Part shown: positions 1 to 64,000 of the stretch, in pieces
Layout of the letters: every line of letters begins with the position of its first letter
How positions within the stretch are numbered: the first letter of the stretch is position 1
Assembly (NCBI RefSeq): GCF_036971445.1
Contig: NC_091476.1
Location: 75,206,001-75,270,000, forward strand
DNA: 64,000 nt
Reading direction: 5' to 3'
Source: Narcine bancroftii
Taxonomy: Eukaryota
Translations under genes and position numbers: made by a program
Notes under the pieces: model-generated
What the model saw: the letters and a program-made list of their open reading frames with translations, nothing else
Databases searched by the model: none
What the model was told of the DNA's origin: nothing

Positions 1-297
1 ATTTGGAATGATTGACAGACGAAATTTGGAATGATTGACAGGCGAGATTCGGAATTGACAGGTATAGGGGAATTTGCTACTCTTTTCCCACAGCCGGGAT
101 TCCTGCATATTGTTCTGACCCCCTGTTCTGGAGAAACATCTGCTGAACAATCGTGCTCCCTGAGGGCCATGGGGAATGAGTCCCAGACTACCTGCCATTC
201 CCAGTGTGCCAGAATGCTGGCGTTTCCTCTCCTGGAGACCTTGGACATCAGCCTGAGCTGCTAAGGGGTCAGAACTGAGACCGCCCCTGGATCTCAC

Positions 298-1258
298 ATT
301 TTTTCCTTGCACAGGTCACACCGGTTCCTTTATGTCTGGCCGTCAGTGCCGCAGACAGGACGCAGTTCCTTCACACAGATCATGGTGTAGTTGCAGTCTG
401 CCTGTAGCAGAGGGACAAACAGGGTCAGCTACAACCAACTTCCCACCATCCAATCCAAATGCCCCGGGGAACCTTTAAGCCCAGACCGACCTCTCCCTGG
501 GGAACCTTTAACTCCAGACCAACCTCTCCCTAGGGAAACCTTTAACCCCAGTCTGACCTCTCCCTGGGAATATTTTAACTATGTTACTCAACGGCCAGGA
601 GAAGTTGTGAATACTAGCAGCCATGTAGAATTCTGAGAGAGAGAGGGTGAGAGAGGGAGAGGGGGAGAGAGGTAGGGAGGGTGGGAGAGGGGGAGAGAAA
701 GAGAGGGAGGGAGGAAGGGAACCAGCACCTGTTATTGAGGCGTCTGAGATTGATTGCTCCTTGAGTAGGTCTGATTACCAGCTGGAGGTCCCTCCGTCAG
801 AGTGTCAAGGCAGGGGTAAGGCCATTCAACCCCTCCCTCTGCTCCACACCCTGTCACGATTATTCCTAGGTCATTTTCCACCACACCCTTTAGCATTACA
901 GCCTACACTGAGGGAGGGCATTTCCACATCCCTCTGAGGTGGGTGAGTTTAACCGGGTGGGGAGGGGAAGGTACTTTGCTCCCTCCCCTCTCCCCGGCCC
1001 AGTCTGGGCAGTTTTAAGGATGGGCTGGTAATGCCAGCCCTTGGGATCGGTGACACGTGGCCCTGACAGAAATCCTCGGGGGGTGGGGTGAACGTCGTCC
1101 CACTCTCCGTTCAAATGGGGCCGACTCCTGCTCCCAGCCGTCAGCCTCCACCGGGCGGGTGTGTCCCCGGGCCGGGTTGCTAACAAGAGGGTTTGGCAGT
1201 ACTTGCCCAGCAGGAGAAGTGCGAGGGAGATGGTGAGGAGAGGCCTGGGCAACTCCAT
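298..1258 (-). pseudogene. Kazal-type serine protease inhibitor (SPINK-like) pseudogene: exons 1207-1258, 592-632, 298-401
   Basis: Exon 1 is signal peptide MELPRPLLTISLALLLL(E), phase 1, donor gcaagt. Exon 2 is 41 bp after a ctctctctcag acceptor, with donor ttgagt (broken gtgagt). Exon 3 reads ADCNYTMICVKELRPVCGTDGQT*RNRCDLCKEK, a Kazal motif with TAA at 330-332 replacing the conserved Tyr. Exon phases 1/0/2 match SPINK gene structure. Confidence 0.8.
460..570. repeat. ~33-bp minisatellite (CTCCCTGGGGAACCTTTAACCCCAGACCGACCT-like), 3-4 copies
   Basis: Visible direct repeats. Confidence 0.7.
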
Positions 1259-1489
1259 GGTGCAGGCAGAGCTGGCAGGAATATGGTCCCTGAATGTCCC
1301 CATTGTTCTCCGGCCGTTGTGACCTCGACTGTTATCCTCTCTCTCTTCCCCCCCTCCCCCCCCACCCAAGTGGAGAGGAATGACACCAGCCACCACACAC
1401 AGGCTCGGTCTCCTGCCCTTGGAGTCAGTGTTTTGCCCTGATTAGCCTCCCCCCCCCACTTACCATCGAGTAGAACCTGAACCTTCCAA

Positions 1490-3495
1490 ATCGGTTAGGC
1501 AACGCTCTTACAGCGACCAGGGCCGGTGTTCGAATCCACGCTGTCTGTGAGGAGTTTGTACACTCTCCCCGTGTCTGTCTGGGTACCTTGCTGACAGGTC
1601 TGCTCACGTTCAGACTGAAACCACCCGCAAATCGGAGGAGCAGCACCCCATCTTCTGTCCAGGCCCCCTCCAATCGGACGGCATTAACGTCAACTGCTCT
1701 GGCTTCTATTAACACCCCCCCGCCCCCCCCCCCCACAGCTCTGTCTCTCTCCCCTTTTTCCCGTCTCCTTTCCCAGAGCCAAAATCAACTCTCACCTCTC
1801 CTCTTATTATATCCAATTAACACCTTTTGTTGTCCCGGCCGGTCTTTTTTCTGACGTCAGTGAACATGCAAACTCCTCACAGACAGTGCTGGATTCGAAC
1901 CCTGGGGCACTGTTAGCGGTCCATTTAATATGGGAATGGGGTGGAATTTCTCCACCTCAAGAGGGTAACGGGCTTTTGGACCCCCCTCATTCTTGGATGG
2001 TGGGGTGGGGGGGGGAAACAGAGTTTTGATTAGTCGAGGGCGATTAATGATTGAAAAGTGAGGGGGGTGAAAGGTCACCTGGGGCAAGGTCTCATTGGCT
2101 TCCCGAGATGAGAGCCCTCCTCCTGCTCGATGTCCACGTGATAAACTCTTCCCACTTTCTGTAGTTTTCCCAGAAGAGCCAGCCGGGATGGCGAGAGCCT
2201 GGACTCATTCCCCACCTGCTTGGAACTGGGGTGCCATTTTCTCTTCATCTCCCCAAACCTCTGCAACCCCTCCTCTCTCTCTCCCCCACTCATCAGCTCC
2301 CCGTTTGATATAGAAATCCTGGATGAACTCAGCCAGATTCACAACTTCCACGGGTGGTAAAGATCTATCCCTGACGCTCTGGGCCTGAGCCCTTCCTCGA
2401 GTGGGAGGGGTCCAGACCATTCTCTCCCCACTCTTTAATTCAGATTCCTTCCTGGGCTTTGCTTATATAGTGAACAGCATGGTTGGTGTAGCAGTTTGCG
2501 CAACACCATTACAGTGCCAGCGATGGGGACCAGGGTTCAAGCCCCGTGCTATCTGTAAGGAGTTTGCATGCTCTCCCCGAGTCTGCATGGGGAATTCCCC
2601 CCCCCCCCCCCCCCAGGGCTACAGTTCAAAACCTACTGGGATTGTAGGTTAATGGGGTGTAAATTGGGCAGTGCGGGCCTGTTACCGTGCTGTATGTCTA
2701 CATGTAAATCAGAGGTGGTCGTTAGCGCCATTACAGCACCAGCGACCCAGGTTCGAATCTGCCGCTGTCTTTAAGGAGTTTCTCCCCGTGTCTGCGAGGC
2801 TTTCATCTGGGCACGCCAGTTTCCTCTCACCGTTCCCGAGACATACCGGGGGGGTCAATACATTAATTGGTCATGGGTATATTTGGGCAGCACGGGCTTG
2901 TGGGCTGAGGCCCAAAATGTCAGTAGTATACCTTTACCTCCTACTGAGTTCCTTCAGCATTTTACGGCAATCACAGCGTCTTTGGTGTTTCACCCCTTTG
3001 GATACATTCATCGCCAATCTCGCACAGCATGGGGTGGGATTTATTGTGGCCGGTTAAACCAGTAACCCCTCCGCTCCTTTGGGAGGTGAGAAGAGTCTGG
3101 AGGACACTCAAGGAACAGGGGAGGGGTGGTGATGAATCCATGCGTTCGCAAGCCGAATGTGCAAACTCCACACAGACAGTGGATCGAACCCACGCCTCCG
3201 TGAGGTAGCAGCACTGACCACTGCCCCTTGTTGGTGTACAAGATTCTGATGGGTGTAGACGGAGTAAATGTATGTCGGCTTTTCTCACTGAGGGTCAGTG
3301 AGATACAAACCAGAGGACGTGGGTTAAGGGGAAAGGTTTAGGGGGAACATTAACAGCAGCACGGCACCAGCAACCAGGGGTCCGAGTCCTGCGCTGTCTG
3401 TAAGGAGTTTGTACGTTCTCCCTATGTCTGCGAGGGTTTCCCCTAGGGGCTCGTGGGCCAAAAGAGCTTGTTACTGTGCTGTAGATCTAAATTAA
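1490..3495. mobile_element. Cluster of tRNA-derived V-SINE (HE1-like) copies plus Penelope-like and CR1 fragments
   Basis: Recurrent GGTTAGCG..GGTTCGAATCC box A/B followed by GTAAGGAGTTTGTACGTTCTCCCCGTGTCTGC core at ~1490, 1860(-), 2480, 2715, 3000-3215(-), 3355. Confidence 0.75.
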
Positions 3496-3937
3496 ATGAG
3501 GTAGAATCTCATCATGGGAGTGTGGAACCAGCTGAAATGGTGAACGTGGTCTCAATTTTAACATTAATAGGTACGTGGATGGGAGGGATATGGACTGGGT
3601 GCAGGTCATCCCAGCACTGGGATGAGGGCAAATAATAGTTCAGGGCCCGTTTCTGGTTTGTAATGTTTTAGGGTGGGTGAGCTTCTGTCCCATGCACTCT
3701 GCAGTCTTCTATTCCCAGGACATCCGGCACAGCTGCCCCCAAGGAAGGGCAGATGGAATCCAAGTCGGGAGCCTCCCAGAGCCAGCATCTCCAACCGGCT
3801 TTTCCAATCCTGGGGTCAATGATGGGGCAGAATTGATGGGCCAGACAGCAGTGGTGCACTGTAACTGTGTGGCACGCCACAGTGGAAATGGTCATGTTTT
3901 CAAACATATTTAGCACCTCGTACTAGGAGAAATGTCA

Positions 3938-3943
3938 TTTATT
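3938..3943 (-). terminator. NAA40: Probable NAA40 polyadenylation signal AATAAA
   Basis: AATAAA on the minus strand ~390 nt after the stop, within unique AT-rich 3'UTR-like sequence. Confidence 0.55.
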
Positions 3944-4328
3944 TAAAAATTGAACAAAATCTGTTCAAGTGTCTTGTCAACTTATTTTGCTGGTTTTGAA
4001 GAAATCTTCCTCCTTCCTGTAGAAAAAAAAGGCAAGGCTTTTTCTTTAGAGAACGAGCCATTTCGAGTACGAGCCATTTCGAGTTATGTCCGACATGATG
4101 TCCAGATTTGCAGTGAGATTCAACATCCCCACCCCCTCCCCTCCAACCAGGGGTAGACTCGACCAGGTCCGGCAGTGAGAGGCTTCACAGTAAACGCATC
4201 GACGGGAGAACAAAACCTTTATAAAACAAAAGCTATCTGCTATTCTCTACACTCATGTAATTCCCACCTCCCTGCATAGTGGTGGCAGGGAAGGGAAGGT
4301 GGGAGAGCGTTGGAGGGCAGGCTGCACC

Positions 4329-4470
4329 TCAGTGACAGCAGCCCCCGCAGTGCGGACCCCCATGAAGGTGGGAATGCTCCCCGTACTTGGTTCTCCGGCT
4401 TAGGATCTCGTAGGAGCAGTCGTCCGTGCAGCACCCGCTGAGGCTGGGTGAGGACTCATCGATGTCAAAC
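4329..4470 (-). CDS. NAA40: N-alpha-acetyltransferase 40 (NatD), exon 8 (last)
   Basis: cag acceptor; [46 protein letters not shown], matching the vertebrate NAA40 C-terminus. Confidence 0.96.
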
Positions 4471-4744
4471 CTGTGGGGGAGGTAAGAAGAGGGTCAGGAG
4501 GGGTGGTGGGGGTGGAGAGGCCAGGAGCCTCTGGCAAGGAGCCCCAAATCCCAGTGACCTGCTGCACGGACCAGGAGATGGCAGCAGAAGGCAGCACGAG
4601 CCTTCCAGTAAGAGCAGGGCAGATTTTATGGTCACCCCCCCCCCCCCCGCATCCCCACCACCCCTCTCCGCATCCCCACCACCCCTCTTTCCGCATCCCC
4701 ACTCTCCCTCTCTCTGCCCACTGCCCCTCCCCAATGTACAGACG

Positions 4745-4955
4745 TGTAGATGTACAGCACGGTAACAGCCCCTTCCAGCCCATGAGCCCATGCTGTCCAG
4801 TTACACCCCATTTACGTATGCTTTGAAGGGTGGGAGGAATCCGGAGCCCCTGGGGAAAACCCATGCAGACATGGGGAGAATGTGCAAACTCCTCACAGAC
4901 AGCGTGGGATTTGAATCCCGGTCCCAATCACTGGCGCTGTAACAACATTGCACTA
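4745..4955 (-). mobile_element. V-SINE (HE1-like)
   Basis: Same SINE core in reverse orientation. Confidence 0.7.
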
Positions 4956-5264
4956 CCTCCACCTTTAAATATCCTTCCACCCCCCACTTCCAGCAAGGGT
5001 TCCAAACACTCGTGACCATCGGGGAGGCTTTGTATCATCTTTTAACCCTTATTTTTAAACGGAAGTCTCCTGGTTCTAGGTTCTCCCACCAGAAGAAACA
5101 TTCTCTCCCTGCCCAGACCTCTTGGAAACTTCGGTTTCAATCAACCTTCTCTGAACTGCATCCTTCTGTCAACCAGGAGACCAAAACTGTCCGAGGTACC
5201 CCAGATCTCAACCTCTCCTTGTCTAACAGCCTTACTTTTCTATTGGATTCCCTTTGCGACAGTC

Positions 5265-5870
5265 ACTGTAACAGTGGCGTTGCTGCGGACCGGGGGGTGG
5301 GGGCAAGGAACAGAGACACAGCGTGCCCATGTGTTCCAACGCCCAGATGGACTGACAATGGCTTAAAATGGCCCATTAAAGGAGCTGACAATGGTTTAAA
5401 ATCCTGCAACCGGGGGGTCTAGACCCAAGATGGCAGCAGCCACGGGGGTGGGGGGGGGGGGGTGGGGTGGGGGGTTGCAGACTCTGCCAGAGCAGCAGAT
5501 TGGTGCAGGGGCCCTGAAAATGGGTAGACCACAAGGAGACAGCCCGCAGGACGGTGATCATGGCGGCAGACCAGCGAAGGCTGTGAGGCGGTGGGCTGCT
5601 GGCAAGGAGCCCATGCAGACCGCAGGCGGGGGACTCACGCCGGGCCGCGGTCTGCTGGAGACTGGCTGAAGGGGTATCAGGTGTCGGATCCGTGATGCGA
5701 GAGGATGCCGGGGGGTGGGTGGGGGGGCTTGAAGGGGTTCTGATCGAGTTGAAGGTTCACACATCTGGAGCGCGGGCTGCTGATGGTGTGGACTGCAAGG
5801 GCCGCCTTAGGGTAGACAAAAACAAATTCCATGTGATATTGCTCAGTACTTAACAATAAACTGAATCTTG
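5265..5870 (+). mobile_element. Non-autonomous retroelement with Rex1-like 3' tail
   Basis: GC-rich body ending AATAAACTGAATCTTGA, a tail type shared with the Rex1-like copies in the window. Confidence 0.45.
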
Positions 5871-6344
5871 AGAGTTCATGGAGAGGCCAGGAGAATAGGT
5901 TACAGAGAAATGAGGGTATTAGGATGAGCTGAGAGCATGGATTCAATGGGCTGAACAGCCTCAACAATGCTGGAAGTAAAAAATCAGACACAAATACCAG
6001 TGGCTCCCCAAGAGTAGTGCCGAGACCTGTGCATTTTCCCCAAAAGCTGCCACACAGGTGGACAGGTGAGCAATCGACACGCTTGTCTTCACCGGTCGGG
6101 ACACCGAGTCCAGGAGCAGGGACATCCTGTTACAACTGTACAAGACGTGGGCGAGACTGCCCCTTGGCATGCGTAGATCTGGTCACCCAGCGACAGGAAG
6201 GAGGATGTCATTGGGGCTGGAAAGGACGCAGAAAAGAGTTGCGAGGATATTACTGGGTCCAGAGGCCAGTGGTGGATCGGCTGGGGACATGGTTACAGCG
6301 TCAGCGACCTGGGTTCGAGACGGCAGGGTCCATAAAGAGTAAAA

Positions 6345-6562
6345 AACACGACGTTGGAGACACTCAGCTTGGTCACACAGTGAACTTTATACAGCAAAGA
6401 TAAAGATACAGAACCAATGTTTCAGGCTTGAGCCCTTCAAGGGATGAGCAAAATGTCGACGGGCACCCACTGCTCGAATCTAGATGAAGGGCTCAAGGGC
6501 GAAACGTTTCTGTATCTTTATCTTTGCTACTGTTTGACCCGCTGAGCTTCTCCAGATTTTCG
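6345..6562. mobile_element. Inverted pair of Penelope-like terminal fragments
   Basis: 6345-6440 and 6483-6562 are imperfect reverse complements; both carry GAAGGGCTCAAG-C-GAAAC. Confidence 0.65.
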
Positions 6563-6571
6563 TGATTATTC

Positions 6572-9500
6572 GTAATTATTGGGGACTCCATTGTCAGGGG
6601 TACAGACAGGAGGTTCTGTGAGCCAGATAAGTATACCCGCATGGTGTGCTGCCTCCCTGGTGCAAGGGAGATATCACAAATCGGATCCAAAATATTCTGA
6701 GAGGAGAGGGAGAGCAGGCTGATGTCCTGGTACATGTGGGTACAAACGACATTGACAAGAAAAGGGAGGAGGTAATGAAAAGGGATTACAGTGAGCTGGG
6801 ACGAAAGCTGAAAGACAGGAGCGCTAGGGTGGTGATCTTGGGATTACTACCTGTTCCAAATGCAAGTGATGAAAAGAATGTAAGGATAAGGAAAATGCAC
6901 ATGTGGCTGAGGGGCTGGTGTACAAGGCAAGGATTCGGCTTCTTGGATCATTGGGATCTCTTTTGGGAAAGGCATGATCTTTACAAGAAGGACGAGTTGC
7001 ACCTAAATCCAAAAGGTGTTAACATTTTGGCAAGTATGTTTGGTACAGCAGTGGGGCAAGGTTTAAACTAATTTGGCAGGGGTATGGGAACCATAGTGAT
7101 AGGGAAAAGGGTAGGGAAGATAAAGTAATGTCCAGGAAAAGTAAAATAGGAAAAGTAATGTTGGGAGGAGAAAGTAAAAAATCAGATGGTGCAGTGAGTT
7201 CTCGGGTCAATGATAGTGTTAAGAAAATTACAAAGAAAAATAGTGGGCAGAAAAATCAAAAGAAAAGGTTACAGAAATCACTAGATATAAGGGCACTTTA
7301 TCTGAATGCCCGCAGTATTAGAAATAAGGTTAGTGAACTTGAGGCGCAAATCGGTACCCATGCCTATGATTTGGTAGCCATCACGGAAACATGGCTACAA
7401 GGTGACCCTAAATGGTAATTAAACTTTCAAGGGTATCAGGTGGTGCAAAGAGATAGACAGGATGGTAAGGGAGGTGGAGTTGCACTCTTAATCAAAGATG
7501 AGCTCCAGGCAGTAGTGAGGGATGATATAAGATCTAAAGAGTATAATGTTGAGTCCATTTGGGTAGAGATAAAGAATAAGAAAGTGAAAAAATTATTGGT
7601 GGGTGTTATCTATCGCCCACCAAATAACAATAATTTAGTGGCACAGGAAATAAATAGAGAGATAAGTGAGGCATGTAATAATGATACGGCAGTAGTCATG
7701 GGGGACTCTAACTTCCACATAGATTGGGAAAATCAAGTTGGTCGTGGGAGTCTGGAAGAGGACTTCATAGAATGCATCCCCGATAGCTTTCTTGAGCAGC
7801 ATGTTAAGGAACCAACAAGAGAAAATGCTCTCCTGGATCTAGTGTTGTGCAATGAGATAGGTAGAGTGAATGATGTAATAGTCAGAGACCATCTGGGAAA
7901 TAGCGATCATAGTTTGACTGAATTTCTCATTCAGATGGAAGGGGAAATAGTTAGATCTAAAACTAATATATTATGCTTAAACAGGGGTGACTACCATAGG
8001 ATGAGGGAGGAATTGGGCAGAGTGGACTGGGAGCACAGGCTAATTGATGAAACAGTTGAGGAACAGTGGAAGATTTTCAAAGAAATATTTTGTAATGCTC
8101 AACAAAAATATATTCCGGTCAGGAAAAAGGGCAGCAAGAGAGGGAAACAAAAAGTTTGGTTAACAAAAGAAATAAAGGAGAGTATAAAATTGAAGGCGCA
8201 GGTGTACAAAGCTGCAAAGAGCAGTGGGAAACTGGAAGATTGGGAAAACTTTAAGAGACAACAAGGGGTTACAAACCGGGTAATAAGAAATGGGGAAAAA
8301 GGATTATGAAAGTAAATTGGCACAAAATATAAAAACAGAAAGCAAAAAATTTTATAAATATATAAAATGGAAGAGAGTGGCCAGAGTTAACATAGGACCC
8401 TTGGAGGATGAAAAAGGAAAACTGGTAGCAAAAATTGAGGAAATGGCCGAGGCATTAAACAAATATTTTGTGTCAGTCTTTACAGTAGAAGACACGTCCA
8501 GCATGCCCAAGTGCAGAGTTAAGGATGCGAATGTTGGGGAGGGCCTTGATAAAATAGTTGCTACAAAGGAAGTAGTGATGGAGAAACTAATGGGACTAAA
8601 GCCAGACAAATCACCTGGTCCTGATGATATGCATCCAAGGGTTCTGAAGGAAATGGCAGAAGTTATAGTTGATGCATTGGTGGTCATATACCAAAATTCC
8701 TTGGATTCTGGGCAGGTCCCGGCAGACTGGAAGACAGCAAATGTCACGCCACTTTTTAAGAAGGGATGTAGGCAGAAGACTGGAAATTATCGGCCAATTA
8801 GCTTGACGTCTGTAGTTGGAAAAATGCTTGAAGCCATCATTAAAGATGAAATAGTGAAACTTTTGGAACGTAGGGGTTCAATCAGGCAGACGCAGCATGG
8901 TTTTAGAAAGGGAAGATCTTGTTTGACAAACTTGTTAGGATTCTTTGAGGATATAATGGGTGCGGTAGATAGAGGGGAACAGGTTGATGTTGTATATTTG
9001 GATTTCCAGAAAGCATTTGATAAGGTGCCGCACAAGAGACTTCTCAGTAAGTTACAGGAAAGTAGAGTCCGGGGAAGTATATTGGCCTGGATTGAAAATT
9101 GGTTGTCTGACAGGAGGCAGAGAGTCGGGATAAATGGGAGTTTTTCAGTGGTAAGTGGGGTGCCGCAGGGATCAGTGTTAGGCCCACAACTGTTTATCAT
9201 TTACATTGATGACTTGGAGGAGGGGACAAAATGTGGTGTAGCCAAGTTTGCGGATGACACCAAATTGAGTGGAAGAGCAAATTGTAATGAGGATGTGGAG
9301 AGTCTGCAGAGGGATATAGTTAAGCTGGATGAGTGGGCAAAGGTCTGGCAGATGGAGTACAATGTTAGTAAGTGTGAGGTTATCCACTTTGGCAAGAAAA
9401 ATAAAAGAGCTGAATATTATTTAAAGGGTGAAAAACTACAGCATGCTGTTGTGCAGAGGGACTTGGGAGTGCTTGTGCATGAATCGCAAAAAGTTAGGTT

Positions 9501-10182
9501 GCAGGTGCAGCAGGTTATTAAGAAGGCAAATGGAATGTTGGCCTTCATCGCTAGAGGAATTGAATTCAGGAGTAGGGAGGTAATGTTGCAATTGTATAAG
9601 GTACTGGTGAGACCGCACCTGGAGTACTGTGTCCAGTTCTGGTCTCCATATTTGAGGAAGGATATACTAGCTTTGGAGACGGTCCAGAGGAGGTTTACTA
9701 AATTGATCCCGGGGATGAAGGGGTGGACTTATGATGAAAGATTAAATCGTCTAGGATTGTATTCGCTCGAGTTCAGAAGAATGAGAGGAGATCTTATAGA
9801 AACATAGGATTATGAAGGGTATGGATAGGATAGATGTAGGAAGGTTTTTTGAGCTGGCCAGGGAAACTAAAACGAGAGGACACAGTCTCAAGATTCGGGG
9901 GAGTAGATTTAGGACAGAGATGAGGAAAAATAGTTTTTCCCAGAGAGTAGTGAATGTTTGGAATTCTCTAACCAGGGAAGTGGTTGAGGCTGCCTCATTA
10001 AACATATTTAAAATGCGGTTAGATAAATTTTTACATGATAGAGGAATTAGGGGATATGGGGAGAAGGCAGGTAGGTGGAGATAGGTCATAAATTAGATCA
10101 GCCATGATCGTATTGAATGGCGGAGCAGGCTTGATGGGCCATTTTTGGCCTACTCCTGTTCCTACTTCCTATGTTCCTATGT
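6572..10182 (+). mobile_element. Near-full-length CR1 LINE (5'-truncated in ORF1), degenerate, in NAA40 intron 7
   Basis: ORF1 SGNH esterase (GDSIV..VHVGTNDI); ORF2 AP endonuclease (YLNARSI, ITETW, SDH) and RT (QHGF, GVPQGSVLGP, FADD). Stop at 7416-7418, frameshifts ~8300 and ~9807, 3' tail TTCCTATG repeats. Confidence 0.95.
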
Positions 10183-10189
10183 ATTCCCA

Positions 10190-10910
10190 CTCATGCCCAC
10201 TGCTGGCCTTCTCCCCATAACCTGGCTAATCAAGAACCTGTCGATCTCTGCCTTAAATACACCCAATGACCCGGCCTCCAGATTCACCGCCCTCCCGCTG
10301 AAGAAATTCCTCTGCATCTCTGTTCTGAGTGGATGCCCTTCCACCCTGAAGTTGTGCCACCTCTTGTCCCAGACTCTCCCACCATGGAGGAACCACCTTT
10401 CTACATTGACCCCATCTGCGTGTTTTGTCATTCGCCTGAATTCCAACGTATACAGGCCGAGAGCTGTCAAACTGGAGAACTGTGGACAGTTTTGGGCGCC
10501 ATATTTGAGAATGGATGTGAGGGTTCAGAGAAGATTTACGAGAATGATACCAGGAATGAAAGGATCAGTGTATGAGGAACGACTGTCAGCTCTTGGACTG
10601 GACTCACTGGGGTACAGAGGGATTGGGGGGGGCAACGTCATCGAGGCATTTTGAACAGTGAGTTGATGTGGTAAGGATGTTTCCCGTGGTCGGAATTGGG
10701 ACAACTTCAGGATAAAAAGGCATCAATTTAAATCAGAGACGTGGAGAAATTTCTTCAGGCAGAAGGTCGTGAGTCTGTGGAACTTGGTGGCCACGGGCGG
10801 CCGTGGAAATGAGGTCATTGGGGGTATTTAAGGCAGAGATTGACAGGTATGATTAGTCAGGGCATCAAGGGTTACAGGAAGAAAGCTGGGGAGTGGGGCT
10901 GAGCTAGAGG
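10190..10910. mobile_element. CR1 3' fragments in opposite orientations
   Basis: CGQFWAPYLR..RRFTRMIPG and RNFFSGRAVNL motifs. Confidence 0.75.
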
Positions 10911-11087
10911 ATGGCTCTATATATCATGCAGTGTTATGAACCGTTCCTCATATGATAACCCCCCACAATCAGAACCTCCTTCGAATATTCTCTCACATCA
11001 GCGCCTCCTTTCGTAAATGAGCACAAAACGGCTCGCAATATTCCAAAGGGATTGGTGTACACGGTACAGTGTAGAGCACGGACTTAC

Positions 11088-11165
11088 TGCATGGCCTCTC
11101 TGAAGAACTGGAAGGCCCCAATGTTGTGCTTAAATACAGTTAGCATCACCTTCTTCATCTGTGTG
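11088..11165 (-). CDS. NAA40: NAA40 exon 7
   Basis: cag/gtaagt; [25 protein letters not shown], 78 bp. Confidence 0.96.
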
Positions 11166-11239
11166 CTGGGGAGAGAGCAGAGAGTGTCAGCACAGCCGGG
11201 GCCACCTCAGGCATCAGTCTTCACTCCATTAAGTCGCCG

Positions 11240-12530
11240 TTTAATATGATCGTTCCCCAGAGGCTGGTGTAGAACCTATCCTTGCTGGGACTCCACACCC
11301 CTCACTGTAACTGGTTCCTAGACTTCCTAATGGAAAGGCCACGGTCTGTCTGGGTCAGTATTAGTTCCCATGCTGGGAACTGGCGCACACTCGGCCCGCT
11401 CCTGTTCATGCCGCTGACCCACGACGGCATCGCCAGATCCAGCTCCAACAGGGTCATTAAGTTTGTAGATGACACGACAGTCATTGGCCTCGTCATCGAT
11501 GAGTCGCGTGACAGAGGTGAGGTGGAAAATCTCGTGATCTGGTGCTAGAGGAACAACCTGATTCTCAATGTGGACAAGATGAAGGAGATGATCGGGGATT
11601 TCAGGAGAACCAGGGACGACCACTCTCCACTACACATCAACAACTCTGTGGTGGAAAGAGGGGAGACATCAAGTTCCTTGGAGTTCATTTAAATAGTGAC
11701 CGATCATGGACCCTTAACATCTCCTCACTCGTCAGGAAGGTGCAACAGGGACTGCACTTCCTGAGAAGACTGAGTCGGGCGTCAACCTTCTACAGGAGCT
11801 ATATCGAGAGCGTCCTGGCCGGCTGCATCACAGTGGTACGGTGGCTACAGAGAAATGGATGGGAGGTCAATCCACAGAGAGGCAGAGAGGGTCACTGGGG
11901 TCTTCCTTCCCCCACAATGACATGATCTACTGGGATCATTGTCTGAAGAGGGTGCACTTTCAGCTGCTCCCGTCAGGGAAGAAATACAGGAGGATTAGAG
12001 CCAGCACCACCGGGCTGAGGAACAGCTCCTTCCCATGGGCAGGGAGAACGCTGAACGACCAAAGGAACTGCTCACACTCACCCTCCGAGACTCTCATTCA
12101 CAAAACAATAGTTATTTGTACAGATGATATACTTCTCCTGTATTGTTCATCTGTTTGTGTGTTATGTCTTGGTGTGTGTTTGGACCGAGGACGGGAGAAC
12201 GCTGTTTTGTCAGGTTGTTGTTGTACGATCAGATGGCGATAAAGTTGACCTGAAGCACATCTGCACGAAGTGGTGCCTCAAGAAAGCTGCCTCTATCCTC
12301 AAGGACTCCCCAGCACCCAGGCTGTGCCCTCTTCACTTTGCTACCATCGGGAAGGAGGTACAGGAGCCTGAAGACAAGCACCTAGTGGCACAAGGACAGC
12401 TTCTTCCCCTCCGCCCTCAGATTCCTGAACAGGCAACAACCCCACCCCCGTCACGGCCGCGCTTTCTAAAAATCTTATATGTAAATTAATTTTGCACCTA
12501 GTTCGACACAATACTGCAAATTTCATGACA
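11240..12530 (+). mobile_element. Rex1/Babar-like LINE fragments (two 3' ends)
   Basis: LGPLLF..KFVDDTT, KVQQGLHFLRRL, LLPSGKKYRRIRA..RNSSFP motifs. Confidence 0.8.
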
Positions 12531-12724
12531 CGTGTTCACAGAACACTACAGCGCAGTCCAGACCCTTGATGATGTGATGACCCACATATTCCTTAAAAAA
12601 ACTATGAAATCCTCCCTACCCCATAACACTTCATTTCTCTTGCATCCTTGTGCCTGTTCATGAGTCTCTTAAACGCCCCTAATGTTTCAGCATCCAGCAT
12701 CCCTGGTAAGCCATTCTAGGCCCC

Positions 12725-13130
12725 TGTAAATTTGAGGAACGACATTTGATTTTCTGCCCAGGCCCTCTCCAGCCAGACGGCATTGATGTGGATGTCTCCG
12801 GTCTCTGCCAGCTCACTCCCCGTACCCATTTCCTTCCCTGCCCTCTGTCTCCTTCCCTCCAGCTCTCCACCCCTTTCCCTCTCCATTCACAGAGCCGTCT
12901 CCACCCCCGTTTGCTGCGGTGCCCTCCCTCCCTTATTCACCCATTACCCCCTGCCTGTGGGACTGTGCTCCTCCTCCTGACTCTTCCCCCACCATTTTGC
13001 TCGGGTGCTTGCCGACATTTTGTTCATCCCTTGATGAAGAGCTCAGGCCCGAAACATCGGTGACGTAGCTTTATAAAATATAAAATTAGCTGTTTGACCT
13101 GACTTTCTCCAGCATCGTTTTTACCCACAA
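12725..13130 (+). mobile_element. Penelope-like element 3' fragment with hammerhead-like motif
   Basis: EERHLIFCPGPLQPDGIDVD resembles the GIY-YIG C-terminus; TTGATGA-A-GAGCTCAGGCCC-GAAAC at ~13031-13055. Confidence 0.7.
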
Positions 13131-13406
13131 CTCTCTGCATAAAAAAATACTTCCCCCTGTCATCTCCCCTAAACTTCCTTCCTTCACCTTGATCAGACGT
13201 CCTCTGGTGTTTGCTGATCCTGCCCTGGGGGGAAAGGCACTGGCCGTCCACCCTGTCTATGCCTCTCAGACTCCTGTAGATGGCAATAAGCCTGATTCTG
13301 ATCATTCTGACACATCCCATTCTCAGACACCACAGGGAGATGGTGGGTAACAGCACCAAGTGCAACACTGGGAGGGGGTCCTGTGCGATCACCAGGAGTT
13401 AGTTAC

Positions 13407-13490
13407 CTGTTTGCTAGAAGCTGAAGGATCTGCATCAAGAACTTCCCCAGCCCTTTCCTTCTCACCCGTGCCTCCAGCTGAACTTCGTAA
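13407..13490 (-). CDS. NAA40: NAA40 exon 6
   Basis: cag/gtaact; [31 protein letters not shown] acetyl-CoA motif RRKGLG. Confidence 0.96.
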
Positions 13491-13699
13491 CTGCAAGGCA
13501 AAGAAGGCTGGTCAGAGTGAGGATGGAGGCAATACCAAAACTGCTGGGCTCCCTGGGCCTGGTGGACAGGAGAGCCATTGGGCTCAGATCCTGACTGGGC
13601 GAACCGTGCAGAGAGAGGTAGGGTCAAAGCATCCAGTTCACTTAAGGGACGCTTGATGACACACTGTCAACTGAGCTCTCACCTGCATTTAACTCAGCT

Positions 13700-13965
13700 G
13701 TCTCTATACCGGGAGTGTGTGATGGGATAGTGCAGAGGGAGGTTCACTCTGTGTCTGACCCCGGGAGTGTGTGATGGGACAGTGCAGAAGGAGCTTCACT
13801 CTGTGTCTGACCCTCGGAGTGTGTGACGGGACGGTGCGGAGGGTGCTTTGCCCATGTCTGACCCCGGGGGTGTGTGACGGGATGGTGCGGAGGGAGCTTC
13901 ACTCTGTGTCTGACCCCGGGGATGTGTGACGGGACGGGTGCAGAGGGAGCTTCTCTCTGTGCGCT
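13700..13965. repeat. ~52-bp minisatellite CCCCGGGAGTGTGTGATGGGACGGTGCGGAGGGAGCTTCACTCTGTGTCTGA, ~5 copies
   Basis: Visible direct repeats. Confidence 0.85.
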
Positions 13966-14430
13966 GTTACTGATACGGACAACTCTCTGGGTCGCTCGGC
14001 TGCCAGTGGAATAATCTGCTCTCAGCTGCTTCTCCTCCTGCTCCAGGACCCAGCCAAAATGGGGAAGGTGGGGGGAAAGCGAAGCAAATGGGGCGCAGGA
14101 GCTGATAATGATCAGCAGGCCAGGCAGCGCATGGGGGAGGTAAACAGGCCACGCTTCAGCTTTTTGATTCCCTGGTTGCTTCGCCCTTTATTAGCCCCCT
14201 GACCCACAGCCTGACCGGCTGAGGTCACTGCCCTGCTCTATGTCCTCACTCACCCTCGGACCATTCCCATTGGCTCAGTGACCTCGACTGTAGCTCATCC
14301 CGATTAGAGACACTGCTCCCCCCCCCCCATATTCTGCCTCCTTCCCAGTTCTCATGAGTAAACTTTGACCCAAGACACGCTCTCTCTGGCCTGCTGAGTG
14401 TGTCCAGCACGTCCTGTGTTTTATTGTTAC

Positions 14431-14592
14431 CAGTACAGGACTTCCTCCCCGCACTCGACGTCGAAGCGGAAATGGGAGAAGGCAGCGGGCAGTGTGCTCT
14501 CGCCGTCTCGAGCCACCAGGTACCACGCGCGCTCGTCCATCATCTCCTCCCGCTTCTCTCGGTCCTTCCACCCCCATTCGCTCTGCTCGTAC
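14431..14592 (-). CDS. NAA40: NAA40 exon 5
   Basis: cag/gtaaca; [53 protein letters not shown]. Confidence 0.97.
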
Positions 14593-14829
14593 CTGGAAAG
14601 AGAGGGGGTGGCAGCAAGATGGCCAGCATCAAATGTCCCACCCCTTTCTCGTTTCCCCCCACCCCCCCCCCCCCCCGCCAACCACCTCCCTGAATGGCCT
14701 CTGAGGAGTCATCAGCATCTCCCTCTCCGGGGGCGGGACGCATCTAATGGGTGAGGTCACCCATGGGTCTGTTGGCAATCCCGAAGCAGAGTAGAGGCCC
14801 GTGCTCTGGGACCAGGCGAGGGTAGCGAC

Positions 14830-15680
14830 GGGACGGGGGGAGTGCAAAAAGGAGAGGGAGGGTGACAGGAGAGGGGAAAGGATGTGGTAATGGGAGGAAG
14901 GGGGGTCCAGCGGGGGTGTGGTACAGGAGCAATGGGAGAGGGAGACATGGGGAGGACAGGAGGGAGAGGATGTGATGGGAGGGGGTGGGGGTGATTGGAA
15001 GGGGGTGGGAGTGACAGGGTGCAGGGAGGTGTGGGAGGGAAAGGGGCAGGAAGGAGAGGGAGTGATAGGATGGAGGTAAGGATACTGGATAGGTGGTGGA
15101 TACTAGATGGTAGGAGAGGTGGGGTTTGGACGGAAGGGGGGTTTGGACGGAAGGGGGGTTTGGACGGAAGGGGGGTTGTCTGTAGGGGGTGGTCTGTGGG
15201 AGGGGAAGGGGGACCGTGGACGGGGAGGGGGTCTCAAGGGGGAGGGTCTGTGGATGGGGGGTCTTTTGAAGGGGAAGAGGGGGGTCTGTTGAAGGGAGGA
15301 GGGGGTCTGTGGACGGGGAGGGGGGTGGTTTGTGGATGGGGACCTGTGGACAGGGAGGGTTGGGTGTCTGTGGACGGGGGAGGAGGTGGGGTCTGTTAAA
15401 GGTGAAGGAGGAGGGGGGTCTGTAGAAGTGGGGGGGGTCTGTGGACAAGTGGGGGGTGGTTTGTGAATGGGAGGGGCACCTGTAGACAGGAAGGGGTGGG
15501 TGTATGTGGGTGGGGAGGGTTGGATGGGGGTGTGGGTCAGTTGAAGGGGAAAGAGGAGCGTCTGTGGATGGAGGGGGGTTCTGTTGTAGAGGAAGGAGGG
15601 GGGTCTGTAGAAGTTTTGGGGGTTCTGTAGACAGGGAGGAGGGGTCTACAGATGGCAAAGGACATGCAGGGGGGGGGGGG
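14830..15680. repeat. G-rich low-complexity degenerate repeat (GGGTCTGTGGA motif)
   Basis: Purine-rich with recurring GTCTGT units. Confidence 0.7.
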
Positions 15681-15885
15681 TTACTCCTCAATCGTCAGAA
15701 ACACCAATCGATGCAAGGGAAGACCTCAAGACACTTGGACGGTGTATCCCTTTCCCGATTCTCCCTCCAGCCCGCTCCTGACCAACACTCGGCATGGCTG
15801 GAGAGTGGGGCATTACCTCCAGCTCCTGGACTGCTCTCTATCCCCTCATCAGTGTTGGATGCATGCAACGCCCTCTCTCACTCAC

Positions 15886-15981
15886 ATGGCCTGCATGTTG
15901 GTCCTGGTCAGTTCCACTGCCCACTCCACTGTGCTCGGGTCCAGGTGTGCCACCCTCTTGCACTCGATCTGGATGTTCGTC
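15886..15981 (-). CDS. NAA40: NAA40 exon 4
   Basis: cag/gtgagt; [31 protein letters not shown]. Confidence 0.95.
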
Positions 15982-16144
15982 CTGGGTGGGGGGGGGGGGG
16001 GTGGGAGGGGAGGGGGTAAGAGTCACAGCCACGGCTCAACACAGGCACCTCTCTGCTCCCCCTGCTCTCTCCAGACATCTTCCCAACCCCCTTGCGTAAA
16101 CAACTGTGAACAGATCTGTGTGCAGGAGGGGAAAGGGACAGACA

Positions 16145-16410
16145 CACACTAGTCAGTGTACAGATATAACCCTGAGAGGATCGGAGACACCCCAGTGAAC
16201 AGGTATCCCCCTGAGAGAGGGATGGAGGACTCTGGTCAGTGTAATTATCCCACTGAGAGAGAGGATCGGAGACACAATGGTCAGTGTACAGATATCCCTC
16301 TGAGAGAGGGATGGAGAGTCTGGTCAGTGTAATTATAACTGAGAGTGAGGGACGAAGAGACACTGGTCAGTGTACAGATATCCCCCTGAGAGAAGGACTG
16401 AGAGACTCTG
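16145..16410. repeat. ~40-bp minisatellite (CTGGTCAGTGTACAGATATCCCCCTGAGAGAGG..)
   Basis: About 6 degenerate direct repeats. Confidence 0.75.
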
Positions 16411-16618
16411 ACATCCCTTGCAACTCCCCCTTGGAGTTAACCTACAACCCTCACCACTCCTCCCCATCATCAGCATGCTGAGCTTCATGGGTAGTGGGTA
16501 AATCAGTGGAATTTTTGCAGAGATAGGAGTGTGGCAGGAGGTCAGGAAGGTGGGTGTGGTGTCAGGGTGGTGAACAGCAAGCAGCCCCAGGAGAGGGGAA
16601 CAAGTGATGCACAATTAC

Positions 16619-16671
16619 CCATTTCTGTCATACTTTCTGAAGGCAGGAAATGGCGCCAAGGGGTCTTCAAG
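16619..16671 (-). CDS. NAA40: NAA40 exon 3
   Basis: tag/gtaatt; LEDPLAPFPAFRKYDRN, 53 bp. Confidence 0.95.
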
Positions 16672-16961
16672 CTAGGAGAGAGGAAGAGGAAGTGTTATAT
16701 TTCTCTGCTATGCCCCTTCCTGTGCTTCACCTGTGACAGCCCTGAGACCTCAACCCACTCATAATGCAGGGAGAAGGGGGAAGACCACTGGTTCAGGGAG
16801 AAACCCCTCCTCAATCCCACCTCACTCCCTCGTAACTTCCCCTGGAGTTCCCTCCATCTCTCCCAGATTTCCCCTCAATTCTTCCCCACTCCCCCCAGAG
16901 TTCCCCTCAATCTCTCCCCACTCCCCCCAGGGTTTCCCATCCCTCTCCTCGCCCTCTCTAC

Positions 16962-17057
16962 CTTGTTTGCCGTCTCCACTTTGGCACAGATGGCGTCCAT
17001 GGCCGCCCGCTCTTCCAGCCTTTTCTGCTTTTTCTCTTTGGCCCTGGATGACTTTCT
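16962..17057 (-). CDS. NAA40: NAA40 exon 2
   Basis: cag/gtagag; [32 protein letters not shown]. Confidence 0.96.
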
Positions 17058-17919
17058 CTGGAGAAAAAAACACAGGGGCAGGTTAAACCGAAGCTCCAGC
17101 CCCAGGCCTGCCAGTAAGAAAATGGGGTGGTGAACTGACGGAGGAGCGGTTTGCCTAATGCCTTGGCCCTCATTGGTCAGGTCACGTGTTTCCCGTCTCA
17201 GGAGAGAAGGGTAAGGAACCAGCAGCAGCATGTTGGCTTGACAGCTGTTTAATCCCAACCTACATGGATTTTGCATGCTCTTGTTGTGACTGCAAGAGTC
17301 TCCCCTGGTTGCTCTGCATCCCTCCAGCACCCCAAAGACAAGTCAATGGATTGTGTTCTGTGCATTAACCCTGCCCAGTGTGTGGCTGAGGGATAGAATC
17401 CTGGGCAATTTGATCTGATTGGGGTGAGAACAATATGGAATCAGCACTTATGGGTGCCTAATGCTCAGATCAAACTTGGAGGACCAAAGGGCCCGGTTCT
17501 CTTATGACACCACCTGCCTTAGGTTCTCTTATGACACCACCTGCCTTGAGACCTCCAGTCTCTCATCCACTCCCTGTCACTTCTTCCTGCCTGCCCCCTC
17601 CATTCATTCCTCCCTGCCCATCATTCTCTTCCTACTCCTTGACCTTTGCCCATGTCCATTTTCTGACTCCACTATGCAGTTCAATCCCTTCCTCTCACCA
17701 TCTCCATCTTCTCCTACATCTCTCCCCTCCATCTCCCTCCTCCCCTTCCCCCCTCCCTCATCTCTCTCTCTCCCACTCCCTTCCTCCCCTCTCCTCTGCT
17801 CTTCCCCCTCTCCTCCCACGCTCATCCCCTCTCCCACTCCCTCCCTTGCTTTCCCCCTCCCTCTCCCTCACTTTCTTCTCCTCCCCTCCCTCCCTCCCCC
17901 CTTTCCCTCTCTCCTCTCC

Positions 17920-18900
17920 NNNNNNNNNNNNNNNNNNNNNNNNNNNNNNNNNNNNNNNNNNNNNNNNNNNNNNNNNNNNNNNNNNNNNNNNNNNNNNNNN
18001 NNNNNNNNNNNNNNNNNNNNNNNNNNNNNNNNNNNNNNNNNNNNNNNNNNNNNNNNNNNNNNNNNNNNNNNNNNNNNNNNNNNNNCCCACCCTCCCCCTC
18101 TTCCTGNNNNNNNNNNNNNNNNNNNNNNNNNNNNNNNNNNNNNNNNNNNNNNNNNNNNNNNNNNNNNNNNNNNNNNNNNNNNNNNNNNNNNNNNNNNNNN
18201 NNNNNNNNNNNNNNNNNNNNNNNNNNNNNNNNNNNNNNNNNNNNNNNNNNNNNNNNNNNNNNNNNNNNNNNNNNNNNNNNNNNNNNNNNNNNNNNNNNNN
18301 NNNNNNNNNNNNNNNNNNNNNNNNNNNNNNNNNNNNNNNNNNNNNNNNNNNNNNNNNNNNNNNNNNNNNNNNNNNNNNNNNNNNNNNNNNNNNNNNNNNN
18401 NNNNNNNNNNNNNNNNNNNNNNNNNNNNNNNNNNNNNNNNNNNNNNNNNNNNNNNNNNNNNNNNNNNNNNNNNNNNNNNNNNNNNNNNNNNNNNNNNNNN
18501 NNNNNNNNNNNNNNNNNNNNNNNNNNNNNNNNNNNNNNNNNNNNNNNNNNNNNNNNNNNNNNNNNNNNNNNNNNNNNNNNNNNNNNNNNNNNNNNNNNNN
18601 NNNNNNNNNNNNNNNNNNNNNNNNNNNNNNNNNNNNNNNNNNNNNNNNNNNNNNNNNNNNNNNNNNNNNNNNNNNNNNNNNNNNNNNNNNNNNNNNNNNN
18701 NNNNNNNNNNNNNNNNNNNNNNNNNNNNNNNNNNNNNNNNNNNNNNNNNNNNNNNNNNNNNNNNNNNNNNNNNNNNNNNNNNNNNNNNNNNNNNNNNNNN
18801 NNNNNNNNNNNNNNNNNNNNNNNNNNNNNNNNNNNNNNNNNNNNNNNNNNNNNNNNNNNNNNNNNNNNNNNNNNNNNNNNNNNNNNNNNNNNNNNNNNNN
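17920..18900. other. Assembly gap (N runs) with a 21-bp island
   Basis: N characters. Confidence 0.99.
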
Positions 18901-18943
18901 TCTTCCTTCCCGCCCTCCCCCTCCCTCTCTCCCTCTCCCTCAC

Positions 18944-18949
18944 CCCCAT
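18944..18949 (-). CDS. NAA40: NAA40 exon 1 coding part (MG), copy A
   Basis: CCGCC-ATG-GGG-gtgagg with strong Kozak; phase 0 joins exon 2; total CDS 717 nt = 238 aa. Confidence 0.88.
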
Positions 18950-19160
18950 GGCGGGACACAGGTTCAGAACCAGCCGGGCGGGCAGCGGGAGACGGCACTT
19001 CCGGTCCTTCCCGCCGAGGGGCCCCCGCTTCCGGTCCGTCCGCGCCGAGTCCGCCACTTCCGGCAGCGGCTCCGGTCTAAAGTGGAAGGTGTCGGCGGCG
19101 GAGGTAAAGCCCGGGGTCTGACCGTCGGAGTCGGGGGATGTTATCTTTCCCGGGCCCAGA
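18950..19160. promoter_or_regulatory. CpG-rich, probably bidirectional promoter with tandem ETS/GABPA sites (copy A)
   Basis: ACTTCCGG/GCTTCCGG at ~18998, 19028, 19056; high CpG; TATA-less. Confidence 0.8.
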
Positions 19161-19169
19161 ACCCGCTCC

Positions 19170-19350
19170 CACTGTGGGCCCTGAAACTGACCCCTAACCC
19201 CCAACCCACCGGGGCCCTGAACCTGACCCCTAACCCCTACCGTGGGCCCGAACCTGACCTCTAACCCCCACCGTGGGCCCTGAACTTGACCTCTAACCCC
19301 CTCCCACCGTGGGCCTGAACCTGACCTCTAACCCCCTCCCCCACTATGGG
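19170..19350. repeat. ~30-bp repeat with telomere-like CCCTAACCC/CTCTAACCC units (second copy 22435-22610)
   Basis: GTGGGCCCTGAACCTGACCTCTAACCCC about 5 times. Confidence 0.75.
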
Positions 19351-20667
19351 TCATGAGCCTGTCCTTTAACCACCCGACTTCCCCTCCCCATTGTGCGTCA
19401 TGAACCTAAGCCTCTCCCTTGTGGCTGTGTACCCTCCCCTACTTCCCTGTCAAGTCCCCCTGTCCCCTCCCTACCTCCAGGCCATCCACTCTCTCTCTTC
19501 CCCTGCAGAGTTGTTCCCTGACTCCAGTGACGATCCAACCGAACTGATTCCACAGCCGTCTCCTTCCAAGATGAAGGACACCCAGCCTCCACTCCTTGTT
19601 TCATCTATCTAACCCTTGTTCAAAGGTACTTTGATATTTATATTTCAGTCACTGCTAAGTGTTGTCTTGATGTTGAACCACCTTGTTTCATGATGCAAAC
19701 CAATGCTTGGTTTGTTATTTATTTGAAGAAATTATTACCAGTTGCTTGTAATGGAACCCTTCTTTGTAATCACCAATAGCTTGTAAACTCTTGATTTAGG
19801 AGAAACAGGTGATCAGAGGTTAGGCTGGGCTGAGAAGAGGAAGAATTTGATAGGCCAAAGACTTAAGAGAAACTCTTTGCCTTCCCATCAACTTATCTCA
19901 GGTTCTACTCACAAGGGGCAAATTGCACCAGCTCATTTAACCCCTCCAATCTTGCTGAGCTTCAGTGTGTGGAGACCAGAGCATAGGGGTGGGGGGAGGA
20001 AGAGGGGAGAAAGGGAAATGGGGGAAGGTCACACGTGTGAAAGTCAGCCCACACTGTAATAAAACAAACAGCAGAAGCCATTAAGTGGATGGCAGTTTCT
20101 TTGTTCAGTCTTGATAATGCTAGCGGGAGTGAGGGGTACAAAGAAGGAGTTTGGTAACTTGTTCTCTACACTGAGCCCCACTCCACTTTGACCCTACAAG
20201 TTTCACACGGCAGGCGTTCTCTATTTTTGCACGACATGTTCCCTATGACGTCTGCACATGGCTGGGAAATGTCAGGGTGTCCTCTTACTACATCTTTGTG
20301 GTGTTCCCACCACGTTACAAGGTAGCTATGTTCTCACCCAACTCATTAACCCTTTGTTAAGCATATTCGTTAAACTTATTCCTTCACACACACACACACA
20401 CACACACACAGGGAGAACGGGAAAACTCCGCACGCCACAGCGGCAGAGGTTGGGATCGAACCCGAGACTCTAGCATGGAGAGGTAGCAGCTCTCTGCACC
20501 ACTGTTCCGTCTTTCATGTTTGAACATTGAGATAACGCAGTAGAATCTTGGGGATTGGGTTGGTCCAGATTCTTAGGCAGTACTTTTAAAATTTGAATTT
20601 AAGGACGAATAAAGAAGAGATGAATGGGTAAATGTTGATAGTTTAATCATTGGCAAAGACAGCGTGC

Positions 20668-20962
20668 AGTAGCGTTCGTGTTACACAGGCGCAGGGAAGA
20701 ACGACACGCACGTTCTTGGAATCGAGGCTGGTTTATTGCTCTGGCTGTTGCCCTTATATGGGCCCTGGGCGCTGACATCAGGGCCCTGCGTCATCGTGCG
20801 CCGGCCTGGGATTGGCTGGTGTTCCCGCCACAGCTCCCCACCTTCCTGCCGTACGGGAGGTCACTGGGACGTACGGCCGATGTCACCCCAAGCTCTGTAC
20901 GGTTGCCGCGATAGTCAGCCATTTTGTGGGCTGGTCCGCGTCTCTGTGCGTGAGCCGGTACA
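20668..20962 (-). mobile_element. Solo LTR (Gypsy-like), copy A
   Basis: 4-bp TSD GTGC (20664-67 / 20963-66); termini (a)GTAGCG...CGGTACA; on the minus strand CCAAT, TATAA then AATAAA; CpG-rich. Confidence 0.75.
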
Positions 20963-21314
20963 GTGCTTTGTTTATCAAAACGAGGAGTTTTAAAGAAACA
21001 TAAAATCAACATTTGACAAAATGTAAACATAACATTTTTTTTTCATGTGTATACTTCTTGAAGTCATATTTAAAATGAAAATTGTAAAAGAAAAACACAG
21101 TTTATAAATGAAAGCAGAAGATATTTGGAGAACTGCGTGCAGTTCTGGTCACCTTACTTGAGAAAGGATGGACTGGCTTTGGAGGCAGTGGAGAGGAGGT
21201 TCACTGGGTTGATTCCAGGGAGGAGGAGGTTGGCCTATGAGGAGAGATTGAGTCATCTGGGACCGTACTCTCTGGAATTTAGAAGAATGAGAGGGGATCT
21301 TATGGAATCGTATA

Positions 21315-22162
21315 NNNNNNNNNNNNNNNNNNNNNNNNNNNNNNNNNNNNNNNNNNNNNNNNNNNNNNNNNNNNNNNNNNNNNNNNNNNNNNNNNNNNNN
21401 NNNNNNNNNNNNNNNNNNNNNNNNNNNNNNNNNNNNNNNNNNNNNNNNNNNNNNNNNNNNNNNNNNNNNNNNNNNNNNNNNNNNNNNNNNNNNNNNNNNN
21501 NNNNNNNNNNNNNNNNNNNNNNNNNNNNNNNNNNNNNNNNNNNNNNNNNNNNNNNNNNNNNNNNNNNNNNNNNNNNNNNNNNNNNNNNNNNNNNNNNNNN
21601 NNNNNNNNNNNNNNNNNNNNNNNNNNNNNNNNNNNNNNNNNNNNNNNCCACCCTCCCCCTCTTCCTGCNNNNNNNNNNNNNNNNNNNNNNNNNNNNNNNN
21701 NNNNNNNNNNNNNNNNNNNNNNNNNNNNNNNNNNNNNNNNNNNNNNNNNNNNNNNNNNNNNNNNNNNNNNNNNNNNNNNNNNNNNNNNNNNNNNNNNNNN
21801 NNNNNNNNNNNNNNNNNNNNNNNNNNNNNNNNNNNNNNNNNNNNNNNNNNNNNNNNNNNNNNNNNNNNNNNNNNNNNNNNNNNNNNNNNNNNNNNNNNNN
21901 NNNNNNNNNNNNNNNNNNNNNNNNNNNNNNNNNNNNNNNNNNNNNNNNNNNNNNNNNNNNNNNNNNNNNNNNNNNNNNNNNNNNNNNNNNNNNNNNNNNN
22001 NNNNNNNNNNNNNNNNNNNNNNNNNNNNNNNNNNNNNNNNNNNNNNNNNNNNNNNNNNNNNNNNNNNNNNNNNNNNNNNNNNNNNNNNNNNNNNNNNNNN
22101 NNNNNNNNNNNNNNNNNNNNNNNNNNNNNNNNNNNNNNNNNNNNNNNNNNNNNNNNNNNNNN
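21315..22162. other. Assembly gap (N runs)
   Basis: N characters. Confidence 0.99.
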
Positions 22163-22205
22163 TCTTCCTTCCCGCCCTCCCCCTCCCTCTCTCCCTCTCC
22201 CTCAC

Positions 22206-22211
22206 CCCCAT
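22206..22211 (-). CDS. NAA40: NAA40 exon 1 coding part (MG), duplicate copy B
   Basis: Identical to 18944-18949 within the duplicated block. Confidence 0.6.
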
Positions 22212-22420
22212 GGCGGGACACAGGTTCAGAACCAGCCGGGCGGGCAGCGGGAGACGGCACTTCCGGTCCTTCCCGCCGAGGGGCCCCCGCTTCCGGTCCG
22301 TCCGCGCCGAGTCCGCCACTTCCGGCAGCGGCTCCGGTCTAAAGTGGAAGGTGTCGGCGGCGGAGGTAAAGCCCGGGGTCTGACCGTCGGAGTCGGGGGA
22401 TGTTATCCTTTCCCGGGCCC
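22212..22420. promoter_or_regulatory. CpG/ETS promoter, copy B
   Basis: Same ACTTCCGG cluster as copy A. Confidence 0.7.
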
Positions 22421-22770
22421 AGAACCCGCTCCCACTGTGGGCCCTGAAACTGACCCCTAACCCCCAACCCACCGGGGCCCTGAACCTGACCCCTAACCCC
22501 TACCGTGGGCCCGAACCTGACCTCTAACCCCCACCGTGGGCCCTGAACTTGACCTCTAACCCCCTCCCACCGTGGGCCTGAACCTGACCTCTAACCCCCT
22601 CCCCCACTATGGGTCATGAGCCTGTCCTTTAACCACCCGACTTCCCTCCCCATTGTGCGTCATGAACCTAAGCCTCTCCCTTGTGGCTGTGTACCCTCCC
22701 CTACTTCCCTGTCAAGTCCCCCTGTCCCCTCCCTACCTCCAGGCCATCCACTCTCTCTCTTCCCCTGCAG

Positions 22771-22887
22771 AGTTGTTCCCTGACTCCAGTGACGATCCAA
22801 CCGAACTGATTCCACAGCCGTCTCCTTCCAAGATGAAGGACACCCAGCCTCCACTCCTTGTTTCATCTATCTAACCCTTGTTCAAAG
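22771..22887 (+). other. Candidate exon of a divergent spliced transcript (copy A equivalent ~19509-19625)
   Basis: ctctctctcttcccctgcag acceptor, AAG|gtactt donor; upstream donor GAG|gtaaag at 22366. Confidence 0.45.
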
Positions 22888-23931
22888 GTACTTTGGATAT
22901 TTATATTTCAGTCACTGCTAAGTGTTGTCTTGATGTTGACCACCTTGTGTTTCATGATGCAAACCAATGCTTGGTTTGTTATTTATTTGAAGAAATTATT
23001 ACCAGTTGCTTGTAATGGAACCCTTCTTTGTAATCACCAATAGCTTGTAAACTCTTGATTTAGGAGAAACAGGTGATCAGAGGTTAGGCTGGGCTGAGAA
23101 GAGGAAGAATTTGATAGGCCAAAGACTTAAGAGAAACTCTTTGCCTTCCATCAACTTATCTCAGGTTCTACTCACAAGGGGCAAATTGCACCAGCTCATT
23201 TAACCCCTCCAATCTTGCTGAGCTTCAGTGTGTGGAGACCAGAGCATGGGGTGGGGGGAGGGAAGAGGGGGAGAAAGGGAAATGGGGGAAGGTCACACGT
23301 GTGAAAGTCAGCCCACACTGTAATAAAACAAACAGCAGAAGCCATTAAGTGGATGGCAGTTTCTTTGTTCAGTCTTGATAATGCTAGCGGGAGTGAGGGG
23401 TACAAAGAAGGAGTTTGGTAACTTGTTCTCTACACTGAGCCCCACTCCACTTTGACCCTACAAGTTTCACACGGCAGGCGTTCTCTATTTTTGCACGACA
23501 TGTTCCCTATGACGTCTGCACATGGCTGGGAAATGTCAGGGTGTCCTCTTACTACATTCTTTGTGGTGTTCCCACCACGTTACAAGGTAGCTATGTTCTC
23601 ACCCAACTCATTAACCCTTTGTTAAGCATATTCGTTAAACTTATTCCTTCACACACACACACACACACACACAGGGAGAACGGGAAAACTCCGCACGCCA
23701 CAGCGGCAGAGGTTGGGATCGAACCCGAGACTCTAGCATGGAGAGGTAGCAGCTCTCTGCACCACTGTTCCGTCTTTCATGTTTGAACATTGAGAATAAC
23801 GCAGTAGAATCTTGGGGATTGGGTTGGTCCAGATTCTTAGGCAGTACTTTTAAAATTTGAATTTAAGGACGAATAAAGAAGAGATGAATGGGTAAATGTT
23901 GATAGTTTAATCATTGGCAAAGACAGCGTGC

Positions 23932-24222
23932 AGTAGCGTTCGTGTTACACAGGCGCAGGAAGAACGACACGCACGTCTTGGAATTGAGGCTGGTTTATTG
24001 CTCTGGCTGTTGCCCTTATATGGGCCCTGGGCGCTGACATCAGGGCCCTGCGTCATCGTGCGCCGGCCTGGGATTGGCTGGTGTTCCCGCCACAGCTCCC
24101 CACCTTCCTGCCGTACGGGAGGTCACTGGACGACGGCCGATGTCACCCCAAGCTCTGTACGGTTGCCGCGATAGTCAGCCATTTTGTGGGCTGGTCCGCG
24201 TCTCTGTGCGTGAGCCGGTACA
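23932..24222 (-). mobile_element. Solo LTR, copy B
   Basis: TSD GTGC 23928-31 / 24223-26. Confidence 0.7.
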
Positions 24223-24384
24223 GTGCTTTGTTTATCAAAACGAGGAGTTTTAAAGAAACATAAAATCAACATTTGACAAAAATGTAAACATAACATTTTT
24301 TTTTCATGTGTATACTTCTTGAAGTCATATTTAAAAATGAAAATTGTAAAAGAAAAACACAGTTTATAAATGAAAGCAGAAGAT

Positions 24385-24945
24385 ATTTGGAGAACTGCGT
24401 GCAGTTCTGGTCACCTTACTTGAGAAAGGATGGACTGGCTTTGGAGGCAGTGGAGAGGAGGTTCACTGGGTTGATTCCAGGGAGGAGGAGGTTGGCCTAT
24501 GAGGAGAGATTGAGTCATCTGGGACCGTACTCTCTGGAATTTAGAAGAATGAGAGGGGATCTTATGGAATCGTATAAATGATGAAAGGCAGAGATAAGAT
24601 AGAGGTTGGTAAGTTGTTCCCATTGGTGGGGGAGACCAGAATGAGGGGACGTAGCCTCAAGATCCAGGGGAGTAGATTTTGGATGGAGATGAGGGGGAAC
24701 TGCTTTCCCCAGAGGGTGGTGAATCTGTGGAATTCTCTGCCCATTGAAACAGTGGGGCGACCTCAGTAAATGTATTTAAGACCAGGTTGGAGAGATTTTA
24801 CATCATCGGGGAATTAAGGGATATGGGAAAAGGCAGGTCGGTGGAGATGAGCCCATCATTAGATCAGCCATGATCTAGTTGAATGGCGGGACACGGTCGA
24901 TGGACCGAATGGCTGGCTCCTGCTCCTGTTTCTTATGTTCTTATT
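24385..24945 (+). mobile_element. CR1 3' fragment
   Basis: [23 protein letters not shown]; tail TTCTTATG. Confidence 0.85.
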
Positions 24946-25054
24946 TTAGTTTAACTATTTTTAGTTTATTTAACAAACTATTTTGATATAAAATACAAAA
25001 AAAACCAACAAATATTTATTAGTTAATTTTCACTATTTCCGCTGCATCGACTTC

Positions 25055-25305
25055 ATGGCTGGTGGGTGGTCAGGACACTCACACCCACTGCTTCGGCTGG
25101 TGGGTGGACAGGACACTCACACCTCCACTGCTTCAGCTGGTGGGTGGACAGGACACTCGCAACTCCACAGCATCGGCTAGGGGGTGGACAGGACACTCGC
25201 AGCTCCAATGCATCAGCCACACCTCTGGGGGGTGGACAGGACACTAACAGCTCCACTGCATTGGCTGGTGGGTGGTAAGGACACTCGCAGCTCCACTGCA
25301 TCGGC
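25055..25305. repeat. ~40-bp minisatellite GGCTGGTGGGTGGACAGGACACTCGCAGCTCCACTGCATC, ~6 copies
   Basis: Visible direct repeats. Confidence 0.85.
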
Positions 25306-25612
25306 CGCACGGCTTAACACTTCTTTTGCATTTTATCAGAATTTTCTAATTTTGGCCAATGTAAACTTTATCCTTCAGCGACTTTGTTAGACTCATACGA
25401 GGCCGTGAGTTGTAGAATTTTATTCTTGGCCTTTTTTATCTTGTAAATTGTAGACTTCCATGTCACACGTTTCCAGTTTTGCCCACGCCACATTCTAGTT
25501 TCTTAATTATTTCAAATTTCTCACTCAGTTTCAACATGTTCCTCTCTCTCTCTCCACCCTGTGAAGTTTATCTACTTCAGGATCCATAATTATGGGTTTG
25601 TAAATATATATA

Positions 25613-26503
25613 CCGTATAAACTCATGTAATAGGCGAGTTTGGGGACCATTTTGCTGAGTCAAATTTGACTTTTACACGGGCCATACTTTTGACGGTGGT
25701 ACATACCTGTGTCGTTTAAGGCTTTGGGAGCTTGGATGGCCCTGACCAGGTGGTAAGTCCATGTTCGGGGTGTCGGGAATTTGGATGGGTGGGATTGGGT
25801 GGTAAGTCCGCGGCTGGGGTGTCGGGACCTCGGATAGGTGTGTAGCTGATATGAGGGTTTGCGGTTGGGGCATCGGGAGCTTGGATAGTCACTTGGGTGC
25901 GTTGGGAGCTCGGATTTGCAGGCGGCCGGGGCAAGGGTGGTAGGTCGAGGTATGTGATGATGTAATGGGAGGGGGGGGTGTATTATACTGACTGCTTCTC
26001 ATGTATTGAGTTGCTTGCTATTGGCTGTGGCTGTAGAGATGCTCCACCTGACTGGTATAACAGTTGGAAATGCTTCCCCCTTCCCCCACTGGCCAGTATT
26101 GTCTATTAATAAAAGCCCTGTATTAGTATTACACACTATGGCATATCAGGGAGTCAGGAGCTCGGATAGGCGGTCAAAGCATCAGCAGCTCAGATGGGTG
26201 GGACCGAGTGGTAAGTCCACGATCAGGGCATTGGGAGCTCAGATGAGCGGGCAGCTGGGGCAAGGATCCATGGTCAGAGCGTTGGGAGTTGAGATGGGCA
26301 GACCGGGCTGTCGGGGAGGTTGGATGGGTGGGACCGGGCGGTGGAGTGTTGGGAGCTCAGACGGGCTGGCGGCCGGGGTGAGGGTCCATGGTTAGGGCGT
26401 TGGGAGCTCAGATGAGCAGGCAGTCGGGGCCACAAATAGTCAGGGTGAGGGTGGGGGGGGGTGTCAATCTTTACATGGGCTCGAATATTACGAATATATA
26501 TGG
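25613..26503. mobile_element. Tc2/pogo-like non-autonomous DNA transposon
   Basis: TA-flanked imperfect terminal inverted repeats (TIRs) CCGTATAAACTC...GAATATATATGG; internal GGGAGCTCGGATGG repeats; related copies at 28841 and 52790. Confidence 0.6.
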
Positions 26504-27143
26504 TATGCTAAATGGAAAAGTAGGAGACAAAATTATGGCGTTGTCACAGATCGATTGCCCGTTTCAGAATGGTGACCGCGTGGTCACTTGTTCCCGCTGT
26601 GCACCTGTGGTGCTGACATACTGAAAAGTCTGAATTCTTGGGTGGTCTGGATTTCTGGCATCTGGGATTTTTGGACTTTCTGTGCAGGTTACCCACTAAT
26701 GGAGGCAGCCCACTGGAGAAGGGAGAGGGACATTCTGTGTTCGGACTTGGCCAACTGTGTGTCTGCTTACACGTGTGGAGCACTCTTCATGGCAACAGCC
26801 AGATGGTGCTGTCCTGCTGTCACGGGTAATGTGTGTGGGTTTGTGCGTCCCACACCCTCTCTGCAAACCCCTATGTTCTGCACTGACACCCACCCCCACC
26901 CGTCCCTCGGAGACCGGGGAGAGGCTGCCCACTGGCAGGAGACCCGCCCCCCACCCCCCATCCACTACCACATCCTTGCTGTTGGTTTTGCAGCAGTGGC
27001 AAGGGACATTGCCCATGTCTGTCCAAACGCACTTGCCTGTGTCACCCCCCCCACACCGTGTCGGTTCTCACACACTGCCTCCTCCCGGATTATCCTCATG
27101 CATTGCCCCCTCACATGTCCATCCCCACACACAGTGGGAGGTT

Positions 27144-27465
27144 CACACTGGAGCCAGTGTTGGAAGGGTGGCGGTCACTGGAGCCAGTGTTGGAAGGGTG
27201 GCGGTCACTGGAGCCAGTGTTGGAAGGGTGGCGGTCACTGGAGCCAGTGTTGGAAGGATGGCAGTCACACTGGAGCCAGTGTTGGAAGAGGTGGGGGTTT
27301 CCACACTGGAGCCAGTGTTAGAAGGGGCAAGGGGTTTACTCTGAAGCCAGTGTTGGAAGGGGCAGGGGATTTACACTGGAGCCAGTGTTAGAAGGGGCAG
27401 GGCGTTGACACTGGAGCCAGTGTTGGAAGGGGCAGGGCCTTCACACTGGTGCCAGTGTTGGAAGG
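27144..27465. repeat. ~30-35-bp minisatellite built on the near-palindrome ACACTGG-AG-CCAGTGT, ~10 copies
   Basis: Visible direct repeats. Confidence 0.9.
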
Positions 27466-27571
27466 GGATGGGGGGAGGGGGTTAGACTTCCGCGCAGAAC
27501 AGAGTGGAATCATAAAGTTTTATCATTCCCTCAATGTACAAATACCAATTTTACTTTATTCCTCATGCCAG

Positions 27572-27617
27572 CTTCAAGGGTGCCACGATCTCACCAAAAT
27601 GAACATTGCAAAAGATG
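27572..27617 (+). other. Candidate exon containing ATG (27599) MNIAKD
   Basis: tttattcctcatgccag acceptor, ATG|gtgagt consensus donor, A at -3 of the start codon. Confidence 0.45.
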
Positions 27618-28247
27618 GTGAGTGCTGTGCTAAATTTCCTTTTAAAACTATTTATCGTCAAACATTATTTGTCTCCAATATGTCAAATAACTGGGTATTC
27701 CTCTCTTCCACTGCGGGTGGAAGCTGTCTATATAAATGTCACACTGTACTTAGTCTCCCGCCAGTAAGAGTGCATTAGTCAGGGCATCGAGGGATATGAG
27801 GAGAAGCCGGGGACTGGAGCCAGGTGGGTCAGCTCATCCTTAAATTGGCGAGGCAGACTAGATGGGCCGATTTCTGCTCCTACATCTTGAACTTGGCAAC
27901 AGCGGAAAAGGAGAAGGGGGTTTGATCAGTCCCACCTTTCTGGGGCCTATGGAGCCCGTGGAGGGGATGGGGATGACATTCTGGCTGCGTTCGCCACCTT
28001 CTGCAGCTCCCGACCTCGACGGTGTGGTATATCCCACTTGGATGATTTCAGTGCAAGATTGGCCATGGTAAATTACCTCGGGAGTAATGGAAGTGGGACA
28101 GAGTTCGGTGGATTGGGTTGAGGAGGTGGGGTGGGGAGTTGATGAACATGTCAGATAGATTGGGTTGTGGGAAAAATAAGTGGGGGCATGGAATTGCTCT
28201 GTATATCCAGTACAGAGTAATGGAGTGAAAGGTCTCTGCCTATATTA

Positions 28248-29578
28248 CAGTGAAACCCTGATATACAACACCTATGGGGATTGGTAGATGCCGGATGTGT
28301 ATTTTCCAGTTGCTTGAGACTTAATCTTACAATGCCTAATTAATATACCTGCATTAAGAATAAACAGTTTAAAAGACAAAAGTACTTCACTGTCCTTACA
28401 TTGAATAAACTTCAGCTTCATGAATATATAAACCTTGAAGCATTTTACTTTATTTTCGGTCATATTTTTGAAAACATTTAACCATTGCTGCATCTGGAGG
28501 TTTCTCCCCCTCCGCGGAAACGCTCGAAAGACCAAGAGTAATGTTACAGATAATTAACCACCCCCCCCCCCCCCCCCCCCCGAAGTTTACAGATGAAGCC
28601 TCTTTTACTAAACAGGGATAAGGAGACACTTTAAGAGAGTCACCCCAACGGCGAGTGGCATCGACCCGCTCTTCATCCTGGGCGATGCCGTCGCTGTTTC
28701 ATGCGACTTTATCCAAACAGCTGCTATGAGCAGAGCCCGACCAAGGCCTCCAGGCTGGATATTTGCTTCCATCTTCACCACAGGTTGACATGTCACTTCA
28801 GGAAACATTTACAATTTTAAACATACATATTTTATTCTTACCGTATACTGTATCCATGTGTAATAGTCGATCCTGTGTAAAAGTCAAACCCCCCCCCACT
28901 ATTTTTTGCCACGACTGCCCATCATTCCGAGTTCCAGACACCCCAGCCGCCTGCCCATCTGAACTGCCAACCACCTGTCCATTTGAGCTCCTGATTAGCT
29001 CCTGATGCCCTGACCGCCTGGCCATCTGAGCTCCCGACTACCCATCCATCCAAGTTTCAGATGCCCTGACTGCCCATCCATCCGAGCTCCCAACCGCCTG
29101 TCCATCCGAGCTCCCGGTGCCTGCCCATCCGAGCTCCCGATGGCATGGCCACCTGCCCATCTGAGCTCCCGACTGCCCAACCATCCAAATTCCAGATGCC
29201 CTGACTGTGGATCCTCACCCCAGCTGCCGCCCATCTGAACTCCCAAAACCCTGACCGCTCAACCATTCAAGCTGTCATCGCCCCAACTGCGGACCTTCGC
29301 CCTGGCTGCTCTCCCACTGGAGCTCTTGACGCCCCCAAAAGTGCGCTTACAATCCGGTCCTGTCCATCCGAGCTCCTTATGCCTTGAACAACTCAGGTAT
29401 TTAACCCAGGCAAAAGTAGTATCCATGTAAAAGTCACCCCCCCCAAGGAAATTTGATCCGAAAAATTGGTTTCTGAAACTCGACTATGCATGGTATTTAT
29501 TTCAATTAAAAACATTTTTTTCCTCAATTATTTTTTTTTGCCAGTGCTTGAATTCTGGATAATGGGGATTTTGCTGTA
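28248..29578. mobile_element. Tigger-like DNA transposon relic with nested Tc2-like element (~28841-29495)
   Basis: TA-CAGTGAAACCC...GGGATTTTGCTG-TA ends; homologous to 52320-52790. Confidence 0.6.
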
Positions 29579-29711
29579 TATGGAGATATTCACCTGTTTC
29601 ATAGTTGAAGAGGGCTGACGGATGGACTCTGAACACCTGTTGAATTGTGTTTGTACCTCGAGCGGATTGCTGAGTCTATTAATGGTTAAGGAATCTTGCG
29701 TTTACCTGCAG

Positions 29712-29780
29712 GCTCTCCCATTCCTTTTGGATCCCGGAATAGCAGGGATCACTGGCTGACCAAGCGGACACCGTTAGCGG
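29712..29780 (+). other. Candidate 69-bp symmetric phase-1 exon (GSPIPFGSRNSRDHWLTKRTPLA)
   Basis: tttacctgcag acceptor, CGG|gtaaga donor; only the phase-1 frame is open. Confidence 0.45.
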
Positions 29781-30004
29781 GTAAGAGAGAGGTTTTTCCT
29801 CTGTTGTGGATGCGTGATTAGAAAGGGCAGGAAGATAGTGTTGGATCCATGAAATCTGTGCCGTAGAACATTACAGCACAGAAACAGGTCCTTCGGCCCT
29901 TCTAAACTGTGCTGAACTATTATGTGTAAATTGGGCGGCACGGGCTTGTGGGCCGAATTGGCCTTTTACCGTGATGTATGTCTAAATTTAAATTTTAAAA
30001 AAAA

Positions 30005-31880
30005 TCAAGAAGGCAGATGGAACGTTGGCCTTCGTCGCTGGAGGAATTGAGTTTAGGAGCCGGGAAGTTCTGCTGCCACTGGACCAGGTCCTGTTGAGGC
30101 TGCATCTGGAAAACCGCGTGCAGTTCTGGTCTCCTTACTCAAGGAAGGATGGACTGGCTTTGGAGACAGTGCAGAGGGGGTTCACCAGAGTGGTTCCAAA
30201 AGTTAGATTGGGAGCACGCAGTGTCCAAGGGGGATGGTGGGCGAGTCCCGGGACAAAGGGCCCCTCAGGGGATCGAGTGTGTCGTACATATTAATCACGG
30301 GATTTTAATTTGAAAATGTAAACAGTTAATTGCATCTGTTTAATAACTGCGTACATAACAAAGGGGTAGTGTTACTGTGAGTTTCTAACAATGTCAACAG
30401 GCTGTTTGTTTAAATGTGGTTCTGTGTATAGTTTGTGTGGGATGGAATTGTGGTTGTAGTTTGTACAGGTGGGGAAAGGATTCAGAACTTCTGAGGTACT
30501 GTCCAATTCCTCCTCCTCCCCTCAACCCCTTCGCAGAGGAGCAGAAATAGGCCATTCAGCCTATCGAGACTTCCCCGCTATTTAATCATGAGCTGATCCA
30601 TTTTCCCCATTCATCCCCACTGCCCGGCTTTCTCCCCATAACCTTTGATGCCCTGGCTAATCAAGAACCTGCTGTTCTCTGCCTTAAATGACCCGGCCTC
30701 CACAACTGCCTGTGGCAACAAATTCCACAGATTCACTGCCCTCCTGCTGAAGTAATTTCTCCGCATCCCTATTCTAAGTGAATGCCCTTCAATCCTGAAG
30801 TTGTGCCCTCTTGTCCTGCACTCTCTCACCATGGGGAACAACCTTTCTACATCGACTCTGTCCACGCCTTTCAACATTCAAAATGTTGCAGTGAGATTTT
30901 TCCTCGTTCTCCTAATTTCCAGAGTTCAGGCCAAGAGCCGTCAAATGCTCCACATACGATAAGCTTTTCATTCCTGGAATCATCCTTGTGAACCTCCTCT
31001 GAACCCTCTCCAACGTCAGCCCATCCTTTCTTAAACGAGGACCCCAAAACTGCTCACAATTCTCCATGTGAGGTCCAACCAGTGCCTCAACTTTGCATCC
31101 CCGATAAACCTCTGGTCAGGCTGCACTTGGAGTACCGATTTCAGATTTATTGTCAGAGTACATATGTGAAATCACGTACAACCTGGAGATTCTTTATCTG
31201 CGGGCCAGGCAGAATGACCACTTATCGGTAGTGCAAACAAAAAACTGTACATGGTGTACAGAAAGATGGCACAGTAGGCAGTAGGCGTAATGGTTAGCGC
31301 CATGCTGTTACAATGCCAGCTATCGGGACTGCACTGTCTGTAAGGAGTTTGTACGTTCTCATGTCTGCGTGGGTTTTCCCCAGGGGGCTCAGGATTCCAC
31401 CTACCCTTCGAAATGTACTGGAGGTGTAGGTTAACGGGGTGTAAATTGGGTGGCACAGAATTGTAGGGCCGAATTGGCTAAAAATTTAAACAAAGAAATG
31501 TAAACAAACCAATACAGAGAGAGAGAGAAAAAAACTAATTAAAGTGCACGTCAGAGTCCCCGATTGAGTGTGGCATTGAGTCTGATGGTGGAGGGGGAGC
31601 AACTGGTCCTGAACCTGGTTTGCGAGTCTTGTGGCCCCTAGACCTCTTTCCTGATGGCGGCAGTGAGAACAAAGCGTGTGCTGGGCGGGGTGGATCCTTG
31701 CTCTCCGAGGGCAGCGTTCCCTGTCGATGCTCTCGACGGTGGGGAGGGTTTTGCCTGTGATATCCTGGGCTGGGTCCACTACCTTTTGCAGGGCTTCACG
31801 CTCGGGGGGGGTTTGGTGTCCCGGTACCAGACCATGATGCAGCCGGTCAAGCCGGTCAGCGCACTTTCCCCCACACCTCT
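30005..31880. mobile_element. Mixed CR1 (30005-30200 +, 30535-31090 -), Rex1-like (-) and V-SINE fragments
   Basis: Family motifs as elsewhere in the window. Confidence 0.75.
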
Positions 31881-32194
31881 GAGGTCGTTGTTAGGATGGA
31901 GTTGCATTGTCCTGGATTACTTTGGGCTGCATTGCTTTGCCCCTGGGTAAGCTTGTCACGGACTGGATTGGAACGCCTTGAACTGTTTCTGCTTGCATTA
32001 GATTGGGATTGTACTGGTTTTTCTCAACAGGATTATGTTGTCTTGTGTTGAATGCTTTCCTTGTCTGTGGTTACACTGGGTTTGATTCTTGCATTGGACC
32101 AGGATGGTGTTATCTACGTACTGTCTTTGAGTGGATTGAATCACCACATTGCGTTGTCCTGGATATCCGTTCCAGAACCAGAATTTATTGGCAG

Positions 32195-32650
32195 AGAAAC
32201 ATAGGTGCAGGAGGAGGCCATTTGGCCCTTCAAGCCTACACCGCCATTCAATAGGATCATGGCTCTGATCAGTCCCCGGTTCCTGCCTTCTCCCCAGACC
32301 CCCCAATCCTCTTAGCCACAAGGGCCAAATCTAACCTACTCTAAAATATTGACAAGGACTATGTCCTGTGGCAAAGAATTCCACAGATACAGCACCCTCT
32401 GAGAGAAGAAATTTTTCCTCATCTCAGTCCTAAAAAACTTCCCCCTTATCCTTAAACTGTGACCCCTGGTTCTGGTTTTTCCCAGCATTGGAAACTACCT
32501 TCCTGCACCTAGTCTGTTTAATCCCTTAAGAATTTTATGTTTTTGTAAGACCCCCCTCAATCTTCTAAATTCCAGAGAGTACAAACCTAGTCTATCCAAC
32601 CTTCCTTCATATGCAAATCCTTCCAGTCTAGTGAACCTTCTCTGCACCCC

Positions 32651-32688
<38 letters not shown>

Positions 32689-34858
32689 ATTTTTCACACC
32701 ATAAATCACAATAGCCATGATATACACTTTTTCTTTTCCACACATTTACAGTGACTTTTTCTCCCTCCCCCCTCCCTCCTCCCAAGCCACCCCCCCATCC
32801 CTCCCCCCTCTCATCCATTTTAGTTATACAATCTAGGTTGCATTAATTCAGTTAGACAATGTTGTCATTCAACAAAAATACACCAGAAATTCTACTGAGT
32901 CCATTTTTTTCTTCTCTTCTCCTTCCATCAACTTAGGTAATGTTTGTTCCCGGTAGGTTTTCGCTATTGTATTTAATGTAAGGCTCCCATACTTGTTCGA
33001 ATATTTCAATATTATTTCTTAAACTATATGTTATTTTTTCTAATGGAATACATTTATTCATTTCTATATACCATTGTTGTATTTTCAAATTATCTTCCAA
33101 TTTCCAGGTTGACATAATACATTTTTTTGCTACAGCTAGGGCTATCTTAACAAATCTTTTTTGTGCATCCTCCAAGTCAATTCCAAATTCTTTATTTTTT
33201 ATGTTACTTAGGAGAAAGATCTCTGGATTCTTTGGTATATTGTTTTCTGTTATTTTATTTAATATCTGATTGAGATCATCCCAAAATTTTTCTACTCTCT
33301 CACATGTCCAGATTGCATGAATTGTTGTTCCCCTTTCTTTTTTACATCGAAAACATCTATCAGATACTGTTGGGTCCCATTTATTTAACTTTTGCGGTGT
33401 AATGTATAATCTGTGTAACCAATTATATTGTATCATACGCAGCCTCGTATTTATTGTATTTCTCATCGTTCCAGAGCATAACTTCTCCCATGTTTCCTTT
33501 TTTATCTTTATATTTAAATCTTGTTCCCATTTTTGTTTAGTTTTACCATTTGTTTCCTCATTTTCCTTTTCTTGTAGTTTAATATACATATTTTTTATAA
33601 ATCTTTTGATTAACATTGTATCTGTAATCACATATTCAAGGTTACTTCCCTCTGGTAAACTCAAGTTGCTTCCTAATTTATCTTTCAAGTAGGATCTCAG
33701 TTGGTAATATGCCAGCGCTGTATCTCCCGTTATATTGTACTTATCTCTCATTTGTTCAAAGGATAAGAATCTACTTCCTGAAAAACAATTTTCTATTCTT
33801 TTAATCCCTTTTTTTTCCCATTTTCTAAAGGCAAGGTTGTCTATTGTAAAAGGGAGTAGCTTATTTTGCGTCAATATTAGTTTTGGTATTTGGTAATTTA
33901 TTTTATTTCTTTCTACATGTATCTTCTTCCATATATTGAGGAGATGGTGTAATACTGGAGAAGTTCTATGTTGTACCAATTTTTCGTCCCATTTATATAA
34001 TATGTGTTCAGGTATCTTTTCCCCTATTTTATCTAATTCTAGTCTCGTCCAGTCTGGTTTTTCCCTTGTTTGATAAAAATCTGATAGGTACCTTAATTGT
34101 GCGGCTCTATAATAATTTTTGAAGTTTGGCAATTGTAAGCCTCCTTGTTTATACCATTCTGTTAATTTGTCTAGTGCTATCCTCGGTTTCCCCCCTCTCC
34201 ATAAAAATCTCCTTATTATTTTCTTTAACTCTTTGAAGAATTTTTCTGTCAGTTGTATTGGCAATGCCTGAAATAAGTATAGTATCCTTGGAAAAATGTT
34301 CATTTTAATACAGTTTATCCTTCCTATCAGTGTTAGTGGTAGCTCTTTCCAATGCTCTAAATCGTCCTGTAGTTTTTTCATTAGTGGATTGTAATTGAGT
34401 TTATATAATTGGCCTAGATTTTTGTTTATTTGCACACCTAGGTATCTTATTGCCTGCGTTTGCCATCTGAATGGGGATTCCTCCTTAAATTTTGAGAAAT
34501 CCGCGTTATTCATAGGCATTGCTTCACTTTTATTTACGTTTATCTTGTATCCCGACACTTCTCCATATTCCTTCAATTTCTTATATAGTTCTTTTATTGA
34601 TAGTTCTGGTTCTGTTAAGTACACTATCACATCATCCGCAAACAGACTGATTTTATATTCCCTGTCTTTTATTTTTATTCCTTTTATATTATTATCTCTT
34701 CTTATCGATTCTTCTGCACCCCCTCCATGGCAAGGAGATCCTTCCTCAGGTAAGGACACTATAACTGCATGCAGTACTCCAGATGTGGTCTCACCAAGGC
34801 CCGGTACAGCTGGAGCAGGATCTCTCTACTCCTGGACCCGAATCCTCTTGCTATGAAC
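32195..34858 (-). mobile_element. CR1 3' fragment interrupted by an L1 (host parts 32195-32653 and 34713-34858)
   Basis: Highly similar to the CR1 copy at 53345-53860, which lacks the L1. Confidence 0.85.
32654..34712 (-). mobile_element. Young 5'-truncated L1-clade LINE (ORF2 RT C-terminal half plus CCHC domain; stop at 32933)
   Basis: About 590 uninterrupted codons with KISLFADD, GGLQLPN and CFRCKKERGTTIHAIWTC; A26 tail, AATAAA, 13-bp TSD TCTGCACCCCCTC (32641-53 / 34713-25). Confidence 0.95.
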
Positions 34859-34859
34859 G

Positions 34860-35560
34860 TGTCACAAAATTTGATGTTTAGTGGCAGCTTTCACAGGTGC
34901 AAACATTTCTACAAATCACATTTCAAAATGAATCAAAATAGTGCAAGAAAAGGAAAAGTCAAAGTGAGGACGTTGTCTGTGGTTCAGGAGTTGGATGGCA
35001 GAGGGGAAGAAGCTGTCCTTGTGCCGCTGGGTGCTCGTCTTCAGGCTCATGGACCTTTTCCCCAATGGTAGCAGAGTGAAGAGGGCATGGCCTGGGTGGT
35101 GGGGGGTCCTTGAGGAGAGAGACTGCTTTCTTAACACACCACCTCCTGTAGATGTCCTCGATGGAGTGGAATCTGGTGCCCGTGATGGCACAGGCCATCA
35201 ATCTAATGATGGAACTGGTCAGAAACCTCTCATGGTACACCTGTTGATGCTTTTGAGAATCTTTGGTGACATACTGAATCTCCTCAAATAGTCCCCAGGA
35301 AAGATCCTTTGAGATGTTGACACCCAGGAATGTGAAGTTCTCAACCCTCTCCACTACTGAGCCCTCGATGAGGACTGGGTCGTCTTCCCCTGATTTCCCC
35401 CTCCTTAAATCCACAATCATCTCCTTGGTTTTGGTAACGTTGAATGCAAGGTTGTTGTTGTGACACCACTCACCGAGCAGATCTATTTCCCTCCTGTACG
35501 CTCCCACATTGCTGTGATGTCCTCGGAAAATTTGTAGACAGCATTTGAATTGTGCCATCC
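34860..35560 (-). mobile_element. Rex1/Babar-like LINE fragment
   Basis: WCHNNNLAFNVTKTKEMIVD, HPGHALFTLLPLGKR..KDSFFPSAIQLLN. Confidence 0.85.
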
Positions 35561-35719
35561 ATTGGATGGTTTGGTGGGGGAGGGGGTGTTACGTCAGGTT
35601 GATTTCACTTGAACTAAGGTGTGTGATTATGAACTAGAATCTAATTTCTTCATTCACAGGTGGGACGGTTCGGTCTGTGTGGGGGGGGGGGTTTGGTCTG
35701 TGTGGGGGGGTTGGACTGG

Positions 35720-36212
35720 GTGGGGCGGTTCGGACCGGGTGGGGGGGTTCGGACCGGGCGGGGGGGTTCGGACCGGGCGGCGGGGTTCGGACCGGGCGGC
35801 GGGGTTCGGACCGGGCGGCGGGGTTCGGACCGGGCGGCGGGGTTCGGACCGGGCGGCGGGGTTCGGAACCGGGCGGCGGGGTTCGGACCGGGCGGCGGGG
35901 TTCGGACCGGGGGGGGGGGGTTTCGGACCGGGTGGGGGGGGGTTCGGACCGGGTGGGGGGGGGGTTCGGACCGGGTGGGGGGGGTTCGGACCGGGTGGGG
36001 GGGGGTTCGGACCGGGTGGGGGGGGGTTCGGACCGGGTGGGGGGGGGGTTCGGACCGGGTGGGGGGGGGGTTCGGACCGGGTGGGGGGGGGTTCGGACCG
36101 GGTGGGGGGGGGGGTCGGACCGGGTGGGAGGGGGGGTCGGACCGGGTGGGAGGGGGGGTCGGACCGGGTGGGGTGGGGGGGGGGTCGGACCGGGTGGGGG
36201 GGGGGGGTCGGA
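35720..36212. repeat. 19-23-bp G/CpG-rich minisatellite (GGTTCGGACCGGGCGGCGG, then GnTTCGGACCGGGT)
   Basis: Roughly 25 visible units. Confidence 0.95.
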
Positions 36213-36629
36213 ATGGGTGGCGCTGTTCAGACTGGGTTGCCTAGTATGGACTGCATTGGACTGTCTTGGTGTGGCTATTTCTAGCTTGGACTGTGGTATC
36301 AGTTGGCAGTATTGTGGATTGGTTGGTGTTGCCCCAGAGCAGGGTGCACTGTGGCAGATTAGACTGCCTCCCGTCTCTGACATTGCCTGTGCCCTGTCCA
36401 GGTTGTTCTGACTTGCATTGCCTTAAGTCATATTTAATGGGAGTTGCTATTGACATATGTGATTGGGAATGAATGTTTTGGGTTGCTCTCTCTGCTGCTT
36501 GCCTTGATGTCGGAAGAGGACAGGTTACCTTTGCTGGGCGGGGATAGGGGGGTGTGTCACCATGCTTTGGATTGGTTGGATGGGTTACCTTGCTGTCAGT
36601 TGAGTATGGATCACTTTGTGTTAGCCTGC

Positions 36630-39600
36630 GCTTGTGCTGACTTGTGTTGGCCTGCGTTGACTTGGATCGACTTGTGTTGGCCTGCACTGACTTGGGTTGA
36701 CTTGTGTTGGCCTGCGCTGACTTTGATTGACTTGTGTTGGCCTGCGCTGACTTGGATTGGCTTGTGTTGGCCTGCGCTGACTTGGATTGACTTGTGTTGG
36801 CCTGCACTGACTTGGATTGACTTGTGTTGGCCTGCGCTGATGTAGATTGACTTGTGTTGGCCTGCGCTGACTTGGATTGACTTGTGTTGGGCTGCGCTGA
36901 CTTGGATTGACTTGTGTTGGGCTGCGCTGACTTGGATTGACTTGTGTTGGGCTGCGCTGACTTGGATTGACTTGTGTTGGGCTGCACTGACTTGGATTGA
37001 CTTGTGTTGGGCTGCGCTGACTTGGATTGACTTGTGTTGGGCTGCGCTGACTTGGATTGACTTGTGTTGGGCTGCGCTGACTTGGATTGACTTGTGTTGG
37101 CCTGCGCTGATGTAGATTGACTTGTGTTGGCCTGCGCTGACTTGGATCGACTTAGATTGATTTGTGTTGGCCTGCGCTGACTTGGATTGAATTGTGTTGG
37201 TCTGCGCGACTTGGATTGATTTGTGTTGGCCTGCGCTGACTTAGATTGACTCATGCTGGCCTGCGCGACTTGGATTGACTTGGATTGATTTGTGTTGGCC
37301 TGCGCGACTTGGATTGATTTGTGTTGGCTTGCGCTGACTTGACTTGGATTGAATTGTGTTGGGCTGCGCTGACTTGGATTGACTTGTGTTGGCCTGCGCT
37401 GAATTGGATTTACTTGTGTTGGCCTGCGCTGAATTGGATTGACTTGTGTTGGCCTGCACTGACTTGGATTGACCTGTGTTGGCTTGCGTTGACTTGGATT
37501 GACTTGTGTTTGGCTGCGCTGACTTGGATTGACTTGTGTTGGGCTGCGCTGACTTGGATTGACTTGTGTTGGGCTGCGCTGACTTGGATTGACTTGTGTT
37601 GTGCTGTGCTGACTTGGATTGACTTGTGTTGGGCTGCGCTGACTTGGATTGACTTGTGTTGGCCTGCGCTGATGTAGATTGACTTGTGTTGGCCTGCGCT
37701 GACTTGGATTGACTTGTGTTGGGCTGCGCTGACTTGGATTGACTTGTGTTGGGCTGCGCTGACTTGGATTGACTTGTGTTGGGCTGCGCTGACTTGGATT
37801 GACTTGTGTTGGGCTGCGCTGACTTGGATTGACTTGTGTTGGGCTGCGCTGACTTGGATTGACTTGTGTTGGCCTGCGCTGATGTAGATTGACTTGTGTT
37901 GGCCTGCGCTGACTTGGATCGACTTAGATTGATTTGTGTTGGCCTGCGCTGACTTGGATTGATTTGTGTTGGCCTGCGCTGACTTGGATTGATTTGTGTT
38001 GGCCTGCGCTGACTTGGATTGATTTGTGTTGGCCTGCGCGACTTGGATTGACTTGGATTGATTTGTGTTGGCCTGCGCTGACTTGGATTGACTCGTGTTG
38101 GCCTGCGCGACTTGGATTGATTTGTGTTGGCTTGCGCTGACTTGACTTGGATTGAATTGTGTTGGGCTGCGCTGACTTGGATTGACTTGTGTTGGCCTGC
38201 GCTGAATTGGATTTACTTGTGTTGGCCTGCGCTGAATTGGATTGACTTGTGTTGGCCTGCGCTGACTTGGATTGACCTGTGTTGGCTTGCGTTGACTTGG
38301 ATTGACCTGTGTTGGCCTGGGCTGACTTGGATTGACTTGTGTTGGGCTGTGCTGACTTGGATTGACTTGTGTTGGGCTGTGCTGACTTGGATTGACTTGT
38401 GTTGGGCTGCGCTGACTTGTGTTGGCTTGGATTGACTTGTGTTGGCTTGGATTGACTTGTGTTGGCTTGGATTGACTTGTGTTGGCTTGGTTTGACTTGT
38501 GTTGGCTTGGATTGACTTGTGTTGGCTTGGATTGACCTGCACTTTCTTGGATTGACTTGTGTTGGCGTGCACTAACTTGGATTGACTTGTGTTGGCGTGC
38601 ACTGACTTGGATTGACTTGTGTTGGGCTGCACTGACTTGAATTGACTTGTGTTGGGCTGCGCTGACTTGAATTGACTTGTGTTGGTCTGCGCTGACTTGA
38701 ATTGACTTGTGTTGGTCTGCGCTGACTTGGATTGACTTGTGTTGGCCTGCTCTGACTTGGATTGACCTGTGTTGGCTTGCTTTGATGTGGATTGACTTGT
38801 GTTGGCCTGCACTGACTTGGATTGACTTGTGTTGGCCTGCACTGACTTGGATTGACTTGTGTTGGGCTGCGCTGACTTGGATTGACTTGTGTTGGGCTGC
38901 ACTGACTTGAATTTACTTGTGTTGGGTTGCGCTGACTTGGATTGATTTGTGTTGGGCTGCGCTGACTTGTGTTGGCTTGGATTGACTTGTGTTGGCTTGG
39001 ATTGACTTGTGTTGGCTTGGATTAACTTGTGTTGGCTTGGTTTGACTTGTGTTGGCTTGGTTTGACTTGTATTGGCTTGGATTGACTTGTGTTGGCTTGG
39101 ATTGACTTGTGTTGGCTTGGATTAACTTGTGTTGGCTTGGATTGACTTGTGTCGCTTGGATTGACTTATGTTGGCTTGGATTGACCTGCACTTTCTTGGA
39201 TTGACTTGTGTTGGCGTGCACTAACTTGGATTGACTTGTGTTGGCGTGCACTGACTTGGATTGACTTGTGTTGGGCTGCACTGACTTGAATTGACTTGTG
39301 TTGGGCTGCGCTGACTTGAATTGACTTGTGTTGGTCTGCGCTGACTTGAATTGACTTGTGTTGGTCTGCGCTAACTTGGATTGACTTGTGTTGGCCTGCT
39401 CTGACTTGGATTGACCTGTGTTGGCTTGCTTTGATGTGGATTGACTTGTGTTGGCCTGCACTGACTTGGATTGACTTGTGTTGGCCTGCACTGACTTGGA
39501 TTGACTTGTGTTGGGCTGCGCTGACTTGGATTGACTTGTGTTGGGCTGCACTGACTTGAATTTACTTGTGTTGGGTTGCGCTGACTTGGATTGATTTGTG

Positions 39601-41520
39601 TTGGCCTGCGCTGACTTGGATTGACCTGTGTTGGCTTGCGTTGACTTGGATTGACTTGTGTTGGGCTGTGCTGACTTGGATTGACTTGTGTTGGGCTGTG
39701 CTGACTTGGATTGACTTGTGTTGGGCTGCGCTGACTTGTGTTGGCTTGGATTGACTTGTGTTGGCTTGGATTGACTTGTGTTGGCTTGGATTGACTTGTG
39801 TTGGCTTGGTTTGACTTGTGTTGGCTTGGTTTGACTTGTGTTGGCTTGGTTTGACTTGTGTTGGCTTGGATTGACTTGTGTTGGCTTGGATTGACTTGTG
39901 TTGGCTTGTATTAACTTGTGTTGGCTTGGATTAACTTGTGTTGGCTTGGATTGACTTGTGTGGCTTGGATTGACTTATGTTGGCTTGGATTGACCTGCAC
40001 TTTCTTGGATTGACTTGTGTTGGCGTGCACTAACTTGGATTGACTTGTGTTGGCGTGCACTGACTTGAATTGACTTGTGTTGGGCTGCACTGACTTGAAT
40101 TGACTTGTGTTGGGCTGCGCTGACTTGAATTGACTTGTGTTGGTCTGACTTGTGTTGGGCTGCACTGACTTGAATTGACTTGTGTTGGGCTGCGCTGACT
40201 TGAATTGACTTGTGTTGGTCTGCGCTGACTTGAATTGACTTGTGTTGGTCTGCGCTGACTTGGATTGACTTGTGTTGGCCTGCTCTGACTTGGATTGACC
40301 TGTGTTGGCTTGCTTTGATGTGGATTGACTTGTGTTGGCCTGCACTGACTTGGATTGACTTGTGTTGGCCTGCACTGACTTGGATTGACTTGTGTTGGGC
40401 TGCGCTGACTTGGATTTACTTGTGTTGGGTTGCGCTGACTTGGATTGATTTGTGTTGGGCTGCGCTGACTTGAATTGACTTGTGTTGGTCTGCGCTGACT
40501 TGGATTGACTTGTGTTGGCTTGCTCTGACTTGGATTGACTTGTGTTGGCTTGGATTGACTTGTGTTGGCTTGGATTGACTTGTGTTGGCTTGGATTGACC
40601 TGCACTTTCTTGGATTGACTTGTGTTGGTCTGCGCTGACTTGAATTGACTTGTGTTGGTCTGCGCTGACTTGGATTGACTTGTGTTGGCCTGCTCTGACT
40701 TGGATTGACCTGTGTTGGCTTGCTCTGATGTGGATTGACTTGTGTTGGCTTACACTGACTTGGATTGACTTGTGTTGGCCTGCTCTGACTTGGATTGACC
40801 TGTGTTGGCTTGCTCTGATGTGGATTGACTTGTGTTGGCTTACACTGACTTGGATTGACTTGTGTTGGCCTGCACTGACTTGGATTGACTTGTGTTGGGC
40901 TGCACTGACTTGAATTGACTTGTGTTGGTCTGCGCTGACTTGGATTGACTTGTGTTGGCCTGCTCTGACTTGGATTGACCTGTGTTGGCTTGCTCTGATG
41001 TGGATTGACTTGTGTTGGCTTACACTGACTTGGATTGACTTGTGTTGGCCTGCTCTGACTTGGATTGACCTGTGTTGGCTTGCTCTGATGTGGATTGACT
41101 TGTGTTGGCTTACACTGACTTGGATTGACTTGTGTTGGCCTGCACTGACTTGGATTGACTTGTGTTGGGCTGCACTGACTTGAATTTACTTGTGTTGGGT
41201 TGCGCTGACTTGGATTGATTTGTGTTGGGCTGCGCTGACTTGGATTGACTTGTGTTGGTCTGCGCTGACTTGGATTGACTTGTGTTGGTCTGCGCTGACT
41301 TGGATTGACTTGTGTTGGTCTGCGCTGACTTGGATTGACTTGTGTTGGTCTGCGCTGACTTGGATTGACTTGTGTTGGCTTGCTCTGACTTGGATTGACT
41401 TGTGTTGGCTTGGATTGACTTGTGTTGGCTTGGATTGACCTGCACTTTCTTGGATTGACTTGTATGGGCCTGCGTTGATTTGGATTGACTTGTGTTGGCC
41501 ATGCGTTGACTTGGATTGAC
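36630..41520. repeat. ~4.9-kb satellite, 30-bp unit GACTTGGATT-GACTTGTGTT-GGCCTGCGCT with 20-bp variant and higher-order blocks
   Basis: Visible tandem array. Confidence 0.98.
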
Positions 41521-42859
41521 ATGTGTTATGTTGACTTGTATTCATTTGTGTTGGCTTGTATTGACCTACGTTGACCTATGTTGACTTGTATTTATCTGTA
41601 TTGACTTGCATTACCCTATATTGATGTGTGTTGACCTGTGTTGACCCGTTGCCCTGCATTGCCCTGCATTGGTTTTCTTTGACTTTTTGGCTTTTGTTTA
41701 CTTGTGTTGGCCTGCATTGCCTTGCATTGATTTTGTGTTATGTCCTTGTCTAGATTGTGTTGTCACACTGGGTTGTGCCATCTTGAACTGCGTTGTGGCA
41801 TCTACTAATGGGCTACAATTTTATGAATGTCTTTCCTTTTCAGGGTTTGATGGACTTTATCTTAGATTGGGTTCCAATCTCCTGGTTAAGGATGCTGACT
41901 CTTGATGCGATTGATCTGCCATAGACTGGGTGACCTTATCTAAAGTGGGTTTATTGCATAGTTTCAGATTGCATGTTTCGCTTTGGAATGGCTCTTATTA
42001 TCCGCAGTTGGACTGGGTGCATCGGTTTGCTTGGGGTATGTTGTCACAATCAGGATTGTAGTGGAATTGTGCTCCCCCCCCCCCCCCCCCCCACCCCACC
42101 CCACTGGATTGCAAGGCAATGATTGACATGGCCTATCAAATTAGATAGAGCTCAACATTCTGGGCTGGGTGAATCTTACTTGTATTGACGTGGTTTGTGG
42201 GATCTGTAGTTTGGGACTGAATTGGAGATTCTTAGACTGGAGTGTGATGTGTTGATTTAACCGATCGGATGGCGTTATCTTGCATCATCTTGGTTTGGGA
42301 CGTTGAGTGAAGAGTTGGGCTGCATTATTTTAAATTGGCTTATGCTGTTTTAAATGAAATCAGTCTCTTGCGTTGTGTTGCGTGACCTTGAGCGCTATAC
42401 TACACTGGGCTCATTTGAGTTGTCTGACTGACTCACATCATGTGGGAGTCGGTTGCTATGAATGGGTGGCGTGGTTTGGACCGAATGGCGTGGTTGCAGG
42501 GGGTGATTCTCCACGGGATAGTACAGACCACCTTGTATTGTCTTGGGACAGATAGCGCCATCTCGGTGCATTGCATTAGGTTGCAATGTCTCCGACTGGA
42601 TTACACCTGAGTGTGGGCTGTTTTTCGTCGGATTGTATTCTCCTGGATTGGGTTTGTGTTGACCTCAAATGAACCTCGAATCCACTCCTCCCCACTTCCT
42701 GTGGCTTCAAAGCTAAAATTACACCCACCATTGGAGCAGGTGCTGCTACTGGATTGGACCTGGACCACCCTGGACTGCATTCAAAGGACGAGCCTAGCCA
42801 CTCCCACCTCTTTCCTCCTTCCTCTCCCAATCCCACCTTCCATCTCCTTTCCATTCTTC

Positions 42860-44640
42860 CTCCCTTCCTTCCTCCCCTCTTCCTTTCCCTTGCCTCCCCT
42901 CCCTCATTCCCCCTCTCCCTCCCTCATTCCCCCCTCTCCCCTCCCTCATTCCCCCTCTCCCCTCCCTCATTCCCCCTCTCCCTCCCTCATTCCCCCTCTC
43001 CCTCCCTCATTCCCCCTCTCCCTCAATTCCCCCTCTCCCTCCCTCATTCCCCCCTCTCACCCCCTCCCTCCCACCCTCATCCCCCTCTCCCTCCCTCATT
43101 CCCCCTCTCCTCCCTCATTCCCCCTCTCCCTCCCTCATTCCCCTCTCCTCCCTCATCCCCCTCTCCCACTCATTCCCCTCTCCCCTCATTCCCCCTCCCC
43201 TCCTCATTCCCCCTCTCCTCCCTCATTCCCCCTCTCCCTCCCTCATTCCCCCTCTCCCTCCCTCATTCCCCCTCTCCCTCCCTCATTCCCCCTCTCCCTC
43301 CCTCATTCCCCCTCTCCCTCCCTCATTCCCCCTCTCCCTCCCTCATTCCCCTCTCCCTCCCTCATCCCCCTCACCCTCATTCCCCCCCCCTCATCCCCTC
43401 CCCCTCATTCCCCCTCTCCCTCCCTCATTCCCCCTCACCCTCCCTCATTCCCCTCTCCCTCCTCATTCCCCCTCTCCCTCCCTCATTCCCCTCTCCCTCC
43501 CTCATTCCCTCTCCCTCCCTCATTCCCCCTCTCCCTCCCTCATTCCCCTCTCCCTCCCTCATTCCCCCTCTCCCTCCCTCATTCCCCCTCTCCCTCCTCA
43601 TTCCCCCTCTCCCTCCTCATTCCCCCTCTCCCTCTCATTCCCCCTCTCCCTCTCATCCCCTCTCCCTCTCATTCCCCCTCTCCTCCCTCATTCCCCCTCT
43701 CCCTCCCTCATTCCCCCTCTCCCTCCCTCATTCCCCCTCCCTCCTCATTCCCCCCTCCCTCCCTCATTCCCCTCTCCCTCCCTCATTCCCCCTCTCCCAT
43801 CCCTCATTCCCCCTCTCCCTCCCTCATTCCCCCCTCCCTCCCTCAATCCCCCTCTCCCTCCCTCATTCCCCTCTCCCTCCCTCATTCCCCCTCTCCCTCC
43901 CTCATTCCCCCTCTCCCTCCCTCATTCCCCCCTCTCCCTCCCTCATTCCCCCTCTCCCTCCCTCATTCCCCCTCTCCCTCCCTCATTCCCCCTCTCCCTC
44001 CCTCATTCCCCCTCTCCCTCCCTCATTCCCCCTCTCCCTCCCTCATTCCCCCTCTCCCTCCCTCATTCCCCCTCTCCCTCCCTCATTCCTCATTCCCCCT
44101 CTCCCTCCCTCATGCCCCCTCTCCCTCCCTCATTCCCCCCTCCCTCCCTCATTCCCCCCTCCCTCCCTCATTCCCCCCCTCCCTCCCTCATTCCCCCCCC
44201 CTCCCTCCCTCATTCCCCCCACTCCCTCCCTCATTCCCCCCCTCCCTCCCTCATTCCCCCTCTCCCTCCCTCATTCCCCCTCTCCCTCCCTCATTCCCCC
44301 TCTCCCTCCCTCATTCCCCCTCTCCCTCCCTCATTCCCCCTCTCCCTCCTCATTCCCCATCTCCCTCCCTCATTCCCCATCTCCCTCCCTCATTCCCCTT
44401 TACACTCCCACTTCCTCTTCCCTCCTCCCTTTCCCTCCCTCCTCCCTCCTCCCCTTTCCTTCCCTCCTCTCCACCTCTCCCCATACTTCCTCTCCCTTCC
44501 CTCCTCCCTCCCACCCCCATCTCCCTCCCACCCCCATCTCCCTCCCACCCCCATCTCCCTCCCACCCCCATCTCCCTCCCACCCCCATCTCCCTCCACCC
44601 CATCTCCTCCCTCCCACCCCATCTCCACCCTTCCCAACCC
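42860..44640. repeat. Pyrimidine-rich 20-bp array TCCCTCCCTCATTCCCCCTC followed by 16-bp CCCCATCTCCCTCCCA units
   Basis: Visible tandem array. Confidence 0.97.
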
Positions 44641-45169
44641 TCTATACCCCTCCTTCACCTATCCCAATTCCTCCACCCCTCCCAATTCTCTCACCCCACC
44701 ACACCCTCCTCACCCCCACTCACCCATTCCCTTCAATATACCTTCCCTCTCAATACCACCTCTCCCCCACACCTCCTCCAACACCACCACCCTTCAACTC
44801 AACCCCCCCCTCCACATGCTCTCACCCCTCTCCTCACCCCCACCCTACCTTCTCCATCCTCCCCTCCCAACCCCTCAGCCCACTCCCCCTACACTCTCCA
44901 CCACTGGAACCCATTACCAGCCCCTCCATTGTCTCCTGCCCCCAGGTCGATGCACTCCCCCCATCTCCTGCCGCAAACAAGACCCCAGTTTGCATCAAAG
45001 TCAATGCAAGGAGGGGCCTCCGGTTTTCCTCCCCAATCCCCCTGGGATTTACCCCTCCATCATCCCCAGGAGCTTTCCACCCCCCCATCCCCCCCAGAAC
45101 CAGCACCCGATCCCCCCCAGGACCAGCCCCCCACCCCCCCCAGGATCTGCCCCCCACCCCCCCAGGACC

Positions 45170-47010
45170 TGCCATCCTATTCCCCGAGACGTGCCATCCT
45201 ATTCCCCGAGACGTGCCATCCTATGACCCCCGAGACGTGCCATCCAATGACCCCCGAGACGTGCCATCCAATGACCCCCGGGACGTGCCATCCTAGGACC
45301 CCCGGGACGTGCCATCCTAGGACCCCCGAGACGTGCCATCCTAGGACCCCCGAGACGTGCCATCCTAGGACCCCCGAGACGTGCCATCCTAGGACCCCCG
45401 AGACGTGCCATCCTAGGACCCCCGAGACGTGCCATCCTAGGACCCCCGAGACGTGCCATCCTAGGACCCCCGAGACGTGCCATCCTAGGACCCCCGAGAC
45501 GTGCCATCCTAGGACCCCCGAGACGTGCCATCCTAGGACCCCGAGACGTGCCATCCTAGGACCCCCGAGACGTGCCATCCTAGGACCCCCGAGACGTGCC
45601 ATCCTAGGACCCCCGAGACGTGCCATCCTAGGACCCCCGAGACGTGCCATCCTAGGACCCCCGAGACGTGCCATCCTATGACCCCCGAGACGTGCCATCC
45701 TATGACCCCCGAGACGTGCCATCCTATGACCCCCGAGACGTGCCATCCTATGACCCCCGAGACGTGCCATCCTATGACCCCCGAGACGTGCCATCCTATG
45801 ACCCCCCGAGACGTGCCATCCTATGACCCCCGAGACGTGCCATCCTATGACCCCCGAGACGTGCCATCCTGTGACCCCCGAGACGTGCCATCCTGTGACC
45901 CCCGAGACGTGCCATCCTGTGACCCCCGAGACGTGCCATCCTGTGACCCCCGAGACGTGCCATCCTGTGACCCCCGAGACGTGCCATCCTGTGACCCCCG
46001 AGACGTGCCATCCTGTGACCCCCGAGACGTGCCATCCTGTGACCCCGAGACGTGCCATCCTGTGACCCCCGAGACGTGCCATCCTGTGACCCCGAGACGT
46101 GCCATCCTGTGACCCCCGAGACGTGCCATCCTGTGACCCCGAGACGTGCCATCCTGTGACCCCCGAGACGTGCCATCCTGTGACCCCGAGACGTGCCATC
46201 CTGTGACCCCCGAGACGTGCCATCCTGTGACCCCCGAGACGTGCCATCCTGTGACCCCCGAGACGTGCCATCCTGTGACCCCCGAGACGTGCCATCCTGT
46301 GACCCCCGAGACGTGCCATCCTGTGACCCCCGAGACGTGCCATCCTGTGACCCCCGAGACGTGCCATCCTGTGACCCCCGAGACGTGCCATCCTGTGACC
46401 CCCGAGACGTGCCATCCTGTGACCCCCGAGACGTGCCATCCTGTGACCCCCGAGACGTGCCATCCTGTGACCCCCGAGACGTGCCATCCTGTGACCCCCG
46501 AGACGTGCCATCCTGTGACCCCCGAGACGTGCCATCCTGTGACCCCCGAGACGTGCCATCCTGTGACCCCCGAGACGTGCCATCCTGTGACCCCCGAGAC
46601 GTGCCATCCTGTGACCCCGAGACGTGCCATCCTGTGACCCCCGAGACGTGCCATCCTGTGACCCCCGAGACGTGCCATCCTGTGACCCCGAGACGTGCCA
46701 TCCTGTGACCCCCGAGACGTGCCATCCTGTGACCCCCGAGACGTGCCATCCTGTGACCCCCGAGACGTGCCATCCTGTGACCCCCGAGACGTGCCATCCT
46801 GTGACCCCCGAGACGTGCCATCCTGTGACCCCCGAGACGTGCCATCCTGTGACCCCCGAGACGTGCCATCCTGTGACCCCCGAGACGTGCCATCCTGTGA
46901 CCCCCGAGACGTGCCATCCTGTGACCCCCGAGACGTGCCATCCTGTGACCCCGAGACGTGCCATCCTGTGACCCCCGAGACGTGCCATCCTGTGACCCCC
47001 GAGACGTGCC
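45170..47010. repeat. 24-bp minisatellite CCCCCGAGACGTGCCATCCTGTGA, ~76 copies
   Basis: Highly homogeneous array; copy number estimated as span/24. Confidence 0.98.
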
Positions 47011-47394
47011 CCCGCATCCCCCCGGGATCTTTTCCTCCATCCCCCCAGGATCTTTCCCCCCAGGATCTTTCCCCCCAGGATCTTTCCCCCCAGGATCTTT
47101 CCCCCCTCTATCATGCCACCCCCCCACTAGGATCTACCCCCCTATCATTTCAACCCCCCCCAGGATCTCCCCACCCCATCATTCATCCCCCCCCCCCACC
47201 AGGATCCCCTCTCCATTATTCCCCTGGGAACTACTCCCATCACCCCAGGATCTGCCCTCCCATCATTCACCCCCAGGATCTGCATCCATGTCATTCCCCC
47301 CCAACAGGATCTCCCCCTCATCATCCCCCCCCAGGATTTCCCCCACCCCCCCGGGATTCCCCCCCACCCACCCGGGATTTCCCCCACCCCCCCG

Positions 47395-47771
47395 GATGAG
47401 CCAATGGCATGGCAGGAGTGCGACGCGCATGGACAGCAGGGAGGGAGGAGGTGGTGCGGCGGGCGGATGGCTCCGGCCGGAGAGCAGGGGCGGTGAGGCG
47501 GCGCTGCCGGCACTACTTGCGGCCGGCGGGGCTCATTGTGCGGGCCGGACCGGAGCGGCGGCGGCGGGGACTGGGACCGGTAGCCGGCTAGGGGGCAGCC
47601 CAGCTGGCGGGGTCGGGGCACTGGGACCCGGCACGGGGCAGCCCAGCCGGCACCGAGGAAGCCCCGTGGTCTCCGTTCACTTGACCCAGCGCCAGGGGAC
47701 GGGGCAGAGGCGGCGGGAGCTGGAATAAAGGGGGAGGCGACGAGGGGCTGCGTGAGGCCGGCGGCTGGCAG
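47395..47771 (+). promoter_or_regulatory. RCOR2: CpG island / probable RCOR2 promoter and non-coding first exon
   Basis: CCAAT at ~47402, GGGCGG boxes, dense CpG, candidate donors CAG|gcaagt (47772) or GAG|gtgggt (47785); the ATG exon at 58917 has an acceptor and so needs an upstream exon. Confidence 0.65.
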
Positions 47772-47779
47772 GCAAGTGG

Positions 47780-49300
47780 GGGAGGTGGGTGGTGAGGGAA
47801 GGGTAGGAAGTGAGGGGGAAAGGGAGGAGGGGAGGGGAAAGGGAGGAGGGGAGGGGAAAGGGAGGAGGGGAGGGAGAAGGGGGAAAGGGAGGGGAGGGGA
47901 GGAGGAGGAGGGGGCAAAAGGAGGGGAAGGGGAGAGAGGGAGGAGGGGTGGGGTGAGAGGGGAGGGGTGGGCATGGTAGTGGAAAGTGGGTGGGGGTGAG
48001 GAGAGGGTGAAAGGGGAGGGGGTGGGGAAGAGGAGAGTTGGTATAGAGGAAAGGGGAGGGATAGTGGGGAGGAGGGATTAGGGGAACCATGGATGGGAAG
48101 GTGGGTAGAGGAGAGGGGGAGGGGAAAGATGGGAGGAAGGGGAAGGAGGGGGAAGATGGGAGGAAGGGGAAGGAGGGGGAAGATGGGAGGAAAGGGAAGA
48201 TGGGAGGAAGGGGAAGATGGGAGGAAGGGGGAGGGGTAAGGTGGGTGGGATGAAGGGAAGAGGGGTGGGGAAGGGAAAGTGGGGTGGGTCGGGGGTGGGG
48301 GAAATGAGGAAGGGGTAGGGAGGGAAAGGTGGTGGGGCAGGTGGGTGGGGGGTGGGGAGGCAAGTGGGGGAAGAAGGGGGTGGAGGTGGGAGAAAGTGGG
48401 AGGGGGTTGGGGAAGGAGGGTAGGGGTGAGGTATGTGGGATGCGGTTGGAGGAGATGGGTGGGGGTTTGGCGTGTGTGGGTGGATGGGGAGGGGTGTGGG
48501 TGCTTGGGGTAGGGGGTGGATGGATGGGGAGGGGAAGTGTGGGACAGGTATGGGTTGATGGGATGGGGGGATTGGGTGTGTGTGGCGGTATGAGGTGGGT
48601 GAGGGTATGTGAGGTGTTAGGGGTAGTGGTTGGTGTGGGTGCGTAGGGGTCAGGGGTGAGGGTTGGGGTCGTGGGGTGGGGGGAAGGGGTTGGGGAGCAG
48701 TAGGGAAGTGAGGAGGTAGGGGTGATGTCGGGGAAGGAGATAGTTGAGGGGATAAGGGCAGAGGGGTAGTGAGGGGTGTGGCAATGGGGAGAGGGGTTGG
48801 AAAGTGCTGAGGGGTGAGGGTGAGGGGTCAGTCATGGGGAGGGAAAGGCTAAGTGAGGGGGTGTGGATGAGGGGTGGGGGAGTGGCAGGGTGTGAGGCAG
48901 CGAGGGTGCAGGGTAGGAAGGGAGATAGCAGAGGGGCACAGGGGTGGGGAAGGTGAGGAGGGGAGGGAAAGGGGTGAGTTGTGCGGGAAAGAAGGGAGAG
49001 GTTATGGGAGGGGAGGAGAGTGTAAAGGGAGAGGGAGATTGGGGGAAGGAGAGGAGGGGTAATTTGGGAGTGGGTAGTCTGAGTTGAAGGGATTGGAGGA
49101 GGGAACTCATTTGGGATGGGAGGGAGGGAGAGGGGTGGGAGGAGTGGGCGGGCTGAGTGAGGGAGTGTGGGGGTGAGGGCATCGAAGGAAGGGAGAGGGT
49201 CAAGGACGGGTTTGGAAGGAGGGAAGAGGAAAGCAGTGGAGGGGATGTTGGAGCTCGAGGAAGAAGAGCGTGATGGGAGGGGTGAAAGCCAGCGGTCTCT
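47780..49300. repeat. G/A-rich low-complexity tract
   Basis: Polypurine runs. Confidence 0.85.
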
Positions 49301-52300
49301 GTGGGGGGTGGGGGGTTAATAAAGCAGAGTTGAGTGGTGCAACAAGATTATGGAAGGGGTGCAGTGGATTCGTGGGGCGGGTGGGTGACCTTGTTTGATC
49401 CGGGGAGAACATGAAGCTTGGATCATGGAGGGTCAGGGTTTGAGATGATAGGTGTGGCTGTGAGGGTGCAGATGGACGGCGTCCGGGTGGGCTCAGTGGA
49501 GGGTTGGTCGGGGCTCGGAGTTGCATGTCCTCACGAGCTGGGGGGAGGTGGGGGAGGGAGTGAAGCTGCTCAGAGCGGGGGGCGAATTTCTGCCCAGAGC
49601 TCCCCATGCTGCCTCCGGCTGTCGGGAACCCACTGGCGGAGTGACGACTGGTGGGAGGGAGGCCAGACCTCAGAAGCTGGTGCCCTGCTCCCCGGGAGTG
49701 TGCTGTAACAAGGGAAAGAGTTGGATGTTAGTGGGAGGCGTTGGTAAAGAGGTTCGAGAGGGAGGCGGTGGGCTCCCAGTGCAACTGGGCTTTGTGTGAC
49801 TTGAAGCATCTTGTACTCCCCACCCCTTCACATCTGTTTGACCCAGTGGTGGAAGAATCTTTTTTCCTTCTGCAAATTGCATTGTGGTAACTATCTGGGA
49901 TGGGGGGTGGGGGGGTGTGCTGAACTGTTCAGCCTCCTGTTCAGTGCAACCTTAGCTGAACTGCATCTTAACTCCATACGCCTGCGTTTTCACACTCCTT
50001 TTACCCTGTCAGCCCATCCCGCAATCTCCAGCAGAGCCTGCAGCCCCCTTTGTGATGGGCAGACACCCTCTGTGTTTCAGAGCTGCCTCCTCCCTTTCGC
50101 TTCGTTGCCGAGGGATGCGTTCCTGCCTGTCAGCGCGGCCAGGTTTATCCTATTCCCCCACCCCCCCTGCCACCCCCCCCCCCAGCTGCTCTGAGCAGCT
50201 CGCTGAGATCAAATCTCCGGACCTCAGGAAACCACAATGCAGGATTGTTTTTTGAAGTCTGCCGTGAGAAATTAACTGCCTCGACTCTGGAATCAATCTG
50301 CTTAATTTCCCCCCCCCCCCCCATCTGCCCCATTCTTACCCCCCCCCTCTATCTTTGCCTTCCCTGCAGCATGGTAGGATCAGGAACCAATTCTTTTCCA
50401 CCCCCTCATCCCCTCCCTGTCTCGTGCCTTAAGCTACAGGCGACGCCTCCACCCCTTCACCAGCTGAGACGCAGTTAATCCTCCGCTTTCCACCCTGCCC
50501 AGTCCCTCTCACCTTGTTCAGGCAGGGGGAGGAGGTGGTATGACAGTAATTTGATGGGGGGAGGGGTGCGTTCCTCGCTCTGCTGAGTTGGTGTTGAAGC
50601 AGCGAGTGCGCCCTGCCCTGATGGTTAGGGTTCCCGAGGTTGGTCAGTGTGTGACGACTGGGGGCTGTGTGTCCGTCCGTCCGTCCGTCTGTGTGTGTGT
50701 CCATGTCATGTGGGGGTGTGTGTGTGACAGTAAGAGTGGGTCAGTCACTGGTTGAAAACGAGTTAAGTTTGCTCATTCTAGATGCTGTTGAGATTGACAT
50801 TGCTGAATCAGAATTTATTGTCATGAACAAGTCACGAAATTCATTACCACTGAATGTTACAGCACAGAAAGCAGGCCCTTTGGCCCTTCTAGTCTGCTGA
50901 ACTGTTATTCTGCCTGGTCCCACTGCCTTAAAATAAAGCCTCTTTACGAGGAAGTAAAGCACAGATGAGATTTGGTGCCAAGCTTCTGTTACATTCAGTC
51001 TGGGTTCCAACAGCAGTCCCCCTTGACCCTCCCCGATTCCCGTCTGCCCTTCCACCATCTTGCCACCGAAATGAAAGGGTGGGGCCAAGGTTGAAGGGAG
51101 GGAGTCACCCAATCCTAATAGCGTTAGTGCAGGTGAAAGACCAAGATCTGTGTGGAGTTTGTACGCTCTTCTCGTGTCTGCATGGGTTTTTCCCAAGGGA
51201 CTCACTCCTCTCAGTGTACTGGGGTTGTTGGTCAGTTGGGTGTAATTGGGCGACATGGGCTTGTGGGGTGAAAAGACCTATTACCGTGCTGTATGTCTAC
51301 ATTAAAGGGGCATTGTTTCCAATGTGGGCAAAGCCTGAAGCAGGCAGAATCAGTCCGTGAAATCTCTTCCCTCGAGAATCAGCAGAATGTGAAACTCTAC
51401 CTTGGGGAGGGTTATATTAGGGAAATTGTGTTGGGGAGAGGGAGAGAGTAGGAGTCGGAAAATGAAGGAGTGAGGGAGAGAAAGAGAGAGAGAGACGGGG
51501 AAGGAGGAGAGGATAGAGACAGAGAGATGGAGGGCCAGAGAGATGGGGAGGGAGAGAAGGAGGAGGCAGAGAGGGGGAGAGAAGCAGGGCAAGGGGGAGG
51601 TGGAGAGCCAGAGAGGCAGGGCTAGGGGGAGAGGTAGGGAGAGAGAGATAGGGAGAGAGAAAGAGAGGAGACTGATGGGAGCTAGGGGAGCGGAGGTGGA
51701 AGGAGAGAGAAGGTAGAAAGCAATGGGTATGGGGAGGGGGAGAAGCAGAAAGGAGGGAGGAGAGAAACAGACAGGAGAGAGGGCAAATGACAATGGGAAG
51801 GGGAGGGAAGGGAGGAGGGGGAAGAGAGAAAAAGAGGAGGGGAAGGGAAGAGGAGAGAGAGTGCGAGAGAGGTTGTCTGCGGGGAGCTGGGTTTGATTCT
51901 GATCTCTGGTACTGTCTGTGGCGTTTGCACATTCTCCCCCTGACCGAGCAATTTTTTTTTCCCCCACCCCCACCCCCAGTTCTCTGGATTCCTCCCATAT
52001 CCTGACTGCTGTAAGTTTGAAACTGAAAAGCACACAGCAGTTGGGAGCTTCTGCCTGGCTGCCTCCTCGTCGTGGGAGGGCCAGGAGCTGGATCTCCTGG
52101 TGTCTCAGTTTCAGCTTCTGCCTGGCTGCCCCAGCTTGTGGGGACGCTGCGCATGTCAATCTCCCAGTCTTGGCTTGACCTGCTCTCAGGATGGGTGTTA
52201 CCGTGGCTCGTATCTGTGGCTGCAGTGTGATGCAAATTATTACTCTGGACGGGAGTAAGCTGCATTTGTTTATCCCTGTTTCCATCCTTTTTGCAAATGG

Positions 52301-52319
52301 GGAGTGATGTGGCCTCACT

Positions 52320-53125
52320 TTACAGATAGGCTATTATTTCAGTATTGGGCACCTAGGGGGTTGGTAGATGCCAGATATTTTCTGGTTGCCTGAGACTCTC
52401 TTCCAATGCTTTCACTAAGAATAAACAATTTAAAAGACAAAAATACTGTCCTTACACTGAACAAACTTCATGAATGAATATATAAACCTTAAAGCATTTT
52501 ATTTTCAGTCACGTTCTTTGAAAACATTTAACCGTCGCTGCATTTGCAGGTTCCTCCCCCTCCACGGAGCTGCCCGAAAGACCAACAATAGATAATTATA
52601 CCACCCCCAGTTTACAGATGAAGCCTCTGACCGTGGGTGACTGAGCAGGGATAAGGAGACAACTTAAGAGGGTCGCCCCAACAGCGAGTGGCATCGACCC
52701 GCACTTCACCCTGGCCAAGGCTGTTTCATACGACTTTATCCAAACAGCTGCTACGAGCAAAGCCCAACCAAGGCTTCCGCTGGCTGGATACCCTATATAT
52801 CCGTGTAATCATTAATACTGTGTAACAGTCGAACCACCCCCTCTCTTTATTTGGCCTAAAAATTGTATTTCTTTGTATGACCCATGTAAAAGACGACCCT
52901 GCCTGCCTATCCGTGCTCCCAACAATGAACCCTTGACCCGGCCGCTTGCCCATCTGAGCTTCTGATGCCCAAACCTGGACTTGCCACTTGCAAGGGAGGG
53001 GTGCCAAGGGCACCGAAGGCATTCTGATTGTGTCTGAGCTATGCACCTGGAGCTCAGGCTTGGACTGGATGCTGTTTGGCTGCAGAGGCTGCGGGAGTAC
53101 TGGAGGTGAAACCACGGATATACGA
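52320..53125. mobile_element. Tigger-like relic joined to a Tc2-like element
   Basis: Homologous to 28248-28760, then CCCTATATATCCGTGTAA TIR at ~52790. Confidence 0.6.
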
Positions 53126-53344
53126 TGTCTTGGTGGGGGGGAACTCCCTTGTTTCTCTTTTTCTGACTGTAAGGGGTGCTGGGCATTTTCTGCTGTTGGG
53201 GAAATCTTTGTCTGCCTTACGGTTGAATTAAGTAAATTTCACGTAATATCACATTTTCTTACGTGACAATAAAATAATTTTAAATCTTGAAGGAGTGGGA
53301 CTGGGGAAGGTTTTCCAACTTTTTACTTGACTAGAAACTGAAAA

Positions 53345-53860
53345 ATAGGTGCAGGAGGAGGCCATTTTGGCCCTTCAAGCCTACTCCGCCATTCAAAAGG
53401 ATCATGGCTCTGATCAGTCCCTGCTTCCTGCCTTCTCCCCAGACCCCCTAATTCTCTTAGCCACAAGGGCCAAATCTAACCTACTAAATATTGACAAGGA
53501 ACCAACCTCAACTATGTCCTGTGGCAAAGAATTCCACAGATCCACCACCCTCTGAGAGAAGAAATTTTTCCTCATCTCAGTCCTAAAAAACTTCCCCCTT
53601 ATCCTTAAACTGTGACCCCTGGTTCTGGTTTTTCCCAGCATTGGAAACAACCTTCCTGCAACAAGTCCGTCTAAACCTTTGAGAATTTTAAATGTTTCCA
53701 TAAGATCCCCCCCTCAGTCTTCTAAATTTCAGAGAATACAAGCCTAGTCTATCCACCCCCTCCATGGCAAGGAGGTCCTTCCTCAGATATGGAGACCAAA
53801 ACTGCACACAGTACTCCTGATGTGGTCTCACCAAGGCCCGGTACAGCTGGAGCAGGATCT
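53345..53860 (-). mobile_element. CR1 3' fragment
   Basis: TRTRGHSLRIRG..FFSQRVVDLWNSLP. Confidence 0.85.
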
Positions 53861-54281
53861 CTTAAAGGAGTCTGCAGATGCTGGGGCCAACTGCAGTGCA
53901 TGGGCGTGCTGGAGAAACTCAGCAGGTCACACGGCATCCATGCAAGGGCCCAGGCCCAAAATGTTGGTGACCTTTCACTTCCTACGCATCCTGAATTTCT
54001 CTAGCACCTTTGTGTATTTGAAAAGTCAGTGCGGCCGAGGAGTTTAAGAAAAGCCTCCGCTCTGGTTCCACGTAATGAGGCTTGAAGGACTGTACAATCT
54101 GGGGACGTGCTGATTACTCGAGGATCATTTCGTTTCCCAGGGATGCGGTGCCTGGTTGAAGTAGGGTTGGGAAGATTAAAGCATTCCCGTTGAGCTGCAG
54201 ATAATGTTCAGCACTTCCTCTTCAGAGGATCTTTTTCCCTCAGTTTAGGCAAGTTAAAAACGAGAGGACATTGGTTTAGGG

Positions 54282-55910
54282 CAGTGGTTCTCACCTTATT
54301 CAGTCTAAGGCCCACCTGGCTTTCGGCCCTAGGTGCTGTGGCAGTGATAACAATATTTTCAAGCCAAAGGCAACTGTAACAAATACATTTTTAGTTCATT
54401 TGAAGTATTTTATTTAACATTTTTAAAGAACAAAAAAACACTGCTAGCCAACACTGAACATTAAAAACTCCCATTCAAAATCAAGGCTCAAGCCACTGTA
54501 ATGAGACCCACCCTGACCTCAGGGTGTTGGGAAGTCATCAGCCCCATTCATACTGGCAATTAACCGCCAATCTACCGGTTAACGTGCCAAATGTGGATGC
54601 TCGTGAACCGGCACACAGGCGTCAGATTGCCCCATGGATGAACCGTCTGGGGAGGGTGTGTCATTGCCGATTCAGTTTTTGGATCGGCATACAGGCTAGC
54701 CCAGTGTGAAAGGGACAAGGGGTGTGCAGGACGTCACCGCTGGAGGATAGGGGCCCCTTTGCTCTGGGATGCTGGGATAGAGGCCAGTGGTGGGCGGTGT
54801 TGGGTCCCTTGTTGTTCGTCATTCACATTAATGATTTAGATGATGGAGTGGTAAATTGGGTGAGTAAATATGCGGACGATACGAAAATAGGGAGTTGTGG
54901 ATAGTGAGGATGGTTTTCGGAGCCTGCAGAAGGATTTGGACTGTTTGGAATGGTGAGCTGAAAGGTGGCAGATGGAGTTTAATGCAGATAAGTGTGAGGG
55001 GCTTCATTTTGGGAGGAATAACCAAAAGAGGATGTGAAGGGGGGGCATTGAGGAACAGAGAGATCTTGGTTCATCGTTCTTTGAAGGTGGATTCTCATGT
55101 AGATAGGTTGACGAAGAAAGCTTTTGGTGTGCTGGCCTTCATAAATCATAGCATAGAATATAGGATGTGGGAGGTGATGTGGAGACTGTTCAAGGCATTG
55201 GTGAGGCCAAGTTTGGAGCATTGTGTGCAGTTCTGGTCCCCAAATTAGAAATTAGAGGAAGGATATCAATAAGGTAGAGAGGATGCAGGGAAGATTTATT
55301 AAAATGTTGCCTAGATTGCAGTATCTAGAATACTGAGAAAGATTGAGTAGACTGGGACTTTATTCATTGGAGTGTAGAAGATTGAGGGGGTGGGGATTTC
55401 ATAGAGGTATATAAAATTATGAGGGGAATAGAGTAGATGTGAATAGGCTCTTCCCCCTGAGGGTAGGAGAGATTGGAACAAGGGTTCATAAGTTAAGGGT
55501 TAGGGGCAAAACTTTGAGAGGGGGCTCTTTTCTCAGAGAGGGGTGGCTGAGTGGAATGACCTTCCGGAAGAGGTGGTTGCAGCAGGGCCAATTCTGTCAT
55601 TTAAGAGGAGGTTAGATGAATACATGGATGTGAGGGGGTTGGAGGGTTATGGGCAGGGAGGAGGGAGGGAGCAGGTAGAGTTTCACTTAAATCAGTGTGG
55701 ACTAGAAGGGCCGAGATGGTCTGTTTCCCTACTGTAATTGTTTTTTATATATATGGTGAGTACAAACAGGTGCAGAGAACCTGTTAACATTGGTCTATTG
55801 TGAATGGCAAAAAAGCTATTTTGAACCGGTTCACTGACTAACTGGTAAATTGGCCATTCAGTGTGAAAAAGGCTTCTGTGGCCCACTTGGGCACACACTG
55901 TGGCCCACTG
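54282..55910. mobile_element. hAT-like element with nested CR1 (~54785-55745, +)
   Basis: Starts CAGTGGTTCTC, ends CCACTG; 8-bp near-TSD GTTTAGGG / GTTTAAGG; internal YADD, CVQFWSP. Confidence 0.55.
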
Positions 55911-56711
55911 GTTTAAGGTTAAATTTATTGTCATGTAATTTAAAAAGTGTCACGTTATGCAATATTGTCTCATCTGCCATAAGGCAGACAAAGATTTGCC
56001 ATTGGCAGAAATTGCCTGGTACCTCTTACAGAAAAAGAGAAACAAAATAGAGGACCTCCCCCCACCCCCCCAAGAGTCACCGTGGATTCGCCCCCAGCTC
56101 TCCTGCAGCCACATACAGTCCTGTCCAAACCATCAGCAACCTGACCTCTGAGGCGATCATCACTCTCGGCTCCATTCTTCCGTCTTGGTTCTGATACCTG
56201 GTACTCCCTCTGTCATTTTCGAGCCAGTCTGCAGCCTGCATGGGTTCCTTGCCTCATGTCACCAGCAGCTCTCCACCTGTGTGTTCTTAAGCCTTAGAGC
56301 CCCTCGCTGGCCCGCCGCCGTGGTTACCGCCCCGGGGGATGTCCCCTCTGCTTCTCCTCCTCAAACGGGGGGGGGGGTGGTCTCCCCATTTTCTGGTGCC
56401 ATGGAGTCTGCAACCCCTCGTGGCCGCTGCCAATCACAGGCACTGCTATCTTGGGCACAGACCCTGTTACGAAATTTTAAATAAAATTACGGTCAGCTCC
56501 TTTAACAGGCAGTTTAAAGCCTGTACAGAGCTGACAGTAGTCGGACCCCTGTGGGGTCCACTCCAGCGGTTCTGGCAGCGCTGCTATTTTTGACATTTAG
56601 AGGGAGAGGTTTAAAGGAGACCTGAGGGACACCTTTTTCCAGAGGCAGGTTGGTCTGTGGAATGAGCTGAATGGAAGGGGAGAATTACGCTGCTTGAAAG
56701 ACCTCGGACAG

Positions 56712-58000
56712 ATCAGAATCAGGACGTATGTACAGTCATAATCAAGTCATAAAATTGGGTGTTTTGGGGCAGTGTCATAATGCAAACATGCATATTATAA
56801 CCATCTTACTATTAATAATAAAAATAATAGGGGCACGAAAAGTGAGGCCGTGTCTGGGGGTCGTTGTCCATTCAGGAACCTGATGGCGGAGGGGAAGAAG
56901 CTGTCCTTGTGCCGCTGGGAGTTCGTCTTCAGGCTCCTGGACCTTCACTGATGGTAGCAGAGTAAAGAGGGCATGGCCTGGGGTGGGGGGGTAGGGTCTT
57001 TGAGGATAGAGGCTGCTTTTTAAAGACACCGCCTTGTGTAGATGTCCTCGATGGAGTGGAGTCTGGTGCCCTCTGTAGCTCCCTCACCCCCAGACCAACC
57101 CCCCCCAGCCCCACTCCCTGGAGGTCCCTCGCCACTTACCCAGGTCCGAGCACTGTACCACCTGTATATGGCACTGGCATCCAAATGGGCAGGTGGGGTA
57201 GTCGTAGCGCCTGTCTGAGGGCAGGAGGGTGGGCTCCAACTCCACCTCGTCGGCTGACCCCTCATCATTCTGCATGGCCGCCAGCGAGTCCGCAAAGTCC
57301 AGGAACTCGTGCTGAATGAAGTGGGTGGCGCCACAGCCAATCAGGAGGCAGGACAGGAGGAGGAGGTGGGCTGCCATGGCAGTCGAGCAAGGTGGGCAAG
57401 GGTCCTTCATGTCGCGGTCCAACCTGTGTTGGGTGAGATGGATGTCGTCAGGATCCAGGCGGGGATCGGCAGGAGGGTGAGCCCAGGGTTGTGAAGGGGA
57501 TAAGTTCGACGCGAGATTCTGCAGACACCGGGGTTGAAGTAAAAACACATGATATTGGAGAAACTCAGCAAGTCAGATAGTTCCTTTATACAGCAAAGAT
57601 GCAGAACCAAAAAAAAAAGAACCAGTCAATGATGCAACCAGCCAGAATGCTCTCCATAGTACCACCTGTAGAAGTTTTCAAGCGTCTTCGGTGATGTACC
57701 GAATCTCCTCAGACGTTTCATTGGCGAGCCTTCTTTGTGACTGCCTCATCGTGGAGGCTCCAGGACAGATCCTCGGTGATGTTGTCACCCACGAATTTGA
57801 GGTTCTTGACCCTCTCCACTGCTGAGCCCCTCGATGAGGACTGGATCGTGTTCCCCTGACTCCCTCCTGAAGCCCACATCATCTCCTTGGTTTTGCTGAC
57901 ATTGAGCACAAGGTTGTTGTCATGGCACCACCCACCGAGCTGATCTGTCTCCTTCCTGCAAGCTTCCTCATTGCCGTTTGTAAAACTGTTGACAACTGTG
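56712..58000 (-). mobile_element. Rex1/Babar-like LINE split into 56712-57070 and 57620-58000
   Basis: Both parts are colinear with the copy at 34860-35560. Confidence 0.8.
57140..57377 (-). CDS. Orphan first coding exon of a class I SLRP (biglycan/decorin-like)
   Basis: MAAHLLLLSCLLIGCGATHFIQHEFLDF..MQNDEG..CPFGCQCHIQVVQCSDL(G): signal peptide, propeptide, CX3CXCX6C; phase-1 G|gtaagt donor; acceptor acacag just upstream of 57423. No further exons seen. Confidence 0.88.
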
Positions 58001-58379
58001 GCTAGGAAAGGGGTCAAACACCTTGGTCTTTATGAAGGAATGGGCAGAAGAGCCTGCTTCCGTGCTCTAGAACTAAGGTGCTGAGCAGCCACCATTTGTA
58101 TTGAACAATGGGGCAGCCTTGAGGGATGAGCCAGCTTCCACTCTCCCGACCCCATCGGGAAATCGGGGCTGTTCATCTGTGCTCTCCCCGTGGAACACAG
58201 GATTGGATGCTCCTGGTTCGCTAATCCAGTACACCGGGGAGTGGGAGGCATGATTCGCAGTGAAATGTGGATGGATTTGGAGCAGGAGGAAGGGAGCGCA
58301 GGGTGGCAACAGAATGGGAAAGGTTCCAGGGGTGTGGGCCCAGCAGAGAAGCCAGCAAGAGCGGCACTCCTATTGTAGT

Positions 58380-58700
58380 AAAGGCTGGAGAAGCTCAGCT
58401 GGTCTCACAGTGCCAGAGGAGGAAAAGATGCCTAACCAATGTTTCTGGCCTGAGCTGTTCATCATGAGCAAAGCAGCAGGCAGGTGCCCGAATTATAAGA
58501 TGGGGGGGAGCACAGGCCAACAGATGAGAGTCCGTGGGTGGACAGGGATAGGACAGGAGAGGAAAGGTGCGAACTAAGCGAGGGAGGGGGTAGTAGTTTG
58601 AATGCAGAGCTGGAGGGAAGGAGACATGGGGAGAGAGAGAGAGAGAGAGAAAGATGAGTGGTGAGGAGCTGGAGGGAAGGGAGAGAGAGACGGGGTTGGG
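58380..58700 (-). mobile_element. Penelope-like terminal fragment
   Basis: Same family as 12725-13130. Confidence 0.6.
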
Positions 58701-58918
58701 GAGTGCCCTCCAATTTGCTGGTGTGGCAGATCACGAGGCCATGGACCAACGGGTTGGCAAGGGAATGGGATTGGGGGGGTGGGGTTGAAGTGGGTGCGCA
58801 CTGGCTCTGTTTGACGAGCTGGCTGCAGGAGGGGATGGGCTGAAGGGGCCATCTTGGTGCCTCAGAACCCGGTGACCGACTGTCTCCCATCTTGTTCCCC
58901 CTCCCCCCACTTGCAGTG

Positions 58919-59108
58919 ATGCCGGTGATGATGGAGAAGTCGGGCACGGCAGGAATTCTGTCCCGAGGAGTCAGGATGAAGGGGATGAACAACGGGAGCC
59001 AACAAGTACGAGACTCTGAGGAGGAGAGCAGTGACGAGGAGCGGCCGCATACCACCATGTCGGTCGTTTCCATCGAGTGGAAGAAGCGGGAGCAGCATGG
59101 CCTGCACG
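58919..59108 (+). CDS. RCOR2: REST corepressor 2, first coding exon
   Basis: MPVMMEKSGTAGILSRG..NGSQ..EEESSDEERPH resembles human MPSVMEKPSAGSGILSRS..DDSSEEEHSH; acceptor ttgcag at 58916, donor CACG|gtgggc; synteny with NAA40. Confidence 0.87.
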
Positions 59109-59941
59109 GTGGGCACTTCCATCTTAGTCAGTCCCGCTTTTACATCCTCGGGTATGGTGGGTGTAGTGCCCAGCGATGCTCCTGCCCCCTTCCCCACCCC
59201 CCCAGTGCCCTCTCAATTTGGCCTCTCGGTGCCCCCGGATCCTGCCCACTTTGGTACCCACTGCCCTGGTTCTGCCCCCGTTGGAATCCCCTTGCCTCTG
59301 GATCTGCCCCTGTTGGAATCCCCTGCCTCGAGGTCCACCCTGTCAGTGCCCCCGCCCCTGGATCTGCCCCCCTCAATGCCCACTGCCCCTAGATCTGCTC
59401 CCGGTGCCATATGGATCCTGCCCCCCTCGGGGCCCCTGGCCCTGTCCCTCTTGGGGCACCTGGATCCTCCCCTCCCTCCCCCCACGCAGGTGCCGCTGAA
59501 CTGCCCCATGGGGTCACTGACCCTGGATCCTACCCCACCCCCCCCCTCCCCATCTTGAGCCCCCATTCCCCCACTTGGGCTCCCATGGTACCTCTAGACC
59601 CTTCCCCTGGACCCCCTACCCCAACCCCCCACTTGCGGCCGCCCCTCCCCTGTGATCCTACCCCTCCCAGCCCTAAATCCTGCCCCTCCTAGCCCCATTT
59701 CCCTTTTATTCTAGCCCTATCTACCCTCCTTATATTTATCTTTCCCCTCCTCCGCTCTCTCGCCCCGTCCCCCTCAACCAATTTACCCATTCCCCCTCCT
59801 CCTCCCCGCCATTCCTACCTGCCGCTCTTCCCTTCCTTGCCATCTTCCCACCCCCCGCCACTCTTCTCTACCCCCCCCCCCCCCCATTTTTCTATGAGCT
59901 GTATTCCAGTAAATTTGTGTCTTGTTCTCTGTTCTGTCCAG

Positions 59942-59998
59942 ACAGCATGATCCGCGTTGGATCCGATTACCAGGCAGTGGTCCCAGAGTGTCACCCAG
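59942..59998 (+). CDS. RCOR2: RCOR2 next coding exon (start of ELM2 domain); gene continues beyond the window
   Basis: ctgtccag / CAG|gtagga; DSMIRVGSDYQAVVPECHP, 57 bp. Confidence 0.93.
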
Positions 59999-60639
59999 GT
60001 AGGAATTCTGTGGGTAAGAAGAGAAGAACCTCAGAGGGTTGAAATGTGAGGGAAGGAGTAACATTGAAACGCTGCCTGCCCTCTGGGTGGGGTGTGGGTG
60101 GGGGCTGTAGGAGAGAGGAAACCTCACGTTTCAGTGGAGAAGCCCGTTGACAGAGGCAATGATCTCAAGGTGACCTTGGGGAGACCAACGGATGCTGGAA
60201 AATCTCAGCAGGTCGGGAAACATCTGTTGGGAGAGAAGCAGTCAGTGCTTTTGCTCTGATTTTTCGACAGCACTGCGCAAGGGAAAGTCGCTGGTAGCAA
60301 AGAAGGTCGGGAAGGGATGTGCAGATCAAAGGGAGGTTTCTGTGATAAAGGCTTAATGGGGCATTTCGTATCCCTGGGCCTATGTCATGACTTCAGGTGA
60401 GGCTGGATTAAAAAAAAACAAGGAAATGGAAAATGCTGGACACTCTCCGCAGGCTGGGCAGCATCTGTGGATAGAGAATTATGTTTTGGAGGAGGCAGCA
60501 CGCACTGGTGAGGGAGTTCTCCTCACATACCGAACGGGCTTGGAGGTGAACCTCAGTGGGCATTTTATTTTCGTCGGTCACAGGTTGCCAGGTCACGTTG
60601 AACAATAGGTGCGTTCAATTGGCCAATCGGCCTCTCGTC

Positions 60640-60852
60640 GTCAGGGGTGGTGCAGTTAGTGTGACGCTGTTGCGGCGCCAACAACCAGAGTTCAAATCGC
60701 GCCGTCCAAAAGGAGTGTGTGTGTTCTCCACGTGTCTGCAGGGGTCTCCGGTTTCCTCCTGCCATTCAAAACATACAGGGGGTTGGAGGTTAATTGGGCG
60801 GCGTGGGCTCATGGGCCAGAAGGGCCTGTTACCGTACTGTATGTCTAAATTC
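60640..60852 (+). mobile_element. V-SINE (HE1-like)
   Basis: Same SINE family as above. Confidence 0.7.
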
Positions 60853-61169
60853 AATATTGGTAGGAACGAATGGCGACCATCACCTCGTGTCCCACAGGGA
60901 CTGTTGTTTTAGTGTGCCCCAGAATTCCTGGACTGATGTTGACTCCCCGCGGGTTCACTCGAACACAGCCATTCTCAACCTTTTGTTTTGAACTGGCCCC
61001 TTTAGGGCTCTCCTCAAAGTTTATGGGCCTCCTTCCCTGTGAACCAGTCACGTTCAGCTAGTTTTTTTCCAGACTCCTCTCCTACCAACTACATGAAAAA
61101 CATTTTATGATTTCAGGCCGTGCCTCCCCCCCCCCCCCCCCCCCAACCACCCTGCCTGTGGCACATTAA

Positions 61170-62340
61170 ATATTGAGAATGGTAAAGGTTAAACAGGTGA
61201 GGACTTTATTCCCTGGAGCGTAGAGGAATGAGGGCAGATATAAGAGGTATTTAAAATAATGAAGGGGATAGATTGAGTAAATGTAGGTCGGCCTTTACCA
61301 CTGAGGGTGGGTGAGATACAAACCAGAGGACACGGGTTAATCACTGCGCTCGCAGGTTCACACCAGCAGCCGTCTCCCCTCTCTCGTGTCTGCACCAGGA
61401 GCAGTCTCTCCTCCGTCAGGTCGGCACCGATTTACGTGAAACTCCACTAGTCCCACCTACCCACTCCCTGCCCATAACCCTCCAACCCCCTCACATCCAT
61501 GCACTCATCCAACCTCCTCTTAAATGACTGAATTGACCCTGCTGCAACCATCTCTTCCGGAAGGTCATTCCACTCACCTACCCCTTTCTGAGTGAAAAAG
61601 CTTCCTCCTGAGTTACTTCTAAAGTTTTTCCCCCTAACCCTTATGACCCCTCATTCCAATCTCCCCTACCCTCAGGGGAAGAGCCTATTCACATCTCCCT
61701 CATAATTTTAAACACCTCTATCAAATCCCCTCTCAACCTTCTACGCTCCAATGAATAAAGTCCCAGTCTACTCAATTTTTTTCTGTATTCTAGGTACTGC
61801 AATCCTCCTCCAAACATTTTAGTAAATCTTCTCTGCATCCTCTCTACCTTATCGATATCCTTCCTCTAATTTGGGGACCAGAACTCCACACAATACTCTA
61901 AACTTGGCCTCACCAATGCCTTGAACAGTCTCAACCTCACCTCCCAGCTCCTATATTCTATGCTATGATTTATAAAGGCCAGCATACCAAAAGCCTTCTT
62001 CACCACCCTATCTACAGAAGAGTCTCTTAAATCTCTCTAATGTTCCAGCCTCCACCATCACCCCCCCCTCCTCACCCCCAGTCAAGGCATTCCAGGCCCC
62101 CAGAACTCTGTGTTTAAAAAACCATCTCCCCTAAACTTCCCTCCCTTCACTTTGTACAGACGTCCTCTGGGTGTTTGCCGATCCCACCCTGGGAAACAGG
62201 CACTGGCCGACCACCCTGTCCACGCCTCTCAGACTCTTGTCGACCTTGATCAAGTCTCCCCTCGTTCTCCTTCGCTCCAAAAGAGAAAAGCTAACCTGGC
62301 TTGTAAAAGTTATTTTCCAATCCATGCAACATCGTGGTCA
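61170..62340. mobile_element. CR1 fragments (61170-61340 +; 61420-62010 -; 62020-62340 -)
   Basis: CR1 3' motifs. Confidence 0.8.
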
Positions 62341-62734
62341 ATCTCGGGCAGAGGCAGAAGCCAGATGGAGACAAACGAGGGGTCAGGTGGAGGGAGGCAG
62401 GCTGGATGGGGTGCAGTGGGTGACGGGAGAGAGAGGCTCTCCTTGCTAGAGGAGTGGCACGTTGTTCAGCTGGGATGGGGAGGCTTCTCCAGGGCCTTCA
62501 CTTCCTTCCTATATTGCGGTGGCAGCAGATAATAACGAAGCCTTACTTCTGCACACCCACCCCCCCCATCCCCAGTAGGGTGTACCCTTGGAAATCCTCA
62601 CTCCCCTGCCTGCCCCAGTTGAAAGCGTTCTGCAATGTGTAAATGGAGTTCAGTAGTGCAGCGGTTAGTTCCAGAGATCCAGTCTCCATTCCTCCCCTCC
62701 ACCGCATCCCCCCCCTTTAAGTGGGATTAGTTAA

Positions 62735-63820
62735 AAACACACAGAAAAACTGGAGGAACTCAGCCGGCCTTTCCACGGGAGACACAGACGCGCTGCCGGT
62801 GTTTCGGGCCTGAGCCCTTCTTCGAGGAATAAGCAGGATGAGCCAGAAGCAGGAAATCTCAGACAGTCTCAGAATTCAGACGGCGCCAGCTGGGGGAGGA
62901 ATCCAGCCCTGCAAAGGTAAGATGTTGTCATGTCTGTGCAAAAGGAGACAGAGATGGGGGAAGGTGGGCATGGTTTTAACGAAAGCCAGAGAAGTCAATA
63001 TTAATATCTGGCTGGAGGTTGCTGAAAGACCTATCGAGTTCCTCCAGTGCACGGTGTGTTTTTACTACAATCTCAGCGTCTGCAGACTTTCGTGTTTCAC
63101 TCACTGCTTGGGGTTACCCCAGGTCCTTTCACTCAGCCGCTGCCAGGGGTTGGCGGAGGTAGAACGGGGAGAGAGTCTGGGGACACGTGAAATGGGGGAA
63201 AAGAATGAAAACACAACGCTGGAGAAACTCAGCTGGTCAAACAGGATCCTTTATGTAGTAAATATAAAGATACAGGGCATCAAGGGATGAGCAAAGTGTC
63301 GGCCTGAACAAATGGGGGTGGGGTGGGGGAGGAGCATGGTCCCACAAAAACAAACAGGGGGACGGCTCTGAAAGGAGAGGGAAGGAGGTGGAGAGCTGAA
63401 GGAATGGAGACGGAGGGACAGGGAAGGGAGGGGGAATGGGGAGTGGGCTGGCAGAAACCGGAGATAAGTTACAGCGAAATGTCAGTGAGTGGGATTAATG
63501 GGTTTGCTCAGGGCCATCATGGACTTGATGGGCTGAATAGAAACATCACAAGAAGTCGGCTCATCGAGTCTGCCCCGCCATTCTAATCATGAGCTGATCC
63601 ATCCTCCCACTCAGCCCCACTCCCCTTAACTCTGAATAATTAGATACCTGTCAATCCCTGCCTTAAATACCTCCAACGACCTCGCTTCCACGGCCGCCTC
63701 TGCCAAAAAGTTGCACTGACGCGCGACCCTCTGGCTAAAGAAATCTCTCTGTTTTAAATCGACATCCTTTTATCCTGAAGTTGTGCCCCCTTGTCCTGGA
63801 CTCCCCGATCGTGGGAAACG
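62735..63820 (-). mobile_element. Penelope-like fragments (62735-63050, 63205-63470) and CR1 3' end (63540-63820)
   Basis: GAAGGGCTCAGGCCCGAAAC motif on the minus strand at ~62803-62822; CR1 tail. Confidence 0.65.
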
Positions 63821-64000
63821 TGTATGTTCAATGTTTGATAGGAGGATGGAGAGTCAGTGTGGTGCATTTACCCAACCAGTTGCATTTGGAAATGAAAACA
63901 ATAAATCTGTAGTGAATATTTTAAACTGTGATTTGAATGTAAGTGGTGCTCCCCAGGGGAGTGTCTCCAGCGCCCCTGGTTTTGATCCGAGATCAAGTTC

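Follow-up and report, generated by a model that had tools for sequence, protein, structure and literature searches.

An insert of 550 bases, whose exon likely duplicates the first coding exon of the biglycan gene (BGN), was found in the genome of Narcine bancroftii within a decayed LINE. It is probably a non-functional, one-exon duplicate that was pasted into the already dead element by end-joining break repair, i.e. a class 2 templated insertion. All positions given without a contig name refer to the window, which is the whole 64,000-nt stretch of DNA that was analyzed (C17:75206001-75270000). The features of the locus are collected in Table 1.

Table 1. Features of the insert and its surroundings (window coordinates).
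Feature	Position	Strand	Remarks
LINE 3' half (end of ORF and 3' UTR), decayed non-LTR retrotransposon	56715..57070	-	9743 candidates; top genomic copies ~81-83% identical
Donor-side intron flank of the exon	57071..57139	-	X4 contig with RNA-type letters follows the intron to 57132
Likely copy of the biglycan first coding exon	57140..57423 (coding 57377-57140)	-	8/260 differences vs. the abundant spliced contig of X5 and X7
Acceptor-side intron flank	57424..57517	-	covered by X5 and X7 contigs with few differences
Arm (93 nt) of a hairpin-type non-coding repeat present in high copy	57518..57610	+	cut at 57610
Junction filler, 10 nt (eight A, then GA)	57611..57620	+	GAACCA thereby stands twice around the A run
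LINE 5' half (end of RT domain), 5'-truncated	57621..58001	-	~82-84% identity to top copies; 8399 candidates
Host RCOR gene (likely RCOR2), coding exons 1 and 2	58918..60000	+	ELM2 match, translation

Identity of the exon

A preliminary description had reported a stop-free, 238-nt coding exon, flanked by intron sequence and complete with both splice sites; it was seen on the minus strand at 57423-57140 (284 nt including the non-coding part). An AG acceptor is located at 57425-57424 and a GTAAGT donor follows 57140. The ATG is found at 57377, with a second, in-frame ATG upstream at 57410, and the frame closes at SDL-G in phase 1. The product comprises a signal peptide, an FxQxxFxDF propeptide, a (D/E)EGSA sequence, and an N-terminal Cys cluster. 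Its match to Pfam LRRNT (E = 5e-4) was weaker than the curated cut-off. Biglycan and decorin were the only matches in a PDB search with this product. Of 50 candidates for longer protein relatives, one (P0001) matched; biglycan was the top structure match of that protein, and its nearest named relatives were shark and ray biglycans. When the window exon was compared to first-exon products using blastp, scores of 95.5 bits (Heterodontus BGN) and 70.9 bits (Mobula BGN) were obtained, and the SLRPs of the same genome scored lower (DCN1, 61.6; DCN2, 36.6; ASPN, 33.9). A phylogeny with chondrichthyan class I SLRPs, which had been proposed as a check, left the placement unsettled, as the exon-only tree (18 rows) did not resolve it; the five nearest rows by path were shark/ray-type BGN. 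Taken at the level of sequence, the window exon likely duplicates biglycan coding exon 1. With chondrichthyan biglycan (cluster B of Gil et al., 2025, PMC11917481), it shares the signal peptide, FxQxxFxDF propeptide, (D/E)EGSA sequence, Cys cluster, and phase-1 exon end. The window exon departs from that gene in being a single exon devoid of LRRs, in lying beside RCOR and MARK-type genes instead of ATP2B, and in having His for Pro.

Two properties that had been held to be telling lost their weight. The missing Ser-Gly is no peculiarity, because (D/E)EGSA occupies the GAG-site position in 5/5 named shark and ray biglycans. Nor does the intactness of the exon indicate function: after 7 substitutions, a frame without stops would still be expected in ~75% of cases, and codon 19, which encodes Pro in the RNA-type contig (see below) and in 8/8 of the closest biglycan rows, now encodes His.

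Structure of the insert

The insert replaces 68 nt of the LINE. It had been read as an exon with short intron flanks; this description needs correction for 57518-57610, which belongs instead to a separate, high-copy non-coding repeat. In its other genomic copies, this hairpin-type repeat normally continues differently beyond the point matching 57610. The arm was likely carried over from the parent biglycan intron. At the opposite end, 57071-57081 is ambiguous, resembling a spot within the deleted piece of the LINE. One junction features a run of 10 A on the + strand, two of which belong to the repeat arm, and none of the 11 polyadenylation hexamers tested lies upstream of this run. No shared 5-mer flanks the insert; hence, there is no target-site duplication.

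The host LINE

The LINE family is presumably of the Rex1/Babar clade. Its ORFs encode a non-LTR reverse transcriptase with a PF09004-type C-terminal region, as that clade would have (RVT_1 in 5/7 ORFs, PF09004 in 4/7). The exon does sit between two colinear halves of one LINE, as had been stated: the halves are on the same strand and in register but for the 68 missing nt. A second copy of the element in the window (34983-35515) is colinear with both, 56871-57071 corresponding to 34983-35181 and 57628-57711 to 35205-35286. The earlier comparison to 34860-35560 was therefore sound with respect to colinearity and misleading with respect to the missing length, which is 68 nt, not 23, since that copy has a deletion of its own. 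For a genomic survey, 87 LINE loci were taken as the top matches of three genome searches with self matches excluded. The two halves were side by side in 70 of them, with a spacing of exactly 68 nt in 47 of these 70.

The window halves were at distances of 0.199 and 0.160 from family copies, for which the family means were 0.173 +/- 0.018 and 0.153 +/- 0.013; both divergences are therefore within 1.5 standard deviations of the means. The correlation of left-half and right-half distances over 33 copies was near -0.14 for the intact and the chimeric controls alike and is confounded by copy choice. In principle, the two pieces could have inserted independently, to the left and right of an exon that came by other means, given that the family is very abundant (see the candidates in Table 1) and that a target-site duplication for the LINE as a whole was not recognized. 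This course of events is extremely unlikely, however, as it would leave to coincidence the shared strand, the register interrupted only by the 68 missing nt, and the similar divergence from the family; it would also call for a separate event to cut the 3' end of the upstream piece.

The LINE is 16-20% diverged, compared to ~3% for the insert, and so was probably long dead and a mere recipient. The element was thus probably a landing site, not a vector, and already dead when the insert arrived. The exon had been thought to be captured into a LINE at the DNA level; an unspliced, genomic, one-exon piece is indeed present in one LINE copy. Host sequence can come to lie beside a LINE by 3' transduction or as a processed pseudogene. 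The present insert differs from both: it is located in mid-LINE, not behind the tail, it is unspliced, and the LINE is far older than it.

The host gene and the window

The host gene on the + strand is an RCOR gene (ELM2, REST_helical, and Myb domains). It is arranged tail to tail with a MARK-type kinase gene, and a GT43 gene is situated ~160 kb away (domains seen in both cases). From the synteny with these two genes, we take the host to be RCOR2; a 20-residue PDB search with the RCOR gene returned weak matches to CoREST3 and CoREST1 alone. An acceptor precedes the ATG at 58919, and a GC donor near 47771 closes a CpG-rich stretch. Judged by these signals, the insert would lie in the first intron of the RCOR gene. 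The location "antisense in RCOR2 intron 1" given previously thus stands for the RCOR host and the opposite strand; RCOR2 is the likely identity by synteny, and intron 1 would follow from the splice signals.

Other observations were made in this region. The CpG-rich stretch (47400-47775), with the GC-type donor at its end, is a candidate non-coding first exon of RCOR and is adjoined by a 24-nt satellite (45159-47010). In the first coding exon (58918-59160), no donor is present right after the acidic stretch, where the mammalian RCOR exon serves as the comparison; phase-1 donors are found at 59031, 59109, and 59157, so this exon may exceed its mammalian counterpart in length. A tandem duplicate of ~2.4 kb (18901-21314 and 22163-24576, within 18901-24576) is 99.1% identical, with N blocks before each copy, and a tandem repeat of ~5 kb (36616-41739; period near 30 nt) contains long, spurious open frames. 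Retrovirus- or LTR-element-like frames occur just upstream of the window (L080:2446-5928; zinc knuckle, aspartyl protease, and RNase H) and at L075:214-1698 (protease and RT).

Search for the remainder of the biglycan gene

The BGN LRR exons were not found in the window, 200 kb downstream, or 100 kb upstream (364 kb around the exon), which bears out and extends the earlier statement that none lies downstream in the window. The window contains 1787 nt of N in four blocks, which leave room for hidden exons. Genome-wide, the LRR exons of BGN were also not found (109/213, 117/117, and 111/223 candidates scored). A DNA search of the genome, which had been recommended as the route to a parent gene, did not lead to one: no close second copy of the exon and no other BGN exon were found. 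DCN1 (C23), ASPN (C11:41.5 Mb), and DCN2 (C11:254.08 Mb), on the other hand, were each found exon by exon, each with such an exon of its own.

The last of these is a complete fourth class I SLRP gene, located at C11:254081486-254094010 between two single-ORF SLRP-like genes. According to the available text of Gil et al. (2025, PMC11917481), cartilaginous fishes have four such genes (aspn, bgn, dcn1, and dcn2), the chondrichthyan dcn2 occupies a position like that of C11:254081486-254094010, and bgn is highly expressed in catshark tissues. The locus at C11:254.08 Mb was rejected as the parent of the exon, since the gene there is complete, occupies the dcn2 position, and has a first exon of its own.

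Only three ATP2B loci were found (on C11 and C23), beside the DCN1, DCN2, and ASPN clusters; none was on C17, and a fourth was not found in the assembly. In sharks, BGN (cluster B) is linked to an ATP2B gene; the window exon is not linked to one in this manner. G6PD, which in human also lies in the Xq28 block, is present at C8:326.27 Mb, and this speaks against a loss of the entire Xq28-type block. No BGN was detected in alternate 10-kb pieces sampling 200 kb around G6PD, and SSR4/TRAP-delta was not found in the assembly in a search that had no positive control. That an expressed BGN, a fourth ATP2B locus, and SSR4 were not found while G6PD is present suggests a local gap in the assembly or a stretch outside the sequence searched.

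A second, spliced sequence type

Contigs from four of the 11 listed sequencing runs (X1, X4, X5, and X7) were compared with the window. None of the 11 is on record as RNA; X5 and X7 were guessed to be of this type. Each of these two runs contains a 372-nt contig (depth 748-780) that covers 57138-57397 and differs from the window at 8/260 positions. At the donor, the contig parts from the window to continue for 112 nt; exon 3 of DCN2 in the same genome is 113 nt long. Flank contigs of X5 and X7, by comparison, had 0/473 and 0/307 differences from the window (Fisher test vs. the exon, p = 2e-4 and 2e-3). A 609-nt contig of X5 matches 57399-57610 with five differences and one gap; it departs exactly at the start of the filler, and its other 396 nt extend beyond the match to the window. 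In the DNA run X1, a contig over 57200-57547 showed 0 differences, so the window letters are real DNA. Run X4 (organism B) contains both types in non-overlapping contigs, the RNA type over 57132-57289 and letters identical to the window over 57298-57455; at codon 19 (His for Pro), X4 shares the letter of the window. Two exon copies would accordingly be present in X4, although the contigs do not overlap.

The contrast between the exon (8/260) and its flanks (0/473 and 0/307) points to a separate locus as the likely expressed biglycan gene, one that this assembly lacks. It is through contigs of X5 and X7 (RNA type guessed) that this putative parent locus shows itself. Use of the donor at 57140 had been named as a test; splicing there is seen in X5 and X7, with the same proviso on RNA type, for the version that differs by ~3%, and not for the window letters. 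No X5 or X7 contig carries the window letters and none covers 57086-57137, but contigs drop rare variants, so silence of the window exon is not implied. Of the eight exon differences, seven were scored, four changing a residue and three being silent; pN (0.022) is less than pS (0.055), but these 4 and 3 changes are too few to test and both lineages are mixed in them. The idea of an undescribed class I SLRP paralogue fails on the best match, which is chondrichthyan biglycan, and on the onward splicing of the ~3%-different version in X5 and X7. On exon sequence, which is ~97% identical to that version, it does not form a lineage distinct from BGN, DCN1, DCN2, and ASPN.

It was also considered that this could be the only biglycan exon of the animal, or could mark where a fifth class I gene begins, with the RNA differences being allelic or between populations. 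No other BGN-type exon was found in the assembly, the frame and both splice sites are intact, and the RNA samples differ from a DNA run that matches the window, all of which would suit such a view. It is nonetheless very unlikely in light of flanks with 0 differences next to an exon with 8/260 in the same RNA-type runs, an RNA-type intron that departs from the window at 57610, and the lack of an LRR exon within 200 kb downstream; further, the neighbors are unlike those of BGN cluster B in the available text of PMC11917481.

The placement of the insert within the LINE is taken from the assembly alone. No contig among the compared runs spans either insert junction, and joints across the insert in run contigs could stem from other LINE copies. 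The assembler might have joined into the LINE a piece of biglycan whose true place is a GC-rich region of poor assembly, a notion that agrees with the failure to find the rest of BGN in the assembly and with a window that is satellite-rich and harbors a 99% tandem duplicate. Such a misassembly is nevertheless improbable. Two sequence types ~3% apart exist, the LINE halves resume in register with repair-type filler between them, and a misjoin would not turn a conserved Pro into a His that X4 shares.

Origin of the insert

The position in mid-LINE, the loss of 68 nt, the filler, and the absence of a target-site duplication fit a class 2 templated insertion. A double-strand break would have occurred in the already decayed LINE, likely in the first intron of RCOR2, and a stretch templated on the biglycan locus would have filled it at the cost of 68 nt of the LINE. 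Genomic DNA is favored as the template, from which unspliced pre-mRNA would be indistinguishable. Synthesis-dependent microhomology joining may have produced the 10-nt filler. The resulting copy, having neither upstream nor downstream biglycan exons, would then have begun to drift.

Class 2 templated sequence insertions (TSI/TSIP), as characterized in the available text of Onozawa and Aplan (2016, PMC5110952), are likewise a few hundred bases long and have a distant locus as their template; they have no target-site duplication or poly(A) signal, are accompanied by target deletion and non-templated junction bases, and leave the donor intact. In the present case, there is a 68-nt loss in place of a target-site duplication, and end joining has left its marks in that deletion, the 10-nt filler, and the doubled GAACCA. 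None of the 11 hexamers was present, yet a 10-A run was. The candidate for a distant, intact donor is the ~3%-different spliced version in X5 and X7, whose locus was not found in the assembly. The insert is longer (550 nt) than the 73-414 nt of the cell-line series in the same source (PMC5110952, available text). It is also older (~3% diverged), is found in a ray, includes a whole coding exon, landed in a dead LINE, and has a short A run at one junction. A deletion with short, apparently templated filler is also typical of the SD-MMEJ products in the available text of PMC2943611; here, this holds for one junction only, and a 6-nt repeat is no proof of polymerase theta action.

Alternatively, reverse transcription of an unspliced RNA antisense to biglycan, starting at a short A tail, could have placed the piece in the LINE copy. 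The 10 A that end the insert at one junction on the + strand are compatible with this proposal. So are the enrichment of templated insertions for transcribed donors and their reduction by RT inhibitors (PMC5110952, available text), as well as the high expression of bgn in catshark tissues (PMC11917481, available text). Retrotransposition is still unlikely: two of the ten A are part of the repeat arm, the filler repeats GAACCA, 68 nt of the target were lost, and neither a target-site duplication nor a polyadenylation hexamer is present. Accordingly, the insert lacks the hallmarks of a class 1 TSI or retrotransposed copy, namely, a target-site duplication of at least 5 bp and a polyadenylation signal 10-30 nt before the A tract.

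Significance

The insert is likely a stray, single-exon duplicate of a known sort, the result of an ordinary repair accident and not a new gene. A literature search, which covered few subscription journals, returned no report of this insertion and none pairing the genus with biglycan. There is a very slim chance that the window exon was kept because it is used, being spliced into an RCOR-antisense transcript to yield a short secreted peptide or an exon-shuffled protein with the biglycan signal peptide and Cys cap; if true, this would be a gene caught at birth through break repair. The locus has two implications, neither of which is surprising to specialists. It is an annotation trap, as the only biglycan exon found in the assembly is this one while the expressed gene is apparently missing. 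It is also natural raw material for exon shuffling, in that a whole signal-peptide exon and its splice sites were moved without splicing or a transposon vector; splicing of this exon into a transcript, if true, would raise the importance of the finding.
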